A stretch of 64,000 nt of DNA, taken from NCBI GenBank assembly GCA_001029795.1, contig CP011216.1:134903-198902 (forward strand), given 5' to 3'. This DNA comes from a candidate division Kazan bacterium GW2011_GWA1_50_15 (GTDB taxonomy: Bacteria; Patescibacteriota; Kazan-3B-28). The notes beneath the pieces are model-generated. The model was given only the letters and a program-made list of their open reading frames with translations. It searched no databases and was not told where the DNA came from. The position numbers and the translations under genes are program-made. This document shows, one piece after another, positions 1 to 64,000 of the stretch; positions within the stretch are counted from its first letter, which is position 1; each line of letters opens with the position of its first letter.

Positions 1-107
1 CCACCCACAACCGCGAGATAGTAGACAACATCAACAAACGGGTGATCAATATGGATAAAGGCCGGGTTGTGCGGGATAGACGGCGCGGTAAGTATGATTA
101 CAAATAA
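1..107 (+). CDS. ftsE: 3' end of an ABC ATPase, probably FtsE (partial, runs off window start)
   Basis: Frame 3 reads ...THNREIVDNINKRVINMDKGRVVRD...* with the typical ABC-ATPase C-terminus, ending 3 nt before ftsX. Confidence 0.55.
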   Translation, partial: THNREIVDNINKRVINMDKGRVVRDRRRGKYDYK

Positions 108-110
108 ACT

Positions 111-1022
111 ATGTTAATTTTTTGGCAGAGAATTTTTAGGTCGGCGACGTCCGGGTTCCGGCGCAATGGGTGGCTCAGTTTGGTGGCGGTGTTCATTATG
201 ACCCAGGCGCTGCTGTTGATCAGTATCTTTGCTTCGCTCAATCTGGTGATCGGCGCTTCGATCACAGCTATTAACGAACGGATCGACGTGGCTTTGTTTT
301 TCAAAGAGACCGTAACACAGAGTGAGGCAATGACGCTCAAAACCCAAGCGGAACAGATCGAAGGCGTTACGCAAGTTACCTATGTGTCATCTCAGGACGC
401 GCTGGATAAATTCTTGGCTGACCACCGTAACCGGGGGGCGATCTTAGACGTGGTATCGCGAGACGAAAATTTTCTGCCGGCCAGTTTGGAGATCAAGGTA
501 ACGGACCCTTATCTGATCGAAGGGATCGTGGGCCAGATCATCCGCGGCGATGGCGGCAAACTGATCTCACAAACCAGCCTGGAGGACAACCAGAAATTGA
601 TCGAGAAGTTGCGCAACTTTGGCGGGTTTGTGCAGAGGTCTAGCTTGATCCTGGCTTTGGTACTGATCATCATTGCGCTACTTATCATCTTTAATACGAT
701 CCGCATTACTATTTTTACGCGGCGAGAGGAGATCGAGATCATGAAGCTGGTGGGCGCCACCGATTGGTACATCCGCTGGCCGTTTATTATTGAAGGGATG
801 TTATATGGGGTGATCGCCACGATCTTGTCGTTGGTTTTGTTGTACGTGGGATACTTGGCCTTGGTCAAACCGATGGTAGATAGCTACCTGATCTCGGCTG
901 CCAGTAGCCCCGTGTTCACCCTAGGTTTCTTCATCTTTTTGGCTGCTTTACAGCTGGTGGTGGCGCTGGTGGTGGGCGGAGTCAGCAGTTACTGGGCGAC
1001 ACGTAAACATCTGCACGTATAA
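111..1022 (+). CDS. ftsX: Cell division permease FtsX
   Basis: 303 aa with an N-terminal TM helix, a periplasmic domain and three C-terminal TM helices (FtsX fold); sits directly after the ftsE-like 3' end. Confidence 0.8.
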   Translation: MLIFWQRIFRSATSGFRRNGWLSLVAVFIMTQALLLISIFASLNLVIGASITAINERIDVALFFKETVTQSEAMTLKTQAEQIEGVTQVTYVSSQDALDKFLADHRNRGAILDVVSRDENFLPASLEIKVTDPYLIEGIVGQIIRGDGGKLISQTSLEDNQKLIEKLRNFGGFVQRSSLILALVLIIIALLIIFNTIRITIFTRREEIEIMKLVGATDWYIRWPFIIEGMLYGVIATILSLVLLYVGYLALVKPMVDSYLISAASSPVFTLGFFIFLAALQLVVALVVGGVSSYWATRKHLHV

Positions 1023-1041
1023 AATAATTACAAATCAAAAA

Positions 1042-2214
1042 TTGCGGACGTATTCTATGAAGAGATTACCGATTATTCTGTTGGCGGTCTGGCTGGGGCT
1101 GGCGGGGTTAACGCCCGCCTGGGCCGATTTGTTGAGCGACAAAACTCAAGAACTGCAGAATCTGCAAAAACAGATCGAGCAGCAACAACAGGCTCTTGAT
1201 AAGGCCAAGAACCGGAGCGCTAGTCTAAAAAACCAGATCGATATTCTGGACCAACAGATAAAACTAACCCAGCTGCAGGTTGAAAGACTGGGGGAACAAG
1301 CGGCACAAACAACGGCGAACATTAGCCAGATCAATCGCGATCTGGTGGATGCCGAGGTTCAGATCTACAACAGCAAGCAGGTGTTAAGAGACGCTATTAC
1401 GGAGTCGTATATGCGTCAGCAGACCGGTCTGCTTGAGGTACTGTTGGGGTCATCTAATCTTTCGGACTTTGTTTCCCAGTTGGAGTACGTAACCGCAGTG
1501 GAAAGTCGGATTACTAACACCCTCTCAGTGCTGCAAGAGTTGAATGCGTCGTTGGCCGAGAAAAAAGGTCAGTTAGAGAAAGCCGAGAAAGAGTTGGCTG
1601 AGCTTTTAGCCAGTAAACAGCTAGAGGAGAATAGTCTCACTGTTCAGGTTGGCGCCAAACAGAATCTGTTGCACGATTCGCAGCTGACCGAGGCTGAGTA
1701 TCAAAAAAGACTCCAGGATGCGGCCGCTGAATACGCCCGCGTACAAAACGAGATCGCACAGTTGGCCCGGAATGTACGCAAAGACCAGCTCAACCAAGGT
1801 AAATACACTTTGCAGTGGCCGATCCCATCTCGGATGATCACGGCTGGGTTTAGAGATGCTGATTACTTGGCCAGATTTAAGATCCAACACAACGCTATCG
1901 ATATCGCCACTCCTCAGGGGACGCCGATCCGGGCTGCCGCCGATGCCTTTGTGGCTAAGGTCAAGTTCGACGGCAGTACCAGCTATTCCTATATTGTGCT
2001 GGACCATGGCAACGGGATGGTGACTGTCTACGCTCACGTCAGCGGGGTGTCGGTCAGCGCTGGCCAGTTCGTGCCGGTGGGTTCGGTCATTGGCTCGACC
2101 GGAGGGACACCAGGGACTACGGGAGCTGGCTGGCTTACCACGGGGCCTCATCTGCATTTGGAAGTTTGGTTAGATGGTCAAGCCCGTAGCCCGCTGGCCT
2201 ATCTTGTGGGCTAG
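1042..2214 (+). CDS. M23 (LytM) family peptidase with N-terminal coiled coil (EnvC-like)
   Basis: Signal peptide, a long Q/L/E-rich coiled coil, and a C-terminal M23 domain (HNAIDIATPQGTPIRAA...GPHLHLEV); adjacent to ftsEX. Confidence 0.8.
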   Translation: MRTYSMKRLPIILLAVWLGLAGLTPAWADLLSDKTQELQNLQKQIEQQQQALDKAKNRSASLKNQIDILDQQIKLTQLQVERLGEQAAQTTANISQINRDLVDAEVQIYNSKQVLRDAITESYMRQQTGLLEVLLGSSNLSDFVSQLEYVTAVESRITNTLSVLQELNASLAEKKGQLEKAEKELAELLASKQLEENSLTVQVGAKQNLLHDSQLTEAEYQKRLQDAAAEYARVQNEIAQLARNVRKDQLNQGKYTLQWPIPSRMITAGFRDADYLARFKIQHNAIDIATPQGTPIRAAADAFVAKVKFDGSTSYSYIVLDHGNGMVTVYAHVSGVSVSAGQFVPVGSVIGSTGGTPGTTGAGWLTTGPHLHLEVWLDGQARSPLAYLVG

Positions 2215-2269
2215 GAGGAAATCTCCTACGATGGATGGGTAGTAACTGGGGGTGAGGGAGTTTTAAGTT

Positions 2270-3469
2270 ATGGGTAAACAGGTTGGTTTGTATGCTGCCG
2301 GGGTTGTGCTGCTTTTGGCGGTCTACTTTTTAGGTATGACCTACGGCTACTATGGTCGGGTAAATTTACAAAACTATTCAGCCGTTTTTAAGCAGGAGTT
2401 GATGGGAAGTCGGTTGGGGCAAACTGACTTGGATCTGCTTTGGACCGTGACCGACCTGGTGGACGCCAAGTACATTGGTCGGCCGAACTATCAGGATATG
2501 TTGTATGGGGCCATCCGGGGGGCGGTAACGGCCCTGGGTGACCCGTACACAGTGTTTACTAGTCCTACAGAGAACCAAGAGTTCTTCGCCGCGCTTGATG
2601 GGATCTATGATGGGATCGGAGTAGAGATAGATGTGGTCGGGGGACATCTGCTAGTCATATCTCCTTTGAAGGATTCACCCGCGGATAAGGCAGGATTGTT
2701 GCCGCGCGACGAGGTGCTGGCCATAGATGGTGAGAGCGTTACGGGACTTACTCTGGGCGAAGTGGTCGCGAAGATGAAGGGTCCGGCTGGGACTGTCGTA
2801 CGGCTTACGGTAGGACGCGTTGGAATAAACGAACCATTAGATATCGAGATCCAGCGCGAGACAGTACGCAAACGGAGCGTGGAAGTAACCGTAGATGACA
2901 ATAAGATAGCAGTGGTGGGTATCTTGCGCTTTGCCTCGGATACCGAGACAACTTTTCGGGCGGCGGTAAATGAAGTATTGGCGAAGGGGGCGGTAGGGAT
3001 GGTGTTGGATATGCGTAACAATCCGGGCGGATTCTTGGATGTGGGGGTGAAGGTGGCTAACGAATTTTTGGCTTCGGGCCAGATAGTCGAGGAACGGTTT
3101 AAGGACGGGAAAGTTACCCCGTTCTCGGCTGACGGGTCCGGGAGATTAACTAAATTGCCTGTAGTGGTTTTGGTTAATGGCGGGAGTGCTTCCGCGGCCG
3201 AGATCGTGGCTGGAGCGTTGCAGGATAATCAGCGGGCCAAGATAGCCGGCGAACAGACCTTCGGTAAAGGAAGCGTGCAGGAGGTAGAGGCTTTCCCCGA
3301 CGGGTCCGCTCTGCGGCTCACGGTCGCAAAATGGTATACTCCCAAAGGCCGTTCCATCAGCGATGAAGGGATTAGACCAGATAAGGTGATAGAATGGAGG
3401 TCGGATAGCACGATAGACAATCAGTTGGACGGAGCAAAGCAAGTATTACAAACATTAATCGGTAGATGA
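2270..3469 (+). CDS. ctpA: Carboxy-terminal processing protease (S41, CtpA-like) with PDZ domain
   Basis: TM anchor, PDZ-like segment and an S41 core (VVLVNGGSASAAEIVAGALQD, AKWYTPKG). Ends in a TGA stop. Confidence 0.8.
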   Translation: MGKQVGLYAAGVVLLLAVYFLGMTYGYYGRVNLQNYSAVFKQELMGSRLGQTDLDLLWTVTDLVDAKYIGRPNYQDMLYGAIRGAVTALGDPYTVFTSPTENQEFFAALDGIYDGIGVEIDVVGGHLLVISPLKDSPADKAGLLPRDEVLAIDGESVTGLTLGEVVAKMKGPAGTVVRLTVGRVGINEPLDIEIQRETVRKRSVEVTVDDNKIAVVGILRFASDTETTFRAAVNEVLAKGAVGMVLDMRNNPGGFLDVGVKVANEFLASGQIVEERFKDGKVTPFSADGSGRLTKLPVVVLVNGGSASAAEIVAGALQDNQRAKIAGEQTFGKGSVQEVEAFPDGSALRLTVAKWYTPKGRSISDEGIRPDKVIEWRSDSTIDNQLDGAKQVLQTLIGR

Positions 3470-3478
3470 GATTTTAAC

Positions 3479-3913
3479 GTGGAAGTTATATTTTTACAAA
3501 ATGTGAACGGGGTAGCCCACAAAGGCGACGTTAAGCAGATCAGCGACGGTTACGCACGCAATTTTCTGTTGCCTAATGGGTTAGCCGAGGCGGCGACTCC
3601 GGGTAGAGTGGCAGCGATCAAGGTCGAAGCCGAACATAAGGTAGCCCAACGGGCTGAACGCGGCGCGGAGCTACAGCAGTTGATCGAGGCGTGGGATGGA
3701 CGTGAGATCACTATTGAGGCTAAGGCGAACAAGGCTGGCGGGCTGTTCGCGGCGATCACACCAGAAGTGGTTGCAAAACACCTGAATGGTGAGATTGGCG
3801 CGGAGCAGATCGTGATGCCAGTGCCGATTAAAACGGTGGGGGAGCATACTGTTAAGTTACGGGCTGGCGCGGACGCAATTGCTGCAATGACCGTGATAGT
3901 CAGACCGCTTTAA
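3479..3913 (+). CDS. rplI: 50S ribosomal protein L9
   Basis: MEVIFLQNVNGVAHKGDVKQISDGYARNFLLPNGLAE matches the L9 N-domain; GTG start. Confidence 0.8.
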   Translation: MEVIFLQNVNGVAHKGDVKQISDGYARNFLLPNGLAEAATPGRVAAIKVEAEHKVAQRAERGAELQQLIEAWDGREITIEAKANKAGGLFAAITPEVVAKHLNGEIGAEQIVMPVPIKTVGEHTVKLRAGADAIAAMTVIVRPL

Positions 3914-3921
3914 TCGTCAAG

Positions 3922-5232
3922 ATGATGAAAGATGGCGATAATTCAATGAAGGATATTGTAGCGCTCTGTAAGCGGCGCGGGTTGATTTACCCGGGTTCGG
4001 AGATTTATGGCGGATTGGCCAACACCTGGGACTATGGTCCGTATGGAGTACTTTTAAAAAACAACGTTAAACAACTCTGGTGGAAGGAAATAGTGATGAA
4101 ACGGGCCGACATCGTGGGTCTAGATAGTGGGATATTGATGAACCCAAAGGTATGGGAGGCTAGCGGCCATCTAACTGAGTTTACCGATCCGTTAATCGAG
4201 TGCAAAGACTGTAAAAAACGGTTTAAAGGAGATGATGTTAAGGGTGATGCCTGTCCGGAGTGTAGCGGAAGTCTTGGCGAGGCCAAAAAGTTCAATTTAA
4301 TGTTTGCGACCCACATCGGACCGGTGGCGGATGATAAAAGTATCACGTATCTGCGGCCGGAGACGGCGCAAGGGATTTTCGTCAATTTTAAAAATGTATT
4401 GGATAGCACGCGGGTGAGGCTACCCTTTGGCATCGCCCAGATCGGTAAGGCGTTTCGCAACGAAATCACCCCGGGCAACTTTACTTTTAGAACACTGGAA
4501 TTTGAGCAATTCGAGTTGGAGTATTTTGTCTATCCCGAAACCGCGGATAAATTTTTTGCTGACTGGGCGGATGAACGGTTGCGGTGGTATGTGGATCTGG
4601 GGTTAGACAGTGCCAAGATCCATCTGAAAGCGCATGACAAAAAAGATCTGGCGCACTACGCCAAAGCGGTCACGGATGTGGAGTACAAATTCCCGTTCGG
4701 CTGGAGCGAATTAGAGGGAATAGCCAACCGGGGTGACTATGACCTAGTTCAGCATCAGAAAGTCAGCGGCGAGAGTTTGGAATACACGGACGACGAGGGC
4801 AAAAAAGTGATGCCGTATATTATTGAACCGTCTGGCGGGGTGGATCGCGCCACGCTAGCATTTTTGGTGGATGCTTATCGCGAAGAAGAGGTCAAGGGTG
4901 AGAAGCGGGTGGTGTTGGCGTTAGACCCGCGCTTGGCGCCGATCAGGGCGGCTGTCTTGCCGTTAGTAAAAAAAGAACCGGTAGTGACCAAGGCCAAAGA
5001 GATCTGTGACAGTTTGAGAAATAAATTCTTTGTTGAGTATGACGAGTCGGGCACGGTGGGGAAGCGGTATCGCCGGCAAGATGAGATTGGGACGCCATTT
5101 TGTATTACCGTGGATTTTGAGGGGCTAGAAAGTGAGCCCCAGACCGTAACGATTCGTGACCGAGACACGATGGAGCAGAAGCGGATTGTGATAGACCAAG
5201 TTGGGGAATGGTTGGCAGGGAAAATAAACTAG
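3922..5232 (+). CDS. glyQS: Glycyl-tRNA synthetase (class II, dimeric GlyQS type)
   Basis: 436 aa with GSEIYGGLANTWDYGPYG, class II motifs and an anticodon-binding C-terminus. Confidence 0.85.
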   Translation: MMKDGDNSMKDIVALCKRRGLIYPGSEIYGGLANTWDYGPYGVLLKNNVKQLWWKEIVMKRADIVGLDSGILMNPKVWEASGHLTEFTDPLIECKDCKKRFKGDDVKGDACPECSGSLGEAKKFNLMFATHIGPVADDKSITYLRPETAQGIFVNFKNVLDSTRVRLPFGIAQIGKAFRNEITPGNFTFRTLEFEQFELEYFVYPETADKFFADWADERLRWYVDLGLDSAKIHLKAHDKKDLAHYAKAVTDVEYKFPFGWSELEGIANRGDYDLVQHQKVSGESLEYTDDEGKKVMPYIIEPSGGVDRATLAFLVDAYREEEVKGEKRVVLALDPRLAPIRAAVLPLVKKEPVVTKAKEICDSLRNKFFVEYDESGTVGKRYRRQDEIGTPFCITVDFEGLESEPQTVTIRDRDTMEQKRIVIDQVGEWLAGKIN

Positions 5233-5233
5233 A

Positions 5234-5863
5234 GTGATGAAATCATCAATCTTGCGAGTGGAAACAGTCCGAGGCGACAAGTATGAAAAGTACTTGCTAA
5301 AGTGCAAGAAAGAATTAGATAAATGGTTTGGGGTTAGTGTGGATATCCCCCGGGTGTTGTTTGTGCAGTCGCGTAAAGAATACGACAAGATCGTGGGGTA
5401 TAAAACCGAGGCCTGGCAGGTGGGGAACAGCGGAAATGGGGTAATTTATATTTTAGATCCGAAGATCTACACCAAAGAATCTGACCACAAAGACATTAAG
5501 CGGTTTTGGCTGGTGTTGAAGCATGAATATGTTCATCTGTACTGGCATCAAATGACTGCTTCGTGGAACCCTCGTTGGCTGAATGAGGGATTGGCGTGTT
5601 ATTTGGCTGGACAGGAGAAAAAGGCACCGAGTCAGGAAGTGGTTATCGATGTACGGAAATACTTTGGTCATGGTGGAATGTTTGTCTATGGACTCGGATA
5701 TTTTTGGGTGAATTATTTAGTGAAAAAGTTTGGCAAAACCAAATTGTTGAATTTGATTAAGAGCGTGGATGCGGATGTTACCAACAAGAAATTTGAGGCC
5801 AAGTTCAAGCGAATTTATGGGTTTGGGTTAGATAAGAAATCTCTCGCGAGAATTATGAATTAA
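5234..5863 (+). CDS. HExxH zinc-metallopeptidase-like protein (MA clan-like)
   Basis: HEYVHLYWHQ motif followed by NEGLACYLAG (candidate Glu ligand). AT-rich compared with neighbouring genes. Confidence 0.45.
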   Translation: MMKSSILRVETVRGDKYEKYLLKCKKELDKWFGVSVDIPRVLFVQSRKEYDKIVGYKTEAWQVGNSGNGVIYILDPKIYTKESDHKDIKRFWLVLKHEYVHLYWHQMTASWNPRWLNEGLACYLAGQEKKAPSQEVVIDVRKYFGHGGMFVYGLGYFWVNYLVKKFGKTKLLNLIKSVDADVTNKKFEAKFKRIYGFGLDKKSLARIMN

Positions 5864-5865
5864 GA

Positions 5866-6129
5866 ATGGAAATCATCAAAAAGAAAATTTGGCCGGAGTA
5901 TTTTGAGGCGGTGGTGTCGGGCAAGAAGAACTTTGAAGTGCGACTGGCCGATTTTGATGTGAATGAGGGCGACACGCTTCTTTTGGAGGAGTGGGACCCA
6001 GGGACCAAAGAGTATACTGGCCGGTCGGTAGAGAAGCAGGTTACTTATGTAGCCAAGACCAAGAGTTTTGCTTTCTACCAGCCGGAGGAAGTAGAAAAGT
6101 ACGGCTATCAGGTCATCGGTTTGAAGTAG
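5866..6129 (+). CDS. Small ASCH/DUF3850-like protein
   Basis: 87 aa; the KKNFEVRLADFDVNEGDTLLLEEWD pattern resembles ASCH-like beta-barrels. Tightly linked to the preceding gene (2-nt gap). Confidence 0.35.
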   Translation: MEIIKKKIWPEYFEAVVSGKKNFEVRLADFDVNEGDTLLLEEWDPGTKEYTGRSVEKQVTYVAKTKSFAFYQPEEVEKYGYQVIGLK

Positions 6130-6242
6130 GGGACTGGGGATAACTTTGGTTCCGTCTGAGGTAAAAACATAATATTTCGCTCTGGAAGCGAAGTATTTTT
6201 ATATAAAAATTAGTGGGGTCAAAGGGTTGCCAGATGAAACCT

Positions 6243-6302
6243 TAGTGGTATATGATAAAACCGTTGTGGATAAATGTGGGGATAAGTGGAGGAAACGGTG
6301 GA
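6243..6302 (+). promoter_or_regulatory. Candidate MraZ-box direct repeats (TGTGG at ~10-bp spacing)
   Basis: GTGG(G) motifs at 6245, 6266, 6276, 6286 and 6298; three of them (6266/6276/6286) are exactly 10 bp apart, as in MraZ operator repeats. Confidence 0.35.
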
Positions 6303-6729
6303 TAATGTTTTTATCGGTGAATATACGCATGTTTTAGACAGCAAGGGCCGGCTTGCTATTCCTGTCAAATTTAAAAACCTGCTGGAGAGGGGCGCGGTAG
6401 TTACCAAGGGTTTAGACGGCTGTCTCTTTCTCTACACCGAGGCCGAGTGGGCTAAGTTGGTGGCGAGGTTGAACCAGATGCCGATATCACAAAGTAACTC
6501 TCGGGCGTTCGCTCGACTGATGCTGGCCGGGGCGATGCCGGTGAGCTTGGACAGCCAGAACCGCATCAACCTTCCTAACTATTTGATCGCTTTTGCTGGG
6601 TTAGGGGGTACAGCAGTATTGGCTGGCTTGATGAACCGATTGGAGATCTGGGACACCAAGAAGTGGGCCAGCTACAAAAAGAAAACCGAGCCGGAATCCG
6701 AAAAGATAGCCGAACAACTGTTCATTTAA
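6286..6729 (+). CDS. mraZ: Division/cell wall cluster transcriptional regulator MraZ
   Basis: FIGEYTHVLDSKGRLAIPVKFK and a second SQNRINLPNYL half (duplicated MraZ fold); GTG start. Confidence 0.85.
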   Translation: MEETVDNVFIGEYTHVLDSKGRLAIPVKFKNLLERGAVVTKGLDGCLFLYTEAEWAKLVARLNQMPISQSNSRAFARLMLAGAMPVSLDSQNRINLPNYLIAFAGLGGTAVLAGLMNRLEIWDTKKWASYKKKTEPESEKIAEQLFI

Positions 6730-6732
6730 ATG

Positions 6733-6926
6733 CCCTCGGAGGGAGAAAACCATAATGGGTTTTCCCCCTTCCGACGCCCCGGCTTGCCGGGGCTGCCTCC
6801 TCCTTTCAAGGAGTTCGCAACCCGAAATAAATTCGGATTGCTCACGAGGGGACAAATATTCATTCGAAAAGAGTTTTGCCACTCCGAGGGAGCCTAAAAT
6901 AAATTCGGATTGCTCACGGGGGATTA
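6733..6926 (+). repeat. Intergenic repeat family 2, copy 1 (with internal partial duplication)
   Basis: About 115 bp nearly identical to 50706-50820 (cctcggagggagaaaacc...ccgacgccccggcttgccgggg...tcgcaacccgaaataaattcggattgctcacg). The last 30 bp are repeated again at 6897-6926. Confidence 0.7.
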
Positions 6927-7104
6927 TTGCTTACTTAAAAATTTGATTTTTCTTTTGCGCGGCCGGTAACTCACCACAATTAGTTATCTAGCTATTATCC
7001 GCAACTTTTCACCTCCTACAACTTGAGTTTTTACCCACCCCTGGGAAAATAAAAACCACCGAGTTGCCGGCCGCGTAAAGGAAAAGTCTTAACAAAATGT
7101 ATTA

Positions 7105-7983
7105 GTGCAAAGTTTCACCCATCAGCCCGTTCTGACTGATGCTGTAATCGAGCATTTGGCGCTGCGCCCCGGGCAAACTATAGTGGATGCCACGTTGGGA
7201 TTAGGCGGACACGCCAAGAGCATTCTGGAGCGATTGGGGGGAACCGGAAAGTTGGTTGGCATTGATCAAGATGAACAGGCATTACAAGCAGCAGAGCATA
7301 ACCTTAGTTCGTACCAAGATCAGTTGGTGTTGGTACGTGGCAATTTCCGCGATTTTGTTCAGTTGGTTCAGCGTGCCATCGGATCCGTACGCGTTGACGG
7401 AATACTTTTTGACCTCGGTGTCTCGTCTCTTCAACTAGACGATACGTCCCGAGGTTTTTCTTTTAACAAATCAGCCAGATTAGATATGCGCATGGGTGGC
7501 GGGGAGGTAACGGCGGCTGAGGTGGTTAACGCCTATCCAGTTGACGAGCTAGTTCGCATCTTTCGAGATTATGGCGAAGAGCCAAGGGCTATGAGCATTG
7601 CGAAACGGATAGCGGTAGCTCGGCAGCAGCAGCCGATCGAAACTACTGAACAGCTAGTCGGGATCATCGGTGGCTATCTGGGTGGGCGGCGCCATCCAGC
7701 TACTCGAATATTCCAGGCTTTGCGCATCGAAGTGAATGACGAGTTGGGGGCCCTAGAGAGAGCGTTGCCGCAGGCGGTGGAGTCGCTGAAACCGAGCGGA
7801 CGGCTAGTAGTTATCTCGTTCCATTCGTTAGAGGACCGGATAGTCAAACACTTCTTTAAAACTTTGACCACTGGGGGGAGCGTCCGGCTTCTCACCAAGA
7901 AGGCGGTTACGCCTTCTTGGGAGGAGCGCAAAAAGAACCGACGGGCGAGAAGCGCTAAACTGCGTGCTATCGAGAAATTATGA
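7105..7983 (+). CDS. rsmH: 16S rRNA m4C1402 methyltransferase RsmH (MraW)
   Basis: HQPVLTDAVIEHLALRPG...DATLGLGGH...GILFDLGVSSLQLD (SAM-MTase RsmH motifs). GTG start, TGA stop overlapping the ftsL start (ATGA). Confidence 0.85.
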   Translation: MQSFTHQPVLTDAVIEHLALRPGQTIVDATLGLGGHAKSILERLGGTGKLVGIDQDEQALQAAEHNLSSYQDQLVLVRGNFRDFVQLVQRAIGSVRVDGILFDLGVSSLQLDDTSRGFSFNKSARLDMRMGGGEVTAAEVVNAYPVDELVRIFRDYGEEPRAMSIAKRIAVARQQQPIETTEQLVGIIGGYLGGRRHPATRIFQALRIEVNDELGALERALPQAVESLKPSGRLVVISFHSLEDRIVKHFFKTLTTGGSVRLLTKKAVTPSWEERKKNRRARSAKLRAIEKL

Positions 7984-8363
7984 GACGAGGATTCAAACTT
8001 AATCTAAGAAATAAGATCAAGATGGGGCCAATGTCTTTGACTTACCTGGCCGTAATAGCTTTTTTCGCTATTGGTTTTGTCTATGTGTTAACGGTTAATG
8101 TGGTGTCGAATAAGGGCACCACATTGCGTTTATTAGAGTTGGAGAATAAAGGTCTGGTAAGTGAGAATGACCGATTAGAGGTGGAGGCGGCCAGATTGAA
8201 GTCACTGCGGGTAATTGAGGATAACGCTTCCGGCGAAGTGCATGTCGGCGATCTGGAGGCACCCAAAGAAGAGAACCTGCAGCCAGTAGCGATAGTGCCA
8301 AAACTTGTGCCGACGAGAACGCAGCAGTACCTGCCGAGTTATAGTCAGTTAGCGCAACGCTAG
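7980..8363 (+). CDS. ftsL: FtsL-like division protein (TM helix plus coiled coil)
   Basis: 127 aa with one TM helix followed by a coiled-coil segment (LELENKGLVSENDRLEVEAARLKSL); position in the dcw cluster. Confidence 0.5.
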   Translation: MRRGFKLNLRNKIKMGPMSLTYLAVIAFFAIGFVYVLTVNVVSNKGTTLRLLELENKGLVSENDRLEVEAARLKSLRVIEDNASGEVHVGDLEAPKEENLQPVAIVPKLVPTRTQQYLPSYSQLAQR

Positions 8364-8575
8364 GTTTTTTTGAACGCAAGCTGGCGTTCAATCCAGCGCT
8401 ACTTTTGTCTTGCCAAAAGTAGCCAAAAGCGTGGCCCTAGCGGCTCCAGCTCTATTCATTGGCTAAATTGCCGGGTGCTTCCGCCGAACTCCTCTCTAAC
8501 GGTCGTCAAACATGCGGCTCCGCCCCGAGCGATTTAGCTCAATTCAGGACGCGCCTCTGCCGAAGGGCCGGACAA
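8364..8575 (+). repeat. Mosaic intergenic repeat family 1, copy C
   Basis: Two hairpins (8371-8390 tgaacgc/gcgttca; 8398-8423 gctacttttg/caaaagtagc), then a body about 80% identical to 58583-58730, ending in gaagggccg. Confidence 0.7.
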
Positions 8576-8608
8576 GAAAAGGTCAAGGGGTAAGATATAA
8601 TTGAAGGT

Positions 8609-10339
8609 ATGCTAGATAGGGCAACGACATTACAGCTCGAACAACGGTACCGCATAGGGCTAATTAGTACGGCCTTTTTTATTTTGTTCGTGATGGCAGT
8701 AGGCCGTTTGGTGGAACGACAAGTATTTGAACATGGCCACTTTTCTAGATTGGCTAAAGAACAGCATTTGGCCAGTCAGGTGGTCCCGGCTCAGCGAGGC
8801 AAGATATTTACTGAGGAGCGGGATAATGATGAGCTGTACCCGCTGGCGACCAACGTAACCTTGTTCGCGCTAACCGCGGTGCCGTCTCAGGTAACGAGGC
8901 CGGAGTTGGTCGCCAGTAAACTAATGCCCTTTCTGACCGGATCGGGGGTAGAGGAAAGCGAGCTAATAGCTAAACTATCCAGCAAAGCGCAGTACATGCC
9001 TCCCTTGAAACGTAAGATCAGCAAAACTGAGGCCGAGGCTATCGATGCTCTGGATTTGACAGGAGTCTATCTCAGCCAAGAGAAATACCGCTATTCTCCA
9101 GAGGAGACGATGGCTGCACAGGTGCTGGGTTTTGTGAACCGTGATGGTGTGGGGCAGTACGGCTTGGAGGGCTACTTCGATAAAGAGTTGGGCGGGACGG
9201 CCGGTTTCCTCGAAGCAGAGCAAGACACGTTCGGTCGGCAGATCGCTCTAGGTAAACGCGAGTCGGTCAATCCGCAGGACGGTTTGGATATTGTTACCAC
9301 GCTGGACAGGGCGGCGCAGTACTACGTGGATAAGGCGGTTAGAGAAGCGGTGGAGCAACATCAAGCCACCCGAGGGATGGCGATCGTGATGGAGCCCAAA
9401 ACAGGCAAGATCATCGCTATGTCGGCGTATCCAAACTTCGATCCCAACAATTACAACAAGGAAGATATCGCAAGTTTCACCAACCCCAACATCTCGCAGG
9501 TATATGAGCCGGGTTCAGTTTTTAAAGTTATCACCATGGCGGCTGGAATCGATGCGGGGGTGATCGCGCCAAGCACGACTTATACTGACACTGGCCAAGT
9601 TGAGGTGAACGATCGGACGATAAAAAACTCTGAGCCGGGCGCCTTTGGGTCGCAGACTATGACTCAAGTATTGGAAAAGTCGTTGAATACCGGGGCGGTG
9701 TTCGTTATCCAGAAGTTGGGTAAATATCTATTCAATAAATATCTGGGACAGTTTGGGTTCACTACCCCGACCGGAGTGGAGTTGGAAGGCGAGGTGGCCG
9801 CGCATATTAAAAACCCCAAAGGGCTTTCAGATGTGGATTTGGCGACTATGTCGTTTGGGCAAGGTATCGCGGTGACCCCAGTTCAACTGTTGGCTGCCAT
9901 TGGGGCGATCGCTAATGATGGTCGTCTATTGCAGCCTCATATTGTTGATAGGATCCTCTATCCTTCGGGCGCCGTCTCGATCGACCCAACGGTAGTGGGG
10001 CAGGCGATTAGCCCGCAGACGGCTCAGCTAGTTTCGGCGATGATGGTGGGTGTGATCGAGAACGGTCATGGTAAAAGGGCGGGCGTGCCGGGGTATTGGA
10101 TAGCGGGCAAAACCGGTACAGCTCAGATCCCTGGACCGGGTGGGGGCTATCTGGATGGGTTTGGGAATACGATCGGGACTTTTGTAGGGTTCGGTCCGGT
10201 GGATAATCCAAGATTCGTGATGGTCACTCGTATCGATCAACCCAAGGACGTGCAGTTTGCTGAAAGTTCGGCGGCGCCGTTGTTTGGCAGGATCGCTAAG
10301 TTTTTGTTGGACTATTGGCATGTGCCGCCGACAAGGTAA
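8609..10339 (+). CDS. ftsI: Penicillin-binding protein / transpeptidase FtsI (PBP3-like)
   Basis: N-terminal TM anchor, SVFK (SxxK) and KTGTA (KTG) motifs; position in the dcw cluster. Confidence 0.85.
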   Translation: MLDRATTLQLEQRYRIGLISTAFFILFVMAVGRLVERQVFEHGHFSRLAKEQHLASQVVPAQRGKIFTEERDNDELYPLATNVTLFALTAVPSQVTRPELVASKLMPFLTGSGVEESELIAKLSSKAQYMPPLKRKISKTEAEAIDALDLTGVYLSQEKYRYSPEETMAAQVLGFVNRDGVGQYGLEGYFDKELGGTAGFLEAEQDTFGRQIALGKRESVNPQDGLDIVTTLDRAAQYYVDKAVREAVEQHQATRGMAIVMEPKTGKIIAMSAYPNFDPNNYNKEDIASFTNPNISQVYEPGSVFKVITMAAGIDAGVIAPSTTYTDTGQVEVNDRTIKNSEPGAFGSQTMTQVLEKSLNTGAVFVIQKLGKYLFNKYLGQFGFTTPTGVELEGEVAAHIKNPKGLSDVDLATMSFGQGIAVTPVQLLAAIGAIANDGRLLQPHIVDRILYPSGAVSIDPTVVGQAISPQTAQLVSAMMVGVIENGHGKRAGVPGYWIAGKTGTAQIPGPGGGYLDGFGNTIGTFVGFGPVDNPRFVMVTRIDQPKDVQFAESSAAPLFGRIAKFLLDYWHVPPTR

Positions 10340-10342
10340 TTC

Positions 10343-11734
10343 ATGAGGGGAGCACGCGGTATGTTCTCCCCTCATCGGTGGTCAGCAAAAGCTGGCCCTC
10401 GCTCCACTCGGGCTAGCCACCTGCTCCCTACTCCACCTCAGGAGGAGATAGAAGAAACTCTGGTCTGGGGGCGGGTTTTTGCGTATTATGGGAGGGTGAA
10501 AAAGATAGCTCTCAATCTGTTGGTGAGTTTGAGCCGGAGGATCTTGGCCAAGTATCAACCCCGTATCATCGGGGTGACGGGGAGCGTGGGCAAGACCACT
10601 ACCAAAGAAGCCATCTACACCGCTCTGCGCGGGAGCTTTCGCGTGGCGCGGAGTTTGAAAGATGCCAATACCGAATGGGGAGTGACAGCTACGATTATTG
10701 ATCAAGAGTTTTATCCGGTCGGTCGAGATAGTATCGGAAGAGCTAAATTATCGGTCGGTGAACTTATCGGTCTGCTTTATCGGGGGTGCAAGCGATTATT
10801 GGTAAAGGGGGATTATCCCGAGATCCTGATTTTGGAGTTAGCGGCTGAACAAGCGGGTGATATCAAATTTTTTAACCAGTTTTTACAATACGATATCGCG
10901 GTGATTACTAATATCGGTCAGGTGCATTTGGAGTTTTATCGTGACCAGACCGAGCTGACCGCCGAGAAACTAAGCATCGCTGACGGATTAAAACCTAGCG
11001 GGCTGATGGTGTTGAACGGCGACAATGAATTACTAACTGAATTTATTACTACAACTCGGTTGCGGCGAACAACTTTCGGTTGGGATGAAGCCAATCAATA
11101 TAATATCCACTTACGGGATATTGGCGTTGATGGTTTGCGGTATGAAGTTAATACGCCCGATGGCGGCGTGGAGGTGGTGTTGGGATTTGGCCGACAGCTG
11201 GTCGATGCCGCTGCTGTTGCCGTGGCGGTGGGTCGGGAGTTGGGTATACCTCTGGCGCAGTTGGGTCAGCGGTTGACAGGTTTGGCTTCGCCAGCTGGCC
11301 GGTTTGAGATGTGGCAGCTCCGACGCGGGATAACTTTGGTCAATGATGCCTACAACGCTAATCCTGACTCGATGAAGTCAGCCCTGACTAGTTTGCAGGA
11401 CATCGCCTCAGTCTCGCCCCCAGGGGCTACACGTAGAAGAGTGGCGATCCTGGGCGGGATGAGAGAGTTGGGGTTGGCGCACGAGACGGCCCATCTTGAT
11501 GTCGGTCGATTCCTGCGCGACAAAGTGGATCTACTGGTGGCAGTGGGGGCTGATGGCGGGCTGATGGCGGACGCCGCTGGCTTGTCGGCCGATCAAGTTG
11601 TTCAGGTAGATGATCCGAGCCAAGTAGATTTTTCCAAATTTTTGCAGGATAATGATGCCGTGTTAGTCAAAGCCTCGCGCAGTTTTGGTTTGGATGTTGT
11701 GGCACAAGCAATTCGGCAGAGGATAGGACAATAG
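10343..11734 (+). CDS. murF: UDP-MurNAc-pentapeptide synthetase MurF (true start probably downstream of the ORF start)
   Basis: GVTGSVGKTTTKE P-loop, Mur ligase middle and C-terminal domains (LVKASRSFGL). The first ~35 residues of the ORF look non-native. Confidence 0.7.
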   Translation: MRGARGMFSPHRWSAKAGPRSTRASHLLPTPPQEEIEETLVWGRVFAYYGRVKKIALNLLVSLSRRILAKYQPRIIGVTGSVGKTTTKEAIYTALRGSFRVARSLKDANTEWGVTATIIDQEFYPVGRDSIGRAKLSVGELIGLLYRGCKRLLVKGDYPEILILELAAEQAGDIKFFNQFLQYDIAVITNIGQVHLEFYRDQTELTAEKLSIADGLKPSGLMVLNGDNELLTEFITTTRLRRTTFGWDEANQYNIHLRDIGVDGLRYEVNTPDGGVEVVLGFGRQLVDAAAVAVAVGRELGIPLAQLGQRLTGLASPAGRFEMWQLRRGITLVNDAYNANPDSMKSALTSLQDIASVSPPGATRRRVAILGGMRELGLAHETAHLDVGRFLRDKVDLLVAVGADGGLMADAAGLSADQVVQVDDPSQVDFSKFLQDNDAVLVKASRSFGLDVVAQAIRQRIGQ

Positions 11735-12766
11735 ATGGAAGAACTGCTGCTACAAGTTGTTTTGCTGAGAGTTTTTATCCTGGCGGCGCTGGGTTTCTTT
11801 GTGGCTATTTTAGCTACGCCGTTTTGGACTAACTTTTTGTATAAATACAAATTTTGGAAACAGCCTAAAGAAGAAACCATCTATGGGACCCAAGCGACGG
11901 TCTACCAACAGCTACATGCCGAGAAACATAAACGGCTAGTGCCGACTATGGCTGGCGTATTGTTCTGGGTGCTCGTCGTGTTACTGTCCTTAAGGTTTAA
12001 TTTGACCCGCTCGCAGACCTATTTGCCGCTCTTCTCGCTGGTCGCGGTCGGGGTGATCGGAGCGGTCGATGACTGGTTTAATATCCGCGGCATTGGCGGG
12101 ATCAAGGGGATTCGGGCTCGGCAGAAGATGGTTTGGCTGCTTGCCATGGCGGGTCTGGGGGCTTGGTGGTTTTACTTTAAATTAGGGCAGAACAGTATTC
12201 ATCTGCCAGGAGTAGGGGACTTCCTTGTGGGATGGTGGTATATCCCGATCTTTATATTTATCATTCTGGCAACCGCTAACGCGTTCAATATTACTGATGG
12301 GTTGGATGGTCTATCCGGCGGGCTGTTCATTATTGCTTACGGCGCTTATGGCATTTTGGCGATGGCCAATAACCAGATCAGTCTTGCTATCTTCTGTACC
12401 ACGGTGGTAGGGGTATTGTTAGCCTATCTTTGGTTTAATGTTTACCCGGCAAGATTTTTTGGCGGCGACACATATTCGTTAGCCTTTGGAGCTACTCTAG
12501 GAGTCGTGGCTTTGATGATCAGTAATGGCATCGGTTTGGCCGTGTTGCCCCTAATAGCGTTCGTTCCGCTCGTTGAAACGCTGTCGGTCATCCTGCAGCT
12601 GACCTACCGCAAGATCTATAAAAGGAAATTGTTTTTAGTCGCTCCGATCCATCATCACTTCGAAGCCATTGGTTGGCCGGAAACAAAAGTAACTATGCGG
12701 TTTTGGATCATTGGGGCGGTGTTCGCGGTGATCGGGTTGGTGATAGGATTAGTCGGCGCAGGGTAA
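11735..12766 (+). CDS. mraY: Phospho-N-acetylmuramoyl-pentapeptide transferase MraY
   Basis: Polytopic membrane protein with NITDGLDGLSGG and the HHHFE motif. Confidence 0.85.
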   Translation: MEELLLQVVLLRVFILAALGFFVAILATPFWTNFLYKYKFWKQPKEETIYGTQATVYQQLHAEKHKRLVPTMAGVLFWVLVVLLSLRFNLTRSQTYLPLFSLVAVGVIGAVDDWFNIRGIGGIKGIRARQKMVWLLAMAGLGAWWFYFKLGQNSIHLPGVGDFLVGWWYIPIFIFIILATANAFNITDGLDGLSGGLFIIAYGAYGILAMANNQISLAIFCTTVVGVLLAYLWFNVYPARFFGGDTYSLAFGATLGVVALMISNGIGLAVLPLIAFVPLVETLSVILQLTYRKIYKRKLFLVAPIHHHFEAIGWPETKVTMRFWIIGAVFAVIGLVIGLVGAG

Positions 12767-12772
12767 TTTTTT

Positions 12773-13046
12773 GTAGCGCCTGCGTCGCGCTACACCGACG
12801 GTTACTTTCCTCTTGGGGAAAGTAACCAAAGCCGCTCCGCCAGTCGCTCTGGCTGTGAATAGAAAGCAAAACTAGCTTTCTGGCTTTCGGCGAACTTCTC
12901 CTCGCTGACTCGTTGTCAAACAACGCCTGCGCTGCGCTAGTTTTGCTAATTCACAACGCCAGATCTCCAATGGCGGAAGGGGAGAGGGGAAGGGACGTAG
13001 TTTGCTCGATGGGGGTGGAGGTAGACGACTCTTCGCTGAAGGGCCG
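12773..13046 (+). repeat. Mosaic intergenic repeat family 1, copy A
   Basis: Hairpin 1 is gtagcgc/gcgctac (12773-12793). Hairpin 2 (ggttactttcc-tcttgg-ggaaagtaacc, 12800-12827) is identical to the one at 58553-58580. The body is a diverged relative of copies B and C and ends in ctgaagggccg. Confidence 0.65.
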
Positions 13047-13057
13047 ATTACTTCTAG

Positions 13058-13088
13058 CCCATAATTCTTGATTCATAATTCGTTATTC
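13058..13088 (+). promoter_or_regulatory. AT-rich CATAATTC-N6-CATAATTC motif, copy 1
   Basis: cccataattcttgattcataattcgttattc; three further copies lie upstream of ftsW and ybaB and, inverted, upstream of murC. Confidence 0.4.
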
Positions 13089-13167
13089 TATTCTCCAGAT
13101 GCTTGTTCGATTGACCTAGAGCGGATTTTTTGGTATACCAGGATTATCTTGGACCTTGAGGTGATAG

Positions 13168-13380
13168 ATGTCACAAGCGAAGTGCGAGGTCGAAGGTTGC
13201 CGGTCAAGGGCAAACCGGAGCTGTGTAAAGTGCGGACGTCGAGTTTGTCCCGAGCATATGGCGATCTCCGAAGGTAGGCATATTGAAGTGTGTGATGTGT
13301 GCGTGCAAGGCGCATCTGGAGTACAAGCTAAACCGCCAGATCGGCGCCACAGAGATCAACGAGGAGGTGATCGACGTTGA
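13168..13380 (+). CDS. Small Cys-rich zinc-ribbon-like protein
   Basis: 70 aa with CEVEGC...CVKCGRRVCPEH...CDVC; strong SD (gaggtga) upstream. The stop overlaps the next ORF's TTG start. Confidence 0.35.
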   Translation: MSQAKCEVEGCRSRANRSCVKCGRRVCPEHMAISEGRHIEVCDVCVQGASGVQAKPPDRRHRDQRGGDRR

Positions 13381-13958
13381 AGTGGTTTAAGTTGAGTGTG
13401 GCAGTGTTGTTATGGATGATCGTCCCAGCGTTGGCACGGGCTCAATTAGAACCGAGCAAGCACCTGGAAGGGTATCTTGGCTATCGTTTCGGGATGGTCC
13501 CGACTCAGATCCAAGATATTGCCGCAGGCCGGCTGGTTCGGGATGTACACAGCGGTCTATCTGAAGTAGTGGACTACATGACCGACCAGGGTCGTCTGAC
13601 TAGTCCAGACGGTAGCGTAAAGGACCTCCCGGTCGGTCTGTGTCTATCATTCTACCGAGGTCGCTTAGCTGGCATTACGATCCAGATACCCGAACAGACA
13701 GACCTAGCAGCGGCAACTAGGCTAGTGGGGGCGCTCAGAACAAGCTTACTCGCGTATTACGATGCCTCGCTAGTCCAGCGTGACGATTGGCTGCCCGATC
13801 GACACCAAGCAGTTATTATGCTATACGACTCGGCGAACGGGAACGCGTTTTGGCTGTTGTGGGATAAGGAGACCGTTCTGGTTTGTTCTATGACGGGTGA
13901 GTTGATCATGCTCGATCCGGAATGCCAGGATCTCTTACCGGAGGATCCAGCGAATTGA
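13377..13958 (+). CDS. Secreted hypothetical protein
   Basis: N-terminal signal peptide (MKWFKLSVAVLLWMIVPALARAQ); no recognisable domain. Confidence 0.4.
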   Translation: MKWFKLSVAVLLWMIVPALARAQLEPSKHLEGYLGYRFGMVPTQIQDIAAGRLVRDVHSGLSEVVDYMTDQGRLTSPDGSVKDLPVGLCLSFYRGRLAGITIQIPEQTDLAAATRLVGALRTSLLAYYDASLVQRDDWLPDRHQAVIMLYDSANGNAFWLLWDKETVLVCSMTGELIMLDPECQDLLPEDPAN

Positions 13959-13977
13959 CATCGATCGAGACCGAACA

Positions 13978-14673
13978 TTGAATCGCTCTGCTACTATGGC
14001 GGAGCGATTTTTATTATTCCAAGATGTCACCGAGGTTTATTGTACAATGGGTGCGAGGGGGGAAGTGCACCTTCTTAATTTGACAGAGGCGGTGGCAGCT
14101 GTGGCAAAACCAGGAGAGATTTGGAGCCAGGAAGCCGACCTGCGCTTAGATTTCATGCATGAGATAGGCATCAGACCAGCCAAGATGCCCGAGCTGTTGC
14201 GATGGAGTCTGGGGGTTCGAGTAACTCGCCGTCAGGTTGAGCTCAGGATCAAAAAGCTCAGGCAGGCGCCGCCGGCATCTCCAAGTATCACTAGCGGGAT
14301 GTTAGCGCTGGTCCCAGAGAACATTCCCGATAGTGTGATCAAGAGCGCGCGTCGGCAGTGCCGTTTGCGGCACAGCGGCCGATGTATGGTCTGTGGGACA
14401 AAAAGGAACTTTACGGTTCACCACAAGGTTCCGTTAACTTACGGCGGCAGTTGGGCGCAGGAGAACTTGGATGGAGTCTGTGAACATTGCCACAAGGCCA
14501 TCCACAACATTAACGGCGCTTACGAGGAACTGGAGAGTGAAGCGCAACGTCAGCGGGTGGACGGCTACAGAACTATTATCGAGAACGCCCGCAAGCTGTA
14601 TCGGCAGCAGTGTCCGGTAAAATCACCTTTGGAGATACCTGGCCCAGTAACCGCTCAGCCGGTTCAGGCCTAG
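13978..14673 (+). CDS. HNH endonuclease domain protein (unknown N-domain)
   Basis: C-terminal CMVCGTKRNFTVHHKVPLTYGGSWAQENLDGVCEHCHKAIHN is a canonical HNH/His-Me finger. Confidence 0.6.
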   Translation: MNRSATMAERFLLFQDVTEVYCTMGARGEVHLLNLTEAVAAVAKPGEIWSQEADLRLDFMHEIGIRPAKMPELLRWSLGVRVTRRQVELRIKKLRQAPPASPSITSGMLALVPENIPDSVIKSARRQCRLRHSGRCMVCGTKRNFTVHHKVPLTYGGSWAQENLDGVCEHCHKAIHNINGAYEELESEAQRQRVDGYRTIIENARKLYRQQCPVKSPLEIPGPVTAQPVQA

Positions 14674-14764
14674 GCCGTCATGAGGGAGCTTATCAGCTCC
14701 CTTTTTTATAGGGAGAGACTAGGGATGTTAAGATATAGAAGCTAGATCGTTAATCGTAAGTTAT

Positions 14765-15187
14765 ATGAAAACAGCTATCTGGATCTTGGTTTTAGCGGTT
14801 GTAGTGGTCGGGGGCGCGTATCTTGTTGATAGGTCTCAACAACCAGCGCAACCAAATGAACAGAGTTTAATTAGTGTACAAGTTGATCAGCCAGCGCCTA
14901 ACGCCACCGTTGTAAGTCCGTTGGCAGTCTCTGGGCAAGCGGTCGGGGGTTGGTATTTTGAAGCATCTTTCCCCGTGGAGCTTTTGAATAGCTCCAACCA
15001 GGTGATCGCCACCACCACAGCTCAGGCCCAAAGCGATTGGATGACTACCAATTTGGTGCCGTTCACGGCCACCCTAACGTTCCCCGCGCAGACAACTGGC
15101 AGTTCGGGGACGCTGGTGTTGAGGAAGGATAATCCTTCCGGTGAACCGCAGAATGACGATTCGTTCTCGGTCCCGATCGTGTTTTAG
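14765..15187 (+). CDS. Secreted hypothetical protein
   Basis: Signal/TM anchor, then a Ser/Thr/Gln-rich extracytoplasmic region. Confidence 0.4.
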   Translation: MKTAIWILVLAVVVVGGAYLVDRSQQPAQPNEQSLISVQVDQPAPNATVVSPLAVSGQAVGGWYFEASFPVELLNSSNQVIATTTAQAQSDWMTTNLVPFTATLTFPAQTTGSSGTLVLRKDNPSGEPQNDDSFSVPIVF

Positions 15188-15211
15188 TCTTATATTAGTA
15201 AGTTCGCGCAA

Positions 15212-15700
15212 ATGAAATATCTCTATTGGTTGATTGGACTAGTTATCTTGGTTGGAGTAGGTTGGTTAGCCTACCAGGCGGCGCCTAGGCCGGTGGAGGA
15301 GCCGACCACACAAAAAGTATTTGTGTACTATACCTTGCTGACCGAAACCGACATGGACTTGGTAGCAGTGGAGCGCGAGGTGCCAGTGAATGACAATAAA
15401 AATGTTTTGGCGTTAGAGGCCCTGCGAGAGCTGGTGAAAGGCCCGACCGACGCGGAACAGACCCAAGGCATCTACTCGTCGTTTAATGACGGAACCGAGG
15501 TGAATAGCGTGGCGCTGGCTGACGGGGTGGCCATAATCGATTTTAATGAAACTTTCGATACCCCGATGGGCGGGAGCGCGCGAGTGCGCGCCATTTCTCA
15601 GACGCTCTTAAAAACCGTTCAGCAGTTCGATCAGGCCACCGAGTACACACTTGGACTGACCGTGAACAATGGCGAGCGAGACGCGGTGTTGGAACCCTAG
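15212..15700 (+). CDS. GerMN-domain (sporulation/germination-like) lipoprotein-like protein
   Basis: TM anchor followed by a GerMN-like segment (VFVYYTLLTE...ALEALRELVKGPTDAE...VAIIDFNETF). Confidence 0.5.
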   Translation: MKYLYWLIGLVILVGVGWLAYQAAPRPVEEPTTQKVFVYYTLLTETDMDLVAVEREVPVNDNKNVLALEALRELVKGPTDAEQTQGIYSSFNDGTEVNSVALADGVAIIDFNETFDTPMGGSARVRAISQTLLKTVQQFDQATEYTLGLTVNNGERDAVLEP

Positions 15701-15766
15701 GGCAGTGAAAAGTTACAAGTGACAGGTGACAAGTTATGGTGACCTTCGGTTCCCCGGGACTCATCT

Positions 15767-16333
15767 CTACTGCAGGCGCTTTGCGACCGTTGACCAGTCG
15801 ATGACGTTCATGAACGCGGTGATATAGTCGGTGCGGTTGGTGTTGTAGTCGAGCATAAAGGCGTGCTCGAAGATATCGAGGTTGAGCAGGACTACGCAGC
15901 CAGCCAGATGGCCGAGATCGTGTTCGTTGACGAAAATATTAAACAATCGGTTGGCCGTTGGGTCGTAGTAGAGAATGGCCCAACCAATACCGCGTATCAT
16001 AGCAGTGGCTTTAAAATCTGTCTCCCAATTTTCATAGGAACCGAAATCCTCGGTGATTTTTTGGTGCAGGGGCGAACCTGGGTCAAGTGCAGCCGGTGAT
16101 TTACTTAAACCACCGAAATAGTATTCATGCAGGCGCATCCCATTGAACTCCCACCCGAATCTCCGTTTGAGTTCAGCGTACTCGGGCTGGTCTGGGGCTG
16201 TGGTTTTCAACTTGTCGGCCAATTTATTGGTATTGGCAACATAGCCCTGATACAACTTAAAGTGGGTGTTAAGAGCGTTATCCGAAAACCCGGGTAGCTC
16301 CAACGATTGCGAGAAATCTTTAGCTTCATACAT
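15767..16333 (-). CDS. sodA: Fe/Mn superoxide dismutase
   Basis: NTHFKLYQGYVANTNKL ... DIFEHAFMLDYNTNRTDYI (matching the D-x-W-E-H-A-Y-Y region) and the metal-ligand histidines. Confidence 0.85.
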   Translation of the reverse strand: MYEAKDFSQSLELPGFSDNALNTHFKLYQGYVANTNKLADKLKTTAPDQPEYAELKRRFGWEFNGMRLHEYYFGGLSKSPAALDPGSPLHQKITEDFGSYENWETDFKATAMIRGIGWAILYYDPTANRLFNIFVNEHDLGHLAGCVVLLNLDIFEHAFMLDYNTNRTDYITAFMNVIDWSTVAKRLQ

Positions 16334-16406
16334 ATCAACATCCTTTATATTAGTTGTTCCATTCTACAGGAGATAAACGAATCCTTAAAGGCTGTATAAT
16401 CAGAGT

Positions 16407-17780
16407 ATGGCTAAAGTTAGGTTCCAGGGTAAAAAAACAGCAGTAATCGGCCTCGGACGTGAAGGGATCGAGTTGGTCAGGTGGCTGCGGCGTCAGGGAG
16501 CACTGGTGACCGTCTTGGACCGAGTTCCGGCCAGCAAACTGGGGGTGCAGTACAAAGAGGCTAAACATTTGGGCGCGGAGTTTCGCTTGGGTGACCAATA
16601 TTTGAGTAACCTCACTGATTTCGAAGTGGTTTTCCGCAGCCCCGGGGTGCCGCTGCAGTTAATAGAATTTAAGCGAGCTATCAAAGCCGGAGTAGCGTTC
16701 TCGAGTACTATCCAATTATTTTTGGAGCTGGCGCCGGCGCGGATCATCGGGGTGACAGGGACGAAGGGAAAATCTACTACGACCAGTTTGATCCATCATC
16801 TACTGAAGGGTGGCCAGCGGTGGGTATTTTTGGCCGGGAATATCGGGACCTCACCCCTGCCCCTGCTCACTAAGATTAAATCGGGCGATACGGTGGTACT
16901 GGAGCTGTCGAGTTTTCAGCTGGAGGATCTGACGAGAAGCCCCGATATCGCAGTGATGCTGAATGTTGTGCCGGAACACCTGGACCGGCACAAAACTTTT
17001 AGTAAATATTTGGCGGCCAAACAAAATATTTATACGCATCAAGGTAAGGCGGATTGGTTAATCGCCAGCTATGATTTTGTGCCGACCAAGGAGGCATTGA
17101 GGCGGGCGCGTGGCAAAACTTTGCCGATTTCGACCCGGCAGATCCTGCGTAAAGGCGTGTATCTCTCTAAAGGCGAAATAGTTTATCGGCACTGGCGGAG
17201 CGGTCGGCGGCAGGTGATCACCTCCGCTACCGGTCTGAAACTGATGGGGGAACATAATCTTCAAAATGTGTTGCCGGCGATCGCGACCGCCTTGGTTAGT
17301 AATGTGCCGGTTAAAACCATCGCCAAGAAACTGCGCAGCTTCAAACCCCTCAAGCATCGCATCGAGCTGGTGCGACGGATTGGCGATGTCAGTTTTATCA
17401 ATGATTCGTTGGGGACTACGCCGGAGGCGGCCGCGGCCGCTATCTTGGCGTTCCCCAACTTGCCCAAAGCTATCATTGTCGGCGGAGTGTACAAGGGCGG
17501 TGATATCAGCGCGTTGGCCAAAACCGCGGCCACCGGCAATGTGCGGATGGCAGTATTGATCGGTGGTTCCGCTAAAAAATTTCAGGCGGCGTTCAAACGG
17601 TTTGCTCCCAAAGTTTCCACTAAACTGGCTAAGACATTTCCACAGGCGGTCAAGGAAGCCATCGCGGCGGTGCGGACTCACGGGTTGGTGATGCTGACTC
17701 CGGCCTGCGCCAGTTTTGATATGTTCAAAGACGCGTATGATAGGGGTGACCAATTTAAAAAAATAGTTAATCACTTGTAG
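16407..17780 (+). CDS. murD: UDP-N-acetylmuramoylalanine--D-glutamate ligase MurD
   Basis: VIGLGREG Rossmann N-terminus, GVTGTKGKSTTT P-loop and Mur ligase C-domain. Confidence 0.8.
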   Translation: MAKVRFQGKKTAVIGLGREGIELVRWLRRQGALVTVLDRVPASKLGVQYKEAKHLGAEFRLGDQYLSNLTDFEVVFRSPGVPLQLIEFKRAIKAGVAFSSTIQLFLELAPARIIGVTGTKGKSTTTSLIHHLLKGGQRWVFLAGNIGTSPLPLLTKIKSGDTVVLELSSFQLEDLTRSPDIAVMLNVVPEHLDRHKTFSKYLAAKQNIYTHQGKADWLIASYDFVPTKEALRRARGKTLPISTRQILRKGVYLSKGEIVYRHWRSGRRQVITSATGLKLMGEHNLQNVLPAIATALVSNVPVKTIAKKLRSFKPLKHRIELVRRIGDVSFINDSLGTTPEAAAAAILAFPNLPKAIIVGGVYKGGDISALAKTAATGNVRMAVLIGGSAKKFQAAFKRFAPKVSTKLAKTFPQAVKEAIAAVRTHGLVMLTPACASFDMFKDAYDRGDQFKKIVNHL

Positions 17781-17787
17781 TCAGTTG

Positions 17788-17817
17788 TCCATTATTCGTG
17801 ATTCATAATTCATTATT
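17788..17817 (+). promoter_or_regulatory. AT-rich CATAATTC-N6-CATAATTC motif, copy 2 (10 bp upstream of ftsW)
   Basis: ccattattcgtgattcataattcattattc. Confidence 0.4.
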
Positions 17818-17826
17818 CTAGCTCTA

Positions 17827-19014
17827 ATGCGTCCGTATCACAGACAGGATTATTATTTGGCGGTGACCACTTTCGTGCTGGTCGTCTTTGGATTGATTAT
17901 GGTGGCTTCGGCTTCGGTAGTGGAGTCCTACGCCGCTACCGGCTCGAATAACTATTACTTCATTCGCCAATCCGTTTTTGCCGTGATCGGGATATTTTTA
18001 TGGTGGTTTTTACAGAAACTAGACTATCGCTACTGGAAACGCTGGGCGACTACTCTGCTGATCGTGGCTGGCGTATTGTTGGTGGCTGTGCTGATCCCAG
18101 GGTTGGGCGTAGAGGCGGGAGGCGCTCGGCGATGGATCGGGTTCGGTGATTTTACGTTGCAAGCCAGTGAGGTGGCCAAGTTCGCGCTGGTAGTGTACCT
18201 GGCGTATTGGTTCGAGAAGAAGGGACGGGAGATAACTGACTTTTACAAAACTTTTTTGCCGTTCGTGTTGGTTCTGGTGGGGGTGTTCTTTCTGGTTATG
18301 CAGGAGCCGGACTTGGGGACGGCATTAGTTATTGCTCTGATTGCTGGGACTATGTATATGGTAGCCGGGGCATCCTGGGGGCAGCTGTCTGGTCTAGTCT
18401 TGGCCGGGGTTGCTGGTGTGCTGCTACTGATCAAAGTGGCACCGTATCGCCTGAAACGGCTGTTAACGTTCCTTAATCCAAGCGCGGACCCGCTGGGGGC
18501 TGGGTACCACATCAATCAAGCGTTACTGGCTATTGGTTCGGGCGGTATCTTTGGGCTGGGATACGGTCATAGCCGCCAAAAGTACAATTTTCTGCCCGAG
18601 CCCTCATCTGACTCAATTTTTGCTATTATTGGGGAGGAGCTAGGCCTGATTGGGTCAGTCTTTCTGGTGATCATCCCTTTTGCTATCATCGTCTGGCGGG
18701 GCCTCCTGGTAGCCCGTAAGGCGCCAGATATGTTCGGTCGGATGATGGCGCTAGGGCTAACCTGTTGGATCGGATATCAGGCGATTATTAACATCGGCGC
18801 CATCGTGGGGCTATTCCCTCTAACTGGGGTGCCGCTGCCGTTCGTCAGTCTGGGCGGGTCATCACTGGTGATCATGCTAGCGGCTTCAGGAGTCCTCTTA
18901 AATATCTCCAAGCAGACGGTTAAAAGCACTGAAGATGAAAATCCTCTTAGCTGGTGGTGGAACTGGTGGGCACGTTATTCCCACACTGGCAGTAGCCGCT
19001 CAATTAGAAAGTAA
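17827..19014 (+). CDS. ftsW: Peptidoglycan glycosyltransferase FtsW (SEDS family)
   Basis: Ten-TM SEDS protein (GFGDFTLQASE, GVPLPFVSLGGSS); the 3' end overlaps murG by ~80 nt. Confidence 0.8.
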   Translation: MRPYHRQDYYLAVTTFVLVVFGLIMVASASVVESYAATGSNNYYFIRQSVFAVIGIFLWWFLQKLDYRYWKRWATTLLIVAGVLLVAVLIPGLGVEAGGARRWIGFGDFTLQASEVAKFALVVYLAYWFEKKGREITDFYKTFLPFVLVLVGVFFLVMQEPDLGTALVIALIAGTMYMVAGASWGQLSGLVLAGVAGVLLLIKVAPYRLKRLLTFLNPSADPLGAGYHINQALLAIGSGGIFGLGYGHSRQKYNFLPEPSSDSIFAIIGEELGLIGSVFLVIIPFAIIVWRGLLVARKAPDMFGRMMALGLTCWIGYQAIINIGAIVGLFPLTGVPLPFVSLGGSSLVIMLAASGVLLNISKQTVKSTEDENPLSWWWNWWARYSHTGSSRSIRK

Positions 19015-20050
19015 GGCGCCTGATACCGAACTGCTATATATTGGTTCACGAGTATCATCTGACGCCAAGCTGGTTGAAGCCGCTGGTCTGCCGTTCAGAG
19101 CCATAACAACTGGCAAGTTGCGGCGCTATTGGTCGTGGCAGAATGTGGTAGATGTTTTTAAGTTCCTGACCGGTCTCGTCCAGGCTGGCAAAATCTTGCG
19201 CGAGTTCCGCCCCGATGTGGTATTTGCCAAGGGTGGTTATGTGGCCCTGCCGGTAGTACTGGCGGCTAAACGACAGCATATCCCAGTAGTGGTGCATGAA
19301 TCCGATAGTCGGTTAGGGTTGGCTAATCGGTTAGCTATTCCATCTGCTAGCAAAGTGGCGGTATCTTTTCCGATCGATGAGTATATCCGGCAGCAACCTA
19401 ATTTGGGGCGATATCGCGCCAAATTTATCTACACCGGGCTGCCCCTGCCAGATTCACTTCTACGCGATTCAGGTAGGCCGGTATTTAGCAATCAACGGCC
19501 GACTATCTTGGTGACGGGTGGTTCGCAGGGGGCCCAAGCGATCAACCAGGCGGTCTGGGAGATATTGCCGGAGCTATTGGCGAAATATAATCTAGTGCAT
19601 CAGGTTGGGGCGAACGGTCTGACGGAGGCTGAGCGGCACGTCCAGGTGTTACCACCGGGGTTGGGAGAGTATTATCGCCCATTCGGTTTTGATGCCGACT
19701 TCTATCAACAAGCATTGCACGCCGCTGATCTAGTGGTTGCTAGGGCCGGTTCGATGGTATTTGAGCTGCAGGCCCTGGCCAAGCCGGCGATCCTAATCCC
19801 TCTGCCGCACTCAGCCGGCGGTCATCAACATCGCAACGCCAAGTTCTTGGTTGAGCATGATGCGGCAGTAGCGATTGACCAAAGACAGCTAACCGCCAAT
19901 GGATTGATGGCGGTGATAGAGCAGCTGATGAGTGACCAAACTCTGCGCGAGCGGTTAGCCCAGAATTTGTCAACTTTAGGCAAGGTCAACGTAGCTGCCA
20001 GCCGGACGCTGGCCGATCTAGTTATAGCCACTGCTCAACATGTTAGGTAA
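18935..20050 (+). CDS. murG: UDP-GlcNAc:lipid I GlcNAc transferase MurG
   Basis: MKILLAGGGTGGHV N-terminus and GT-B C-domain. Confidence 0.85.
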   Translation: MKILLAGGGTGGHVIPTLAVAAQLESKAPDTELLYIGSRVSSDAKLVEAAGLPFRAITTGKLRRYWSWQNVVDVFKFLTGLVQAGKILREFRPDVVFAKGGYVALPVVLAAKRQHIPVVVHESDSRLGLANRLAIPSASKVAVSFPIDEYIRQQPNLGRYRAKFIYTGLPLPDSLLRDSGRPVFSNQRPTILVTGGSQGAQAINQAVWEILPELLAKYNLVHQVGANGLTEAERHVQVLPPGLGEYYRPFGFDADFYQQALHAADLVVARAGSMVFELQALAKPAILIPLPHSAGGHQHRNAKFLVEHDAAVAIDQRQLTANGLMAVIEQLMSDQTLRERLAQNLSTLGKVNVAASRTLADLVIATAQHVR

Positions 20051-20639
20051 ATTAATTAAGGTCGGCCGCTGGCTGGTCATCGCTTTGCTCGTCATGGCGG
20101 TGTTGTTCGTGGCGATCAACAGCCAGTTTTTTATTAAGCAAGTAAATTTTTGGTGGGGGCAGGATGTGTCGCATAAAGCCATCCCGATTAACCCTACGGC
20201 TACTGACGTTCCCGACCAGATTCAGATCCCAGCGTTGCAGGTCCAGGCTCCATTGGTCTATATTGACAGCACTGACGTGTTAACGGTGCAGTCGGCTCTA
20301 GCCCAAGGGGTGGTACACTATCCGGGGACGGTTCTACCTGGGGAGTTTGGCAATGCGTTCTACTTTGGGCATTCATCGGATTTTATTAGTAAACCTGGCC
20401 GCTATAAAACCGTGTTTGCCTTGTTGCCGCGTATCGAAATTGGCCAAGAGATATTGGTCAATGACGGCCGGGGCCGCCAATTCACTTACCGGGTAGTGAG
20501 TAAGCAGGTAGTCCCGGCGACTGCGACGGAATGGTTGGACCAAGGCGACCGCCGCAGGAGGCTACTTACTCTTCAAACATCATATCCGGTAGGGACAGCG
20601 ATAGCGCGTTATATCGTTCAGGCGGAGATCAAGCAGTGA
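20040..20639 (+). CDS. Sortase-fold protein with Ser at the canonical Cys position
   Basis: TM anchor; FGHSSD (His), LLTLQTSYP where sortases have LTLITC, and a downstream conserved Arg (AIARYIV). Confidence 0.45.
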   Translation: MLGKLIKVGRWLVIALLVMAVLFVAINSQFFIKQVNFWWGQDVSHKAIPINPTATDVPDQIQIPALQVQAPLVYIDSTDVLTVQSALAQGVVHYPGTVLPGEFGNAFYFGHSSDFISKPGRYKTVFALLPRIEIGQEILVNDGRGRQFTYRVVSKQVVPATATEWLDQGDRRRRLLTLQTSYPVGTAIARYIVQAEIKQ

Positions 20640-20640
20640 A

Positions 20641-20670
20641 GCATGAATTATGAATAATGAATTATGAACG
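20641..20670 (-). promoter_or_regulatory. AT-rich CATAATTC-N6-CATAATTC motif, copy 3 (inverted, just upstream of murC)
   Basis: Minus strand reads ccgttcataattcattattcataattcatgc. Confidence 0.35.
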
Positions 20671-22058
20671 GGGAGAAGATGAAAAATAAGCAATATTTTT
20701 TGGTCGGGATCGGAGGGATCGGGATGCAGGCGGTGGCAAGACTTTTGGCGGCTAACGGTCACCGCGTGTCAGGTTCTGATGTGGGCGATTTCGAAGCACG
20801 CATGGATTTGAAGTGCGCGGGGATCGAGACGTTCGTTGGTCATGATGCCGCCCATATTACCAAGAACATCGACGAAGTCATCTACTCGGCGGCTATTCCC
20901 GAGACCAATCCCGAACTGCAAGCCGCTCGAAAACTCAACATCCCGGTTCGGCGGAGACTGGAACCGATCGGCGAGATAATGAAGACCAAGACAGGCATTG
21001 CGATCGCTGGGACTCACGGAAAAACTACCGCTACGACCATGCTAGCGCTGATCTTGCAGGCGGCCGGCCGAGATCCGCTGGCTTTGATCGGAGCCGAGGT
21101 AAAAGACGCGCACTCGAACGTGATGCTGGGGCACGGTTCATTAATGGTGGTAGAGGCTTGCGAATATAGCCGGTCGTTTCTTGATCTGAACCCGAAGATC
21201 ATCGTTATCACCAATATTGAGGCGGATCATCTAGATTATTATCGCGATCTAGATGACATCAAAGACGCATTCACTGATTTTCTAAAGAAACTTCCGTCCG
21301 ATGGCATTATTATCGCTAATGGCGATGATCCCACGGTGCGCGAGGTGGTGGGGCGGGTGAACCGTAAGGTGGTCTGGGCGGGGCTTGGCGAAGGGAACGA
21401 TCTGCGAGCTACTAACTTGGAGTACAGGGAAGGGCGTCTGCATTTTGCCGTCAATGGAACTAAGTTGCACCTACAAGTGCCCGGTCGGCACAACGTTAGC
21501 GATGCCGTGTTGGCCTGGGGCGCGGCCCGAGCCGTAGGGGTGGACGATGTCACGGTCAAGCATGTGTTGCAGGATGAGTTTAAGGGTATTCAGCGGCGGT
21601 TCGAGATCCTCGGGACTACGCGAGGGGTTACTTTCGTCGATGACTATGCTCATCATCCCACCGAGATCACAGCAGTATTGGAAGGGACGCGGGAGTATTT
21701 TGGCGACCGGAGACTTTGGGTAGTTTTCCATCCGCACCAATTCAGCCGGACTCGGTTGCTGCTGCACGACTTTGCTAAAAGTTTTGTTGGCGTTGATACA
21801 GTTTTGGTCGCGCCGATCTATGCCGTGCGCGATAGCGAGGCAGATAAAAAGTCGATCAGCAGCGAGCAGTTGGTGGACGCGATCAATCAAATCAGTAACA
21901 ATGCCAAATACGTGGGTGACTTTGCCAAGATCGAAGAGTGGTTAGAAGCCAAGCTCCAGCCGGGCGACGTGGTGCTAACCATGGGTGCGGGGCAAGCTAA
22001 TCTCTTTGGGATCAAGCTATTAGATCGGTTAAGAAGCCAGTCGCAGGCGGTATTCTAA
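20664..22058 (+). CDS. murC: UDP-N-acetylmuramate--L-alanine ligase MurC
   Basis: YFLVGIGGIGMQAVARLL, GIAIAGTHGKTTATTM P-loop and Mur ligase C-domain. Confidence 0.85.
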   Translation: MNGEKMKNKQYFLVGIGGIGMQAVARLLAANGHRVSGSDVGDFEARMDLKCAGIETFVGHDAAHITKNIDEVIYSAAIPETNPELQAARKLNIPVRRRLEPIGEIMKTKTGIAIAGTHGKTTATTMLALILQAAGRDPLALIGAEVKDAHSNVMLGHGSLMVVEACEYSRSFLDLNPKIIVITNIEADHLDYYRDLDDIKDAFTDFLKKLPSDGIIIANGDDPTVREVVGRVNRKVVWAGLGEGNDLRATNLEYREGRLHFAVNGTKLHLQVPGRHNVSDAVLAWGAARAVGVDDVTVKHVLQDEFKGIQRRFEILGTTRGVTFVDDYAHHPTEITAVLEGTREYFGDRRLWVVFHPHQFSRTRLLLHDFAKSFVGVDTVLVAPIYAVRDSEADKKSISSEQLVDAINQISNNAKYVGDFAKIEEWLEAKLQPGDVVLTMGAGQANLFGIKLLDRLRSQSQAVF

Positions 22059-22933
22059 TGTTGAAACGGGGGTTCGCTGCCAATTGGTTTACTAAAAAAC
22101 CGAGGCGTCCAATGGCGCAGCGGGTAGTGTTGTACAATCGGCAGCAGCGATCCGGCCGGGCGCTGCAGCGCGAATCATTCAGACCTCGTCTGAGGCTGCC
22201 TCAGGTGCGGGTAGATCTATCTCGGGGCAGTTCGGCGTGGTGGTCAAAGTTGGCGGTACTGATCGGTCTGGGGTTGGTTGGTTATCTGATATTTGGGACC
22301 AGCATGTTCACTCTGGATACGTTAAGAGTGGCAGGTACGCACTTAACTGATCCTCAAACCGTGCAGGATGTGTTGTTCCCGCATGGTTTTACTCGCATTA
22401 ACGCACTCACTTGGTGGGAGGGCCGAGCCAGACGCAAGGTGCTGTCGCTACCTCAGGTCCAGGAGGTGCATTTTAGCAAGAACCTGATCTCGGATACCTT
22501 GATTGTGGAGGTGACCGAACAGCAGACCGCGATAGTCTGGCAGACGGCCGGGGAAAAGTTTTTGGTCAATCGCTACGGGGTGGTCTATGACCGAGCGGAG
22601 GAGGGGAGTCCGCTTTTGACTATTGAGGACTTGAAAAATATTCCGGTAAGTTTAAATCAGCGTATCATCACTCCGGAATTCTTGGATTTTGTAACGAGTT
22701 TTGCCGCGAACTTGCCGCGGAAGACCAATTTGGTCATTCGCCGAATTACCGTACCCGAGACCACGTTTGAAGTCGAGATGGAGACCAGCGAGGGGTGGAG
22801 GATTATTTTAGACACAACCAGCAGCTACGAAGAGCAGTTGAATAATCTAGTTCGGGTTCTCCAAGAGATGGGGGACCAGAAGCCGAGGGAGTATGTGGAC
22901 TTAAGGGTCGGCAAGAAAGTTTTCTACCGCTAG
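22058..22933 (+). CDS. ftsQ: Cell division protein FtsQ/DivIB-like (POTRA)
   Basis: Basic N-terminus, TM helix, POTRA-like beta-rich region; follows murC with an ATG/TAA overlap. Confidence 0.55.
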   Translation: MLKRGFAANWFTKKPRRPMAQRVVLYNRQQRSGRALQRESFRPRLRLPQVRVDLSRGSSAWWSKLAVLIGLGLVGYLIFGTSMFTLDTLRVAGTHLTDPQTVQDVLFPHGFTRINALTWWEGRARRKVLSLPQVQEVHFSKNLISDTLIVEVTEQQTAIVWQTAGEKFLVNRYGVVYDRAEEGSPLLTIEDLKNIPVSLNQRIITPEFLDFVTSFAANLPRKTNLVIRRITVPETTFEVEMETSEGWRIILDTTSSYEEQLNNLVRVLQEMGDQKPREYVDLRVGKKVFYR

Positions 22934-23018
22934 GTTGCCAGCCAAGGGGTTGGTGTGGTATAGAGATGGCGGGGGCATAGTCTCCTAGCTCTTTGATTAG
23001 TACCAGTCCACAGGAGGT

Positions 23019-23519
23019 GTGATGGATATGGTTAAGGCGATCATTGAATATTGTCCATGGGGCGGAAATCCCCATCGTCGCTGGGTGCTGGTGGATGCTC
23101 AAGTCCAACTCCAGGGACAGCTGCCGGGCAAGTGGCGGATGAATGGCTGGAGTAGCGGGCAGGCGGTGTTCGAGGAGGATTTGATCGAATTAGCAGGCGC
23201 TCTGCCGCGGTTCGTCTTTACTCCTCGTCGTCAACGTCAAGGGCAAGCAGCTCTCTTTGACCAAAGCGAACCGGGGACCTGGGACTTCGACCAGGCGGCT
23301 GGTACGTTTCAGTTGGTGGCACCGGGTCGGCCAACAGTAGAAGGACGGCCGGAGGCGCCGATCGTGCTCGGTCAGGACTTAGTCCAGTTGGCCGGATGGC
23401 TGCCAGGCGTTATCTATAGATTACGTGAGCGGGCTGACCAGAGCGATGCATCGGGCCGACACGAGACGATGATCGTTCTCAGGCAGGACGACGTGGTTGA
23501 AGCCATGGTTGGCGGCTAG
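23019..23519 (+). CDS. Hypothetical protein (GC-rich, no recognisable domain)
   Basis: 166-aa ORF with coding-like composition, followed by an intrinsic terminator at 23530-23558. Confidence 0.3.
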   Translation: MMDMVKAIIEYCPWGGNPHRRWVLVDAQVQLQGQLPGKWRMNGWSSGQAVFEEDLIELAGALPRFVFTPRRQRQGQAALFDQSEPGTWDFDQAAGTFQLVAPGRPTVEGRPEAPIVLGQDLVQLAGWLPGVIYRLRERADQSDASGRHETMIVLRQDDVVEAMVGG

Positions 23520-23529
23520 CGGATGCTTA

Positions 23530-23558
23530 GTGGGAGAGAATTCCTCTCCCACTTTTTT
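23530..23558 (+). terminator. Rho-independent terminator
   Basis: gtgggagag-aattc-ctctcccac followed by tttttt. Confidence 0.6.
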
Positions 23559-23618
23559 ATGCTCGCCAACAGGGGCCTGTGCTATGATAGAAAGTGCTTA
23601 ATTTCCCAGGGAGGTTTT

Positions 23619-25088
23619 ATGCAGTTGGCTTGGTATCGCAAATACCGGCCCCAGACATTTTCCGAGGTGGTGGGGCAGGCTCATATTAAGACTACGCTAT
23701 TAAATCAGATCAAAGCGGGCAGTTTTGGCCATGCTTATTTATTCGCGGGTCCGAAGGGGACGGGCAAAACTTCTATCGCTCGAATACTGGCCAGAACAGT
23801 TAACTGTTTGGATACCAATTCTCCAGCTGGCGAAGGCGAAGCGTGCGGTAAGTGTGCTATGTGCCAAGCCTTCGACCATGGCCAGATGCTGGACCTGATC
23901 GAGATCGATGCCGCTTCTAATACCGGGGTAGATAACATCCGCGATCTGATTGACAAAATCGCTCTGGCCCCGACCATGGGGAGATTTAAGATCTACGTTA
24001 TCGACGAAGCGCACATGTTATCGAAAGCGGCTTTTAACGCGCTGTTGAAAACTCTAGAGGAACCGCCAGCGCACGCCATCTTTGTGCTAGCGACTACTGA
24101 ACCGCAAAAGTTCCCGGCTACTATTGTTTCACGGTGTCAGCGATTTGATTTCCACTATCTGACCGTGTCTGAGGTGGCAGATTGGTTGAAGACGGTGGCG
24201 GTGAAGGAACAGGTCAAGCTGGCCGACGCGGCGGCCGAACTGTTAGCGCAGGAGGCCGGCGGGAGTATGCGGGACGCTATCGCGCTTTTAGAACAAGCGG
24301 CCGCTGCCGGCGGAGAGATCACCAAAGACCAGCTAACAAGTTGGTTGGGCCTGGTCGATTGGACAACAGTATATCAACTTATGCAAAAGGTATTGGCGGG
24401 CGAGACTAAAGCCGCCACTGCGCAACTGGCCCAGATCTACCAAGACGGTTACGATCTACATCGGTTGGCAATAGCCTGGATCGCGCTGGTGCGTCAGATC
24501 TTGACTGTGAAGCTAGGCAATGCGTCCGAGCTGGGTTTAAGCGCCGATCGAGAGCGTCAGCTTGGGCCGCTGGCCGAACAACTCACTTTGGGCGAGATCG
24601 CTTGGCTGCTGGAAGATCTGATGCAGGCGGCAACCGACATTAAAACGGCGGCGGTGGTTCAGTTGCCGTTGGAGTTGGTGATAGTGAGAGCGGTACATCA
24701 ATTAGCGTCGGCGGGACATAATAATGATAATGATCAGCCGCCGAGTAGTAATATGACGCAGCCTCCGGTTAGCAACAAGACTGGCGATCCAAAGGACGCA
24801 GTAGAAAATTGGCCGCGGGTAGTGAGTGCGGTGCGGGAGACCCATCCAACTTTGGCCGCTCTGCTGGGGCAGGCGCACGTTGACCAACAAAGCAATAAAC
24901 TGCGGGCAACATTTGGCTTACCGTTTCACAAAGAGATGGTGGAGCAACCAGCCAACCGCCAGGTGGTGATGGGAGCGCTGCAGCGCCTGGGGTGGGAGTG
25001 TACAATAGAGTGTGTCGTGGATGCCAAACCGGCCACGCCTAAGGGCGTAGCGGTCGAAGAAGTTCTCCAGGTCTTCGGGCAAGTTTAA
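23619..25088 (+). CDS. dnaX: DNA polymerase III subunit tau/gamma (DnaX)
   Basis: MQLAWYRKYRPQTFSEVVGQ, GPKGTGKTS Walker A, a Zn module (CGKCAMCQ) and SRC. Start placed at the ATG after a GGGAGG SD and downstream of the terminator. Confidence 0.85.
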   Translation: MQLAWYRKYRPQTFSEVVGQAHIKTTLLNQIKAGSFGHAYLFAGPKGTGKTSIARILARTVNCLDTNSPAGEGEACGKCAMCQAFDHGQMLDLIEIDAASNTGVDNIRDLIDKIALAPTMGRFKIYVIDEAHMLSKAAFNALLKTLEEPPAHAIFVLATTEPQKFPATIVSRCQRFDFHYLTVSEVADWLKTVAVKEQVKLADAAAELLAQEAGGSMRDAIALLEQAAAAGGEITKDQLTSWLGLVDWTTVYQLMQKVLAGETKAATAQLAQIYQDGYDLHRLAIAWIALVRQILTVKLGNASELGLSADRERQLGPLAEQLTLGEIAWLLEDLMQAATDIKTAAVVQLPLELVIVRAVHQLASAGHNNDNDQPPSSNMTQPPVSNKTGDPKDAVENWPRVVSAVRETHPTLAALLGQAHVDQQSNKLRATFGLPFHKEMVEQPANRQVVMGALQRLGWECTIECVVDAKPATPKGVAVEEVLQVFGQV

Positions 25089-25136
25089 TCCTTCGTTTTT
25101 AACTTATCACTTGTCACCTATAACTTTTCACTGACC

Positions 25137-26483
25137 ATGGCCGACCTAACGCCACCTCAAAATCTGGACGCGGAACAGTCGCTTTTGGGCGCTATGCTTT
25201 TGGATAAGGAAACAATGGCGCGAGTGGTAGACGTGGTCCGGCCCGAGGATTTTTACGATGAGCGGCATGGGTTCGTTTTTGGCGCTATGCGCGAGCTGTA
25301 CGACAGCCATCGGCCGGTCGACCTAGTTACGGTAACGGAAGTGCTGGCGAATCAGGGGAATTTGGAGAGGGTCGGCGGGGCGAGTAAGTTGGCCGCATTG
25401 ACCACAGGCACTCCCAGTGCCGCCCACGCTGCCCAGTACGCCGAGATAGTGGCCAACAAAGCAACTCTGCGCCGGCTGATCTCAGCCGCCAGTATGATCG
25501 GGGAGCTGGCCTTTAAGGAAACCGCTAATTTAGATGAGACATTGGATCGGGCCGAACAAGCGCTGTTTAACGTATCGCGCAAACACCTCAAAACCTCGTT
25601 TATTCCCGTCAAAGAGGTCTTGAGCGGCGCTTTTGAACGGATCGACGCTTTATATGAGAACCGCGGGCAACTCAGGGGTATCCCAACCGGGTTCAAGGAT
25701 TTGGATGATTTGCTAGCCGGTCTGCAGGGCGCCAACTTGATCATTGTGGCGGCGCGGCCGAGTATGGGTAAAACCTCTTTTGCATTGAACGTAGCAGCGA
25801 ACGCGGCCGGACACGGCCACTATAGCGTGGGGATATTTAGCCTAGAGATGTCCAAAGACGAATTAGTCGAACGGCTATTAGCCTCGGAGGCGAACATTGA
25901 TTCATGGAAGATGCAGACAGGTAATTTGAACGAACAGGACTTCCCAGCTATCTCTGAAGCCATGGGCAAATTGGCTGAGATGCCTATTTACATTGATGAC
26001 ATTGGGTTTATTAACGTCCTGGAGATCAGATCAAAGGCTAGACGGTTGAAGGCTGAAAAAGGATTGGATCTGCTCATTATTGATCACATGCAGTTGATGG
26101 AGGGCTCAATGCGCCGCGACGAGAGCCGAGTACAGGAGATGTCAGAAATTTCTCGGTCATTGAAGGCGCTGGCCAAGGAGCTCAATATCCCCATTATCGC
26201 TATTTCACAGTTGTCACGAGCCGTGGAACAGCGTGAGCGGAAGATCCCGCAGTTGTCCGATCTGCGCGAGAGCGGGTCGATCGAACAAGACGCCGACGTG
26301 GTGATGTTCATCTATCGTGAGGAGTACTACAATCCCAAGACTGAACGCAAGAATGTGGCGGATATCCTGATCGCCAAGCATCGTAACGGGCCAACGGGCA
26401 GAGTAGAGATCTACTTTGACGCTAGTCGGATGCAGTTCAGGGACTTGGAGCGGCGGCGGGAGGAAGCCCCGGTAGCGGCTTAG
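25137..26483 (+). CDS. dnaB: Replicative DNA helicase DnaB
   Basis: DnaB N-domain (PPQNLDAEQSLLGAML), Walker A (ARPSMGKTSF), ISQLSR and an arginine finger. Confidence 0.9.
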   Translation: MADLTPPQNLDAEQSLLGAMLLDKETMARVVDVVRPEDFYDERHGFVFGAMRELYDSHRPVDLVTVTEVLANQGNLERVGGASKLAALTTGTPSAAHAAQYAEIVANKATLRRLISAASMIGELAFKETANLDETLDRAEQALFNVSRKHLKTSFIPVKEVLSGAFERIDALYENRGQLRGIPTGFKDLDDLLAGLQGANLIIVAARPSMGKTSFALNVAANAAGHGHYSVGIFSLEMSKDELVERLLASEANIDSWKMQTGNLNEQDFPAISEAMGKLAEMPIYIDDIGFINVLEIRSKARRLKAEKGLDLLIIDHMQLMEGSMRRDESRVQEMSEISRSLKALAKELNIPIIAISQLSRAVEQRERKIPQLSDLRESGSIEQDADVVMFIYREEYYNPKTERKNVADILIAKHRNGPTGRVEIYFDASRMQFRDLERRREEAPVAA

Positions 26484-26509
26484 CCGTTGCGGTCGGGTAT
26501 AATAGGAGG

Positions 26510-27784
26510 GTGAGTAACCGGCCGCATTTTTTATTACAGCTCATCAGGTGGGACCTGCGAGCGACTCTAGCCCTGGCCCTGGGTTTGGTGATCTTGGTGG
26601 GTTGGAGTTTAGCGGCGAGCGATGCCATGATAGCGTTCGATTTTGGGACAGCTTCTTTTGCCGACTTGAACTCGGGCGATATTCGGGTATCAGGCGGAGT
26701 GAGCTTATACCCGCAGACATCGGGGACGATTAGTTTTGGCTGGGTTAGCCCCGACATTACTGAGTTCAGTGATGGAGCGAATGTGAGCAATAAACGGAAT
26801 CGGGACTACAATGGCGGTCAGCCGCCAAACACTTTCCGGATCAGCGGCCTACCGGTTGGCAGTTATAAATTTAGCGCGACGGTGGGGACGGCGTCGGGGA
26901 CCCTGTCAACCCGGATGACGATTGGCGATAAAACCACAACTATCACTAAAAGTGACGGTTGGGGGACCATCTCGCTGATAACTAATGTGGGAGGCGACAG
27001 CGTCGACATCAATTTCTCTAGCGCTAACGGGGGAGACAGCTGGGGGATCAACGCGTTATTGATCAATCTTAGTACCGGGGCAGTGCCGCAGCCGGGGTTT
27101 AGTTTGAGCGCTGTGCCGGCTACCCAGCAGGTAATTGCTGGCGGGGTAGCCACTTTCGCGATCGGGATTACCCCATTCAATAACTATACGGGGACGGTAT
27201 CGTTCAGTGCGGCTGGGATAACGCCAGGAGTTACAGCAGCGTTCGTCCCATCACAGTTATCTAGTCTGCCAGGCAGCAGCGAGTTGCGGCTGGCGACCAC
27301 GGCGCAGACCTCACCGACTATCTACGAGGTCCTGGTTACAGCCGCGGGCAATGACAGCCAAGTTGTAACCAAGACGGCCATGGTAAAGCTGGTAGTGATA
27401 GCGGGGTCAGAGCCCAGTCCGCCAACTCAGCCGGGCGGAGAGGTGGTGAGTCCAGACGCTGTTTCGCCGCGGAGTGACCAAGAGGTCAAGGATGAATTTG
27501 CTTTAGTTGACCAGTATGTCCAACAAGTAGAGCAGCAGAGATTGGTCCAACCAAAAGAGGTAGTAGAACTGCAAACCATTAGTGATAGTATGGCCGGATT
27601 TCCCCTGGGGACTTTTGAACTCCCACCGCCTAAAACTAGCCTGGAGGCCTCGTTGCAGTTTCTTACCCGCGCCGGTATAATAGATTCGACTCTTAGTACT
27701 GCGTCCAGAAGCGACCAGCGCGCGCCGAAGCCACTAGGATTTTGGGCAAGGTTCTGGGGAGCGGTATCATCACCGGTGCAATGA
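26510..27784 (+). CDS. Secreted/membrane-anchored hypothetical protein (Ser/Thr/Gly-rich)
   Basis: Signal anchor, then 380 aa of low-complexity beta-rich sequence; GTG start immediately after a TATAAT plus AGGAGG. Confidence 0.4.
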   Translation: MSNRPHFLLQLIRWDLRATLALALGLVILVGWSLAASDAMIAFDFGTASFADLNSGDIRVSGGVSLYPQTSGTISFGWVSPDITEFSDGANVSNKRNRDYNGGQPPNTFRISGLPVGSYKFSATVGTASGTLSTRMTIGDKTTTITKSDGWGTISLITNVGGDSVDINFSSANGGDSWGINALLINLSTGAVPQPGFSLSAVPATQQVIAGGVATFAIGITPFNNYTGTVSFSAAGITPGVTAAFVPSQLSSLPGSSELRLATTAQTSPTIYEVLVTAAGNDSQVVTKTAMVKLVVIAGSEPSPPTQPGGEVVSPDAVSPRSDQEVKDEFALVDQYVQQVEQQRLVQPKEVVELQTISDSMAGFPLGTFELPPPKTSLEASLQFLTRAGIIDSTLSTASRSDQRAPKPLGFWARFWGAVSSPVQ

Positions 27785-28039
27785 CACTTTTGAGCAAAGA
27801 ATTTGTCCATGCGTTCAAACTTGAAGCAAGACGCCAAGAGGGGTTTACTAATTCCTTCTGGCGGCAGTTAGCGGTTATCTTGGTGGCTATCGCCATTATC
27901 AACTGGGTAGGACCCAAGATCATTCTCTACGGAACAAACATCACCGCGAACTGGACCGGAATGTAATAAAAAGCGCGGAACGGCGCTTTACCAATTGCTC
28001 TGGCTTGTCCAGAATCTTTTATTTATCTAAGCGCCTGCG

Positions 28040-28290
28040 CGGCGCTTAACCCGCAATTATCTTTGCCACCTCATTTGCTTGTCCAAACGGGGTGGCGCCC
28101 CAAAAGACACCCCACTCACCGATTGCTAGCCAAACAGAAAAATTGACCTTTCTGGACTTAACGCAAACTTGCCCCGACTTTCAGCCGGGGCTTTGAACAA
28201 TGCTATCTATACCGGGCAATTTTTCTATTGGCGGACGCAATCGGCTCGAAGGGGTAGCGGAGAAATGGACGACCCTCCACTGACGGGCCA
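28040..28290 (+). repeat. Mosaic intergenic repeat, copy D (related to 42800-43075)
   Basis: Shares tctttgccacc...ccaaacgg-ggtggcgcc-caaaag...caccccgctcac, gacctttctgg and caatttttctattggcggacgcaa blocks with copy E. Confidence 0.6.
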
Positions 28291-28366
28291 GTAAAGAAAT
28301 AAAGAGAAGTCTCGACTTGCCATCTCTCTTGCTAACCTGCTGACCAGCTGTGGTCTGTGCTAAAAT

Positions 28367-29122
28367 GTGAGGGTTATGTCGAAACGAGGGAAGGCCAGAA
28401 AAGAGAAGAAACTAGCCACCAAACGCGAATGGGAGGCTGGCCAGCGCGCGCAGAGGCGTCAGCAGACGGCTTGGGTTCGCCGGCTGGCGGCTTGGGGCGG
28501 GATGGTGGTTGGAGGCGGTCTGTTGTTGGCAGGGCTGATCATAGGTGGGATGCGTCTGTTCCAGACCTATTCGCCCATGGTCAAAATTAGCGGGCCGTTC
28601 GGGAGTATCGCCAGATCCGAGCTGGCTGATAGTAAGTTCGTTACCCTGCAGACTACTGAAGGGGACATCAAACTGGAGTTGGATGTTAAGAATACGCCCA
28701 AGACGGCGGCCAACTTTGTGCTGCTGGCCGGGAAAGATTTTTATAACGGAGTGAAGTTTCACCGGATCATGAAGGACTTTATGGTCCAGTCCGGCGATCC
28801 CAACTCCAAGGATGACGATCCGGCCAATGATGGTCAGGGTGGTCCGGGGTATCAATTTGATAACGAGAAGATTACCGGTGAATACACTCGTGGTACGTTA
28901 GCGATGGCTAATGCCGGGGAGAATACTAACGGGAGCCAGTTTTTCATTATGCACAAGGACACTAATCTGCCAAAGAACTATGTCATATTCGGGCACGTGG
29001 TCGAGGGGTTAGATGTACTCGACAAGATCGCGGAGACCCCGGTTAAAGACAACGGGCAGGGGGAGGTTAGCCAACCCACCAAAGATGTGGTAATAAATAA
29101 GGTTATTTTGAGCAGTGAATAG
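28367..29122 (+). CDS. ppiB: Membrane-anchored peptidyl-prolyl cis-trans isomerase (cyclophilin type)
   Basis: Basic/TM N-terminus, then a cyclophilin core (FHRIMKDFMVQSGDP...GTLAMANAGENTNGSQFFI). Confidence 0.8.
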   Translation: MRVMSKRGKARKEKKLATKREWEAGQRAQRRQQTAWVRRLAAWGGMVVGGGLLLAGLIIGGMRLFQTYSPMVKISGPFGSIARSELADSKFVTLQTTEGDIKLELDVKNTPKTAANFVLLAGKDFYNGVKFHRIMKDFMVQSGDPNSKDDDPANDGQGGPGYQFDNEKITGEYTRGTLAMANAGENTNGSQFFIMHKDTNLPKNYVIFGHVVEGLDVLDKIAETPVKDNGQGEVSQPTKDVVINKVILSSE

Positions 29123-29152
29123 TTATCAACTGATTGATAAGATTTATTTCTT

Positions 29153-29183
29153 CCCATAATTCATGATTCATAATTCACTATTC
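29153..29183 (+). promoter_or_regulatory. AT-rich CATAATTC-N6-CATAATTC motif, copy 4 (8 bp upstream of ybaB)
   Basis: cccataattcatgattcataattcactattc. Confidence 0.4.
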
Positions 29184-29190
29184 CGAGACA

Positions 29191-29487
29191 ATGTTCGATA
29201 AAGCTAAAAAAATGTGGCAGGCGCAGTCTACTGCAAAAAGGGTGCAGAAGGAGTTGCGCGAGTTAGAGTTCGAGGGCGTGGAGTTGGGCGGCAAGGTCAG
29301 AGTGGTAGTGAACGGCGAACAAAAAGTACAAACCATCGACATCGCTGAGGAGCTGCTGACTCCTAGCGAAAAGGAGAGTCTGGAACGGTTTTTGAAGCAG
29401 GCCATTACCTCAGCTATTACCAAATCCCAACAGGCCGCCGCGCAGAAGATGAAGTCGGTGGCGGGGGAGCTGGGTCTAAATATATAA
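29191..29487 (+). CDS. ybaB: Nucleoid-associated protein YbaB/EbfC
   Basis: 98 aa with the YbaB pattern (ELEFEGVELGGKVRVVVNGEQKV); the conserved ybaB-recR pairing. Confidence 0.8.
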   Translation: MFDKAKKMWQAQSTAKRVQKELRELEFEGVELGGKVRVVVNGEQKVQTIDIAEELLTPSEKESLERFLKQAITSAITKSQQAAAQKMKSVAGELGLNI

Positions 29488-29553
29488 GAAAGTATCTAGT
29501 ATCTAGGACTCGAAATTTTATTCGTTATTTGTCATTTTTAATTTGTAATTGAC

Positions 29554-30174
29554 TTGTCCAATACTTTACCAAAATCGATCGAGCGGTTGATCGTCAGTTT
29601 AAGTCAACTGCCTGGTATCGGTCCCAAGACCGCATCGCGGCTGGTGTTTTACTTGATCCGCAATAATCAGGTAGATCTGCGGGGGTTAGGCGAGGCGGTA
29701 ACGGGGTTGAAGGACGATCTGGTCTACTGCGGTGTCTGTCATAACATCGCCGACTCTGACCCATGCGTTATCTGCGCCGATAAACATCGCCAGAGCGGGA
29801 TGCTCTGCGTGGTGGAAGAGCCGTTGGATGTACTGGCTCTAGAACGAGCCGGGTTTACCGGCTTATATCATGTACTGGGTGGCTCCATCTCGCCTCTAGA
29901 AGGCGTAGGCCCTAACGAGCTACAAATCAACAGCCTAGTCGAACGCTTAAAGGCTAATTCGCAGATCAAGGAGGTAATCATCGCGACTAATCCGGATGTG
30001 GAGGGGGAAGCGACAGCAGCCTATCTTATCAAACTGCTGCAGAACCTGCCGGTCAGTATCACGCGAATCGCGAGAGGGCTACCCATGGGCGGGGATCTGG
30101 AGTACGCCGACGAGCTGACTTTGAGTCGGGCGCTAGAAGGTCGCAACCCAATTAATCTCAATGCCAAAGTATGA
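29554..30174 (+). CDS. recR: Recombination protein RecR
   Basis: HhH (LPGIGPKTASRL), C4 zinc finger (CGVCHN...CVIC) and a Toprim domain. Confidence 0.85.
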   Translation: MSNTLPKSIERLIVSLSQLPGIGPKTASRLVFYLIRNNQVDLRGLGEAVTGLKDDLVYCGVCHNIADSDPCVICADKHRQSGMLCVVEEPLDVLALERAGFTGLYHVLGGSISPLEGVGPNELQINSLVERLKANSQIKEVIIATNPDVEGEATAAYLIKLLQNLPVSITRIARGLPMGGDLEYADELTLSRALEGRNPINLNAKV

Positions 30175-31082
30175 CGACTAGCCCAAAAATCGGTTGGGTA
30201 CTGCAGGCGCTGTTCGTGGTGTTTCTCTGGTCAGCGGCCAAGATCATTATCAAGTTGGGGGTGCAGACCCTGCCGCCTTTCATCTTTGCCGCGGCTGTGC
30301 AGGTAGCGGCCGTTGCCGGTCTTTTGATCTACTACCGGTTTCATAAAAAACGTTACCGAGTAAAGTTCACTCGACAGGATATCCAGCTGATGGTTCTGCT
30401 GGGGTTAGTTGCCTTTGGCGGGGCAACTCTATTTTCGACTATTGGTCTGCAGTACGTCACGGGCGCCACGGCCGGGTTGATCGCCGCGCTGAATCCGTTA
30501 ATGGCGATTGGTCTGGCTGCTGTTATCTTGCGCGAAAAACCAGCAATAGCTCAATATCTGGGCGTGGCGGTAATGATAGCCGGCGCCTATATCTTTCTAC
30601 GCCAGGGCGACGTATCAGGCGCTTTGATCGGCATCTTACTGCTGCTCTTAGCCGAGGCGGGATTCGCTTTCAATAACGTCTTAGTGCGTCTGATCTCGCG
30701 CCAGCCTGGTGACGAATCGTTGACCATTACACTAGTGGGTAACCTGGTGGGGATGAGCGTGCTGGTCCCGCTAGGGCTGGCCATGGATGGGCTGCCGCCA
30801 GCCCTGTTGGAGTGGCGAATGATGGCAGTAGTGGTTGTAGTCGGGCTGATCTTTGGCTTTGGGGGGCTGCTATGGGCTGGGGTATTGGATAAACTGCGGA
30901 TTGTGGAGGCGACGGTGTTGAGCAACACCATGATAGTCCAGGTGGCGGTGTTGTCGGTTCTGTTCTTGGGCGAGGTTTTGACGTTTAATAACATTGCCGG
31001 CGGTTTGCTAGTTCTGGCGGGAGCGATAGTGACGGATAGAAACCTGCTCATGCCGCCTCAGGCTAATTTACGGCCAACGTGA
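30171..31082 (+). CDS. EamA/DMT-family transporter
   Basis: 10-TM protein with duplicated EamA-like halves. Confidence 0.65.
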   Translation: MTTSPKIGWVLQALFVVFLWSAAKIIIKLGVQTLPPFIFAAAVQVAAVAGLLIYYRFHKKRYRVKFTRQDIQLMVLLGLVAFGGATLFSTIGLQYVTGATAGLIAALNPLMAIGLAAVILREKPAIAQYLGVAVMIAGAYIFLRQGDVSGALIGILLLLLAEAGFAFNNVLVRLISRQPGDESLTITLVGNLVGMSVLVPLGLAMDGLPPALLEWRMMAVVVVVGLIFGFGGLLWAGVLDKLRIVEATVLSNTMIVQVAVLSVLFLGEVLTFNNIAGGLLVLAGAIVTDRNLLMPPQANLRPT

Positions 31083-32470
31083 TAAAACTTTTCAATACTT
31101 TAAACCGCAAGTTACAAACCTTTACCCCTATCCATAAGGGGCGGGTCTCGATGTATACCTGCGGCCCGACAGTGTACAGCTACGCGCATATCGGCAACCT
31201 AAGGGCGTACATTGCGGCGGATATGTTGCGCCGAGTGTTAGAGTATAACGGGCTAAAGGTTAAACAAGTGATCAACATTACGGATGTCGGTCATTTAACC
31301 TCGAACGCCGATACCGGCGAGGACAAAGTGGAACAAGAGGCCAAAAAAGAGTACAAGACCGCCAAACAGATCACCAAATTCTACGCTGATCAATTCATAA
31401 AGGACATTAAGGCGCTAAACATTAAATCGCCAGTCAAATTTGCTTGGGCAAGTAAGTATATCAAAGAACAGATCACTCTCATTAGGCGATTAGAGAGAAA
31501 AGGATATACCTACACAACCTCGGACGGCGTGTACTTTGATACCGCCAAGTTCAAGGGCTACGGCCGGTTGGGTAAGATCAGCAGCGGGAAAGCCCGCATA
31601 GCGCATAGTTTGGGGAAAAAGCGGGAGACGGATTTCGCGCTATGGAAGTTTTCGGCTAAAGGCGAAAAGCGGCAGCAGGAGTGGCTAAGCCCCTGGGGGG
31701 TGGCCACTGGCCCGGGGAAACGGCCTCTGGCCCGGAGAGGTTTCCCGGGCTGGCATATCGAGTGTTCGGCTATCTCTACCACAGAGTTAGGTCAGCCCTT
31801 TGATATCCACACTGGCGGTATCGACCACGTGTTGATCCACCACAACGACGAAATAGCTCAGAGCGAAGCGGCGTACGGTAAACCGTTGGCTAATTTTTGG
31901 ATCCATAACGAATTTTTGTTGGTGGACGACAAAAAGATGGCAAAGAGCGTCCGGAATTTTTACACGCTGGCCGATGTGGTGAAGTTAGGATACGACCAAA
32001 TGGCGTTCCGGTATCTGGCTATCGCGGGGCAGTACCGCAATAAACTGCATTTTTCTAAAGCCGCGCTGGAAGGAGCGCAGAACTCATTGGATAAACTGCG
32101 AGGTGTCTTTAACGAAAAAACAAAGGGCGGGAAAGTTGCCCAAGCATATAAGAAAAAGTTTTTATCGGCGATTAATGATGACCTCAATCTACCGAGAGCG
32201 CTCTCAGTGGTGTGGGACCTTGTAAGGTCCGATAGAACACTGGCGGATAAACAGGCCACGTTGCTTGATTTTGATCGGGTCTTGGGGCTGGGGCTGATGG
32301 GCGTTAAACCGCTAAAAATTCCGTCTGAGATAGCTAAATTAGCACGTAGACGCGAGATAGCCAGAAGGGCGGGGGACTGGAGGCTGGCGGATAAAATTAG
32401 AATTCAGATCGCCAAAGCTGGCTTTGCGGTCGATGATACTAACCGGGGGCCTAAATTACGTAAAAAATAG
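31079..32470 (+). CDS. cysS: Cysteinyl-tRNA synthetase
   Basis: MYTCGPTVYSYAHIGNLR (HIGH) and KMAKSVRNF (KMSKS), with a DALR-like C-terminus. Confidence 0.85.
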   Translation: MIKLFNTLNRKLQTFTPIHKGRVSMYTCGPTVYSYAHIGNLRAYIAADMLRRVLEYNGLKVKQVINITDVGHLTSNADTGEDKVEQEAKKEYKTAKQITKFYADQFIKDIKALNIKSPVKFAWASKYIKEQITLIRRLERKGYTYTTSDGVYFDTAKFKGYGRLGKISSGKARIAHSLGKKRETDFALWKFSAKGEKRQQEWLSPWGVATGPGKRPLARRGFPGWHIECSAISTTELGQPFDIHTGGIDHVLIHHNDEIAQSEAAYGKPLANFWIHNEFLLVDDKKMAKSVRNFYTLADVVKLGYDQMAFRYLAIAGQYRNKLHFSKAALEGAQNSLDKLRGVFNEKTKGGKVAQAYKKKFLSAINDDLNLPRALSVVWDLVRSDRTLADKQATLLDFDRVLGLGLMGVKPLKIPSEIAKLARRREIARRAGDWRLADKIRIQIAKAGFAVDDTNRGPKLRKK

Positions 32471-32781
32471 GCCGCTGGTTTGAAACCAAACGGCCTGTCG
32501 TGCGACGCAAGCCATCCCAGGATGGGGCCTAATGTAGGCTCCTCCGCCTTTACCCAGATACTGGATGTCTGCGTTTAGTCTCCACGGGAGTAGAGACTAG
32601 CAAAAAAAGAACAACCAGGCGGGTCAGTGAAATGATAGCACGGGCGAACGCCCGGCCCGCCTTATGATAATGATAGTAATGATAACGTGCCCCCGCTTGT
32701 AGGATAGTAGCACGAGGGTCGCTCTATGTCAATAGAGAAAAACAGGCTCTGGAACGGGTTGTTTTGGGCGGGGGATAGGGG

Positions 32782-33444
32782 TCAGCGGCGGCTTTTGGCA
32801 AACCAAATGTAAGACATCAAAATAGGGATGACGGTTGCCAAAACGATGCCGGTCATTGGCAGGTAGAAATTCCAGGGGACAGGCAGGAAGGGGGCGGATA
32901 GGAACAGCACCCCGCCAAGGACGAACATATACGAACCCAGGCGATGAGTTTTGTGCCAATTATCTTCCGAGGAGAGTGTCCACGGTGTCCGGATACCCAT
33001 AAAGAAGTTAGAACGGACTTGACCCAAATAGTTGCCGATCAGGATAAACAGCACGCCGACTATTACCGGTACGATCACCCCGATAGCTACCGGTACGCCG
33101 GTCACCCCGGAGTAGGTAGTGATGGCGAACAGCACAGCGAAAAACGCCATCATAAAGTTGCGAATGAGGGTGTAGAATCCCCAGGACTGGATGAAGTGAT
33201 TCCGGCGCGGTTCAATGTAGGGGAGGGCCAAAAAAAGTAGATAGAGAGCCAACATCATGCCAGGGACCCCGATGACATGCCCCAGCCGCGAAGTCCAACC
33301 ATCGACTTGTCCGGTAATGCCCCAATGCGAGGGCACACGGTCGGGGAGTAGGGGATAAGCCCATAGCCCGCCGGCGATGACCGCTGCTATCATTAATACC
33401 GAGAACCATTCCGACTTAACCGTAAACTTGATCTTCTGTGTCAT
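32782..33444 (-). CDS. SdpI/YhfL-family (DUF1648-like) membrane protein
   Basis: Polytopic membrane protein with a PDRVPSHWGITGQVDGW motif typical of DUF1648/SdpI-like immunity proteins. Co-oriented with the upstream ArsR-like gene (4-nt overlap). Confidence 0.5.
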   Translation of the reverse strand: MTQKIKFTVKSEWFSVLMIAAVIAGGLWAYPLLPDRVPSHWGITGQVDGWTSRLGHVIGVPGMMLALYLLFLALPYIEPRRNHFIQSWGFYTLIRNFMMAFFAVLFAITTYSGVTGVPVAIGVIVPVIVGVLFILIGNYLGQVRSNFFMGIRTPWTLSSEDNWHKTHRLGSYMFVLGGVLFLSAPFLPVPWNFYLPMTGIVLATVIPILMSYIWFAKSRR

Positions 33445-33710
33445 TTGAAACCCTCCAAGAAATTATTTAATAGTTCGTAGAATACGGTGGCGTTCAGTGA
33501 GTAGTAGATCTTTTGGCCTTCCTTGTCCGCGGTGATGAGGTTGGCCGCTTTCAAGAGGCTGAGGTGGTGTGACAGGGATGGTTTAGAGATAGAGAAGTAG
33601 GTGCTAAGCTCCCCCGGGGTCATTGACCGGTTGCGGAGTTTTTTGAGGATATCTCGGCGGGTCGGATCGGATAAGGCCTTAAATGCGAGCGAAACATCGC
33701 GGATAGCCAT
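33441..33710 (-). CDS. ArsR/SmtB-family transcriptional repressor (SdpR-like)
   Basis: 89 aa; LSDPTRRDILKKL...MTPGELSTYFSISKPSLSHHLSLLKAANLI is a canonical ArsR wHTH. Confidence 0.75.
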   Translation of the reverse strand: MAIRDVSLAFKALSDPTRRDILKKLRNRSMTPGELSTYFSISKPSLSHHLSLLKAANLITADKEGQKIYYSLNATVFYELLNNFLEGFK

Positions 33711-33722
33711 TTGATATATATT

Positions 33723-33744
33723 TAGATAATTGTCTAACTATCTA
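33723..33744 (+). promoter_or_regulatory. Candidate ArsR-type operator (inverted repeat TAGATA-N10-TATCTA)
   Basis: tagataattgtctaactatcta lies 13 bp upstream of the arsR-like start, in the divergent promoter region. Confidence 0.4.
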
Positions 33745-33896
33745 ATTATATTGAGAGATTTTGTTTGAGTCAAGAGGGGAGGTAATCCACCGGAAGACCC
33801 GTTTTGGCTAAATCTGATTTTTGACGATTTTTTGGTTTTGGTTTACGCTGGCTAAGTCGCCGGTTAAGGCGATGATTTTTACCTTAACAATGGGGA

Positions 33897-34571
33897 GTGT
33901 GGTGGGATATGAGGAAAAATGGCGGGATGGTGCTGATGATGCGCCACGCTGATGTCTATGACAACCCTGGAACGACCCGCCGGCTATACGGCAACCTTGA
34001 TGGGTTTTGGCTGAGTCAACTGGGTGTGCGCCAAGCGATGGATGCGGGCAAATTCTTACGGAAACTGTGCCGGTTGGATGTAGTTATCCATTCGCCGCTG
34101 GAGCGGACCGAACAGACCGCGCGGATAGTTATTGACCATAACTTAGGCGAACCTAAACGGTTTGCCGACTCGGCGCTGTTAGACATCATTGTCCCGCCGT
34201 GGCAGGGCAAGGTGTCGCGGAGTCGTTGGACTAAGCACCGGAAGTCGTTCTGGGCACAGCAGATGACGGGGGCCTTGCCCGGCCTAGAGCATCCTGAAAA
34301 AACCCAGCGGAGAGTGGTCGAGTGCATCGAACGGGCGATCCAGCGATATCCGGGTCGGAACTTGCTATTTGTAACCCACGGAGATCCGATGTGTTTTTTG
34401 TTCGAGTATCTGCGGGGTGAATCGCTGGAACCGCTGGTGAGCTACCCCTTGGGGGTAAACAAGGCCACGGTGTTCATGGCCTGTTTTGAACCAGGCATCG
34501 AACCGGACGAAGCGGTGCGCAAGCTCTTCGAGCCGGGCGAATACAGCACGGTCTACCCTCGCCCTAAGTAG
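33897..34571 (+). CDS. Histidine phosphatase (phosphoglycerate mutase-like) family protein
   Basis: LMMRHAD N-terminal motif and VTHGDPM C-terminal His motif. Confidence 0.5.
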   Translation: MWWDMRKNGGMVLMMRHADVYDNPGTTRRLYGNLDGFWLSQLGVRQAMDAGKFLRKLCRLDVVIHSPLERTEQTARIVIDHNLGEPKRFADSALLDIIVPPWQGKVSRSRWTKHRKSFWAQQMTGALPGLEHPEKTQRRVVECIERAIQRYPGRNLLFVTHGDPMCFLFEYLRGESLEPLVSYPLGVNKATVFMACFEPGIEPDEAVRKLFEPGEYSTVYPRPK

Positions 34572-34575
34572 TTTT

Positions 34576-34605
34576 ATCCCCGGCGCTTCGGCGCCGGGGA
34601 TTTTT
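34576..34605 (+). terminator. Rho-independent terminator
   Basis: atccccggcgc-ttcg-gcgccggggat followed by ttttt. Confidence 0.7.
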
Positions 34606-34674
34606 ATAAGGTTGGCTCTCCCCTACTGGTTTTACAAAAAACTGCCTCTGGTCTAAGGTATAATGAGTTCGCAT

Positions 34675-34748
34675 TCCCGGATCGTCTAGCGGCAGGACAC
34701 TTGGTTTTGGTCCAAGGAACCGGGGTTCGAATCCCTGTCCGGGAGCCA
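34675..34748 (+). tRNA. tRNA-Gln (anticodon TTG), CCA encoded
   Basis: Cloverleaf with acceptor tcccgga/tccggga, anticodon stem cttgg/ccaag, loop ttTTGgt, T-arm cgggg-ttcgaat-ccctg, discriminator G and CCA. A TATAAT sits 12 bp upstream. Confidence 0.75.
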
Positions 34749-34755
34749 GGCACTT

Positions 34756-35355
34756 ATGATCGAAATTGAACGAAAAATTAAGCTTAGCGAACAAGACGAG
34801 GCGCGATTAACAGAAGGTGCCGAGTTGATGAGCGAGAAAACCTTTGCGGATGTCTATTACGACGGTCCTGATTTTGCTTTGACTACTCAAGACAAGTGGC
34901 TGCGCTCTCGGGCGGGCCGATGGGAGCTCAAAGTTGCTGTACACGAGAGTTTGGAGCGGCAGGCGGATCAGTATGACGAGATAGAAGATGAAGCGGGGAT
35001 TCGCGCATCACTGGGTCTGCCGCCTGGTGATGATTTAGCCGCGGACATTGCGCAGGCAGGTTACGCACCGTTCGCGTCCCCCATCACGACTCGGAAGAAA
35101 TATCGCAGCGGCCAATTTACCATCGACTTGGACACCGTTGATTTTGGTGATTCAACTTACACCCTGGGTGAGATCGAAGTGATGGCAGAGGATCAGTCGC
35201 AGGCCGACGACGCGGCAAGGTCAATTATCGAGTTTGCCAAGGAGCGGGGAGTAGAGATTAAACCAACCCGGGGGAAGATAATCGAATATTTGAAACGATT
35301 CCGGCTAGAGCATTACCAGGCGTTGGTGGAGGCGGGGATAGTGAAGGATTTCTAG
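34756..35355 (+). CDS. CYTH-domain (triphosphate tunnel metalloenzyme) protein
   Basis: MIEIERKIKL (the EIEIK/ExExK CYTH signature) and an acidic beta-barrel pattern. Confidence 0.55.
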   Translation: MIEIERKIKLSEQDEARLTEGAELMSEKTFADVYYDGPDFALTTQDKWLRSRAGRWELKVAVHESLERQADQYDEIEDEAGIRASLGLPPGDDLAADIAQAGYAPFASPITTRKKYRSGQFTIDLDTVDFGDSTYTLGEIEVMAEDQSQADDAARSIIEFAKERGVEIKPTRGKIIEYLKRFRLEHYQALVEAGIVKDF

Positions 35356-35478
35356 GGTAGGGCGGCTCCCACCGGCCACTATCTGATGGTGGATTTTTCT
35401 TGCTCTGGGAACAGTTTTGGGGTATAAAGCGGGTGGTTCTTTGAGAACTAATTTTGCCCATCAAGGAGGGCCGCGCAT

Positions 35479-36499
35479 GAAGATGCGAGAAGTGGTAGTG
35501 GCTGGGACGGGGAGGTACCTTCCTGAGAGAGTGGTTACTAACGCGGAGTTGGTCGAGAGGTTGAAACAGATCGCTCCTGATACCACAGAGGAATGGATCG
35601 TCGAGAAAACTGGGGTCTGCCAGCGCCATGTGGCCGCTCCCGATGAACACACCTCCGATATGGCGTTCGAGGCCGCGCACGCCTGTTTGCACAAAGCGGG
35701 AGTCGACGCAAAAGACCTCGATCTCATCGTGGTGCCGACGGTCAGCGGCGATACCAACTTTCCGGCGACGGCCAATTGGCTGCAAGGCAAGCTGGAAAAT
35801 ACCAAAGCGTGGGCGTTCGATGTGAACGCTGGCTGTTCGGGGTTCATCTATGCCCTGTCTGCGGTAACGGCTTTGATCCGGGCAAGGCAGAGCGACCTGG
35901 TGTTGGTGGTCGGAGCGGAGAAGATGTCGGCGTTATACGATCCGCAGGACCGCACCTCTTATCCGCTTGCCGGCGACGGCGCCGCCGCGCTGCTGCTGCA
36001 GAGCATCGGACCGGAGGATAACTCCAAGTGGTACGGCATCCGCGGGTTTTATCTCCAGAGCGACGGCCAGATGGCGGATGTGTTGAAACAGCCGCTTGGC
36101 GGGACCAGCGAACCATTAACACGAGAGAACATAGACGACCCCAAGCGGTATCTCTGCATGGATGGCCCAAGAGTGTACCAACACGCTATCCGCAGGATGG
36201 TAGAGTCGGTTAACGGTGTGCTGGACAAGGTCCATGTGCAGAAGGACGAAGTTAACTGGTTCGTTGGTCATCAGGCCAATGGCCGTATTCTCGAGAAGGT
36301 CGCAGCGAAGTTGGGGGTGCCCGTGGAAAAGGTGTACATCAACATCAACAAGTATGCCAACACGACCTCGGCTACTATCCCGATCTGTCTCGACGAGCTG
36401 GCTGAGTCAGGCCAACTCAAACCGGGCCACAAAGTCGTGCTCTTCACTTTTGGTACAGGTTTCACTTGGGGAGCCTGCTACCTGGTGTGGGGAAACTGA
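35479..36499 (+). CDS. fabH: 3-oxoacyl-ACP synthase III (FabH/KAS III-like)
   Basis: FabH-like thiolase fold (NAGCSGFIYAL active-site Cys region, His/Asn C-terminal motifs GHQANGRI, NKYANTTSATIP, FGTGFTWG). Start placed at MKMREVVVAGTG. No other fab genes in the window. Confidence 0.7.
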
Positions 36500-36527
36500 T
36501 GGTGAAGCATCTGACGAGCGTTGGATT

Positions 36528-36567
36528 GCCCTAGTCCTGCTGTATTTGCGGGGCTAGGGCTTTTTTC
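36528..36567 (+). terminator. Rho-independent terminator after fabH
   Basis: gccctag...ctagggc stem followed by tttttt. Confidence 0.6.
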
Positions 36568-36637
36568 TTGCTCTGGGAGTAGGTTTGTGATACTCTCAGG
36601 CCGTTATTTCAATGCTCTTTGTCAGGAGGGGAACATC

Positions 36638-37036
36638 ATGCCGCGACGGTCAAAGAAGAAGTTTTGGGCTGAAGTGAATGCGCGCCGGTCTGCAAGATGG
36701 TCGCGAATCGGCCGGGAGTTCGAGGGTGAGGTTCTGGAGTTGCTGAAGGCGGCTCAAGAGAACGATACGCCCATCTTTACCAACGTAATTCACCATACGC
36801 CATACAGCGGGGCCGACTACGCTGGTAAGGATTTTACGGTGACGCGCTATGTCGATGGGCACACCGAGCACCGGTCGTTCGGTATAACCATCTCAAAGCA
36901 CAAGATCCAGGACGCGCAGATGCTTCATCCGGGAGTCCCCCAATTTCATTTTCCGATCGGTACCAAGCCAGAGACGATCGTCGCCAGGGTGAAGGCTTTG
37001 TTTAATGATCCGTCTCCGCCAGAAACTCCGTCATAG
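36638..37036 (+). CDS. Hypothetical protein
   Basis: 132 aa from the ATG after a GGAGGGG SD; no recognisable domain. A terminator follows at 37036-37062. Confidence 0.35.
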   Translation: MPRRSKKKFWAEVNARRSARWSRIGREFEGEVLELLKAAQENDTPIFTNVIHHTPYSGADYAGKDFTVTRYVDGHTEHRSFGITISKHKIQDAQMLHPGVPQFHFPIGTKPETIVARVKALFNDPSPPETPS

Positions 37037-37114
37037 TCTCCGAAGGGCATCGGAGACTTTTTATTAGATAAAAAAAGCCAGCATAAACGCTGGCTTCTCT
37101 GTTTGAGGCACGGC

Positions 37115-37825
37115 CTAGGCTCCGCCGCAAATGGGCTGGAGGTAGCTGTGGTATTTAACCACTTTGTCCGTGTGAGTTGGCCCGCCCAGCAAGCCTCGGG
37201 TCAAGTCACAGGCAGTTGCTAAGCTAAGTCCGCTGTGGGCGGTCGAAAGCCCAGGGACGAGTTGGTGTTGGTCGTGATCAGACGCCCGGCGGAAAGCGAG
37301 GAGTTTGCGGGGGTTGCCGACCGCCTCCGCGATAACGACGGCCTGTTCCGAGACGAAAATTTCAAGTTCCAAGCGGTCGATGTCGAAATTCTCGATCAGC
37401 GGGCGCAGACGCTCGATGCGCTGCTGCAAGGATGAGGGGAGTTGAGCAAAGCGCCGTCGCAGATCCATCTTAAGTTTGTCATACCGCTTCTGGTCCCGGT
37501 CGTGCATGCACTGGATGGTGCGGCGATTTTCAGCGTCTAACATTTCTCTAGTCATATACCGATAGACGTTGCGGTTGATGACGATGCCCCGGATATGCCC
37601 ACAGACTTCCCCACGCGCATCGAGCTGGCCGTAGAGACGGCCCCGATCTCCCTTGCGGGGAGCGGGCGTGCCGCGCCGCCGCTGTGGCAGAACGAAGGCG
37701 ATGCAAGGTTTCGCTTGCGGCCGGACAGCGGGAGTGAAGTATACATCCCAGTACTTAGGATGCGCCACAACATTGGTGACCAAGATGCCCTCAAACTCTT
37801 GGTCGTTGGGGTCGATCTTTGCCAA
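37115..37825 (-). CDS. Hypothetical protein (GC-rich)
   Basis: 236-aa ORF, convergent with the previous gene, with its own terminator (37076-37095, minus strand). Confidence 0.35.
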   Translation of the reverse strand: MAKIDPNDQEFEGILVTNVVAHPKYWDVYFTPAVRPQAKPCIAFVLPQRRRGTPAPRKGDRGRLYGQLDARGEVCGHIRGIVINRNVYRYMTREMLDAENRRTIQCMHDRDQKRYDKLKMDLRRRFAQLPSSLQQRIERLRPLIENFDIDRLELEIFVSEQAVVIAEAVGNPRKLLAFRRASDHDQHQLVPGLSTAHSGLSLATACDLTRGLLGGPTHTDKVVKYHSYLQPICGGA

Positions 37826-37939
37826 GGTTCACCTCCAAAGTGAAAGTGAGTTCAGTTAAACATATGATAATAGGGGTGTCAATATAAGTCGCTTCTGGAG
37901 CGACTTATAGTTATATGGCTGATGGATGCGAGAGGCGAA

Positions 37940-38962
37940 CTACGAAACGAAAGCCGACAAGCTATTGGCGGCGTAGGCAATGTAAATAACGAACAATATC
38001 ACCCCTTCACGCCGCGTCAGCATATTTTTCGACCACATTAAAATCCCGAACACGATCACCGACACCACCAAAAACGCGGCCGAGATGGCAGTGCTGTTAA
38101 ACGCGGTGATGGTAAACGGCCGGATAAGAGCCAGCAGTCCAAGAGTGGGGACGTTCAAGAGAACGTTACTTAAAAGATCACCCAAAACCAGATTTTGTGA
38201 CCGTTTGTATGATTGGGTTAGAACCAAGGTCAGTTCCGGCAGATTAGTGCCAATGGATAGGACTAGTAAACCGATTAGCAGCGGAGGGACATTTAAAGCG
38301 CTGGCTACGAATAACGATGAACCAACTAAATAGTAGGCCGAGGTTAAAATGACAGCCAGAGCGATAATTAGAATAGTAACCTCGCGCCCCAGATGGGTGT
38401 ACCGGCCTTTGGGCGCCGGAATAGACAGGTGCGGCTCATAAATGTTCCGCCGTTGATACATGCGTGCGGCGAACAGCAGGTAAGCTCCCACTAGCCAGAT
38501 GCCGTCCAGGCGGGTGAGGTGGCCGTCCATGACCGCCACGGCCGGCAGAACACTGATGGCGAGGTACAGCAGAAAATCATCATTTTTTAGAAATCGATTA
38601 ATGGACAACTTCCCGGCCAAAATGGCGGCCAGACCGGCCAATAGAGACATAATCACGATACTGGCGCCCAAGAGATTACCCAAAGATAACCCCGAGACGT
38701 TGCGCAAACCAGAGTTGATAGCCACAGTGATCTCTGGCGTAGAGGTGGCAAGACCAACGATGAAGAAACCAATGACGAAATCGTTGGTATGAAAAAGTTT
38801 AGCGATTTTGTGGGCGCTTTTGGTCGCAAAACTAGCCGCCGTACCCAGCGCATACGAAAGGGCGAACAATAGCAATATCTGAGTCGTTAACACCTTTTGA
38901 TTATGCCGTACCAGGGGGGAGTTGTCAGCCCTGGGGTTATGGCAACCGATTTTGCTGTACAA
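37940..38962 (-). CDS. Ca2+/Na+ antiporter (CaCA/YrbG family)
   Basis: Two alpha-repeat regions ([16 protein letters not shown]; [20 protein letters not shown]) in a 10-TM protein. Confidence 0.7.
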
Positions 38963-40137
38963 TGGGCGGTGAGATATTGGGGGTAGTTTTAATTATGGAA
39001 AGATGGAACGGGGGCAATCGAGTGGAGGAGACGCCAAGCGCTCCAGAGACCGCAAGCGTTCCCGAAACGGCGCCGGCTAAATCAAACGACCCGGCCAACG
39101 AAATTTGGCAGGGGAGTAATTTTGCCCAATATCTCGGATACGCCAGGGAGATAAAACAGCGGTTAGCGGAGGATCCGGCGCTGAAAAGCTACCTGAACCC
39201 GCCTCAGAACGAAACCAACGGTCGGATGTTTCGTGGCGGTGGAATGGGTTATTCCGGGGCCGAGATTAGAGCAGCCGAATATTTAGACGGGGAAGATACA
39301 GCGTTGGCTTATATGAGAGAAGTCCGTCGTATCCCGTTGCTTACTCCCGCGGAGGAGGCCTATCTTACGCGGCGATACCGGGAGGGCGACATGTCGGCCA
39401 AAGACCGATTAGTACGGGCCAATCAAAGATTGGTTATATCGATAGCTAAGCGGTATCTGCATCGGGGGCTGACTTTCATGGACTTAATCCAAGAAGGGAA
39501 TTTAGGGCTGATGCGGGCGCTAGAAAAATTTAGCCCTGAGCGAGGTCTTAAGGTGTCGACCTATGCCACGTGGTGGATACGCCAGCGCATCAGCCGGGCT
39601 CTTGGCGAACAGGGTGAACTGATCAGTAAACCCAACCACGTAGTGGAGACCATTATTCGGATCTACAAAGCCAAGCGCGAACTGCAGAATGAGTTAGGAG
39701 GCGAACCAACGTCAGAAGAACTATCGGCTAGAACCGGCATGGAACCCGGACACCTGCAAGAGGTAATAACTTACGGCGAGCGAGTGATGTCGCTGGACCA
39801 AGCCATCGGGGACAGCAATGAGAGAGATCAAATGGATCTCAAGGAGGTGCTGGCCGATACCCAGTCGGTTACGCCCGAACAGGATGCCGATGTGCTGTTG
39901 ACCGCCTCGGCGGTCCAATATGGTTTGCGGCATGGCGGATTAAAGCCTCGAGAGATGCAAGTCATCGATATGCGGTTTGGTCTGACCGATGGCAGATGTT
40001 TTGCCTTGGAAGATATTGGCAAAGCACTGAATGTGACTCGCGAACGCGCCAGGCAGATAGAGGTCAAAGCTCTGCGCAAACTCCGCCGAACTAAAACTTA
40101 CTGGGAAGACATCCGCCGAATGATAGACGATAACTAG
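38962..40137 (+). CDS. RNA polymerase sigma-70 family factor (RpoD-like; true start probably downstream)
   Basis: Region 2 ([35 protein letters not shown]), region 3 and region 4 ([28 protein letters not shown]). Confidence 0.8.
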
Positions 40138-40183
40138 CTGATATAATGGTCTGGCTATCACTAACGATAATATAGTAAAGCTT

Positions 40184-40615
40184 ATGAATAGACCGATCGG
40201 TTCGTTAATAGCTATCATTGGTTTGCTGGCGCTGACCGGCGCGGCTTGCGGCCGCACGGCGACCAACATTACTCCAACTCCGACTAACACGACAACTGAT
40301 AACCAAAGCACTACCCCACCAGAGGTGACGCCAGCGGCCAAGATCGTGACGGTTAGCTACACTGGGACCGGGTTCAGCCCGAGTTCAGTTACCGTCAACG
40401 CAGGTGACACGGTTAAATTTATTAACACGGGGCAGACGTCGGCAGTGTGGCCGGCGGTCAATCCTCATCCTGTCCACACCAGTGTCCCCGGGTTCGATGC
40501 CGGGAAGCCTCTTGCGAGTGGCGGGACTTACTCGTTCACTTTCACGGCGAGGGGAACGTTTGGGTATCATAACCACCTTAATCCCGCGCAGACCGGTACG
40601 ATAGTTGTGCAATGA
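40184..40615 (+). CDS. Cupredoxin-like lipoprotein (no Cys ligand)
   Basis: Lipobox (LALTGAACG) and a cupredoxin-like beta-sandwich pattern with YHNH but no copper-ligand Cys. Confidence 0.4.
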   Translation: MNRPIGSLIAIIGLLALTGAACGRTATNITPTPTNTTTDNQSTTPPEVTPAAKIVTVSYTGTGFSPSSVTVNAGDTVKFINTGQTSAVWPAVNPHPVHTSVPGFDAGKPLASGGTYSFTFTARGTFGYHNHLNPAQTGTIVVQ

Positions 40616-41817
40616 GATCAGGGTTACCGTCCAACTGGAAAGCCACAGCCGCCATATTTGGGGGGTTGGTGATCGTGTTTGTGGTAGTGGCGTGGTTAGC
40701 TGGCAGAATGACAACAGCACCGGCTTTTATTGGCGATAGTGCGTATCAGTCGTTAGTTTCGGCGCGGACAGTTTCCCGGGTAGCTGATAATTTAGGCCCG
40801 GTGACGAGAATTAAATTGACGCCGGACGAATTGCTGATGTTCGTGACAAATCTTAACGGCGAAGTTTTTGTTCTGGCCAAGGACGGTGACCAGTACATCA
40901 AGCAGGATACGCCGGTTTATAAAGTTAGGACCGGGTTCGTTCTGGGTGAAGAGAACGGGATGACGGGATTAGTCGTCAGTCAGAACTTTTCGGTTAACCA
41001 CTACATCTTTTTGACCTATGCCCAGCGGGAGGGGTCGGTGGGCCGCAACCGCATCTTGCGGTTGACGGTGGAGAAACAGGGCGAAGTGTATGTTGGCACC
41101 GAGCCAAAAGTTATCTTTACTGGCAACACGCCGGTACTTGGGGCGCATCAAATTCAAGGCGGAGTGAGCGTGATGATAGAGAGTCAACCGCACCTACTGT
41201 TTGCCGTCGGCGAGGCCTATCATCCCGGATACGCCCAGGACTTAGGGCGAGAAGCCGGCAAGTTGATGTTGATAACTGAAGATGGCGACAACCCTTACGG
41301 CGCCAGGCCGTGGCCGCAGTACCCTAAACTGCAGGCCATTGGTATCCGCAATGTTTATGACTTGAGCGTGGATCCGCAGACCAACTGGCTGTACTTTACC
41401 GACAACGGTCCCGACAGTAACGATACGATTATTCACGCGCCGGTTTTGGATGGTACCAGGCAGTTTGATTTCAACTGGCACAATAACGCCGATGACCTGT
41501 TAAATCCTTTGGAGAACGGTCAGCCGCATCCGGAGTACGTTGTCTATCATTGGCCGGTGACGGTGGCGCCGACCGATATCGCGGCGGATAATATCGGCCG
41601 GTTTTACTTCAATATCTTTTCCTCGGTGCGCGAGCCGCAAAAAGAGTTGGTGATGGGTAAATTAAATGGTCAGGGGATTGCTGCCTTGCAGACTATTGCC
41701 AACCGGCGACCCGATGTGGCTGGAGGAAATCTGCTAGGATTGGCGTTATCTGATAATGGGAGTATTTATTTTGGGGATTTTCTGGATGGGGCGATCTATC
41801 GTTTCGGGAGGTTGTAG
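40612..41817 (+). CDS. Beta-propeller protein (soluble sugar dehydrogenase/SGDH-like)
   Basis: TM anchor and a repetitive beta-propeller-like sequence (GDFLDGAIYRF at the C-terminus). Confidence 0.3.
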   Translation: MRSGLPSNWKATAAIFGGLVIVFVVVAWLAGRMTTAPAFIGDSAYQSLVSARTVSRVADNLGPVTRIKLTPDELLMFVTNLNGEVFVLAKDGDQYIKQDTPVYKVRTGFVLGEENGMTGLVVSQNFSVNHYIFLTYAQREGSVGRNRILRLTVEKQGEVYVGTEPKVIFTGNTPVLGAHQIQGGVSVMIESQPHLLFAVGEAYHPGYAQDLGREAGKLMLITEDGDNPYGARPWPQYPKLQAIGIRNVYDLSVDPQTNWLYFTDNGPDSNDTIIHAPVLDGTRQFDFNWHNNADDLLNPLENGQPHPEYVVYHWPVTVAPTDIAADNIGRFYFNIFSSVREPQKELVMGKLNGQGIAALQTIANRRPDVAGGNLLGLALSDNGSIYFGDFLDGAIYRFGRL

Positions 41818-41844
41818 CAAGCGCGAGCTGTTATAATAGAAGGG

Positions 41845-42786
41845 ATGGAACACCCGACCAAATACAACTTTGCCAGAGATGGATTCATCTATCTGTTGAG
41901 CTACGCCACTTTGGTGATTACCAGCGTGAGCGTGAATTTTTTGGCTAAGGCGTTGGTTAACCGGTGGATACCGGACGCGGTCAGTAACGAGTTCCTGGCG
42001 ATGGACAGCGCCATTATCGGATTTCTGGCGGCAGCGGTTATCGCTCTGCCGGTATTTATCTATTTGAGCTATCTGGCCAATAAGATGCTGGGGGCCAAAA
42101 CCATGCGGGCGGATAGCGGGGTGCGGCATTGGTTGATATATATCACGCTGGTGGTGGTGATATTAATCATTATCTGGCAGTTGGCGGTGCTGTTCTTCTC
42201 GTTCCTGAACGGGACATTGATACTGCAGTTTGGGGTGCACACTTTGATCACGCTAATTATTGCCGGGTTGATCTTGTGGTATCAGTGGTGGCACCTGAAG
42301 TTTTTCGCCGGTGAGCCAAAAAAATTAGGAGTGGGATTTAAGGTTTTTGAATGGACGGCGCTGGCCGTTATTATCGCGATAATCAGCTGGACCTTTACGA
42401 CCATCGCCAGCCCGGCAGAACAGCGAGCCAAGAATTTGGATAAGACGCGGGTGGAGCGGCTGACTTACATTCGCGACGCGGTGCAGAGCTTTTACGGCTT
42501 CGATAAAATTAGCGGTCATCTGCGGCTGCCGCAGAGTTTGGCCGAGCTAGAAAAGGATGCGCGGGTGTACCTGCCCGGCGATGGGTTAGTGGACCCGGTG
42601 ACCAAAGAACAGTTCGCTTACCGCGTGATCAACAAAACTACTTACGAGCTGTGCGCTGCTTTCGATACCGAGTTTAAAGAAGCGTCAACTAATGCTGTCC
42701 CGGCACCGGAGTCGGTACCGGATAGTCGGATGAAGATGTTTTATCACGGTATTGGGACGAAATGTTTTGAGCTGAAGGTAGGATAG
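41845..42786 (+). CDS. Membrane protein with C-terminal type IV pilin-like domain
   Basis: Several TM helices, then KTRVERLTYIRDAVQSFYGF... resembling pseudopilin/pilin alpha-beta domains. Confidence 0.35.
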   Translation: MEHPTKYNFARDGFIYLLSYATLVITSVSVNFLAKALVNRWIPDAVSNEFLAMDSAIIGFLAAAVIALPVFIYLSYLANKMLGAKTMRADSGVRHWLIYITLVVVILIIIWQLAVLFFSFLNGTLILQFGVHTLITLIIAGLILWYQWWHLKFFAGEPKKLGVGFKVFEWTALAVIIAIISWTFTTIASPAEQRAKNLDKTRVERLTYIRDAVQSFYGFDKISGHLRLPQSLAELEKDARVYLPGDGLVDPVTKEQFAYRVINKTTYELCAAFDTEFKEASTNAVPAPESVPDSRMKMFYHGIGTKCFELKVG

Positions 42787-42799
42787 TTTTTCCAAGTGT

Positions 42800-43075
42800 T
42801 CCAGCCTCGCTTGACCGGGCGTTTCTTTTTGCCACCATTTTGATTGCCCAAAACGGTGGCGCCAAAAGGGCACCCCGCTCACAAATCATGAGCCAATTTA
42901 AGCAAAATTGGCCTTTCTGGTTTTTCCGCCAGCTGGCGGACGCAAACTCGTTCCCCGACAAGTCGGGGTCCTCAAACATGCTGGACCAAGCGGCCAATTT
43001 TTCTATTGGCTTGCATAATTTGCTCGACGGGTCCCATAACACAAGACAGCCCTCCTCCAATGGCGGAGGGAAGAA
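42800..43075 (+). repeat. Mosaic intergenic repeat, copy E (related to 28040-28290)
   Basis: See copy D. It also carries sub-blocks shared with family 1: tcaaacatgc, and tccaatggcggaggg (compare A: tccaatggcggaagg). Confidence 0.6.
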
Positions 43076-43103
43076 TCCTAGATTTCTAGTATTAGATGCT
43101 AGT

Positions 43104-43132
43104 TGACAAAGATGGATTTGTATGGTATAATA
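43104..43132 (+). promoter_or_regulatory. Consensus sigma-70 promoter (TTGACA-17-TATAAT) giving an apparently leaderless transcript
   Basis: ttgaca(43104-09)-17 nt-tataat(43127-32); the ATG of the downstream gene is at 43140, 7 nt after the -10. Confidence 0.6.
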
Positions 43133-43139
43133 GAAAGAT

Positions 43140-43925
43140 ATGAAAGATATGCTCTGGCTGCACCTTTTAAGGAAGAAGGGCCAGCGCCGTAACGGAACGG
43201 CGGTGGTTGTGTTGCCGGGGTTGATTCCCAATTCGACTTTGTTTGATGAAACTGTGCAGCAGCTGACGGCAGGAGGGGACTTATGGGAACTGCTCTACCC
43301 GAATCGGTATATTGACGAGAGCGATCTTCTGATCGGGGTAACCCAGGAACTCAAGCAGCTGCGGTATAAAAAGGTCGTGTTAGTCGGGGTGTCATTTGGC
43401 GGGACATTAGCGTACCTACTGTTGCGGCACTGGCGCCGATTGAGAGTACCATTCCAAGTACAAGGTTTTGTGGCGGTCTCAGCACCCTTTGACCCAGCAG
43501 ACGTGTCGTGGGCAGCTAAATTAGAGTTGCGTCTAGGACACGGGTTGTATCGGCATATGCGGAGGTTGTTCCGAGGGGTTTTGCGTGTGGTGAGGTTGGT
43601 TTGGCTGTATGACTGGCGGCCGGACAAGCGGGCGTATGTGCACGAGAATTCGTTCAGTCAGATGGTCAATGGGCTACGGATGAGTCACGTGTTGGGACGG
43701 ACCCGATTTGTAGAGATAGCGTTCCAGGATCTGCCAGCGTTGCTATTGAATACTGTAACTGGGGTGCGTGACAACCTTGTGTCGCGCAATAATGAAAAAA
43801 GTTTTGCGCGTTTGTTTCCGGCCGGGATGATAGTGCGGGGGTTAAATGAGCACGCCAGTCTGGACTGTCTGACCCGTCCGGCCCGGACGACGCTAAATCG
43901 GTTTTTAGCCGGGTTGGCCCGCTAA
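43140..43925 (+). CDS. Alpha/beta hydrolase fold protein
   Basis: GVSFGG (GxSxG nucleophile elbow) and alpha/beta-hydrolase-like periodicity. Confidence 0.45.
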   Translation: MKDMLWLHLLRKKGQRRNGTAVVVLPGLIPNSTLFDETVQQLTAGGDLWELLYPNRYIDESDLLIGVTQELKQLRYKKVVLVGVSFGGTLAYLLLRHWRRLRVPFQVQGFVAVSAPFDPADVSWAAKLELRLGHGLYRHMRRLFRGVLRVVRLVWLYDWRPDKRAYVHENSFSQMVNGLRMSHVLGRTRFVEIAFQDLPALLLNTVTGVRDNLVSRNNEKSFARLFPAGMIVRGLNEHASLDCLTRPARTTLNRFLAGLAR

Positions 43926-43957
43926 CGGTACAATGGGAGCGAAGGGGGTGATGCACA

Positions 43958-44317
43958 TTGGAACTGTCGTTAGTGCTGTCTAGACATTTGGATGAGTGTC
44001 TGCTTCGGCTTGGTCGGATAGACCCGAGTCATATCCGATTTGTGTGCCAAGGTCAAACTATCGAGCTGTGGGGCTATCTGCATAGCTTGCGCCACTCGAA
44101 TGTGCCGTTGGTCGTTGTGCGCGGGGTAGCGCCAGAGACAGTAACGGCTCAGATCATTCCGCGGGTCCGACTGGCTGGCTGGGTAGAGTACGTGATTGAC
44201 GGTTGGGACCGGGACAGGCTGCGCAGCTATGACTTTAGTTTTGATCTGCTCTGCCCCGATCCGCCGACACCCAACCCCACCAGCGTGTTGTTCCTTTCCC
44301 GGAACGGCCGCCGTTAA
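43958..44317 (+). CDS. Hypothetical protein
   Basis: 119-aa ORF followed by a terminator at 44318-44348. Confidence 0.25.
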   Translation: MELSLVLSRHLDECLLRLGRIDPSHIRFVCQGQTIELWGYLHSLRHSNVPLVVVRGVAPETVTAQIIPRVRLAGWVEYVIDGWDRDRLRSYDFSFDLLCPDPPTPNPTSVLFLSRNGRR

Positions 44318-44457
44318 GCCGTCCTGCTTACAGCAAGGACGGCTTTTTGCTTGTCAGTGGCTCTAAATTGTGATATAAGTGGAAGCGAAGGAGTCATGGG
44401 TTAACCGCCTTTATCTCATGGTTCCAATGTTCTTTCATTCCACGGGAGGTAGTTGTA

Positions 44458-44793
44458 ATGGTAGGTTCTTTGAGTAATGGTGTGCGTCGTAACACTCAGA
44501 GCAAAGAAGAAATATTAGCCTCGATCACCCGGGCGGCCGAGAAGGCCCCGACTGACGAGCACTACTTCGGCGCTCAGCTCTTCAACTTCATCGAGTGGGC
44601 CCGCGAGGCCGGTCTCGATGGAGGCGAGGTCATGGAAGCGGTTCATAAGGGTGGCTTAAAAACGCCGCGCCTGATCGACATCCTTGACACGCTCAAAGCC
44701 AAACACGGCGAAGAGAAGATTACACGGCAATTCCCCAATGTTAACGCTATGGCGCTTGGGCACCACGTTGACATGGGGGCCGCGCACGCCTAA
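44458..44793 (+). CDS. Hypothetical protein
   Basis: 111-aa ORF followed by a hairpin at 44822-44850. Confidence 0.3.
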   Translation: MVGSLSNGVRRNTQSKEEILASITRAAEKAPTDEHYFGAQLFNFIEWAREAGLDGGEVMEAVHKGGLKTPRLIDILDTLKAKHGEEKITRQFPNVNAMALGHHVDMGAAHA

Positions 44794-44920
44794 AGAGGTT
44801 TATCCTCCCCGTTGCATTATTGAGCCGGCCTGTTTTATGGGCCGGCTCTTCCGTATCTTCAGACCTTGGAAAAGGGCCAGTTTACAGATATAATGGAGGT
44901 ATCAAAAAGGTAAGACCAGT

Positions 44921-45916
44921 ATGGAGATCGAGGACGAAATTACCGCCGAAGAGGCTAATGAGATAGAGGCAGAGGCTACTACAATGAAGCGTCCACGCCG
45001 TCCGCGGAGCATGGGAGTGATTTTGACCGTTTTTGCGGCCGTGATAGTTGTTTTGGTAGGCGGGTTGGCCTCGTACTACTACTACACCTTCCAGCGCCAA
45101 GGAGTGGTCAGCGAACAAGAGCTACGGGATGTTTGGGATGAAACAGTGCTAGTAACCGTAACGCTGACCAATCGGTTCCAAACAGTGGATAAATTCGAGC
45201 AGATAGACGCTTCGGGTAAGAACTCTTTCGTAGAAGCGCTGAATGATGCTAACCGAACTGTCCGCGATGGGATGTTTTCATTAAGAAATCAAGCCGGCTT
45301 GGGAGTTGATGCCAGCACATTCGCCAGCAAGTTCAACTCGTTTTTGGATGACTATGGCGGGATGTTGACCGAATTGAGACGGATCATTGACCGCAAATCC
45401 GAAATCGATAGTCTGACCGCTTTGGACCAACTACTGGCCGATAAAGATGCGATGGAGAAGTCATATGATGATCTTTTACTGGTGAGTCGCGGGTTTATCC
45501 AAGCCAACCTGCCGCGGGCGATATTCGATCTGCCAGGAAGCATCTCTGACTTGTTGAAAAAACAGTTGGACGAGCAGGGGACCCAAGACGAACAGACGAA
45601 AGCTGCCCGCCAGGCGGCCGAGGGGGTGGTAACCCAGTTCGCTCAAGCTTGGCAGGACCGCGACGGTGGGGCAATGACTAAGCTGCTGACGGCTGGAGCT
45701 AAGCGTGAGTTTAACCAGGGGATATTAGAGGACTCGTCGGACATTACCAGTTTCCGGATAATTACTACTGATCTGCCGGATCCGGCTAAGGCTGAGATCG
45801 ATAGCCAGCTGACAAAGGAGACCCCTGACGGGGTGACCAAGACGGAGAGCTGGCATTTTGTTGTCTTAAAAGATGGTGCCGGGAATTGGCTGATTGATAC
45901 CTGGCAGGCAAAATAG
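44921..45916 (+). CDS. Membrane-anchored hypothetical protein
   Basis: Acidic N-terminus, basic stretch plus TM helix (RPRRPRSMGVILTVFAAVIVVLVGGL), then a ~270-aa extracytoplasmic domain. Confidence 0.35.
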   Translation: MEIEDEITAEEANEIEAEATTMKRPRRPRSMGVILTVFAAVIVVLVGGLASYYYYTFQRQGVVSEQELRDVWDETVLVTVTLTNRFQTVDKFEQIDASGKNSFVEALNDANRTVRDGMFSLRNQAGLGVDASTFASKFNSFLDDYGGMLTELRRIIDRKSEIDSLTALDQLLADKDAMEKSYDDLLLVSRGFIQANLPRAIFDLPGSISDLLKKQLDEQGTQDEQTKAARQAAEGVVTQFAQAWQDRDGGAMTKLLTAGAKREFNQGILEDSSDITSFRIITTDLPDPAKAEIDSQLTKETPDGVTKTESWHFVVLKDGAGNWLIDTWQAK

Positions 45917-45987
45917 TAAAGTAGTTTAGTGGTCGGCCGCCCATGTCTTACTGGTTGGCCTGGGTTGGGTAGTTAATTGACTAATGT

Positions 45988-48798
45988 ATGGACGACAATA
46001 ATTTAGGCAAGATCGAACCTCGGGTCTTAGAGACTGAGATGCAGCAGTCGTATTTGAGTTACGCCATGAGCGTAATAGTTTCGCGCGCGCTGCCGGATGT
46101 CCGGGATGGCCTGAAGCCGGTCCACAGGCGGATCTTGTATGCCATGGAGCGAGAGGGTTTGCGGCACTCAGCCAAATATTCTAAATGTGCTGGTGTGGTG
46201 GGAGAGGTGTTGAAAAAGTATCACCCTCACGGCGATATGGCGGTCTATGATGCTCTGGTCCGGTTGGCCCAGCCGTGGAACTTGCGCTATCTGCTGGTGG
46301 ATGGCCAGGGCAACTTTGGTTCGGTCGATGGAGACTCAGCCGCGGCCTATCGGTACACCGAGGCGCGCTTGAGTAAGATCGCCGACGAGATCCTGGTTGA
46401 TCTAGAAAAAAATACGGTTGAGTTGGTGGATAACTTTGACGGGACGGCGAAGGAGCCAACGGTGCTGCCAACCCGAGTACCTCAGCTGTTGATGAACGGG
46501 ACGGTCGGTATCGCTGTGGGGATGGCTACGAACATCCCGCCGCACAATTTAGGCGAACTAATAGATGCCATCATGCATCTGATCGACAAGCCCGAGGCCG
46601 AGGTGGACGATTTACTGGAGTATGTTAAGGGCCCCGACTTTCCAACCGGCGGCATTATTTTTAATCCCAAAGATATTAAAGAGGCTTACGCTACCGGACA
46701 TGGCAAGATCGTAATGCGGGCGGTGGCGGAGATAGTCGAGGGTAAGAACGGCCATCAGATCATTGTGACGGAGCTGCCGTATCAGGTGAACAAAGCTACG
46801 CTGGTGGAGTCCATCGCTGAATTGGTTAAAAACAAGAAGCTGATCGGTATCGCGGACTTGAGAGACGAGTCGGACCGCAAAGGCATCCGTATCGCGGTGG
46901 ATCTGAAGCGGGACGCCTACCCGAGGAAGGTTTTGAACCAATTATTTAAGATGACGCAGATGCAGTCCAGTTTCCACGTCAACCTGTTGGCATTGGTGGA
47001 CGGTCTGCAGCCTAGGGTGTTGGACCTCAAGGCGGCGCTGCATCACTTTATCGAGCATCGCCGAGTGGTGGTTACGCGGCGGACTCAGTTCGAACTAAAA
47101 CGAGCGGAGGAGCGGGCGCACATCCTGGAAGGGTTTATGATCGCTCTCACCAATATCGACGCGATCATCAAGACGATCAAGCAATCGGCGACCAAAGAAG
47201 AGGCGCACACTAATCTGCAAAAAAAGTTCAAGCTGACCGATATTCAGGCTAGCGCTATTTTGGAGATGAGACTCTCGGCCTTGGCCGGACTGGAGCGTAA
47301 AAAAGTTGAAGAGGAGTACAAAGAAAAGAAAGCGCTGATCAAGAATCTGAAAGAGTTACTGGCAGACGCAAAAAAGATCGATCAAGTGATCAAGGATGAA
47401 TGCGAGGAGGTCAAAACCAAGTATGGTGATGAACGCCGGACTAAGATCAGTAATAAAGCGGTAGGCGAGTTTACCGATATGGACCTGATCCCCAACGAGG
47501 AGGTTGTGGTCACGATGAGCGTGGGCGGGTACATCAAACGCCAACAGATCGCCGAGTTCCGCACCCAGCGCCGGGGAGGCAAGGGCGTCATTGGGATGAC
47601 CACCAAAGAAGAAGATCAGATCAGCAGTATTCAGGTGGCTAAAAATCACGATGATATTCTCTTTTTCACCAACCGCGGTCGGGTGTTCAAGCAAAAAGTA
47701 TTCGAGATTCCCAAGGCCTCGCGCATCGCGCGCGGGACGGCGGTGGTCAACTTGATCCAGGTCGCGCCAGATGAACTAGTCACCACAGTGATGAGTTTAG
47801 CTGAGTTCGACGAGAAAGATGACTTGGTAATGATCACCAAACAAGGCGTGATCAAGAAAACCCAGTTGTTGGCTTATGCTAATATCCGCAGCAACGGCTT
47901 GATCGCGATTAAGTTAGACGAAGGCGATGAACTAACTTGGGTGCGGCGGTCTCGGCCGGGCGACGAGGTGATCATCGCTACGCGTCTAGGCCAGTCGATC
48001 CGATTTAAAGAAGCTGACGCCAGGCCGCTCGGGCGTTCAACCCGCGGGGTGCGGGCAATTAAACTGCGCGCTAAAGATGAAGTGATTGGTGCGGATGTCG
48101 CCAAACAGGGGCAGGCTATGGCTTTGTTGGTGATATCGGAAAAAGGGATGGGCAAACAGACCATGGTTTCGCAATACACACTGCAGCACCGTGGTGGGAT
48201 CGGGATCAAAACCATGAACATCACCGACAAGACCGGCAAACTGGTCGGGGCCAAGCTAGTCGGGCGGGGGCTCAAGAGCGACATGATCGTTACTTCCACT
48301 GAAGGTCAGATCATTCGGATGCCACTGAAGGGTGTGCCGACTCTGGGACGGGCGACCCAAGGCGTGCGGCTGATGCGGATGAAGGGTGCGGACAAGGTAG
48401 CTTCATTCACGGTATTGATCATGGAGGAGGCCGATGGCAGTCTGAGTAACCCCAACGAAGAGTTAACCGAGAGCGAACTGGCCAAGCTTCCAGCTGTTGA
48501 GGTAATGGAGGACAAAAAGCCGGTCAAGGCTAAATCCGAGTCAAGCCGGGAGGTCAGACCGGCGGCAAAACCGGAGGCGAAGGTTCAGCCAAAATCTTTT
48601 GCGAAACGAGTGCTAGCTAAGCCGGCCGCCGCTAAACCAGTAAGCCGGATGAAGAGTAAAGTTACAAAACCAGCATCCAAGAAATCATTTACGGTGCGCA
48701 AACTGGTCAAGCCGGCGGCGGCCAAGCCGTCTAGCCGGATCAAGAGTAAAATCACCAAACGACCGGCTAAAACCTTTACTCGCAGGAAATTAAGGTAA
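45988..48798 (+). CDS. gyrA: DNA gyrase subunit A with Lys/Ala/Pro-rich C-terminal tail
   Basis: Active-site region [10 protein letters not shown] (Tyr), QRR loop and a GyrA-box-like beta-pinwheel; the C-terminal ~90 aa are basic AKP repeats. Confidence 0.9.
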
Positions 48799-48803
48799 AT
48801 TTT

Positions 48804-49211
48804 ATGTCTTTACTTAATTTATTTCACATCAGTTATTATTTTGATAACAATCTCGGATCCACATTCACCGGGTTCTGGTTTGCGTTGGTCGTAGCCAGTT
48901 TGCTGATAATGGCCAGCGTAATAGTTAATATTAAATCTAAGCGGTGGTCGTATTTCTACCGGCAGATAGCCGTTCGGGCGACCCAGATCGGTTCGATCGT
49001 TGGTTGGATTGGGCTGATCTGGCTATTTTTCCGGTATGAGGGTATTCCATACTTTACCTGGCGGGTGTGGCCGGCGCTGCTGTTTATTTATGTGCTGGTG
49101 GCGCTCTACTATCTGGTGCGGTTTATCAAAGTGGATTATCCGGAACGGCAAAAACAGCGGGGGAGCCGGGCGGATAAGGATATTTATTTAAGAAAGTTTC
49201 TTGGGAAGTAG
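48804..49211 (+). CDS. Small membrane protein
   Basis: 135 aa with three or four hydrophobic helices. Confidence 0.4.
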   Translation: MSLLNLFHISYYFDNNLGSTFTGFWFALVVASLLIMASVIVNIKSKRWSYFYRQIAVRATQIGSIVGWIGLIWLFFRYEGIPYFTWRVWPALLFIYVLVALYYLVRFIKVDYPERQKQRGSRADKDIYLRKFLGK

Positions 49212-49217
49212 TCGGGG

Positions 49218-49246
49218 TTGACTGGGGATAGCTCCTAGGGTATACT
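49218..49246 (+). promoter_or_regulatory. Sigma-70 promoter upstream of rpsA (TTGACT-17-TATACT)
   Basis: ttgact(49218-23)-17 nt-tatact(49241-46). Confidence 0.5.
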
Positions 49247-49303
49247 CCCGACATATAGCACTGTTTGATAAGGTCATACTTTTAAACTTTCTCCCGAGGT
49301 GTC

Positions 49304-50632
49304 ATGGGCACTACCCGGCAAATTTTTGTGGCTCCTAAGTCGAAAACAACCAGTCCGTTCGCTCAACTGCTTGACGCTGCCGAGAGTACTTTGCGTATCT
49401 ATAAAGCGGCTGACCTAGTAGTCGGCGAGGTGACAGCGATTACCAAGAACCGTATCTGGGTAGAGATCGACGGCGGCCGGTTTATCGGCATGATCAGCAA
49501 CCGGGAGCTTCAGGAAGAGGGCATCTCCGCGCCGGACTATCATGTGGGTGACCGGATAACCGCTTCGGTTCTACTACCAGAGAACGACGACGGATTTATG
49601 GTCTTGAGCTTGCGCGACGCACTTGAGAATAAAGGTTGGGAGGCGTTAGAGCGGCGGCGGACGGCTGATGAGATATTCGAAGTGAAGGTGGTAGAGGCCA
49701 ACCGCGGCGGATTGATCGTGGAGGCGGACGGCTTGCGCGGATTCCTGCCGGTATCTCAGCTAGCTCCCGAGCATTATCCCAGAGTCGGCAGCGACAAGGA
49801 TGAAATTTTGAATCGATTGGCCAAATTTGAAGGCAAGATGTTACAGGTCAAAGTGTTGGATCTGGATAAAAGCGTTAATAAATTGATATTCTCCGAGCGG
49901 GTGGCCCGCAAAGGCGAGTTTGATGAACTGGTCGCTGGGATTAATGTGGGCGACACATTAGAAGGAAAGGTTAGCGGAGTAGTAGACTTTGGTATCTTTG
50001 TTAATCTTGGTAAATTAGAGGGGCTGGTCCACATCTCAGAGATCAGCTGGGGGAAGGTTGATCATCCTAGCAACTTTACCAAGGTTGGCGACACCATCAA
50101 CGTGGTGGTAATCGGGATCGAAGAAGATAAGATCTCACTTTCGATGAAGCGGCTGCAGCCTGACCCGTGGTTGGATGTGATCTCGAAGTTTAGCATTGGC
50201 CAGGCAGTAGAGGCCGAAGTAACTCAGATCATGCCGTTCGGGGTATTTGTGAAAGTAGGTGTAGAGGGTGTTGATGGGCTAATTCATATCTCTGAGTTGG
50301 CCCATGAGCATGTGACCGACCCAGCCAGCGTGGTAGCAGTGGGAGACAAACTGAAGTTGAAGGTGATTGATCTGGGCCCGGATAGCCATAGATTGGGGTT
50401 GAGCTTGAAAGCGACTCAGTCACCCAAAGTGGCGGGACCGACCGAGGCCGTGCCGGCGCCAGTCGGTGATCTGGCCAGTCTGGGATTGACCCCGGCGTTA
50501 GTTAAGAAGTTGCAGACAGCCGGTATCGGTACGGTGTTCGAGCTGGAGGGCAAGAGCGAAGCGGAGTTAGAATCCTTGCCGGGTATCGGCAAGGCGACGG
50601 CAGCCAAAATTGTTGCGGCTATGAAGCACTAA
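49304..50632 (+). CDS. rpsA: 30S ribosomal protein S1 (four S1 domains plus C-terminal HhH)
   Basis: Four repeated S1/OB segments (GxV.G.V..I...G.FV.L) and a C-terminal helix-hairpin-helix (ESLPGIGKATAAKIV). Confidence 0.8.
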   Translation: MGTTRQIFVAPKSKTTSPFAQLLDAAESTLRIYKAADLVVGEVTAITKNRIWVEIDGGRFIGMISNRELQEEGISAPDYHVGDRITASVLLPENDDGFMVLSLRDALENKGWEALERRRTADEIFEVKVVEANRGGLIVEADGLRGFLPVSQLAPEHYPRVGSDKDEILNRLAKFEGKMLQVKVLDLDKSVNKLIFSERVARKGEFDELVAGINVGDTLEGKVSGVVDFGIFVNLGKLEGLVHISEISWGKVDHPSNFTKVGDTINVVVIGIEEDKISLSMKRLQPDPWLDVISKFSIGQAVEAEVTQIMPFGVFVKVGVEGVDGLIHISELAHEHVTDPASVVAVGDKLKLKVIDLGPDSHRLGLSLKATQSPKVAGPTEAVPAPVGDLASLGLTPALVKKLQTAGIGTVFELEGKSEAELESLPGIGKATAAKIVAAMKH

Positions 50633-50705
50633 ACTTTTCAGGCGCAATGGGGATTTGGGACTGCCAACGGCTAGTATTTTGAGTCAAAGCAGTCCTTTTT
50701 GTAAG

Positions 50706-50820
50706 TCCTCGGAGGGAGAAAACCAAAAAGGTTTTCCCCCTTCCGACGCCCCGGCTTGCCGGGACTGCCTCCTCCTTTCAAGGAGTTCGCAACCCGGAAT
50801 AAATCCAGATTGCTCACGGG
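50706..50820 (+). repeat. Intergenic repeat family 2, copy 2 (between rpsA and infB)
   Basis: Near-identical to 6733-6850. Confidence 0.7.
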
Positions 50821-50837
50821 ATAATAGATTAATTTTT

Positions 50838-52601
50838 ATGACAGACGAGAAAAAACAATTAGTTCTCCCCGGCGTTCTAACGGTCAAGGAGTTGGCCGAG
50901 TTGATCAATGTGCCAGTCACGACCGTGATTAAACAGTTGTTGGGCAATGGAGTGTTGGCGACCATTAACGACAATTTGGATTTCGAAACTGCCGCGGTGG
51001 TAGCGGATGACCTAGGATTCGAGGCAGCGTTAGAACCAACTGAGACTATGTCGGAGGACAGCGCCGAAAAACCAAAGGAGGTCGCGGGAGAACCGCGGGC
51101 TCCGATTGTTACCGTGATGGGACACGTGGACCATGGCAAAACCTCACTGCTGGACTATATTAGAAAAACCAAAGTGGTTGAGGGGGAATCGGGCGGGATT
51201 ACTCAGCATATCGGTGCTTACCAGGTGGACTACAATGGTCGGCGGATCACTTTTCTAGACACTCCCGGGCATGAAGCCTTTTCGACCATCCGGGCGCAAG
51301 GGACTAAGGTAACCGACGTGGCTATCTTAGTGGTGGCAGCCGATGAAGGGATCAAACCACAGACTATTGAAGCGATCGAGTTAGCTAGGGCAGCTGGCGT
51401 GCCGCTCATTGTGGCGATCACTAAGATCGATAAGCCCGAGGCTAACGTGATGCGGGTGGAGCAGGAGCTGGCAGCGCACAATATCGTTACCGAGAAGTGG
51501 GGCGGGAAAGATGTGGTAATTGGGGTGTCGGCTAAAACTGGCCAGGGGGTTGATGAACTATTGGAACTGGTGCTATTGACTGCCGACCTAGCTGAACTGC
51601 GAGCGCCAGCCGAGGGGTTGGCCGAAGGAGTTGTGATCGAAAGCAAACACGATCCCAAAGTAGGAGCCTTGGCTACACTGTTGATCCAGCGCGGGAAACT
51701 GCAGGTAGGAGACCCGTTCGTGGTTGGGAACCATTTTGGCAAGGTCAAGGCGATGGAGGACTATCTGGGTAAGCGTGTTAAACAAGCCGGTCCAGCTCAG
51801 CCGGTGTTGGTCACTGGGTTTACGGCTCCGCCTAGCGTGGGGGAGGTCCTGGCGGCGGTAGCCAGCGATAAGACCGCTCGGGAGATCATCGCACAGAGAA
51901 ATAAACGGGCCACATCTCGGCAGATGTCGGTGCGCACCTCTGACCTGGCTAGATTGGCCAGCCAGATCAGATCTTCACAACTGCATCACATTAATATCGT
52001 GTTAAAGGCGGATGTACAGGGTTCGCTGGAAGCGATCAAACAACAACTAGAGAAGATCAAAACTGACAAAGGTCAGATCCGAATTGTGGCTGAGGGTTTG
52101 GGCAACATCGGCGAATCGGACGTCCAATCGGCCGCGGGCGAGAATGGGTTTGTGGTTGGTTTTAAAGTGGCGGTTAGCCCATCGGCGCGGCGCACGGCCA
52201 AAAAAGACGATATCAAAGTACTAACTTACGATATTATCTATGAGCTCACTGACGATTTGACTCGGATACTGCTGGACTCTATTGGTCCGGAAAAGATCGA
52301 GACCAGCATGGGGCGGGCGACGATCTTGAAGATCTTCCGCGATGCTAGACATGAAAAGATCTTGGGGATGAAGGTGATCTCAGGTAAAGCTCAGTTGGGT
52401 AATACGGTGCGATTTTTTAACGAGAACAAAGAACCGATCGGCGAAGGTGAGATTAAGTTAATCAAGCGGGTAGCAGAGGAGGTGAGTGAGGCAACGGCCG
52501 GCGACGATTTCGGATTCCAGATCGTTACTCACGCTAAAGTCAAAGAAGGCGATGCGGCCGAGTTCGTCCGAGTGGATTATCGTAAGGTCAGCTTGAAGTG
52601 A
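50838..52601 (+). CDS. infB: Translation initiation factor IF-2 (short N-terminus)
   Basis: G-domain (GHVDHGKTSLLD, DTPGHEAF, TKIDK) and IF2 C-domains; start placed at MTDEKKQLV after the repeat element. Confidence 0.85.
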   Translation: MTDEKKQLVLPGVLTVKELAELINVPVTTVIKQLLGNGVLATINDNLDFETAAVVADDLGFEAALEPTETMSEDSAEKPKEVAGEPRAPIVTVMGHVDHGKTSLLDYIRKTKVVEGESGGITQHIGAYQVDYNGRRITFLDTPGHEAFSTIRAQGTKVTDVAILVVAADEGIKPQTIEAIELARAAGVPLIVAITKIDKPEANVMRVEQELAAHNIVTEKWGGKDVVIGVSAKTGQGVDELLELVLLTADLAELRAPAEGLAEGVVIESKHDPKVGALATLLIQRGKLQVGDPFVVGNHFGKVKAMEDYLGKRVKQAGPAQPVLVTGFTAPPSVGEVLAAVASDKTAREIIAQRNKRATSRQMSVRTSDLARLASQIRSSQLHHINIVLKADVQGSLEAIKQQLEKIKTDKGQIRIVAEGLGNIGESDVQSAAGENGFVVGFKVAVSPSARRTAKKDDIKVLTYDIIYELTDDLTRILLDSIGPEKIETSMGRATILKIFRDARHEKILGMKVISGKAQLGNTVRFFNENKEPIGEGEIKLIKRVAEEVSEATAGDDFGFQIVTHAKVKEGDAAEFVRVDYRKVSLK

Positions 52602-53011
52602 GCCATCTGCGCAAAACTAAATTAGAATCTTTGATCCAAGCGATCATCGCCAAGTTTTTGAATGAAGCCCGGCTGCGATGGGGGGTAAGCGATTTGATTA
52701 CGGTGGACCAGGTATTTTTAGCCGCCGATCTGAAGTCGGGCCAAATTTGGGTTAGTTTTATCCCGCATACCAAAGGGTTGGCAGAGAAGAATTTTGCTGT
52801 GCTGGAGCGGCATATGGCTGATATCCAGCGAGAGGTTTTTCACCAGCTGAGTATTAAACGTGTACCAAAATTGACCATTAAACTAGCCGACCCGGAGCAG
52901 TCTTTCCGTTTGCAGGAAATCTTTGATACTCTTGAGGGTCATGGAAACGACAGCGGAACAAATTCTCACGACCCTGAAAGCGGGAAGCAGGATCCTGCTG
53001 GTAACGCATAA
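52598..53011 (+). CDS. rbfA: Ribosome-binding factor A
   Basis: KH-like RbfA core; canonical infB-rbfA order with a 4-nt overlap. Confidence 0.65.
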   Translation: MSHLRKTKLESLIQAIIAKFLNEARLRWGVSDLITVDQVFLAADLKSGQIWVSFIPHTKGLAEKNFAVLERHMADIQREVFHQLSIKRVPKLTIKLADPEQSFRLQEIFDTLEGHGNDSGTNSHDPESGKQDPAGNA

Positions 53012-53900
53012 AGACCCCGATGGCGATGCGTTGGGGAGTATGTTGGGGCTGTACGGCGTACTGAGCCGGGAGTTTCATATGGAGGTGGGGCTGGCGGCGG
53101 ATGGGGACGTACCGCAGGCCTACGCATATCTGCCGTACTTTTTTAGAATTAGCGACGGATTTGATCCGCTGAAGTTCGATACGGTGGTGATACTGGACTG
53201 CGGCAGTTGGGCGCGAACTGGATTTTTTGATGATGTGGAGTTGAACATCGCTTGGCCGGAACGGTTGATAGTTATTGACCATCATGCGGTACAAAGACTA
53301 ACTCCGGGTCTGCATTTGGTAGACAGCACCGCTTCATCTACTTCGGAAATTATCTGGCGTCTGATACAAGCGTGGCGAGTGCCGGTAACCAAGGAAGTAG
53401 CGACTTGTTTGCTGACCGGCATTTCGTTCGATACTGGCTCTTTTCAGCACGACAATACTCGTATTGCTACTTTGCAGGCCGCGGCCGGGATGATGGAGGC
53501 GGGGGCGAGCTTGAATAAAATCGTTAGCGGGATATATCTCGGCAAAAGCGTGGCGAGGTTGAAACTATGGGGTAAGGTGTTGGGACGCTTAAAGTACGAT
53601 CATGGCCGCAAGTTGAGCGTGTCGATGGTGACACAAGCCGATTTGAAAGAATGCGGGGCGGGGCCAGATGATATTGAAGGCCTGGTGAATCTAATGAACA
53701 CGGTCCCGGGGACCAAGTTCACTTTGCTATTGTCGGAAGAAAAGGAGGGTCGGCTGAAGGGAAGTTTTCGGACCGAGGACGACGCGGTGGACGTGGCGAA
53801 GCTAGCGAAGCTCTTGGGAGGCGGGGGACACAAAAAGGCCGCCGGATTTGCGGTGCCGGCGGAGTTGGTGATGGACGGGCAGGTCTGGAAAGTGCTCTAG
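52923..53900 (+). CDS. nrnA: DHH/DHHA1 phosphoesterase (NrnA-like nanoRNase/pAp phosphatase)
   Basis: DHH motifs (HKDPDGDALGS, DHH) and DHHA1 GGGH (LLGGGGHKKAAGF). Confidence 0.7.
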   Translation: MILLRVMETTAEQILTTLKAGSRILLVTHKDPDGDALGSMLGLYGVLSREFHMEVGLAADGDVPQAYAYLPYFFRISDGFDPLKFDTVVILDCGSWARTGFFDDVELNIAWPERLIVIDHHAVQRLTPGLHLVDSTASSTSEIIWRLIQAWRVPVTKEVATCLLTGISFDTGSFQHDNTRIATLQAAAGMMEAGASLNKIVSGIYLGKSVARLKLWGKVLGRLKYDHGRKLSVSMVTQADLKECGAGPDDIEGLVNLMNTVPGTKFTLLLSEEKEGRLKGSFRTEDDAVDVAKLAKLLGGGGHKKAAGFAVPAELVMDGQVWKVL

Positions 53901-54574
53901 GATTGTTTTTCGAGGGCTTGGGCGGCGGCATTCATCTCGGCCTCGCGTTTGCTGGTGCCGGTGCCGGTGGCGACTTTTTTGTTGCCGACATACAATCCCA
54001 CAGTAAAGATCCGATCGTGATCTGGGCCGGTGGTTTGCTCTAATTTGTAGTGCGGGGTGGTGCCGTCTTGCTCTTGGACAATTTCCTGGAATCGGCTTTT
54101 GGCGTCGATGTGTTCCTCGGCTTTGACGATGGCCTCCAGGCGAGGCAGGAGAAATTGTTTAAGGAATTTATCCACGGCCGGCAGGCCTTGGTCCAAAAAT
54201 AGCGCGCCGATGAAGGCCTCGGCGGCATTGCTTAATATCATCGATTTGGCCTTGTCCGCGTTACCGGCTTCACCCTTGCTCAAACGCAGATAGTTCTCGA
54301 AGTGGAGTTCTTTGCCGATCTCACTTAAAGTGTTGCGACGCACCAGAGCGGCGCGCAGGTTGGTCAGTTCACCCTCGGGCTTATCCGGGAACTTAGCGTA
54401 TAAGAATTGGGTAACGATCAGTTCCACTACCGCGTCGCCCAAAAACTCCAGCCGTTCATTGTGGCCGGTGACTTCAGGATGTTCATTCAAATACGACCGA
54501 TGGGTGAAAGCTTGCTCGTAGAGAGCGGTGTTGGTAAGCGATAATCCGATCGTGTTAGCGAGTTCATCGAACAT
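53897..54574 (-). CDS. rnc: Ribonuclease III
   Basis: ERLEFLGDAVVEL signature and a C-terminal dsRBD. Confidence 0.85.
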   Translation of the reverse strand: MFDELANTIGLSLTNTALYEQAFTHRSYLNEHPEVTGHNERLEFLGDAVVELIVTQFLYAKFPDKPEGELTNLRAALVRRNTLSEIGKELHFENYLRLSKGEAGNADKAKSMILSNAAEAFIGALFLDQGLPAVDKFLKQFLLPRLEAIVKAEEHIDAKSRFQEIVQEQDGTTPHYKLEQTTGPDHDRIFTVGLYVGNKKVATGTGTSKREAEMNAAAQALEKQS

Positions 54575-54576
54575 TA

Positions 54577-55026
54577 CTATTTGGGCTTTTCATCTTCGGG
54601 CTTGTATTTGGCGGAGGTGCGGAAGACAGTGCCCAGCACTCCGTTGACGAATTTGCTGGAGTTCTCACCGCCAAAGGCTTTGGCTAATTCAACCGCCTCA
54701 TTGATGGCGGCTTTGGGCGGAACCTCGTCATCGAATAGTAGTTCAAAAATAGCTAATCGCAAGATGCTTAAGTCGACCTGAGCGATCTGAGGGATGGGCC
54801 ATTCTGGAGCCGAGGCAGTGATGATGGCGTCGATCTCCTCCATATGCCGCTTCAGGCCGGCAACGGCCTTATGGATGAACTTCAGATTATTCTCCTCGAA
54901 CTCATGCCTCCCTAGATGCCGCTCGATGATCTTGGCTAAATCCTCATCGTCGCGCTGTTGCCACTCGTACAGCGCCTGCATAAGGAGGATACGGGCAAAA
55001 TGTCGGTTGGAAGCCATATCGTCCAA
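54577..55026 (-). CDS. nusB: Transcription antitermination factor NusB
   Basis: All-helical NusB pattern (ARILLMQALYEW...AINEAVELAK). Confidence 0.8.
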   Translation of the reverse strand: MDDMASNRHFARILLMQALYEWQQRDDEDLAKIIERHLGRHEFEENNLKFIHKAVAGLKRHMEEIDAIITASAPEWPIPQIAQVDLSILRLAIFELLFDDEVPPKAAINEAVELAKAFGGENSSKFVNGVLGTVFRTSAKYKPEDEKPK

Positions 55027-55093
55027 ATCCTTTCACTTTAACGGAAAGTCGCGGTCGCTCCTTTCCTTTTGAGGCTCAAGGATTTCTCCTCTC

Positions 55094-55128
55094 CCTAAAA
55101 TATTCTAGCGAAGCGAATATTTTAGGGT
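55094..55128. terminator. Bidirectional hairpin (13-bp perfect stem) between rpmF and nusB
   Basis: ccctaaaatattc-tagcgaagc-gaatattttaggg. Confidence 0.5.
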
Positions 55129-55168
55129 ACCCCTTTTATAATCTAACCAATCTAACCGATTTCAATGA

Positions 55169-55492
55169 CTATTCCTGGTCGGTGTGGAATTCTTCGCCAG
55201 TATTTTTCGGAGTGTTGATCGTTTTATGGGTGGTTTTGGGTTGGGTAGCTTTCTTTGGGACCGATGGTTTGTCTGGTTTGGTCTTCTCAAGAGTTTTATG
55301 TACCTTGCTTTCTAGTTTAGTAGAGAGCACCTTGGCCCGACCATAGTAACCGCACTCGGGACACGCTCGATGCGGGAGTTTTAGGACTTTACATTTGGCG
55401 CACAGTACTAACCGCGGCAGGGTCGCGCGCCAGTGGGCCCGGCGGGTTTTCCCCCTGACTTTGCTAATTTTCTTCTTGGGTTGGGCAGACAT
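55169..55492 (-). CDS. rpmF: 50S ribosomal protein L32 with ~50-aa basic C-terminal extension
   Basis: The N-terminal 55 aa match L32, including the CxxC...CxxC zinc knuckle (CAKC...CPECGYY). The tail is Lys/Thr/Pro-rich. Confidence 0.75.
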   Translation of the reverse strand: MSAQPKKKISKVRGKTRRAHWRATLPRLVLCAKCKVLKLPHRACPECGYYGRAKVLSTKLESKVHKTLEKTKPDKPSVPKKATQPKTTHKTINTPKNTGEEFHTDQE

Positions 55493-55545
55493 TTAAAGGG
55501 GAATTTAAACTTTAGAATTAAAAATTAAGAATTCGGGGACAAGAT

Positions 55546-55965
55546 TTATGCTTCGGTGAGATTAAGATTTTCGCCGGTAGTAGGGTCGAGGCCTTTGCAG
55601 TCTGGTTTACATACGACTTGCAACGGCAGGCTGATGGAGACTTCCTGCGCGATGGCTAGATCGGTGTCTAGTTCACCATCGCCAACTGCCAGAACCTCGG
55701 GGTCATCAGAGGGGACGAGTGAATATTCGCGATCAAAGCTCAAGGGCAGCTGTTCGCGGAACGACTCCAAGCATTTGTCGCAGTTCAGATTTAGGCTGGC
55801 GGTGATATCGAATTTGGCCAAAATCGACTGATCAAGTCGAGTCAGCAGCACCTTCCCCTGGATCTGAGCTGAGTTCCGGTCTGGGATGGCGACCTCCTCA
55901 TCGAGCCCATGCTCTGAGGTAGCACTAACCTCCTTACTGATCAGCTTGCTTACATCAACTTTCAT
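55546..55965 (-). CDS. yceD: YceD/DUF177 family protein (L32 operon partner)
   Basis: CDKC...C...CKPDC pattern; conserved yceD-rpmF arrangement. Confidence 0.65.
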   Translation of the reverse strand: MKVDVSKLISKEVSATSEHGLDEEVAIPDRNSAQIQGKVLLTRLDQSILAKFDITASLNLNCDKCLESFREQLPLSFDREYSLVPSDDPEVLAVGDGELDTDLAIAQEVSISLPLQVVCKPDCKGLDPTTGENLNLTEA

Positions 55966-56017
55966 CGTGTACAGGAGGTATTATAGGAGAGAAAAGTGTG
56001 GCTGACAACCCTCATTC

Positions 56018-56046
56018 TTGACATCCAGCTCCTTGCCAGCTAAAAT
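56018..56046 (+). promoter_or_regulatory. Sigma-70 promoter upstream of rpsP (TTGACA-17-TAAAAT)
   Basis: ttgaca(56018-23)-17 nt-taaaat(56041-46). Confidence 0.55.
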
Positions 56047-56076
56047 CCTTATGTATATCAGGTAAGCCGAAATGCT

Positions 56077-56646
56077 TTGTTAGTACTCCGTTTAGCTCGT
56101 ACCGGACGCCGGAATCAGCCGAAATACCGTCTGGTCGTAGCCGAAAACAGTAAGCCTTTGGATGGGAAAGTGGTTGAGGTGGTGGGGCACTACAATCCGA
56201 CTGACCCCAATAAACCTCTGGTTATCGAAAAAGAGGTGATTTCCGCGTGGCTCGGGAAGGGCGCGATGCCATCTAACACCGTGGCTAAACTTTTGAATAA
56301 AGAGGGTTTTAACCTGCCGGTACACCAGCATCCGGTCCGGCCGGCCAAGAAAGCGCCGAAGGGGGAAGCGGCTCCGGCAGCTCCTGCTGCGGACCTGCCC
56401 TCCGAAGCTATAACGGAGGAGGCGCCCAAGGAAGAATTGGCTGCGGTGACAGAAGAAGCCGCACCAGAGGCAGTTTCCGAAGCCGTGTCCGAAACACCAG
56501 TTGAAGAAGTACCAGTCGAATCGGTAGTGGAAACAGCCTCCGAAGCTCCGGCTACCAAAGCAGAGGCTCCAGCCAAACCGGTGGCCGAAGAGGTCCCAGC
56601 GCAAGAAAGCGAGACCAAGCCAGAGGGCGAGGCGGGCGCAGAATAA
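56077..56646 (+). CDS. rpsP: 30S ribosomal protein S16 with long Ala/Glu/Pro-rich C-terminal extension
   Basis: LVLRLARTGRRNQPKYRLVVAE matches the S16 N-terminus (TTG start); residues ~90-189 are low-complexity AEP-rich. Confidence 0.8.
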   Translation: MLVLRLARTGRRNQPKYRLVVAENSKPLDGKVVEVVGHYNPTDPNKPLVIEKEVISAWLGKGAMPSNTVAKLLNKEGFNLPVHQHPVRPAKKAPKGEAAPAAPAADLPSEAITEEAPKEELAAVTEEAAPEAVSEAVSETPVEEVPVESVVETASEAPATKAEAPAKPVAEEVPAQESETKPEGEAGAE

Positions 56647-56673
56647 TCTTGATTTTAATTATATCGTTAATTC

Positions 56674-57054
56674 GTGAGCGAGGGAGATATGGCAGAGAAA
56701 GATCAGGAATTCGTTGAATACGCGGTGCGGGCGATCGTTGAAAATCCCGACAAGGTCAAGGTCGAGCGGACCATCGACGAGCGGGGCGTACTATTGTCGC
56801 TGGAGGTTGACCCAGCCGATATGGGCAAGATCATTGGCAAAGACGGGCGGACCGCCAAAGCCATCCGCACTCTTCTCAGGGTGCTGGGCGCTCAGAATGA
56901 CGCGCGGGTGAATCTGAAAATTATTGAGCCGGAAGGCGGTCTGGGCCGGGCTTCCGAGCGGGCGGAACGGACTGAACCGGTCGCCGAGCCGGTGGCCGCA
57001 GTCGATATGCCTGAGACAACTTCAAAAGAAGACCTCGGCGCGTTGGAAGAGTAA
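56674..57054 (+). CDS. KH-domain RNA-binding protein (YlqC-like)
   Basis: GKIIGKDGRTAKAIRTLL KH motif; the conserved rpsP-KH arrangement. Confidence 0.7.
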   Translation: MSEGDMAEKDQEFVEYAVRAIVENPDKVKVERTIDERGVLLSLEVDPADMGKIIGKDGRTAKAIRTLLRVLGAQNDARVNLKIIEPEGGLGRASERAERTEPVAEPVAAVDMPETTSKEDLGALEE

Positions 57055-57135
57055 TCGTTGATTAAATTGACAGCCAACAAGAGCCCCTTGTGGGCTCCTG
57101 TTTTGTTTTTAGAACAGGACACTAGTTCTTACTGT

Positions 57136-57167
57136 GCACTACTTTGAACGGCCGTTCAGGGTAGTGC
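57136..57167. promoter_or_regulatory. 32-bp palindrome overlapping the promoter of the wHTH/Cas2-like gene
   Basis: gcactac-tt-tgaacggccgttca-gg-gtagtgc; the -35-like ttgaac lies inside it, tacaat -10 at 57168-73, ATG at 57180. Confidence 0.55.
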
Positions 57168-57179
57168 TACAATATTATC

Positions 57180-57650
57180 ATGAAAACAAGTAGAACGGCG
57201 TGGCGACTGATGAAATATTTTATGCGACTCTCGGATGAGATAGGGGAACTTGTCTTGGATGAGTTGCGACAACGCAAACTGCGCAAGAGCCCGCGGGCGG
57301 GGGAAGGTAGATCCTTTCGTTATCTGAAGCAGGCGGGTTATCTTGTTCCATTAGGAGAAAATCGTTTTCAGATTACTGATCTTGCGCGGATTAATTTTTT
57401 AGCCGAACTGGTCAAGGGACGCAAACCAGACGGTCAGTGGAGAATAGTGATTTTTGATATTCCTGAAAAATTGAAACGCAGTCGCAATGTCTTTCGCCGT
57501 CATCTTAGAGAATTGGGCTTCCGAATGAAACAACAGAGCGTATGGGTGTCGCCGTTACCCTGTGATGATTTGGTGGAGTTGGTAATAAAATATCATGGTC
57601 TGGGTCGGTACGCCGAGTTGTTGGTAGGGACAACAGTAGCACTACACTGA
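57180..57650 (+). CDS. Putative regulator: N-terminal winged-helix plus C-terminal Cas2/PaaX-C-like domain
   Basis: 156 aa; the N-terminal half looks like a wHTH, and the C-terminal WRIVIFDIPEKLKRSRNVFRRHLRELGFRMKQQSVWV resembles the Cas2-like ferredoxin fold seen in PaaX-type regulators. It occupies the rimM position between the KH gene and trmD. Confidence 0.35.
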   Translation: MKTSRTAWRLMKYFMRLSDEIGELVLDELRQRKLRKSPRAGEGRSFRYLKQAGYLVPLGENRFQITDLARINFLAELVKGRKPDGQWRIVIFDIPEKLKRSRNVFRRHLRELGFRMKQQSVWVSPLPCDDLVELVIKYHGLGRYAELLVGTTVALH

Positions 57651-57670
57651 ACGGCCGTTCAGTGTAGTGC
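57639..57670. promoter_or_regulatory. Second, perfect copy of the 32-bp palindrome (overlaps the stop codon of the wHTH gene, upstream of trmD)
   Basis: gcactacactgaacggccgttcagtgtagtgc is a perfect palindrome, followed by a gcacaatg direct repeat. Confidence 0.55.
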
Positions 57671-57747
57671 ACAATGTAATGCACAATGAGATTGACGAGG
57701 TGGGGTGCATAAAGGTATGGTGCTGATGTGAAATTTATGGTGCTGAT

Positions 57748-58467
57748 ATGAAGTTTACGGTGATAACGATTTTTCCGGGGTTGGTGGAGGATTATTTCAA
57801 GGAAGGGATTTTGTCCCGGGCTTTGCGGAACAAGCAGGTTGGATTAAAAGCGATTAATCCGCGCAAGTTTACGAAGGATAAGCATCAGACCGTGGATGAT
57901 GTGCCGTATGGCGGGGGGGCGGGGCTGGTCATGAAGTTGGAGCCGCTGGTGGCGGCAATTAAACAAGCGGCGAAGTCTCGTTTTCGTCATTCCGAACTTG
58001 TTTCGGAATCTAGTTATGAAACGGGGAAGATCCTGAAACGAGTTCAGGATGACGGGAAAAAAGTAAGAATTATTTTATTAGATCCGAGGGGGAGGCGGTT
58101 TACGCAGAAAGAAGCGAAGCGGCTGACGAAATATGATGAATTGATTTTTGTGTGTGGAAGATACGAAGGGATAGATGAAAGAATTAAACATTATATTGAC
58201 GAGAAATTGTCAATCGGGGATTTTGTGTTGATGGGTGGAGAATTGGGGGCGCTGACGGTAATGGAAGCGGTGGCGCGATTAATTCCAAATGTGTTGCATC
58301 ATCCGGAATCGACAAAATTTGAAAGTTTTTCCGAAGGAAATAATTTGGAACATCCGCAGTACACTCGGCCGGAGGTATTCGAGGGGCATAAAGTGCCGAA
58401 GGTACTTTTGTCTGGGCATCATGGGAAAATTGGGACGTGGAGAGAGAAACAGACCAAGAAAGCTTGA
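57748..58467 (+). CDS. trmD: tRNA (m1G37) methyltransferase TrmD
   Basis: SPOUT trefoil-knot motifs (VITIFPGL, GGGAGLVMK, CGRYEGIDERI, GGELGALTVMEAV). Confidence 0.85.
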   Translation: MKFTVITIFPGLVEDYFKEGILSRALRNKQVGLKAINPRKFTKDKHQTVDDVPYGGGAGLVMKLEPLVAAIKQAAKSRFRHSELVSESSYETGKILKRVQDDGKKVRIILLDPRGRRFTQKEAKRLTKYDELIFVCGRYEGIDERIKHYIDEKLSIGDFVLMGGELGALTVMEAVARLIPNVLHHPESTKFESFSEGNNLEHPQYTRPEVFEGHKVPKVLLSGHHGKIGTWREKQTKKA

Positions 58468-58523
58468 TTTTTTGCCTTAGGTTTTTTTGTCATTCCGGAT
58501 TTAGCTCGGAATCCTTTTTGTTT

Positions 58524-58730
58524 TTCAAGGGTCTGAGCGACCCTTGGACCGCGGTTACTTTCCTCTTGGGGAAAGTAACCAAAGCCGTGGCCCTGTTCAC
58601 TCGGCCTATTCATTGGCTAAATCGATGGGTGCTCCCGCCGAACTCGTCCCGGCTAGCCGGGACTCAAACATGCGGCTCCGCCCCAAGCGATTTAGCTCAA
58701 TTCAAGACGGCCTCGTTCCAAAGGGCCGTA
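58524..58730 (+). repeat. Mosaic intergenic repeat family 1, copy B
   Basis: Hairpin 1 is agggtc/gaccct (58526-58546). Hairpin 2 (58553-58580) is identical to copy A. The body is about 80% identical to copy C. Confidence 0.7.
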
Positions 58731-58887
58731 TTGGGGGAAAGCTTGACTGGGAGCGAGTTTTGTGCTATGTTTGGGGTGTAAGGTGGAGCGGTCGTAATCT
58801 GGATTTCTAGTGCCGCTATATCAACCACCAGCACCTTAAAGACTTGCTTACTACAGTTGGCCTATAAGGTGAAACAAGGAGACTGGG

Positions 58888-59508
58888 ATGAAACTCCTGG
58901 CCGCCCTTAAGTTTGTCGTCGAGTTGCTCACGCAGCTCGTCACCCTGGGTGAAGAAGGCCTTGGTCGGATTATGGAACGGATGAACTATATCCGCGAAAT
59001 TACCGGCCGGGTACACCTGCCCACCATCCAGGAATTCACACAATTTCTGGACCAGGCCGTAGGCCACATCGTAGACTGCGATGCTGATCCAACCATCCCC
59101 TCGGATTACAACTGGACCATCGAACGCCACATCAAGAGCGGTAAGGTTCGGCTGGAACGCCGTGGAGACACTCTGTATGTTGACGGGAAGAAGGTTATCC
59201 TTCATCTCGTCAAGCAACAGACCAGGAACGGGGTCATCCTGGGCCACGAACTCTGCAAGGAGCTCGAGAAAGGCAAGTTGGTGTTGCTCAGCGCCAACCT
59301 ACTTGACTATTTACTTGAGCACCCCGAGCTTATCCCCGATACCTGGAAGGGTAAGGCCGTGTTCTTCTGGGGCACAGTCTATCGCGGCTCGGACGGCAGC
59401 CTCAACGTTCGTTACCTCGGCTGGGACGATGGTGGGTGGAGCTGGGACTACTACTGGCTCGACTACGGCTGGTACTCGAACCGCCCGGCTGCTGTTCTCG
59501 CAAGTTAG
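58888..59508 (+). CDS. DGR target protein: C-type-lectin/FGE-like fold with C-terminal variable repeat; no signal peptide
   Basis: 206 aa. The last ~42 aa (VYRGSDGSLNVRYLGWDDGGWSWDYYWLDYGWYSNRPAAV) are encoded by the VR, which matches the TR except at TR adenines. Confidence 0.85.
   Translation: MKLLAALKFVVELLTQLVTLGEEGLGRIMERMNYIREITGRVHLPTIQEFTQFLDQAVGHIVDCDADPTIPSDYNWTIERHIKSGKVRLERRGDTLYVDGKKVILHLVKQQTRNGVILGHELCKELEKGKLVLLSANLLDYLLEHPELIPDTWKGKAVFFWGTVYRGSDGSLNVRYLGWDDGGWSWDYYWLDYGWYSNRPAAVLAS
59377..59501 (+). repeat. DGR variable repeat (VR)
   Basis: Ungapped 125-bp alignment with 59832-59956 (offset 455): 107 identical, 18 mismatches, every one at an A in the TR (A->G 13, A->T 3, A->C 2). 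Confidence 0.9.
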
Positions 59509-59528
59509 TCTTTGGACCTTGGGCCCTT

Positions 59529-59586
59529 GGATCTTCGGATCCTTTGACCTTGGTCCTGCCCGCACGGCAACGTGCGGGTTTTTTTG
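59529..59586 (+). terminator. Two tetraloop hairpins downstream of the VR (ggatc-ttcg-gatcc; cccgcacg-gcaa-cgtgcggg plus T7)
   Basis: The second hairpin plus ttttttt is an intrinsic terminator for the target gene. A GC-rich hairpin 3' of the VR is also a known DGR homing enhancer. Confidence 0.55.
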
Positions 59587-59831
59587 TTACAATGTTGCTG
59601 GAACTAGGCGAATATGCCAGAGATCACGGTTTCTGGCTGCCGAACCCAGTATCCATATGTCCAGAGTATCTCCGACTACGGTTTGAGGTAGTGTGATGTA
59701 TGTAGAAACTTCAAAAAATGAAGATACTTGGTGCGAGATATTCAGGCATTATAGATGCCGAATAAAATACAGCCCCAAGAGTTCTGCTGTACAGCAGAAT
59801 CAAGGGGTGGTGACAATGGATGGTATCTCGC

Positions 59832-59956
59832 ATAAATCGCAACTCGGACGGCAACCTCAACGTTCGTTACCTCAACTGGAACGATGGTAGGTGGAACTGG
59901 AACTACAACTGGCTCGACAACGACTGGAACTCGAACAACCCGGCTGCTGTTCTCGC
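59832..59956 (+). repeat. DGR template repeat (TR)
   Basis: Invariant partner of the VR; read in frame it encodes 13 Asn (AAC) codons (SRINRNSDGNLNVRYLNWNDGRWNWNYNWLDNDWNSNNPAAV). Confidence 0.9.
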
Positions 59957-59964
59957 TACTGTCT

Positions 59965-60330
59965 TCATTTCTCTCCCGACTTATCGGGAGAGTTTTGTCT
60001 ATTAAGCTGTCCGTTCCATCCACCCAGCATCTTGCCGATTTCATCCAGTTGAACCGAGACAGCACTGTACTTTTTGTTATCTAGTGACTTGGTCTCCCAG
60101 AGAACCATTAACAGAATTTTGAGGGTGTCAGTTTTACGGATTGCTAATCTGACATATGGAGATTTTTCGGCTCGACTAAGAAAACTGGCTTGGGCGACGG
60201 CTTCGATAACCTCAACAAAAAGGTTGTCCGCCCTTCGTCCCAAGGAATAACGATGGAGTTTGGGCAGAACTTGGTAATAGTTATACCATAGGAGGTACGC
60301 CTGTTTTAGATGTTGAAGTAGCGGGAGCAA
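59965..60330 (-). CDS. avd: DGR accessory variability determinant (Avd-like four-helix-bundle protein), opposite strand to TR and RT
   Basis: 121 aa. The C-terminal DEIGKMLGGWNGQLNRQ matches, from memory, the conserved (E)(V/I)G(R/K)(I/M)LG(S/G)W...(L/V)NR(K/Q) C-terminus of Avd / 23S-IVS four-helix-bundle proteins. TTG start; located between the TR and the RT. Confidence 0.55.
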   Translation of the reverse strand: MLPLLQHLKQAYLLWYNYYQVLPKLHRYSLGRRADNLFVEVIEAVAQASFLSRAEKSPYVRLAIRKTDTLKILLMVLWETKSLDNKKYSAVSVQLDEIGKMLGGWNGQLNRQNSPDKSGEK

Positions 60331-60351
60331 CTCTCTCTCTCTCTCTCTCTC
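60331..60351. repeat. (CT)10 dinucleotide microsatellite in the avd/RT divergent intergenic region
   Basis: ctctctctctctctctctctc sits within the 44-bp gap between the avd start (60330, minus) and the RT start (60375, plus). Confidence 0.9.
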
Positions 60352-60374
60352 GATGCCGCGGGTCGGTTCATCAT

Positions 60375-61418
60375 ATGAAAATCGCCGAAGGGTATTACGA
60401 ACACATTATCTCACTCCATAACCTCCTTGAGGCCTGGCGGGAGTTCGTGGTTGGGAAGCGAGCTAGGGTAGATGTCCAGTTGTTTGAGCGGAACTTAATG
60501 GCTAATATTATCAAACTAAATAGGGATTTGGAAGTTGGGAAATATCGGCACTCGGATTATCACCCATTTAAGATTTCTGATCCGAAACCTAGGAACATTC
60601 ATAAGGCGAGTGTCCGAGACCGATTATTGCATAAAGCCATCTATAGAATCTTATATCCGACATGGGATAAAACCTTTATTGTCGACAGCTATTCTTGTCG
60701 AAATAACAAAGGTACTCACAAGGCATTTGCTAAACTTGAGACTGTCGCTCGGAAGATTAGCCAGAATTATACCAGACCATGTTTTGCACTGAAGTGCGAT
60801 ATTAAAAGATTTTTCGACAGCGTGGATCATGGGGTGTTGATGGGACTGCTAAGGGAACGCATCGCCGATGAACGACTTTTGAAGTTGCTTGAAGAAATTA
60901 TTTTTAGTTTTTCTGTCTGGATTCCGGGTCAAGCCCGGAATGACGAAGAGGGCAAGGGGATGCCGTTGGGGAATCTGACATCGCAACTGTTTGCCAATAT
61001 CTATCTCGACCCGCTGGATAAGTTCGCGAAGCACCAACTCAAAGCCAAATATTATCTACGGTATGCAGATGATTTTATCTTTTTGGCCGATAATCCGGAT
61101 GAATTGACGGGCTACTTAGTTGAAGTTGCCAGGTTTGCGAAATCGGAACTGGAGCTCCAACTCCATCCTAACAAGATTAGTTTGAGAAAACTGAAATGGG
61201 GGATTGATTATGTTGGGTATGTCGCCCTGCCGCAATATAGCTTGCCTAGAAAGAAGACGGTCACACGAATTATTAAAAATATTCGTCGACTTTTGGCGGC
61301 GGGAGACGATGTGGCGCTGGCTAATGCGCTGCCATCGTACTTAGGGTACCTGAAACATGCCAGGAGCCGTGGGATAGTTTGCGGGCTGGAGCGGCTGATG
61401 GCGCCAAAGGGGTGGTGA
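60375..61418 (+). CDS. DGR reverse transcriptase
   Basis: 347 aa with RT motifs 1-7, including GMPLGNLTSQLFANIYL (the DGR-specific I/LGxxxSQ motif) and LRYADDFIFL (YxDD). Confidence 0.9.
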   Translation: MKIAEGYYEHIISLHNLLEAWREFVVGKRARVDVQLFERNLMANIIKLNRDLEVGKYRHSDYHPFKISDPKPRNIHKASVRDRLLHKAIYRILYPTWDKTFIVDSYSCRNNKGTHKAFAKLETVARKISQNYTRPCFALKCDIKRFFDSVDHGVLMGLLRERIADERLLKLLEEIIFSFSVWIPGQARNDEEGKGMPLGNLTSQLFANIYLDPLDKFAKHQLKAKYYLRYADDFIFLADNPDELTGYLVEVARFAKSELELQLHPNKISLRKLKWGIDYVGYVALPQYSLPRKKTVTRIIKNIRRLLAAGDDVALANALPSYLGYLKHARSRGIVCGLERLMAPKGW

Positions 61419-61586
61419 GGTACACTAGGAGAAGAAGGCGCTACGCTAGATTCCTCGACTGCGTTCGGAATGACAAAAGAGGGGCGGGGATGACGAGGAT
61501 GGATCCTGACCTGCCTGCCGGCAGGCAGGAATAAATTCAGGATGACAGAAACAAGGGTCGTTCAGGGTGACGGAGAGGGAGAAGCA

Positions 61587-63563
61587 ATGAAGTTTAAGAT
61601 TAAATCCAAATTGAAACCTGCGGGAGATCAGCCCGAAGCAATTCGGGCGTTGGTCGATGGGCTCAAAAAGAAATATCGGGACCAGACCTTGCTGGGGGTG
61701 ACGGGGTCGGGGAAGACCTTTACGATGGCCAATGTCATCGAGAAGGTGCAGAAGCCGACGCTAGTTATCGCGCACAATAAAACGCTGGCGGCGCAGTTGG
61801 CCAGCGAGTTCCGCGAATATTTTCCCGACAACGCGGTGCATTATTTCGTGTCCTACTACGACTACTATCAGCCGGAGGCGTACATCCCGCGGACCGATAC
61901 TTACATTGCCAAAGATGCCTCCATCAACGATGAGATAGATAGATTGCGCAATGCAGCGACTGAGGCGCTTTTAACTCGCAAGGATGTGATTATTGTGGCG
62001 TCAGTGTCGTGCATCTACGGTTTGGGCAATCCGGAGGTCTATCAAAATGAGAGCATCGAGTTGAGGGCGGGCAAGACCTACAAACGGGAGCGAATCCTGC
62101 GGCAGCTGACCGATATTCAATACCAACGCAACGATATCAACTTTGTTCGCGGGAGTTTTCGGGTGCGGGGCGAAGTGATGGAGATTTTTCCGGCTTATGC
62201 GGAAGTGGCGTACCGATTTGAATGGTTTGGTGATAAGTTGGAGCGGATTCGACAGGTGGAGTATTTGACCGGCGAGATTTTGAGCGAACCAAAGGAGGTG
62301 ACCATCTTTCCGGCCAAACATTTTATTACCCCACAAGACCGCTTAAAGGGAGCGATTGAAAATATTCGGACTGAACTTAGAACTCGTTTGAAGGAACTGA
62401 CGGTAGCGAATAAATTGCTGGAGGCCCAGCGGCTGGAACAGCGAACGAATTATGATATTGAAATGTTGCAGACGGTCGGATATGTTTCCGGAGTTGAAAA
62501 CTATTCGCGGTATTTGGACGGACGGGAAGCCGGCTCTCCGCCATCAACTTTGCTCCATTATTTTCCGGACGATTTTTTGATGTTCATTGATGAATCGCAT
62601 ATGACTTTGCCGCAAATTCGCGGGATGTATAACGGCGACCGGGCCAGAAAAGAAGTGTTGATCGAGCACGGGTTCCGCCTGCCCAGCGCGTTTGATAACC
62701 GCCCACTGCAGTTTTTGGAATTCGAGAAATTGGTTAACCAAGTGATTTATACTTCCGCGACGCCCAGCCAAGAGGAACTTGGTAATAGCAAACAAATCGT
62801 GGAGCAGATCGTGCGGCCGACCGGTCTAGTGGACCCGGCGGTAGAGGTGCGGCCGATCGAGGGGCAGGTGGACGACTTGATGGAAGAGATTCGCAAGCGG
62901 GTGGCTGTCCATCAGCGGGTGTTGGTGACAACGCTAACCAAAAAGATGGCCGAGGATTTAACCAGCTTTTTGCAGGAGGCGGATATTAAAGTTCAATACA
63001 TTCATTCGGATGTGGAAACCTTAGAGCGGATAGATATTCTCCGCGACCTGCGGTTGGGCAAATATGATGTGCTGGTGGGAATTAACTTGCTTCGCGAGGG
63101 GCTGGACCTACCGGAGGTATCGTTGGTGGCGATTTTGGACGCGGACAAAGAGGGCTTTTTACGGTCAGATACTGCTTTAATCCAAACCTTTGGACGGGCA
63201 GCTCGGCATTTGAACGGCAGAGTCATCATGTACGCTGATAAAATTACCGGCTCAATGCAACGAGCGCTGGAGGAAACCGACCGACGGAGAGAAAAGCAAG
63301 TTGAATATAATAAGAAACATAAAATTACGCCGACAACGATTATTAAAGCGATTAAGAGTATTCACGCGTCAACCGGCGAGGAAGAATTGCCGCCGGAGCA
63401 GGATATCAATAAATTTGCCAAGGCGGCCAACGCCGAAGAGCTGAAGGCAATGATTCGCGAGCTAGAAGATGAGATGGACTTGGCGGCGAAGAATTTGGAG
63501 TTCGAAAAAGCGGCGGAGTTGAGAGATAGGGTAGAATTGCTAAGAGGGGAGCTAGGGAAGTAA
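61587..63563 (+). CDS. uvrB: Excinuclease ABC subunit B
   Basis: [15 protein letters not shown] Walker A, a beta-hairpin region, helicase motifs and a C-terminal UvrB/UvrC interaction coiled coil ([14 protein letters not shown]...FEKAAELRD). Start placed at MKFKIKS. Confidence 0.9.
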
Positions 63564-63590
63564 TTGTTCTTTGACGGAGGTGATGCACTA

Positions 63591-63791
63591 GTGTCCGTAC
63601 AGAAGGAGTATAAGAACAAGGCGGTGGTTAAGGAGGTGCGGTACACGGATGAACCGTGTCCCAAATGTAGTAAGGGGCATCTGGTCTACTGGCGTAGGGA
63701 CTGCTGAGGGGCGGGGTGGTATCGCAGTTGCGATAACCCCAAATGCAATTACGAGAGTCGAGACCCCAACGAGTTACCACGTTACTTTTAA
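63591..63791 (+). pseudogene. Topoisomerase-type C4 zinc-ribbon mini-ORF interrupted by an in-frame TGA
   Basis: GTG...EPCPKCSKGHLVYWRRDC-TGA-GAGWYRSCDNPKCNYESRD...TAA. Both halves together match the zf-C4-Topoisom pattern CPxC...LV...G.F(Y/W)GC(S/D)N.P.C(K/N)Y; a perfect terminator follows at 63797-63825. Confidence 0.35.
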
Positions 63792-63796
63792 GTAAG

Positions 63797-63825
63797 GCCG
63801 ACACAGGAATGTGTCGGCTTTTTTA
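63797..63825 (+). terminator. Rho-independent terminator
   Basis: gccgacaca-ggaa-tgtgtcggc followed by tttttt. Confidence 0.75.
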
Positions 63826-63878
63826 TTGTTTTTGCCTGGATTCTCTGATCGAGTCAGAGAATGACGAAGGGGGGTTAC

Positions 63879-64000
63879 TTACTGGAACGGGAGGGTTTCA
63901 TGCCGGCCCATTCGCGCAGAATGATATAGACCATGGTGGTCACCGGCACGGCCAAGAGGATACCAAGAATACCCATCAACTTGGCGCCGATCAAAAGCAC
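63879..64000 (-). CDS. 3' end of a membrane transporter, possibly AI-2E/PerM family (partial, runs off window)
   Basis: Minus strand reads ...VLLIGAKLMGILGILLAVPVTTMVYIILREWAGMKPSRSSK*. Confidence 0.35.
   Translation of the reverse strand, partial: AFDRRQVDGYSWYPLGRAGDHHGLYHSARMGRHETLPFQ

Follow-up and report, generated by a model that had tools for sequence, protein, structure and literature searches.

A (CT)n tract lying between the avd and reverse transcriptase (RT) genes of a DGR from candidate division Kazan bacterium GW2011_GWA1_50_15 is probably a slipped-strand contingency switch, located in the 5' coding leader of avd and conferring translational phase variation on DGR activity. The element is carried by the stretch of DNA analysed here, which we call the window: 64,000 nt of CP011216.1 (GCA_001029795.1), forward-strand positions 134,903-198,902. 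Its features, in window coordinates, are the following.

58888-59508, plus strand: DGR target gene, 206 aa in the list of open reading frames, whose C-terminal 40 codons form the variable region
59381-59501, plus strand: variable repeat (VR) of 121 nt in the 3'-terminal part of ORF 58888-59508, 88% identical to the template repeat
59558-59579, plus strand: terminator-like hairpin and T-run 3' of the target gene, from a consensus scan (9-bp stem with 7 GC pairs, then TTTTTTT)
59836-59956, plus strand: template repeat (TR), 121 nt, with 32 adenines of which 15 are altered in VR
59965-60330, minus strand: avd core ORF, four-helix bundle, 121 aa when read from the TTG at 60330
59971-59992, plus strand: GC-rich hairpin CTCTCCCGA-CTTA-TCGGGAGAG followed by TTTT, 15 nt past the TR end and within the last avd codons, which are on the opposite strand
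60331-60351, either strand: simple-sequence tract, (CT)10C on the plus strand and (GA)10G on the avd strand, from TRF and regex scans
60352-60374, minus strand: avd leader with the start codons ATG ATG (60374-60372 and 60371-60369), directly adjoining the divergent RT ATG
60375-61418, plus strand: DGR RT, 347 aa, intact, RVT_1 E-value 4e-22

An earlier note on this DNA had described a 121-aa minus-strand ORF opening with TTG at 59965-60330, a 44-bp gap between this TTG and the RT ATG, and a 21-nt CT tract within the gap; all of these coordinates hold, and the RT's own ATG is found 23 nt downstream of the tract. The element is a genuine DGR, which combines a TR/VR pair whose differences are confined to adenines, a VR at the 3' end of the target gene, an adjacent RT and an Avd four-helix bundle. 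Alignment of the two repeats gave 15 mismatches; in all cases (15/15) a TR adenine is replaced by another base in VR, and every one of these sites is at codon position 1 or 2 of the target gene. The final 18 nt of TR, CCCGGCTGCTGTTCTCGC, contain no A and are common to TR and VR. The RT translation shows the PLGNLTSQ and YADD motifs; it gave only sub-threshold generic RT matches against NCBIfam, and 119 loci encode relatives that are 44-74% identical to it. A phage origin of the DGR was considered and rejected, since the viral_contigs scan gave no relatives. The target gene had no Pfam, NCBIfam or PADLOC match. When the region 58700-61700 was scanned against Rfam by E-value, the matches were at chance level only and no known RNA family was found in or around the gap.

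The minus-strand ORF is Avd. It matched Pfam bAvd (PF22296) with an E-value of 7.8e-10 and 39.6 bits (cut-off 40), and NCBIfam DivGenRetAVD with an E-value of 2.7e-16, under the 80-bit cut-off of that model; its sequence matches in the PDB were to Avd only. Structure prediction, which the earlier note had called for to verify the Avd assignment, returned a four-helix bundle (AlphaFold (AF2), pLDDT 89). This model superposes on BPP-1 Avd 4dwl with a TM score of 0.91 and an rmsd of 1.4 A, and its Foldseek matches include the Avd structures 4dwl and 8ub7. Position 1 of the NCBIfam Avd profile aligns with the residue just after the tract. In the AF2 model residues 1-16, that is the leader including the residues encoded by the tract, are disordered, and the profile begins at residue 16. 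Since the leader is both disordered and outside the Avd profile, length variation should be tolerated there.

The inverted orientation of avd between TR and RT, first presented as non-canonical, is as described and is not novel. It corresponds to Architecture B3, TR-(avd)-RT, which Wu et al. 2018 (NAR 46:11, PMC5758913) reported for 90% of the DGRs of CPR, and the same arrangement was present in 96 of 99 related loci. The window element is thus an ordinary member of a class whose layout is already known, and the tract in the avd leader is the added feature. It had also been proposed that a TR transcript continuing towards RT would be antisense to avd. The hairpin at 59971-59992, which acts either as a terminator of the TR RNA or in a structural role, together with its T-run suggests that the transcript may largely end there and not run through avd. 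Among 67 non-redundant related loci, 26 have a similar plus-strand hairpin no more than 70 nt from the avd stop, compared with 2/67 on the minus strand and 5/283 in random windows. Compensatory changes were seen in the stem, but the sequences had been preselected for having the hairpin; the covariation was therefore not used as independent evidence, and the enrichment over controls was used instead.

Looking for dinucleotide runs of at least five units by TRF and regex scans, we found (CT)10C to be the sole one in the 64-kb window. As judged from the relatives, translation of avd likely starts on the minus strand at ATG 60374, immediately next to the RT ATG at 60375: in the (CT)9 allele described below and in the relatives the avd start is an ATG abutting or overlapping the RT start, and this places the tract in the avd 5' coding leader. 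If ATG 60374 is the start, the ORF takes in the tract in its 5' part, and changes in tract length shift the reading frame. With (CT)10, as in the window, this ATG is out of frame with the avd core and leads to a 22-aa peptide, MMNRPAASRERERESCSRYFNI, whereas with (CT)9 the same ATG leads to a 135-aa Avd. The computed frames give an Avd of 133, 135 or 137 aa for n = 6, 9 or 12, respectively, and peptides of 20-31 aa for other values of n, because a repeat unit of 2 nt brings the core into frame only at every third repeat number. The in-frame allele reads ...SRERERE-LLPLL through the tract into the Avd core, meaning that the Glu-Arg translation imagined for the tract is essentially right for that allele. 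It does not apply to the TTG frame of the window allele, which offers no ATG, GTG or TTG between the TTG and the in-frame stop at -78 nt; the ATGs upstream (60374-60369) belong to another frame.

In the mechanism that we propose, translation of avd would start at the minus-strand ATG 60374, abutting the RT start codon, and the ribosome would read the short leader, then the tract as (Arg-Glu)n and then the four-helix-bundle core. On the window allele (n = 10) it would stop after 22 codons, giving little or no Avd. As repeat units are gained or lost at replication, targeted hypermutation would be turned off or on in a heritable and reversible manner, and a lineage could in this way freeze a useful VR sequence or resume the search. 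Nonsense mutations in avd abolish the activity of the BPP-1 DGR (PMC12875486). Since neither cDNA synthesis nor retrohoming can do without Avd in the single DGR whose biochemistry has been studied, repeat changes would toggle hypermutation, provided that Avd is also essential in the DGR clade of the window, as the analogy with BPP-1 suggests. Out-of-frame alleles would be expected to lack Avd, with the proviso that the in-frame TTG could make the n = 10 allele leaky, and switching would presumably be frequent and reversible within populations.

If the TTG at 60330 were the real start, the GA tract would simply be a purine-rich ribosome-binding region, Avd would be made at any tract length and the polymorphism would be neutral. 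We consider this unlikely. An in-frame TTG does stand directly after the tract in the window and in one other locus (L001), the purine-rich (GA)n could serve as a weak ribosome-binding site for it, and the 121-aa product would hold the whole Avd core; however, the TTG aligns with an ordinary conserved Leu/Ile codon, which is ATH or CTN in most relatives, and in the (CT)9 allele the gene caller chose the ATG. Tract-less relatives begin at an ATG located 4-17 codons upstream of the TTG position. Of 49 relatives that are out of frame, 28 lack any in-frame start codon (ATG, GTG or TTG) from the end of the tract to the fifth core codon.

We compared the tract between the nine assemblies with an identical RT. 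Eight of them carry (CT)10C and one (L046) carries (CT)9C, which is the one alternative length among these consensus assemblies. Besides the tract, L046 does not differ from the window over 4,723 nt, and its avd is called by the gene caller as a 135-aa ORF (P0001), MMNRPAASRERERE-LLPLL..., starting from the ATG that abuts RT. Tract length is polymorphic between otherwise identical genomes in five further pairs (L014/L085, L061/L063, L100/L101, L102/L104 and L068/L070), the tract being the sole difference over 2.7-4.7 kb in all six. The idea of a switch element of variable length thus stands, as length varies in same-strain as well as in related genomes. One-base homopolymer differences between assemblies could in part be sequencing or assembly errors; the dinucleotide cases are hard to explain in this way. 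L048 was taken at first as a 4%-diverged strain keeping n = 10, which would argue for stability of tract length, and was rejected: none of its 135 mismatches falls in the DGR, where it matches the window exactly, so that it is uninformative.

Another pair informs on the activity of the element. Over 3,966 nt, the out-of-frame L009 can be told from the in-frame L070 by its tract, by 2 substitutions and by 16 positions of VR, and all 16 VR differences are at TR adenines. This points to DGR activity on the same timescale as the tract change, and we count it in favour of the switch. In the strain of the window, in which n = 10 predominates, the six assemblies that cover VR agree in its sequence, an observation consistent with the switch.

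The same comparisons bear on the possibility that the tract is an expression attenuator, in which transcriptional slippage or ribosomal frameshifting would partly restore the frame and out-of-frame alleles would give a constant low level of Avd. This would suit the fact that most consensus alleles are out of frame yet under purifying selection (see below), and homopolymers of 9-11 nt are in the range of known RNA-polymerase slippage in other bacteria; to our knowledge, neither slippage nor frameshifting is established for dinucleotide tracts of the (GA)10 kind. Length differences are directly observed at the DNA level between otherwise identical sequences, and in-frame alleles are present in the same populations. 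We therefore find an attenuator improbable.

The switch reading is also consistent with the distribution of such tracts, which we studied in 81 non-redundant related loci with divergent avd and RT. In 63 of them a tract is present between the minus-strand ATG and the conserved Avd N-terminal motif. Read on the avd strand, 42 are poly-C (6-13 nt, mode 9-10), 17 are (CA)n, 3 are (GA)n and 1 is (CT)n. The ATG is in frame in 19 of the 63 tract-bearing loci and out of frame in the other 44, compared with an in-frame ATG in 17 of the 18 tract-less loci (Fisher p = 8.7e-7). An in-frame fraction of 19/63, close to one third, is what a neutral untranslated tract would give and could be counted in favour of the TTG start discussed above; neutrality does not explain, however, why these tracts are almost confined to the junction site, with 68 in 96 junction windows (13.6 kb in total) versus 4 in the remaining 437 kb, nor does it explain the co-phasing with RT (see below). 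The type of tract is not conserved. One protein (P0002) is 90% identical by BLASTP to the in-frame 135-aa form of Avd, yet has an HTHTHTHT leader, and L050 carries (CA)12 plus a remnant RERERE. Such changes of tract type among close relatives argue for selection on mutability and not on sequence.

With 70% of the tract-bearing loci out of frame, and with VR invariant across the assemblies of this strain, the frameshifted avd genes could be taken for pseudogenes of dying DGRs and the tracts for mere mutational weak points. We hold this to be very unlikely indeed. The full-length avd core ORF is retained in 47 of 50 out-of-frame loci, and dN/dS between pairs of out-of-frame loci is 0.06-0.17; these genes are under purifying selection and are not pseudogenes. 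Decay is further contradicted by the purely adenine-specific TR/VR pattern, by the fresh VR changes at adenine sites that separate the out-of-frame L009 from the in-frame L070, and by the replacement of tracts by new tract types at the same site.

We then considered the RT side of the tract, using 28 non-redundant loci without an RT ATG downstream of the tract and 30 loci with one. In 19 of the 28, an upstream plus-strand ATG enters the RT frame at exactly those tract lengths that put avd in frame; the same co-phasing was found in 1 of the 30 loci with a downstream RT ATG (p = 1.3e-7). In the poly-G subclass, the tract lies in the overlap of avd and RT, and the same tract lengths put both in frame. 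Unless translation through the tract is of importance, such co-phasing has no easy explanation.

The 44 bp had been viewed in the earlier note as a divergent promoter gap, in which tract length would tune the transcription of one or both genes by changing promoter spacing. The genes are indeed divergent, with the tract between the annotated TTG and the RT ATG, and an effect on RT mRNA is possible as the RT leader contains the tract; SSR control of divergent promoters is known elsewhere, for instance in Haemophilus hif. In H. influenzae hifA/hifB, the (TA)n repeat is placed between the -35 and -10 hexamers. The window resembles this divergent pair in having a dinucleotide repeat between annotated starts (for intergenic SSRs, see PMC12721329), but its tract is within a reading frame and has no flanking hexamers. 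Indeed, no -35- or -10-like hexamer flanks the tract on either strand in a consensus scan, whose consensus may not be that of CPR, and the tract is separated from the RT ATG by only 23 GC-rich nt. Moreover, the region codes for avd in in-frame alleles and in tract-less relatives, the two ORFs overlap head to head in many relatives, leaving zero intergenic DNA, and a spacing model does not predict the co-phasing of two reading frames. The gap is thus probably not a promoter gap, and control through promoter spacing appears highly improbable; a tract inside the avd frame without flanking hexamers makes translational frame switching the likely mechanism.

Most related elements share the tract arrangement, and it thus seems that the mutator is itself under heritable on/off control. 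We lean, if only slightly, towards the general view that most CPR DGRs keep a hypermutable tract in the avd leader (shared with a co-phased RT in one subclass), that its slippage toggles hypermutation and that populations are mostly off. How DGR activity is controlled in nature is considered an open question, "an exciting frontier", in a 2026 study (PMC12875486), and unrestrained diversification would erase useful variants. If our reading is true, a heritable and reversible switch would account for lineages that explore VR sequences at one time and keep them at another, and for CPR avd genes being so often truncated or missed by gene callers. It would be the first described natural regulator of DGR activity, and a two-tier evolvability device in which a stochastic mutational switch governs a programmed mutator. 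Simple-sequence contingency loci would then extend beyond host-adapted pathogens into CPR, and such a locus would control a mutator instead of a surface antigen. In the searchable literature, a scope that leaves aside the CPR DGR survey of Paul et al. 2017, no paper links DGR or Avd to phase variation or repeat tracts.

Compared with the BPP-1 DGR, the window element shares adenine-specific TR-to-VR mutagenesis, an A-free GC-rich end common to TR and VR, an Avd four-helix bundle (4dwl; RT-Avd-RNA complex 8ub7) and an RT with GNLTSQ and YADD. In BPP-1, avd, TR and RT are co-directional (avd-TR-brt), whereas in the window avd is divergent from RT. In the BPP-1 RNA, TR stands between the avd 3' end and a structured spacer that primes cDNA synthesis (PMC12875486); the 3' flank of the window TR is a hairpin and U-run inside an antisense avd, and this avd has, unlike that of BPP-1, a repeat tract in its 5' leader. 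The likeness is closer with the CPR-type B3 DGRs, which share the order and orientation of target, TR, inverted avd and RT, the host group (Patescibacteria/CPR) and a small target gene of unknown family. The B3 survey (PMC5758913) is silent on homopolymer or repeat tracts, on avd start-codon problems and on avd phase variation, which are added here.

The tract itself is best compared with loci of translational SSR phase variation, such as the Campylobacter poly-G genes, the poly-G tracts of Neisseria hmbR/hpuAB and the mod methyltransferases (PMC8355987, PMC3786947, PMC5909438), in which the 5' part of the reading frame likewise contains a short repeat or a homopolymer. Shared features are G/C tracts of 8-11, length polymorphism between near-identical genomes, alleles in and out of frame, and an ORF kept intact under selection. 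The known loci mostly govern surface structures or restriction-modification in host-adapted pathogens, whereas here the gene concerned encodes the accessory factor of a hypermutator in an uncultured CPR bacterium; and the subclass in which one tract is common to two head-to-head overlapping ORFs differs from all of these known loci.

The features of the DGR, listed here, have coordinates and a mismatch pattern that bear out the region described in the earlier note (VR, TR, RT, inverted Avd-like ORF and CT tract).

58888-59508, plus strand: DGR target ORF, its 3' end being the VR
59381-59501, plus strand: VR, 121 nt, at the end of the target ORF
59836-59956, plus strand: TR, 455 nt downstream of the VR
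59965-60330, minus strand: avd core ORF, with Avd family matches and predicted fold
59971-59992, plus strand: GC-rich hairpin and T-run, 15 nt after the TR, inside the last avd codons of the opposite strand
60331-60351: (CT)10C tract, between the TTG-start avd ORF and the RT ATG
60374-60369, minus strand: two ATG codons of the avd leader, immediately adjoining the RT ATG at 60375
60375-61418, plus strand: RT ORF (RVT_1, E 4e-22)

At each of the 15 mismatches between TR and VR the TR has adenine and the VR another base, and every one affects the first or second position of a codon in the target ORF. As the earlier note had supposed, sequence and model identify the 121-aa product of 59965-60330 as an Avd: it matches Pfam bAvd (E 7.8e-10) and NCBIfam DivGenRetAVD (E 2.7e-16), its sole PDB sequence matches are the BPP-1 Avd entries, and AlphaFold (pLDDT 89) predicts a four-helix bundle, with a TM of 0.91 when superposed on 4dwl. 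The host genome is a MAG from the Patescibacteria (CPR), and over 6.6 kb the window matches GCA_003484385.1 with 100% identity. In RT, the loop that precedes KGMPLGNLTSQ (60925-60965, codons ~184-197) carries an in-frame insertion, IPGQARNDEEG, which resembles a short repeat also found downstream of RT (61466-61495) and in trmD (57980-58060); since relatives have other insertions in this loop (LDSRLRGNDKEGRGND in locus L001; L003; L033, at about 30 aa), it appears to be an insertion hot spot. Just upstream of trmD, 57180-57650 (plus strand) encodes a protein of 156 aa in which Pfam finds the PaaX central Cas2-like domain (E 8e-21) and PADLOC gives weak Cas2 matches.

The inverted avd, at first taken for a non-canonical architecture, is by sequence real yet ordinary. 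This B3 layout of CPR-type DGRs, with avd reversed between TR and RT, was already described by Wu et al. (PMC5758913). A search by RT similarity gave us 119 related loci (39 genomic, 80 metagenomic), and avd was divergent from RT and directly upstream in 96 of the 99 with detectable Avd; it was co-directional in the other three, two of which are Clostridia.

The 44-bp gap holding the tract had been read as a divergent promoter gap. The leader ATGs abut the RT ATG, however, and are separated from the conserved N-terminal motif of Avd only by a 23-nt leader and the tract. With ten repeats, the computed frame from the leader ATG stops after 22 codons (MMNRPAASRERERESCSRYFNI), whereas 6, 9 or 12 repeats yield an Avd of 133, 135 or 137 aa. 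Among the nine same-strain assemblies obtained by exact-protein look-up of RT, eight have (CT)10C; the only alternative allele, (CT)9C, is that of L046 (groundwater run SRR2177362), whose avd was called as a 135-aa ORF abutting RT and thus reads the tract as coding sequence. The Glu-Arg repeat foreseen for an upstream start stands in the predicted product of this form; in its model the leader and the tract-encoded SRERERE, together residues 1-16, are disordered, helices begin at residue 17, and the NCBIfam Avd profile match starts at residue 16. From sequence, then, the tract probably belongs to the avd reading frame and not to a promoter gap. In the window allele a TTG in the Avd frame directly follows the tract, and ten repeats might be leaky, with the GA tract as a weak ribosome-binding site for this TTG. 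The avd and RT starts are back to back at 60369-60377 (CATCAT/ATG); in related loci (e.g. L007 3989-3997 and L014 3977-3997) they either adjoin in this way or overlap in codon-aligned antisense (ATGATTCAT; MxxLNFH vs MKxxLIH). The 5' end of each mRNA would therefore be complementary to the 5' coding region of the other gene, which may give scope for mutual antisense effects.

Tract length proved variable, as the earlier note had suggested. Six pairs of loci, compared over 2.7-4.7 kb, differ in nothing but the tract (L014/L085, L061/L063, L100/L101, L102/L104, L068/L070 and window/L046, the last over 4,723 nt); four of the six are dinucleotide changes, for which sequencing error is unlikely. 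Across 3,966 nt, the out-of-frame L009 is distinguished from the in-frame L070 by its tract, by two substitutions and at 16 positions of the VR, all 16 of them TR adenines, suggesting that tract switching and DGR activity share a short timescale. In the window strain, where ten repeats dominate, the six assemblies that include the VR all have the same VR sequence. In independent assemblies, contigs start within the VR: that of L044 at window position 59454, and that of L068 in the VR of the L070 element. Such starts would be expected if heterogeneity of the VR within a sample interrupted the assembly graph.

Among 81 non-redundant loci of the 96 with divergent avd, the ATG is in frame in 19 and out of frame in 44 of the 63 with a tract, against 17 and 1 of the 18 without (Fisher p = 8.7e-7). 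All 63 tracts lie at the same position; on the avd strand 42 are poly-C (6-13 nt, mostly 9-10), 17 (CA)n, three (GA)n and one (CT)n. The 96 junction windows, 13.6 kb in all, contain 68 such tracts and the remaining 437 kb contain 4; the 64-kb window has no other dinucleotide run of at least 5 units. Of 2,234 Avd homologues, the 120 best mostly have leaders that read M-x(5-20)-PPP(P)-x(2-3)-LPLLQ, HTHTHT or RERERE; many others among them are truncated gene calls starting at the conserved motif. An in-frame fraction of about one third would also be expected of a neutral tract. Tract type changes between close relatives: in a homologue with 90% BLASTP identity to the in-frame 135-aa form of this avd the leader is HTHTHTHT, and L050 has (CA)12 beside a remnant RERERE. 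This turnover points to selection on the mutability of the tract rather than on a given sequence. Elsewhere, a subclade without the avd 5' tract has a G8 run in the last avd codons beside TR (L020 2098-2105, L022 3602-3609, L115 1102-1109), and in L035, whose avd is tract-less, a G12 run (4529-4540) just before GLPIGNLTSQ splits RT into two frames, so that phase variation there may act on RT itself.

Out-of-frame avd could simply be a dead gene; against this, 47 of 50 such loci keep a full-length core ORF and dN/dS between pairs of them is 0.06-0.17. Of 49 out-of-frame loci, 28 lack any in-frame ATG, GTG or TTG from the tract to the fifth core codon. An RT ATG downstream of the tract is missing from 28 non-redundant poly-G loci; 19 of these have a plus-strand ATG at most 75 nt upstream of the tract that is in frame with RT exactly when avd is in frame, the tract then being read as GGG in RT and PPP in Avd. 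Among the 30 loci whose RT does have a downstream ATG, a single one shows the same co-phasing (p = 1.3e-7). Sequence thus separates two sub-architectures: that of the window, with the tract in avd only, and one in which a common tract lies in the head-to-head overlap of avd and RT, whose frames are co-phased (L013 789-845; junctions of L003, L033, L002, L053, L071, L096 and L105). A non-coding spacer would not predict such co-phasing. In the poly-G subclass the RT ATG is often antisense to a His codon of the conserved Avd N-terminal motif.

A TR transcript continuing towards RT would, as the earlier note pointed out, be antisense to avd; the hairpin and T-run suggest instead that TR RNA stops or folds there. 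A comparable plus-strand element lies at most 70 nt from the avd stop in 26 of 67 non-redundant loci; the minus strand gives 2 of 67, and random windows give 5 of 283. It could be a terminator in B3-type DGRs, or the counterpart of the BPP-1 spacer. Its consensus, CTCC...GGGAG plus T-run, overlaps the avd stop or C-terminal codons (e.g. L001 3605-3626, L049 1066-1087, L014 3584-3607). In the same-strain variant protein P0126 (JGI contig, 1453 nt; window ~59924-59985), Avd runs as far as ...QNSP and then continues into the antisense-TR frame, implying a deletion of ~60 nt from within TR to the right arm of the hairpin.

From the anatomy and the comparative data we infer phase-variable silencing of the DGR through the avd tract. 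Slipped-strand mispairing would alter the repeat number, and a ribosome starting at the ATG would reach the Avd core at every third tract length only. Without Avd, RT would be unable to make or home cDNA, so out-of-frame lengths would silence the DGR heritably yet reversibly; in BPP-1, nonsense mutations in avd bring activity down to about 1e-9 (PMC12875486). Our literature search, which did not cover Paul et al. (2017), the principal survey of CPR DGRs, returned no paper tying DGRs or Avd to homopolymers, simple repeats, contingency loci or phase variation. The DGR, the B3 layout and SSR phase variation are already known; what appears new here is a DGR with a putative built-in contingency switch.
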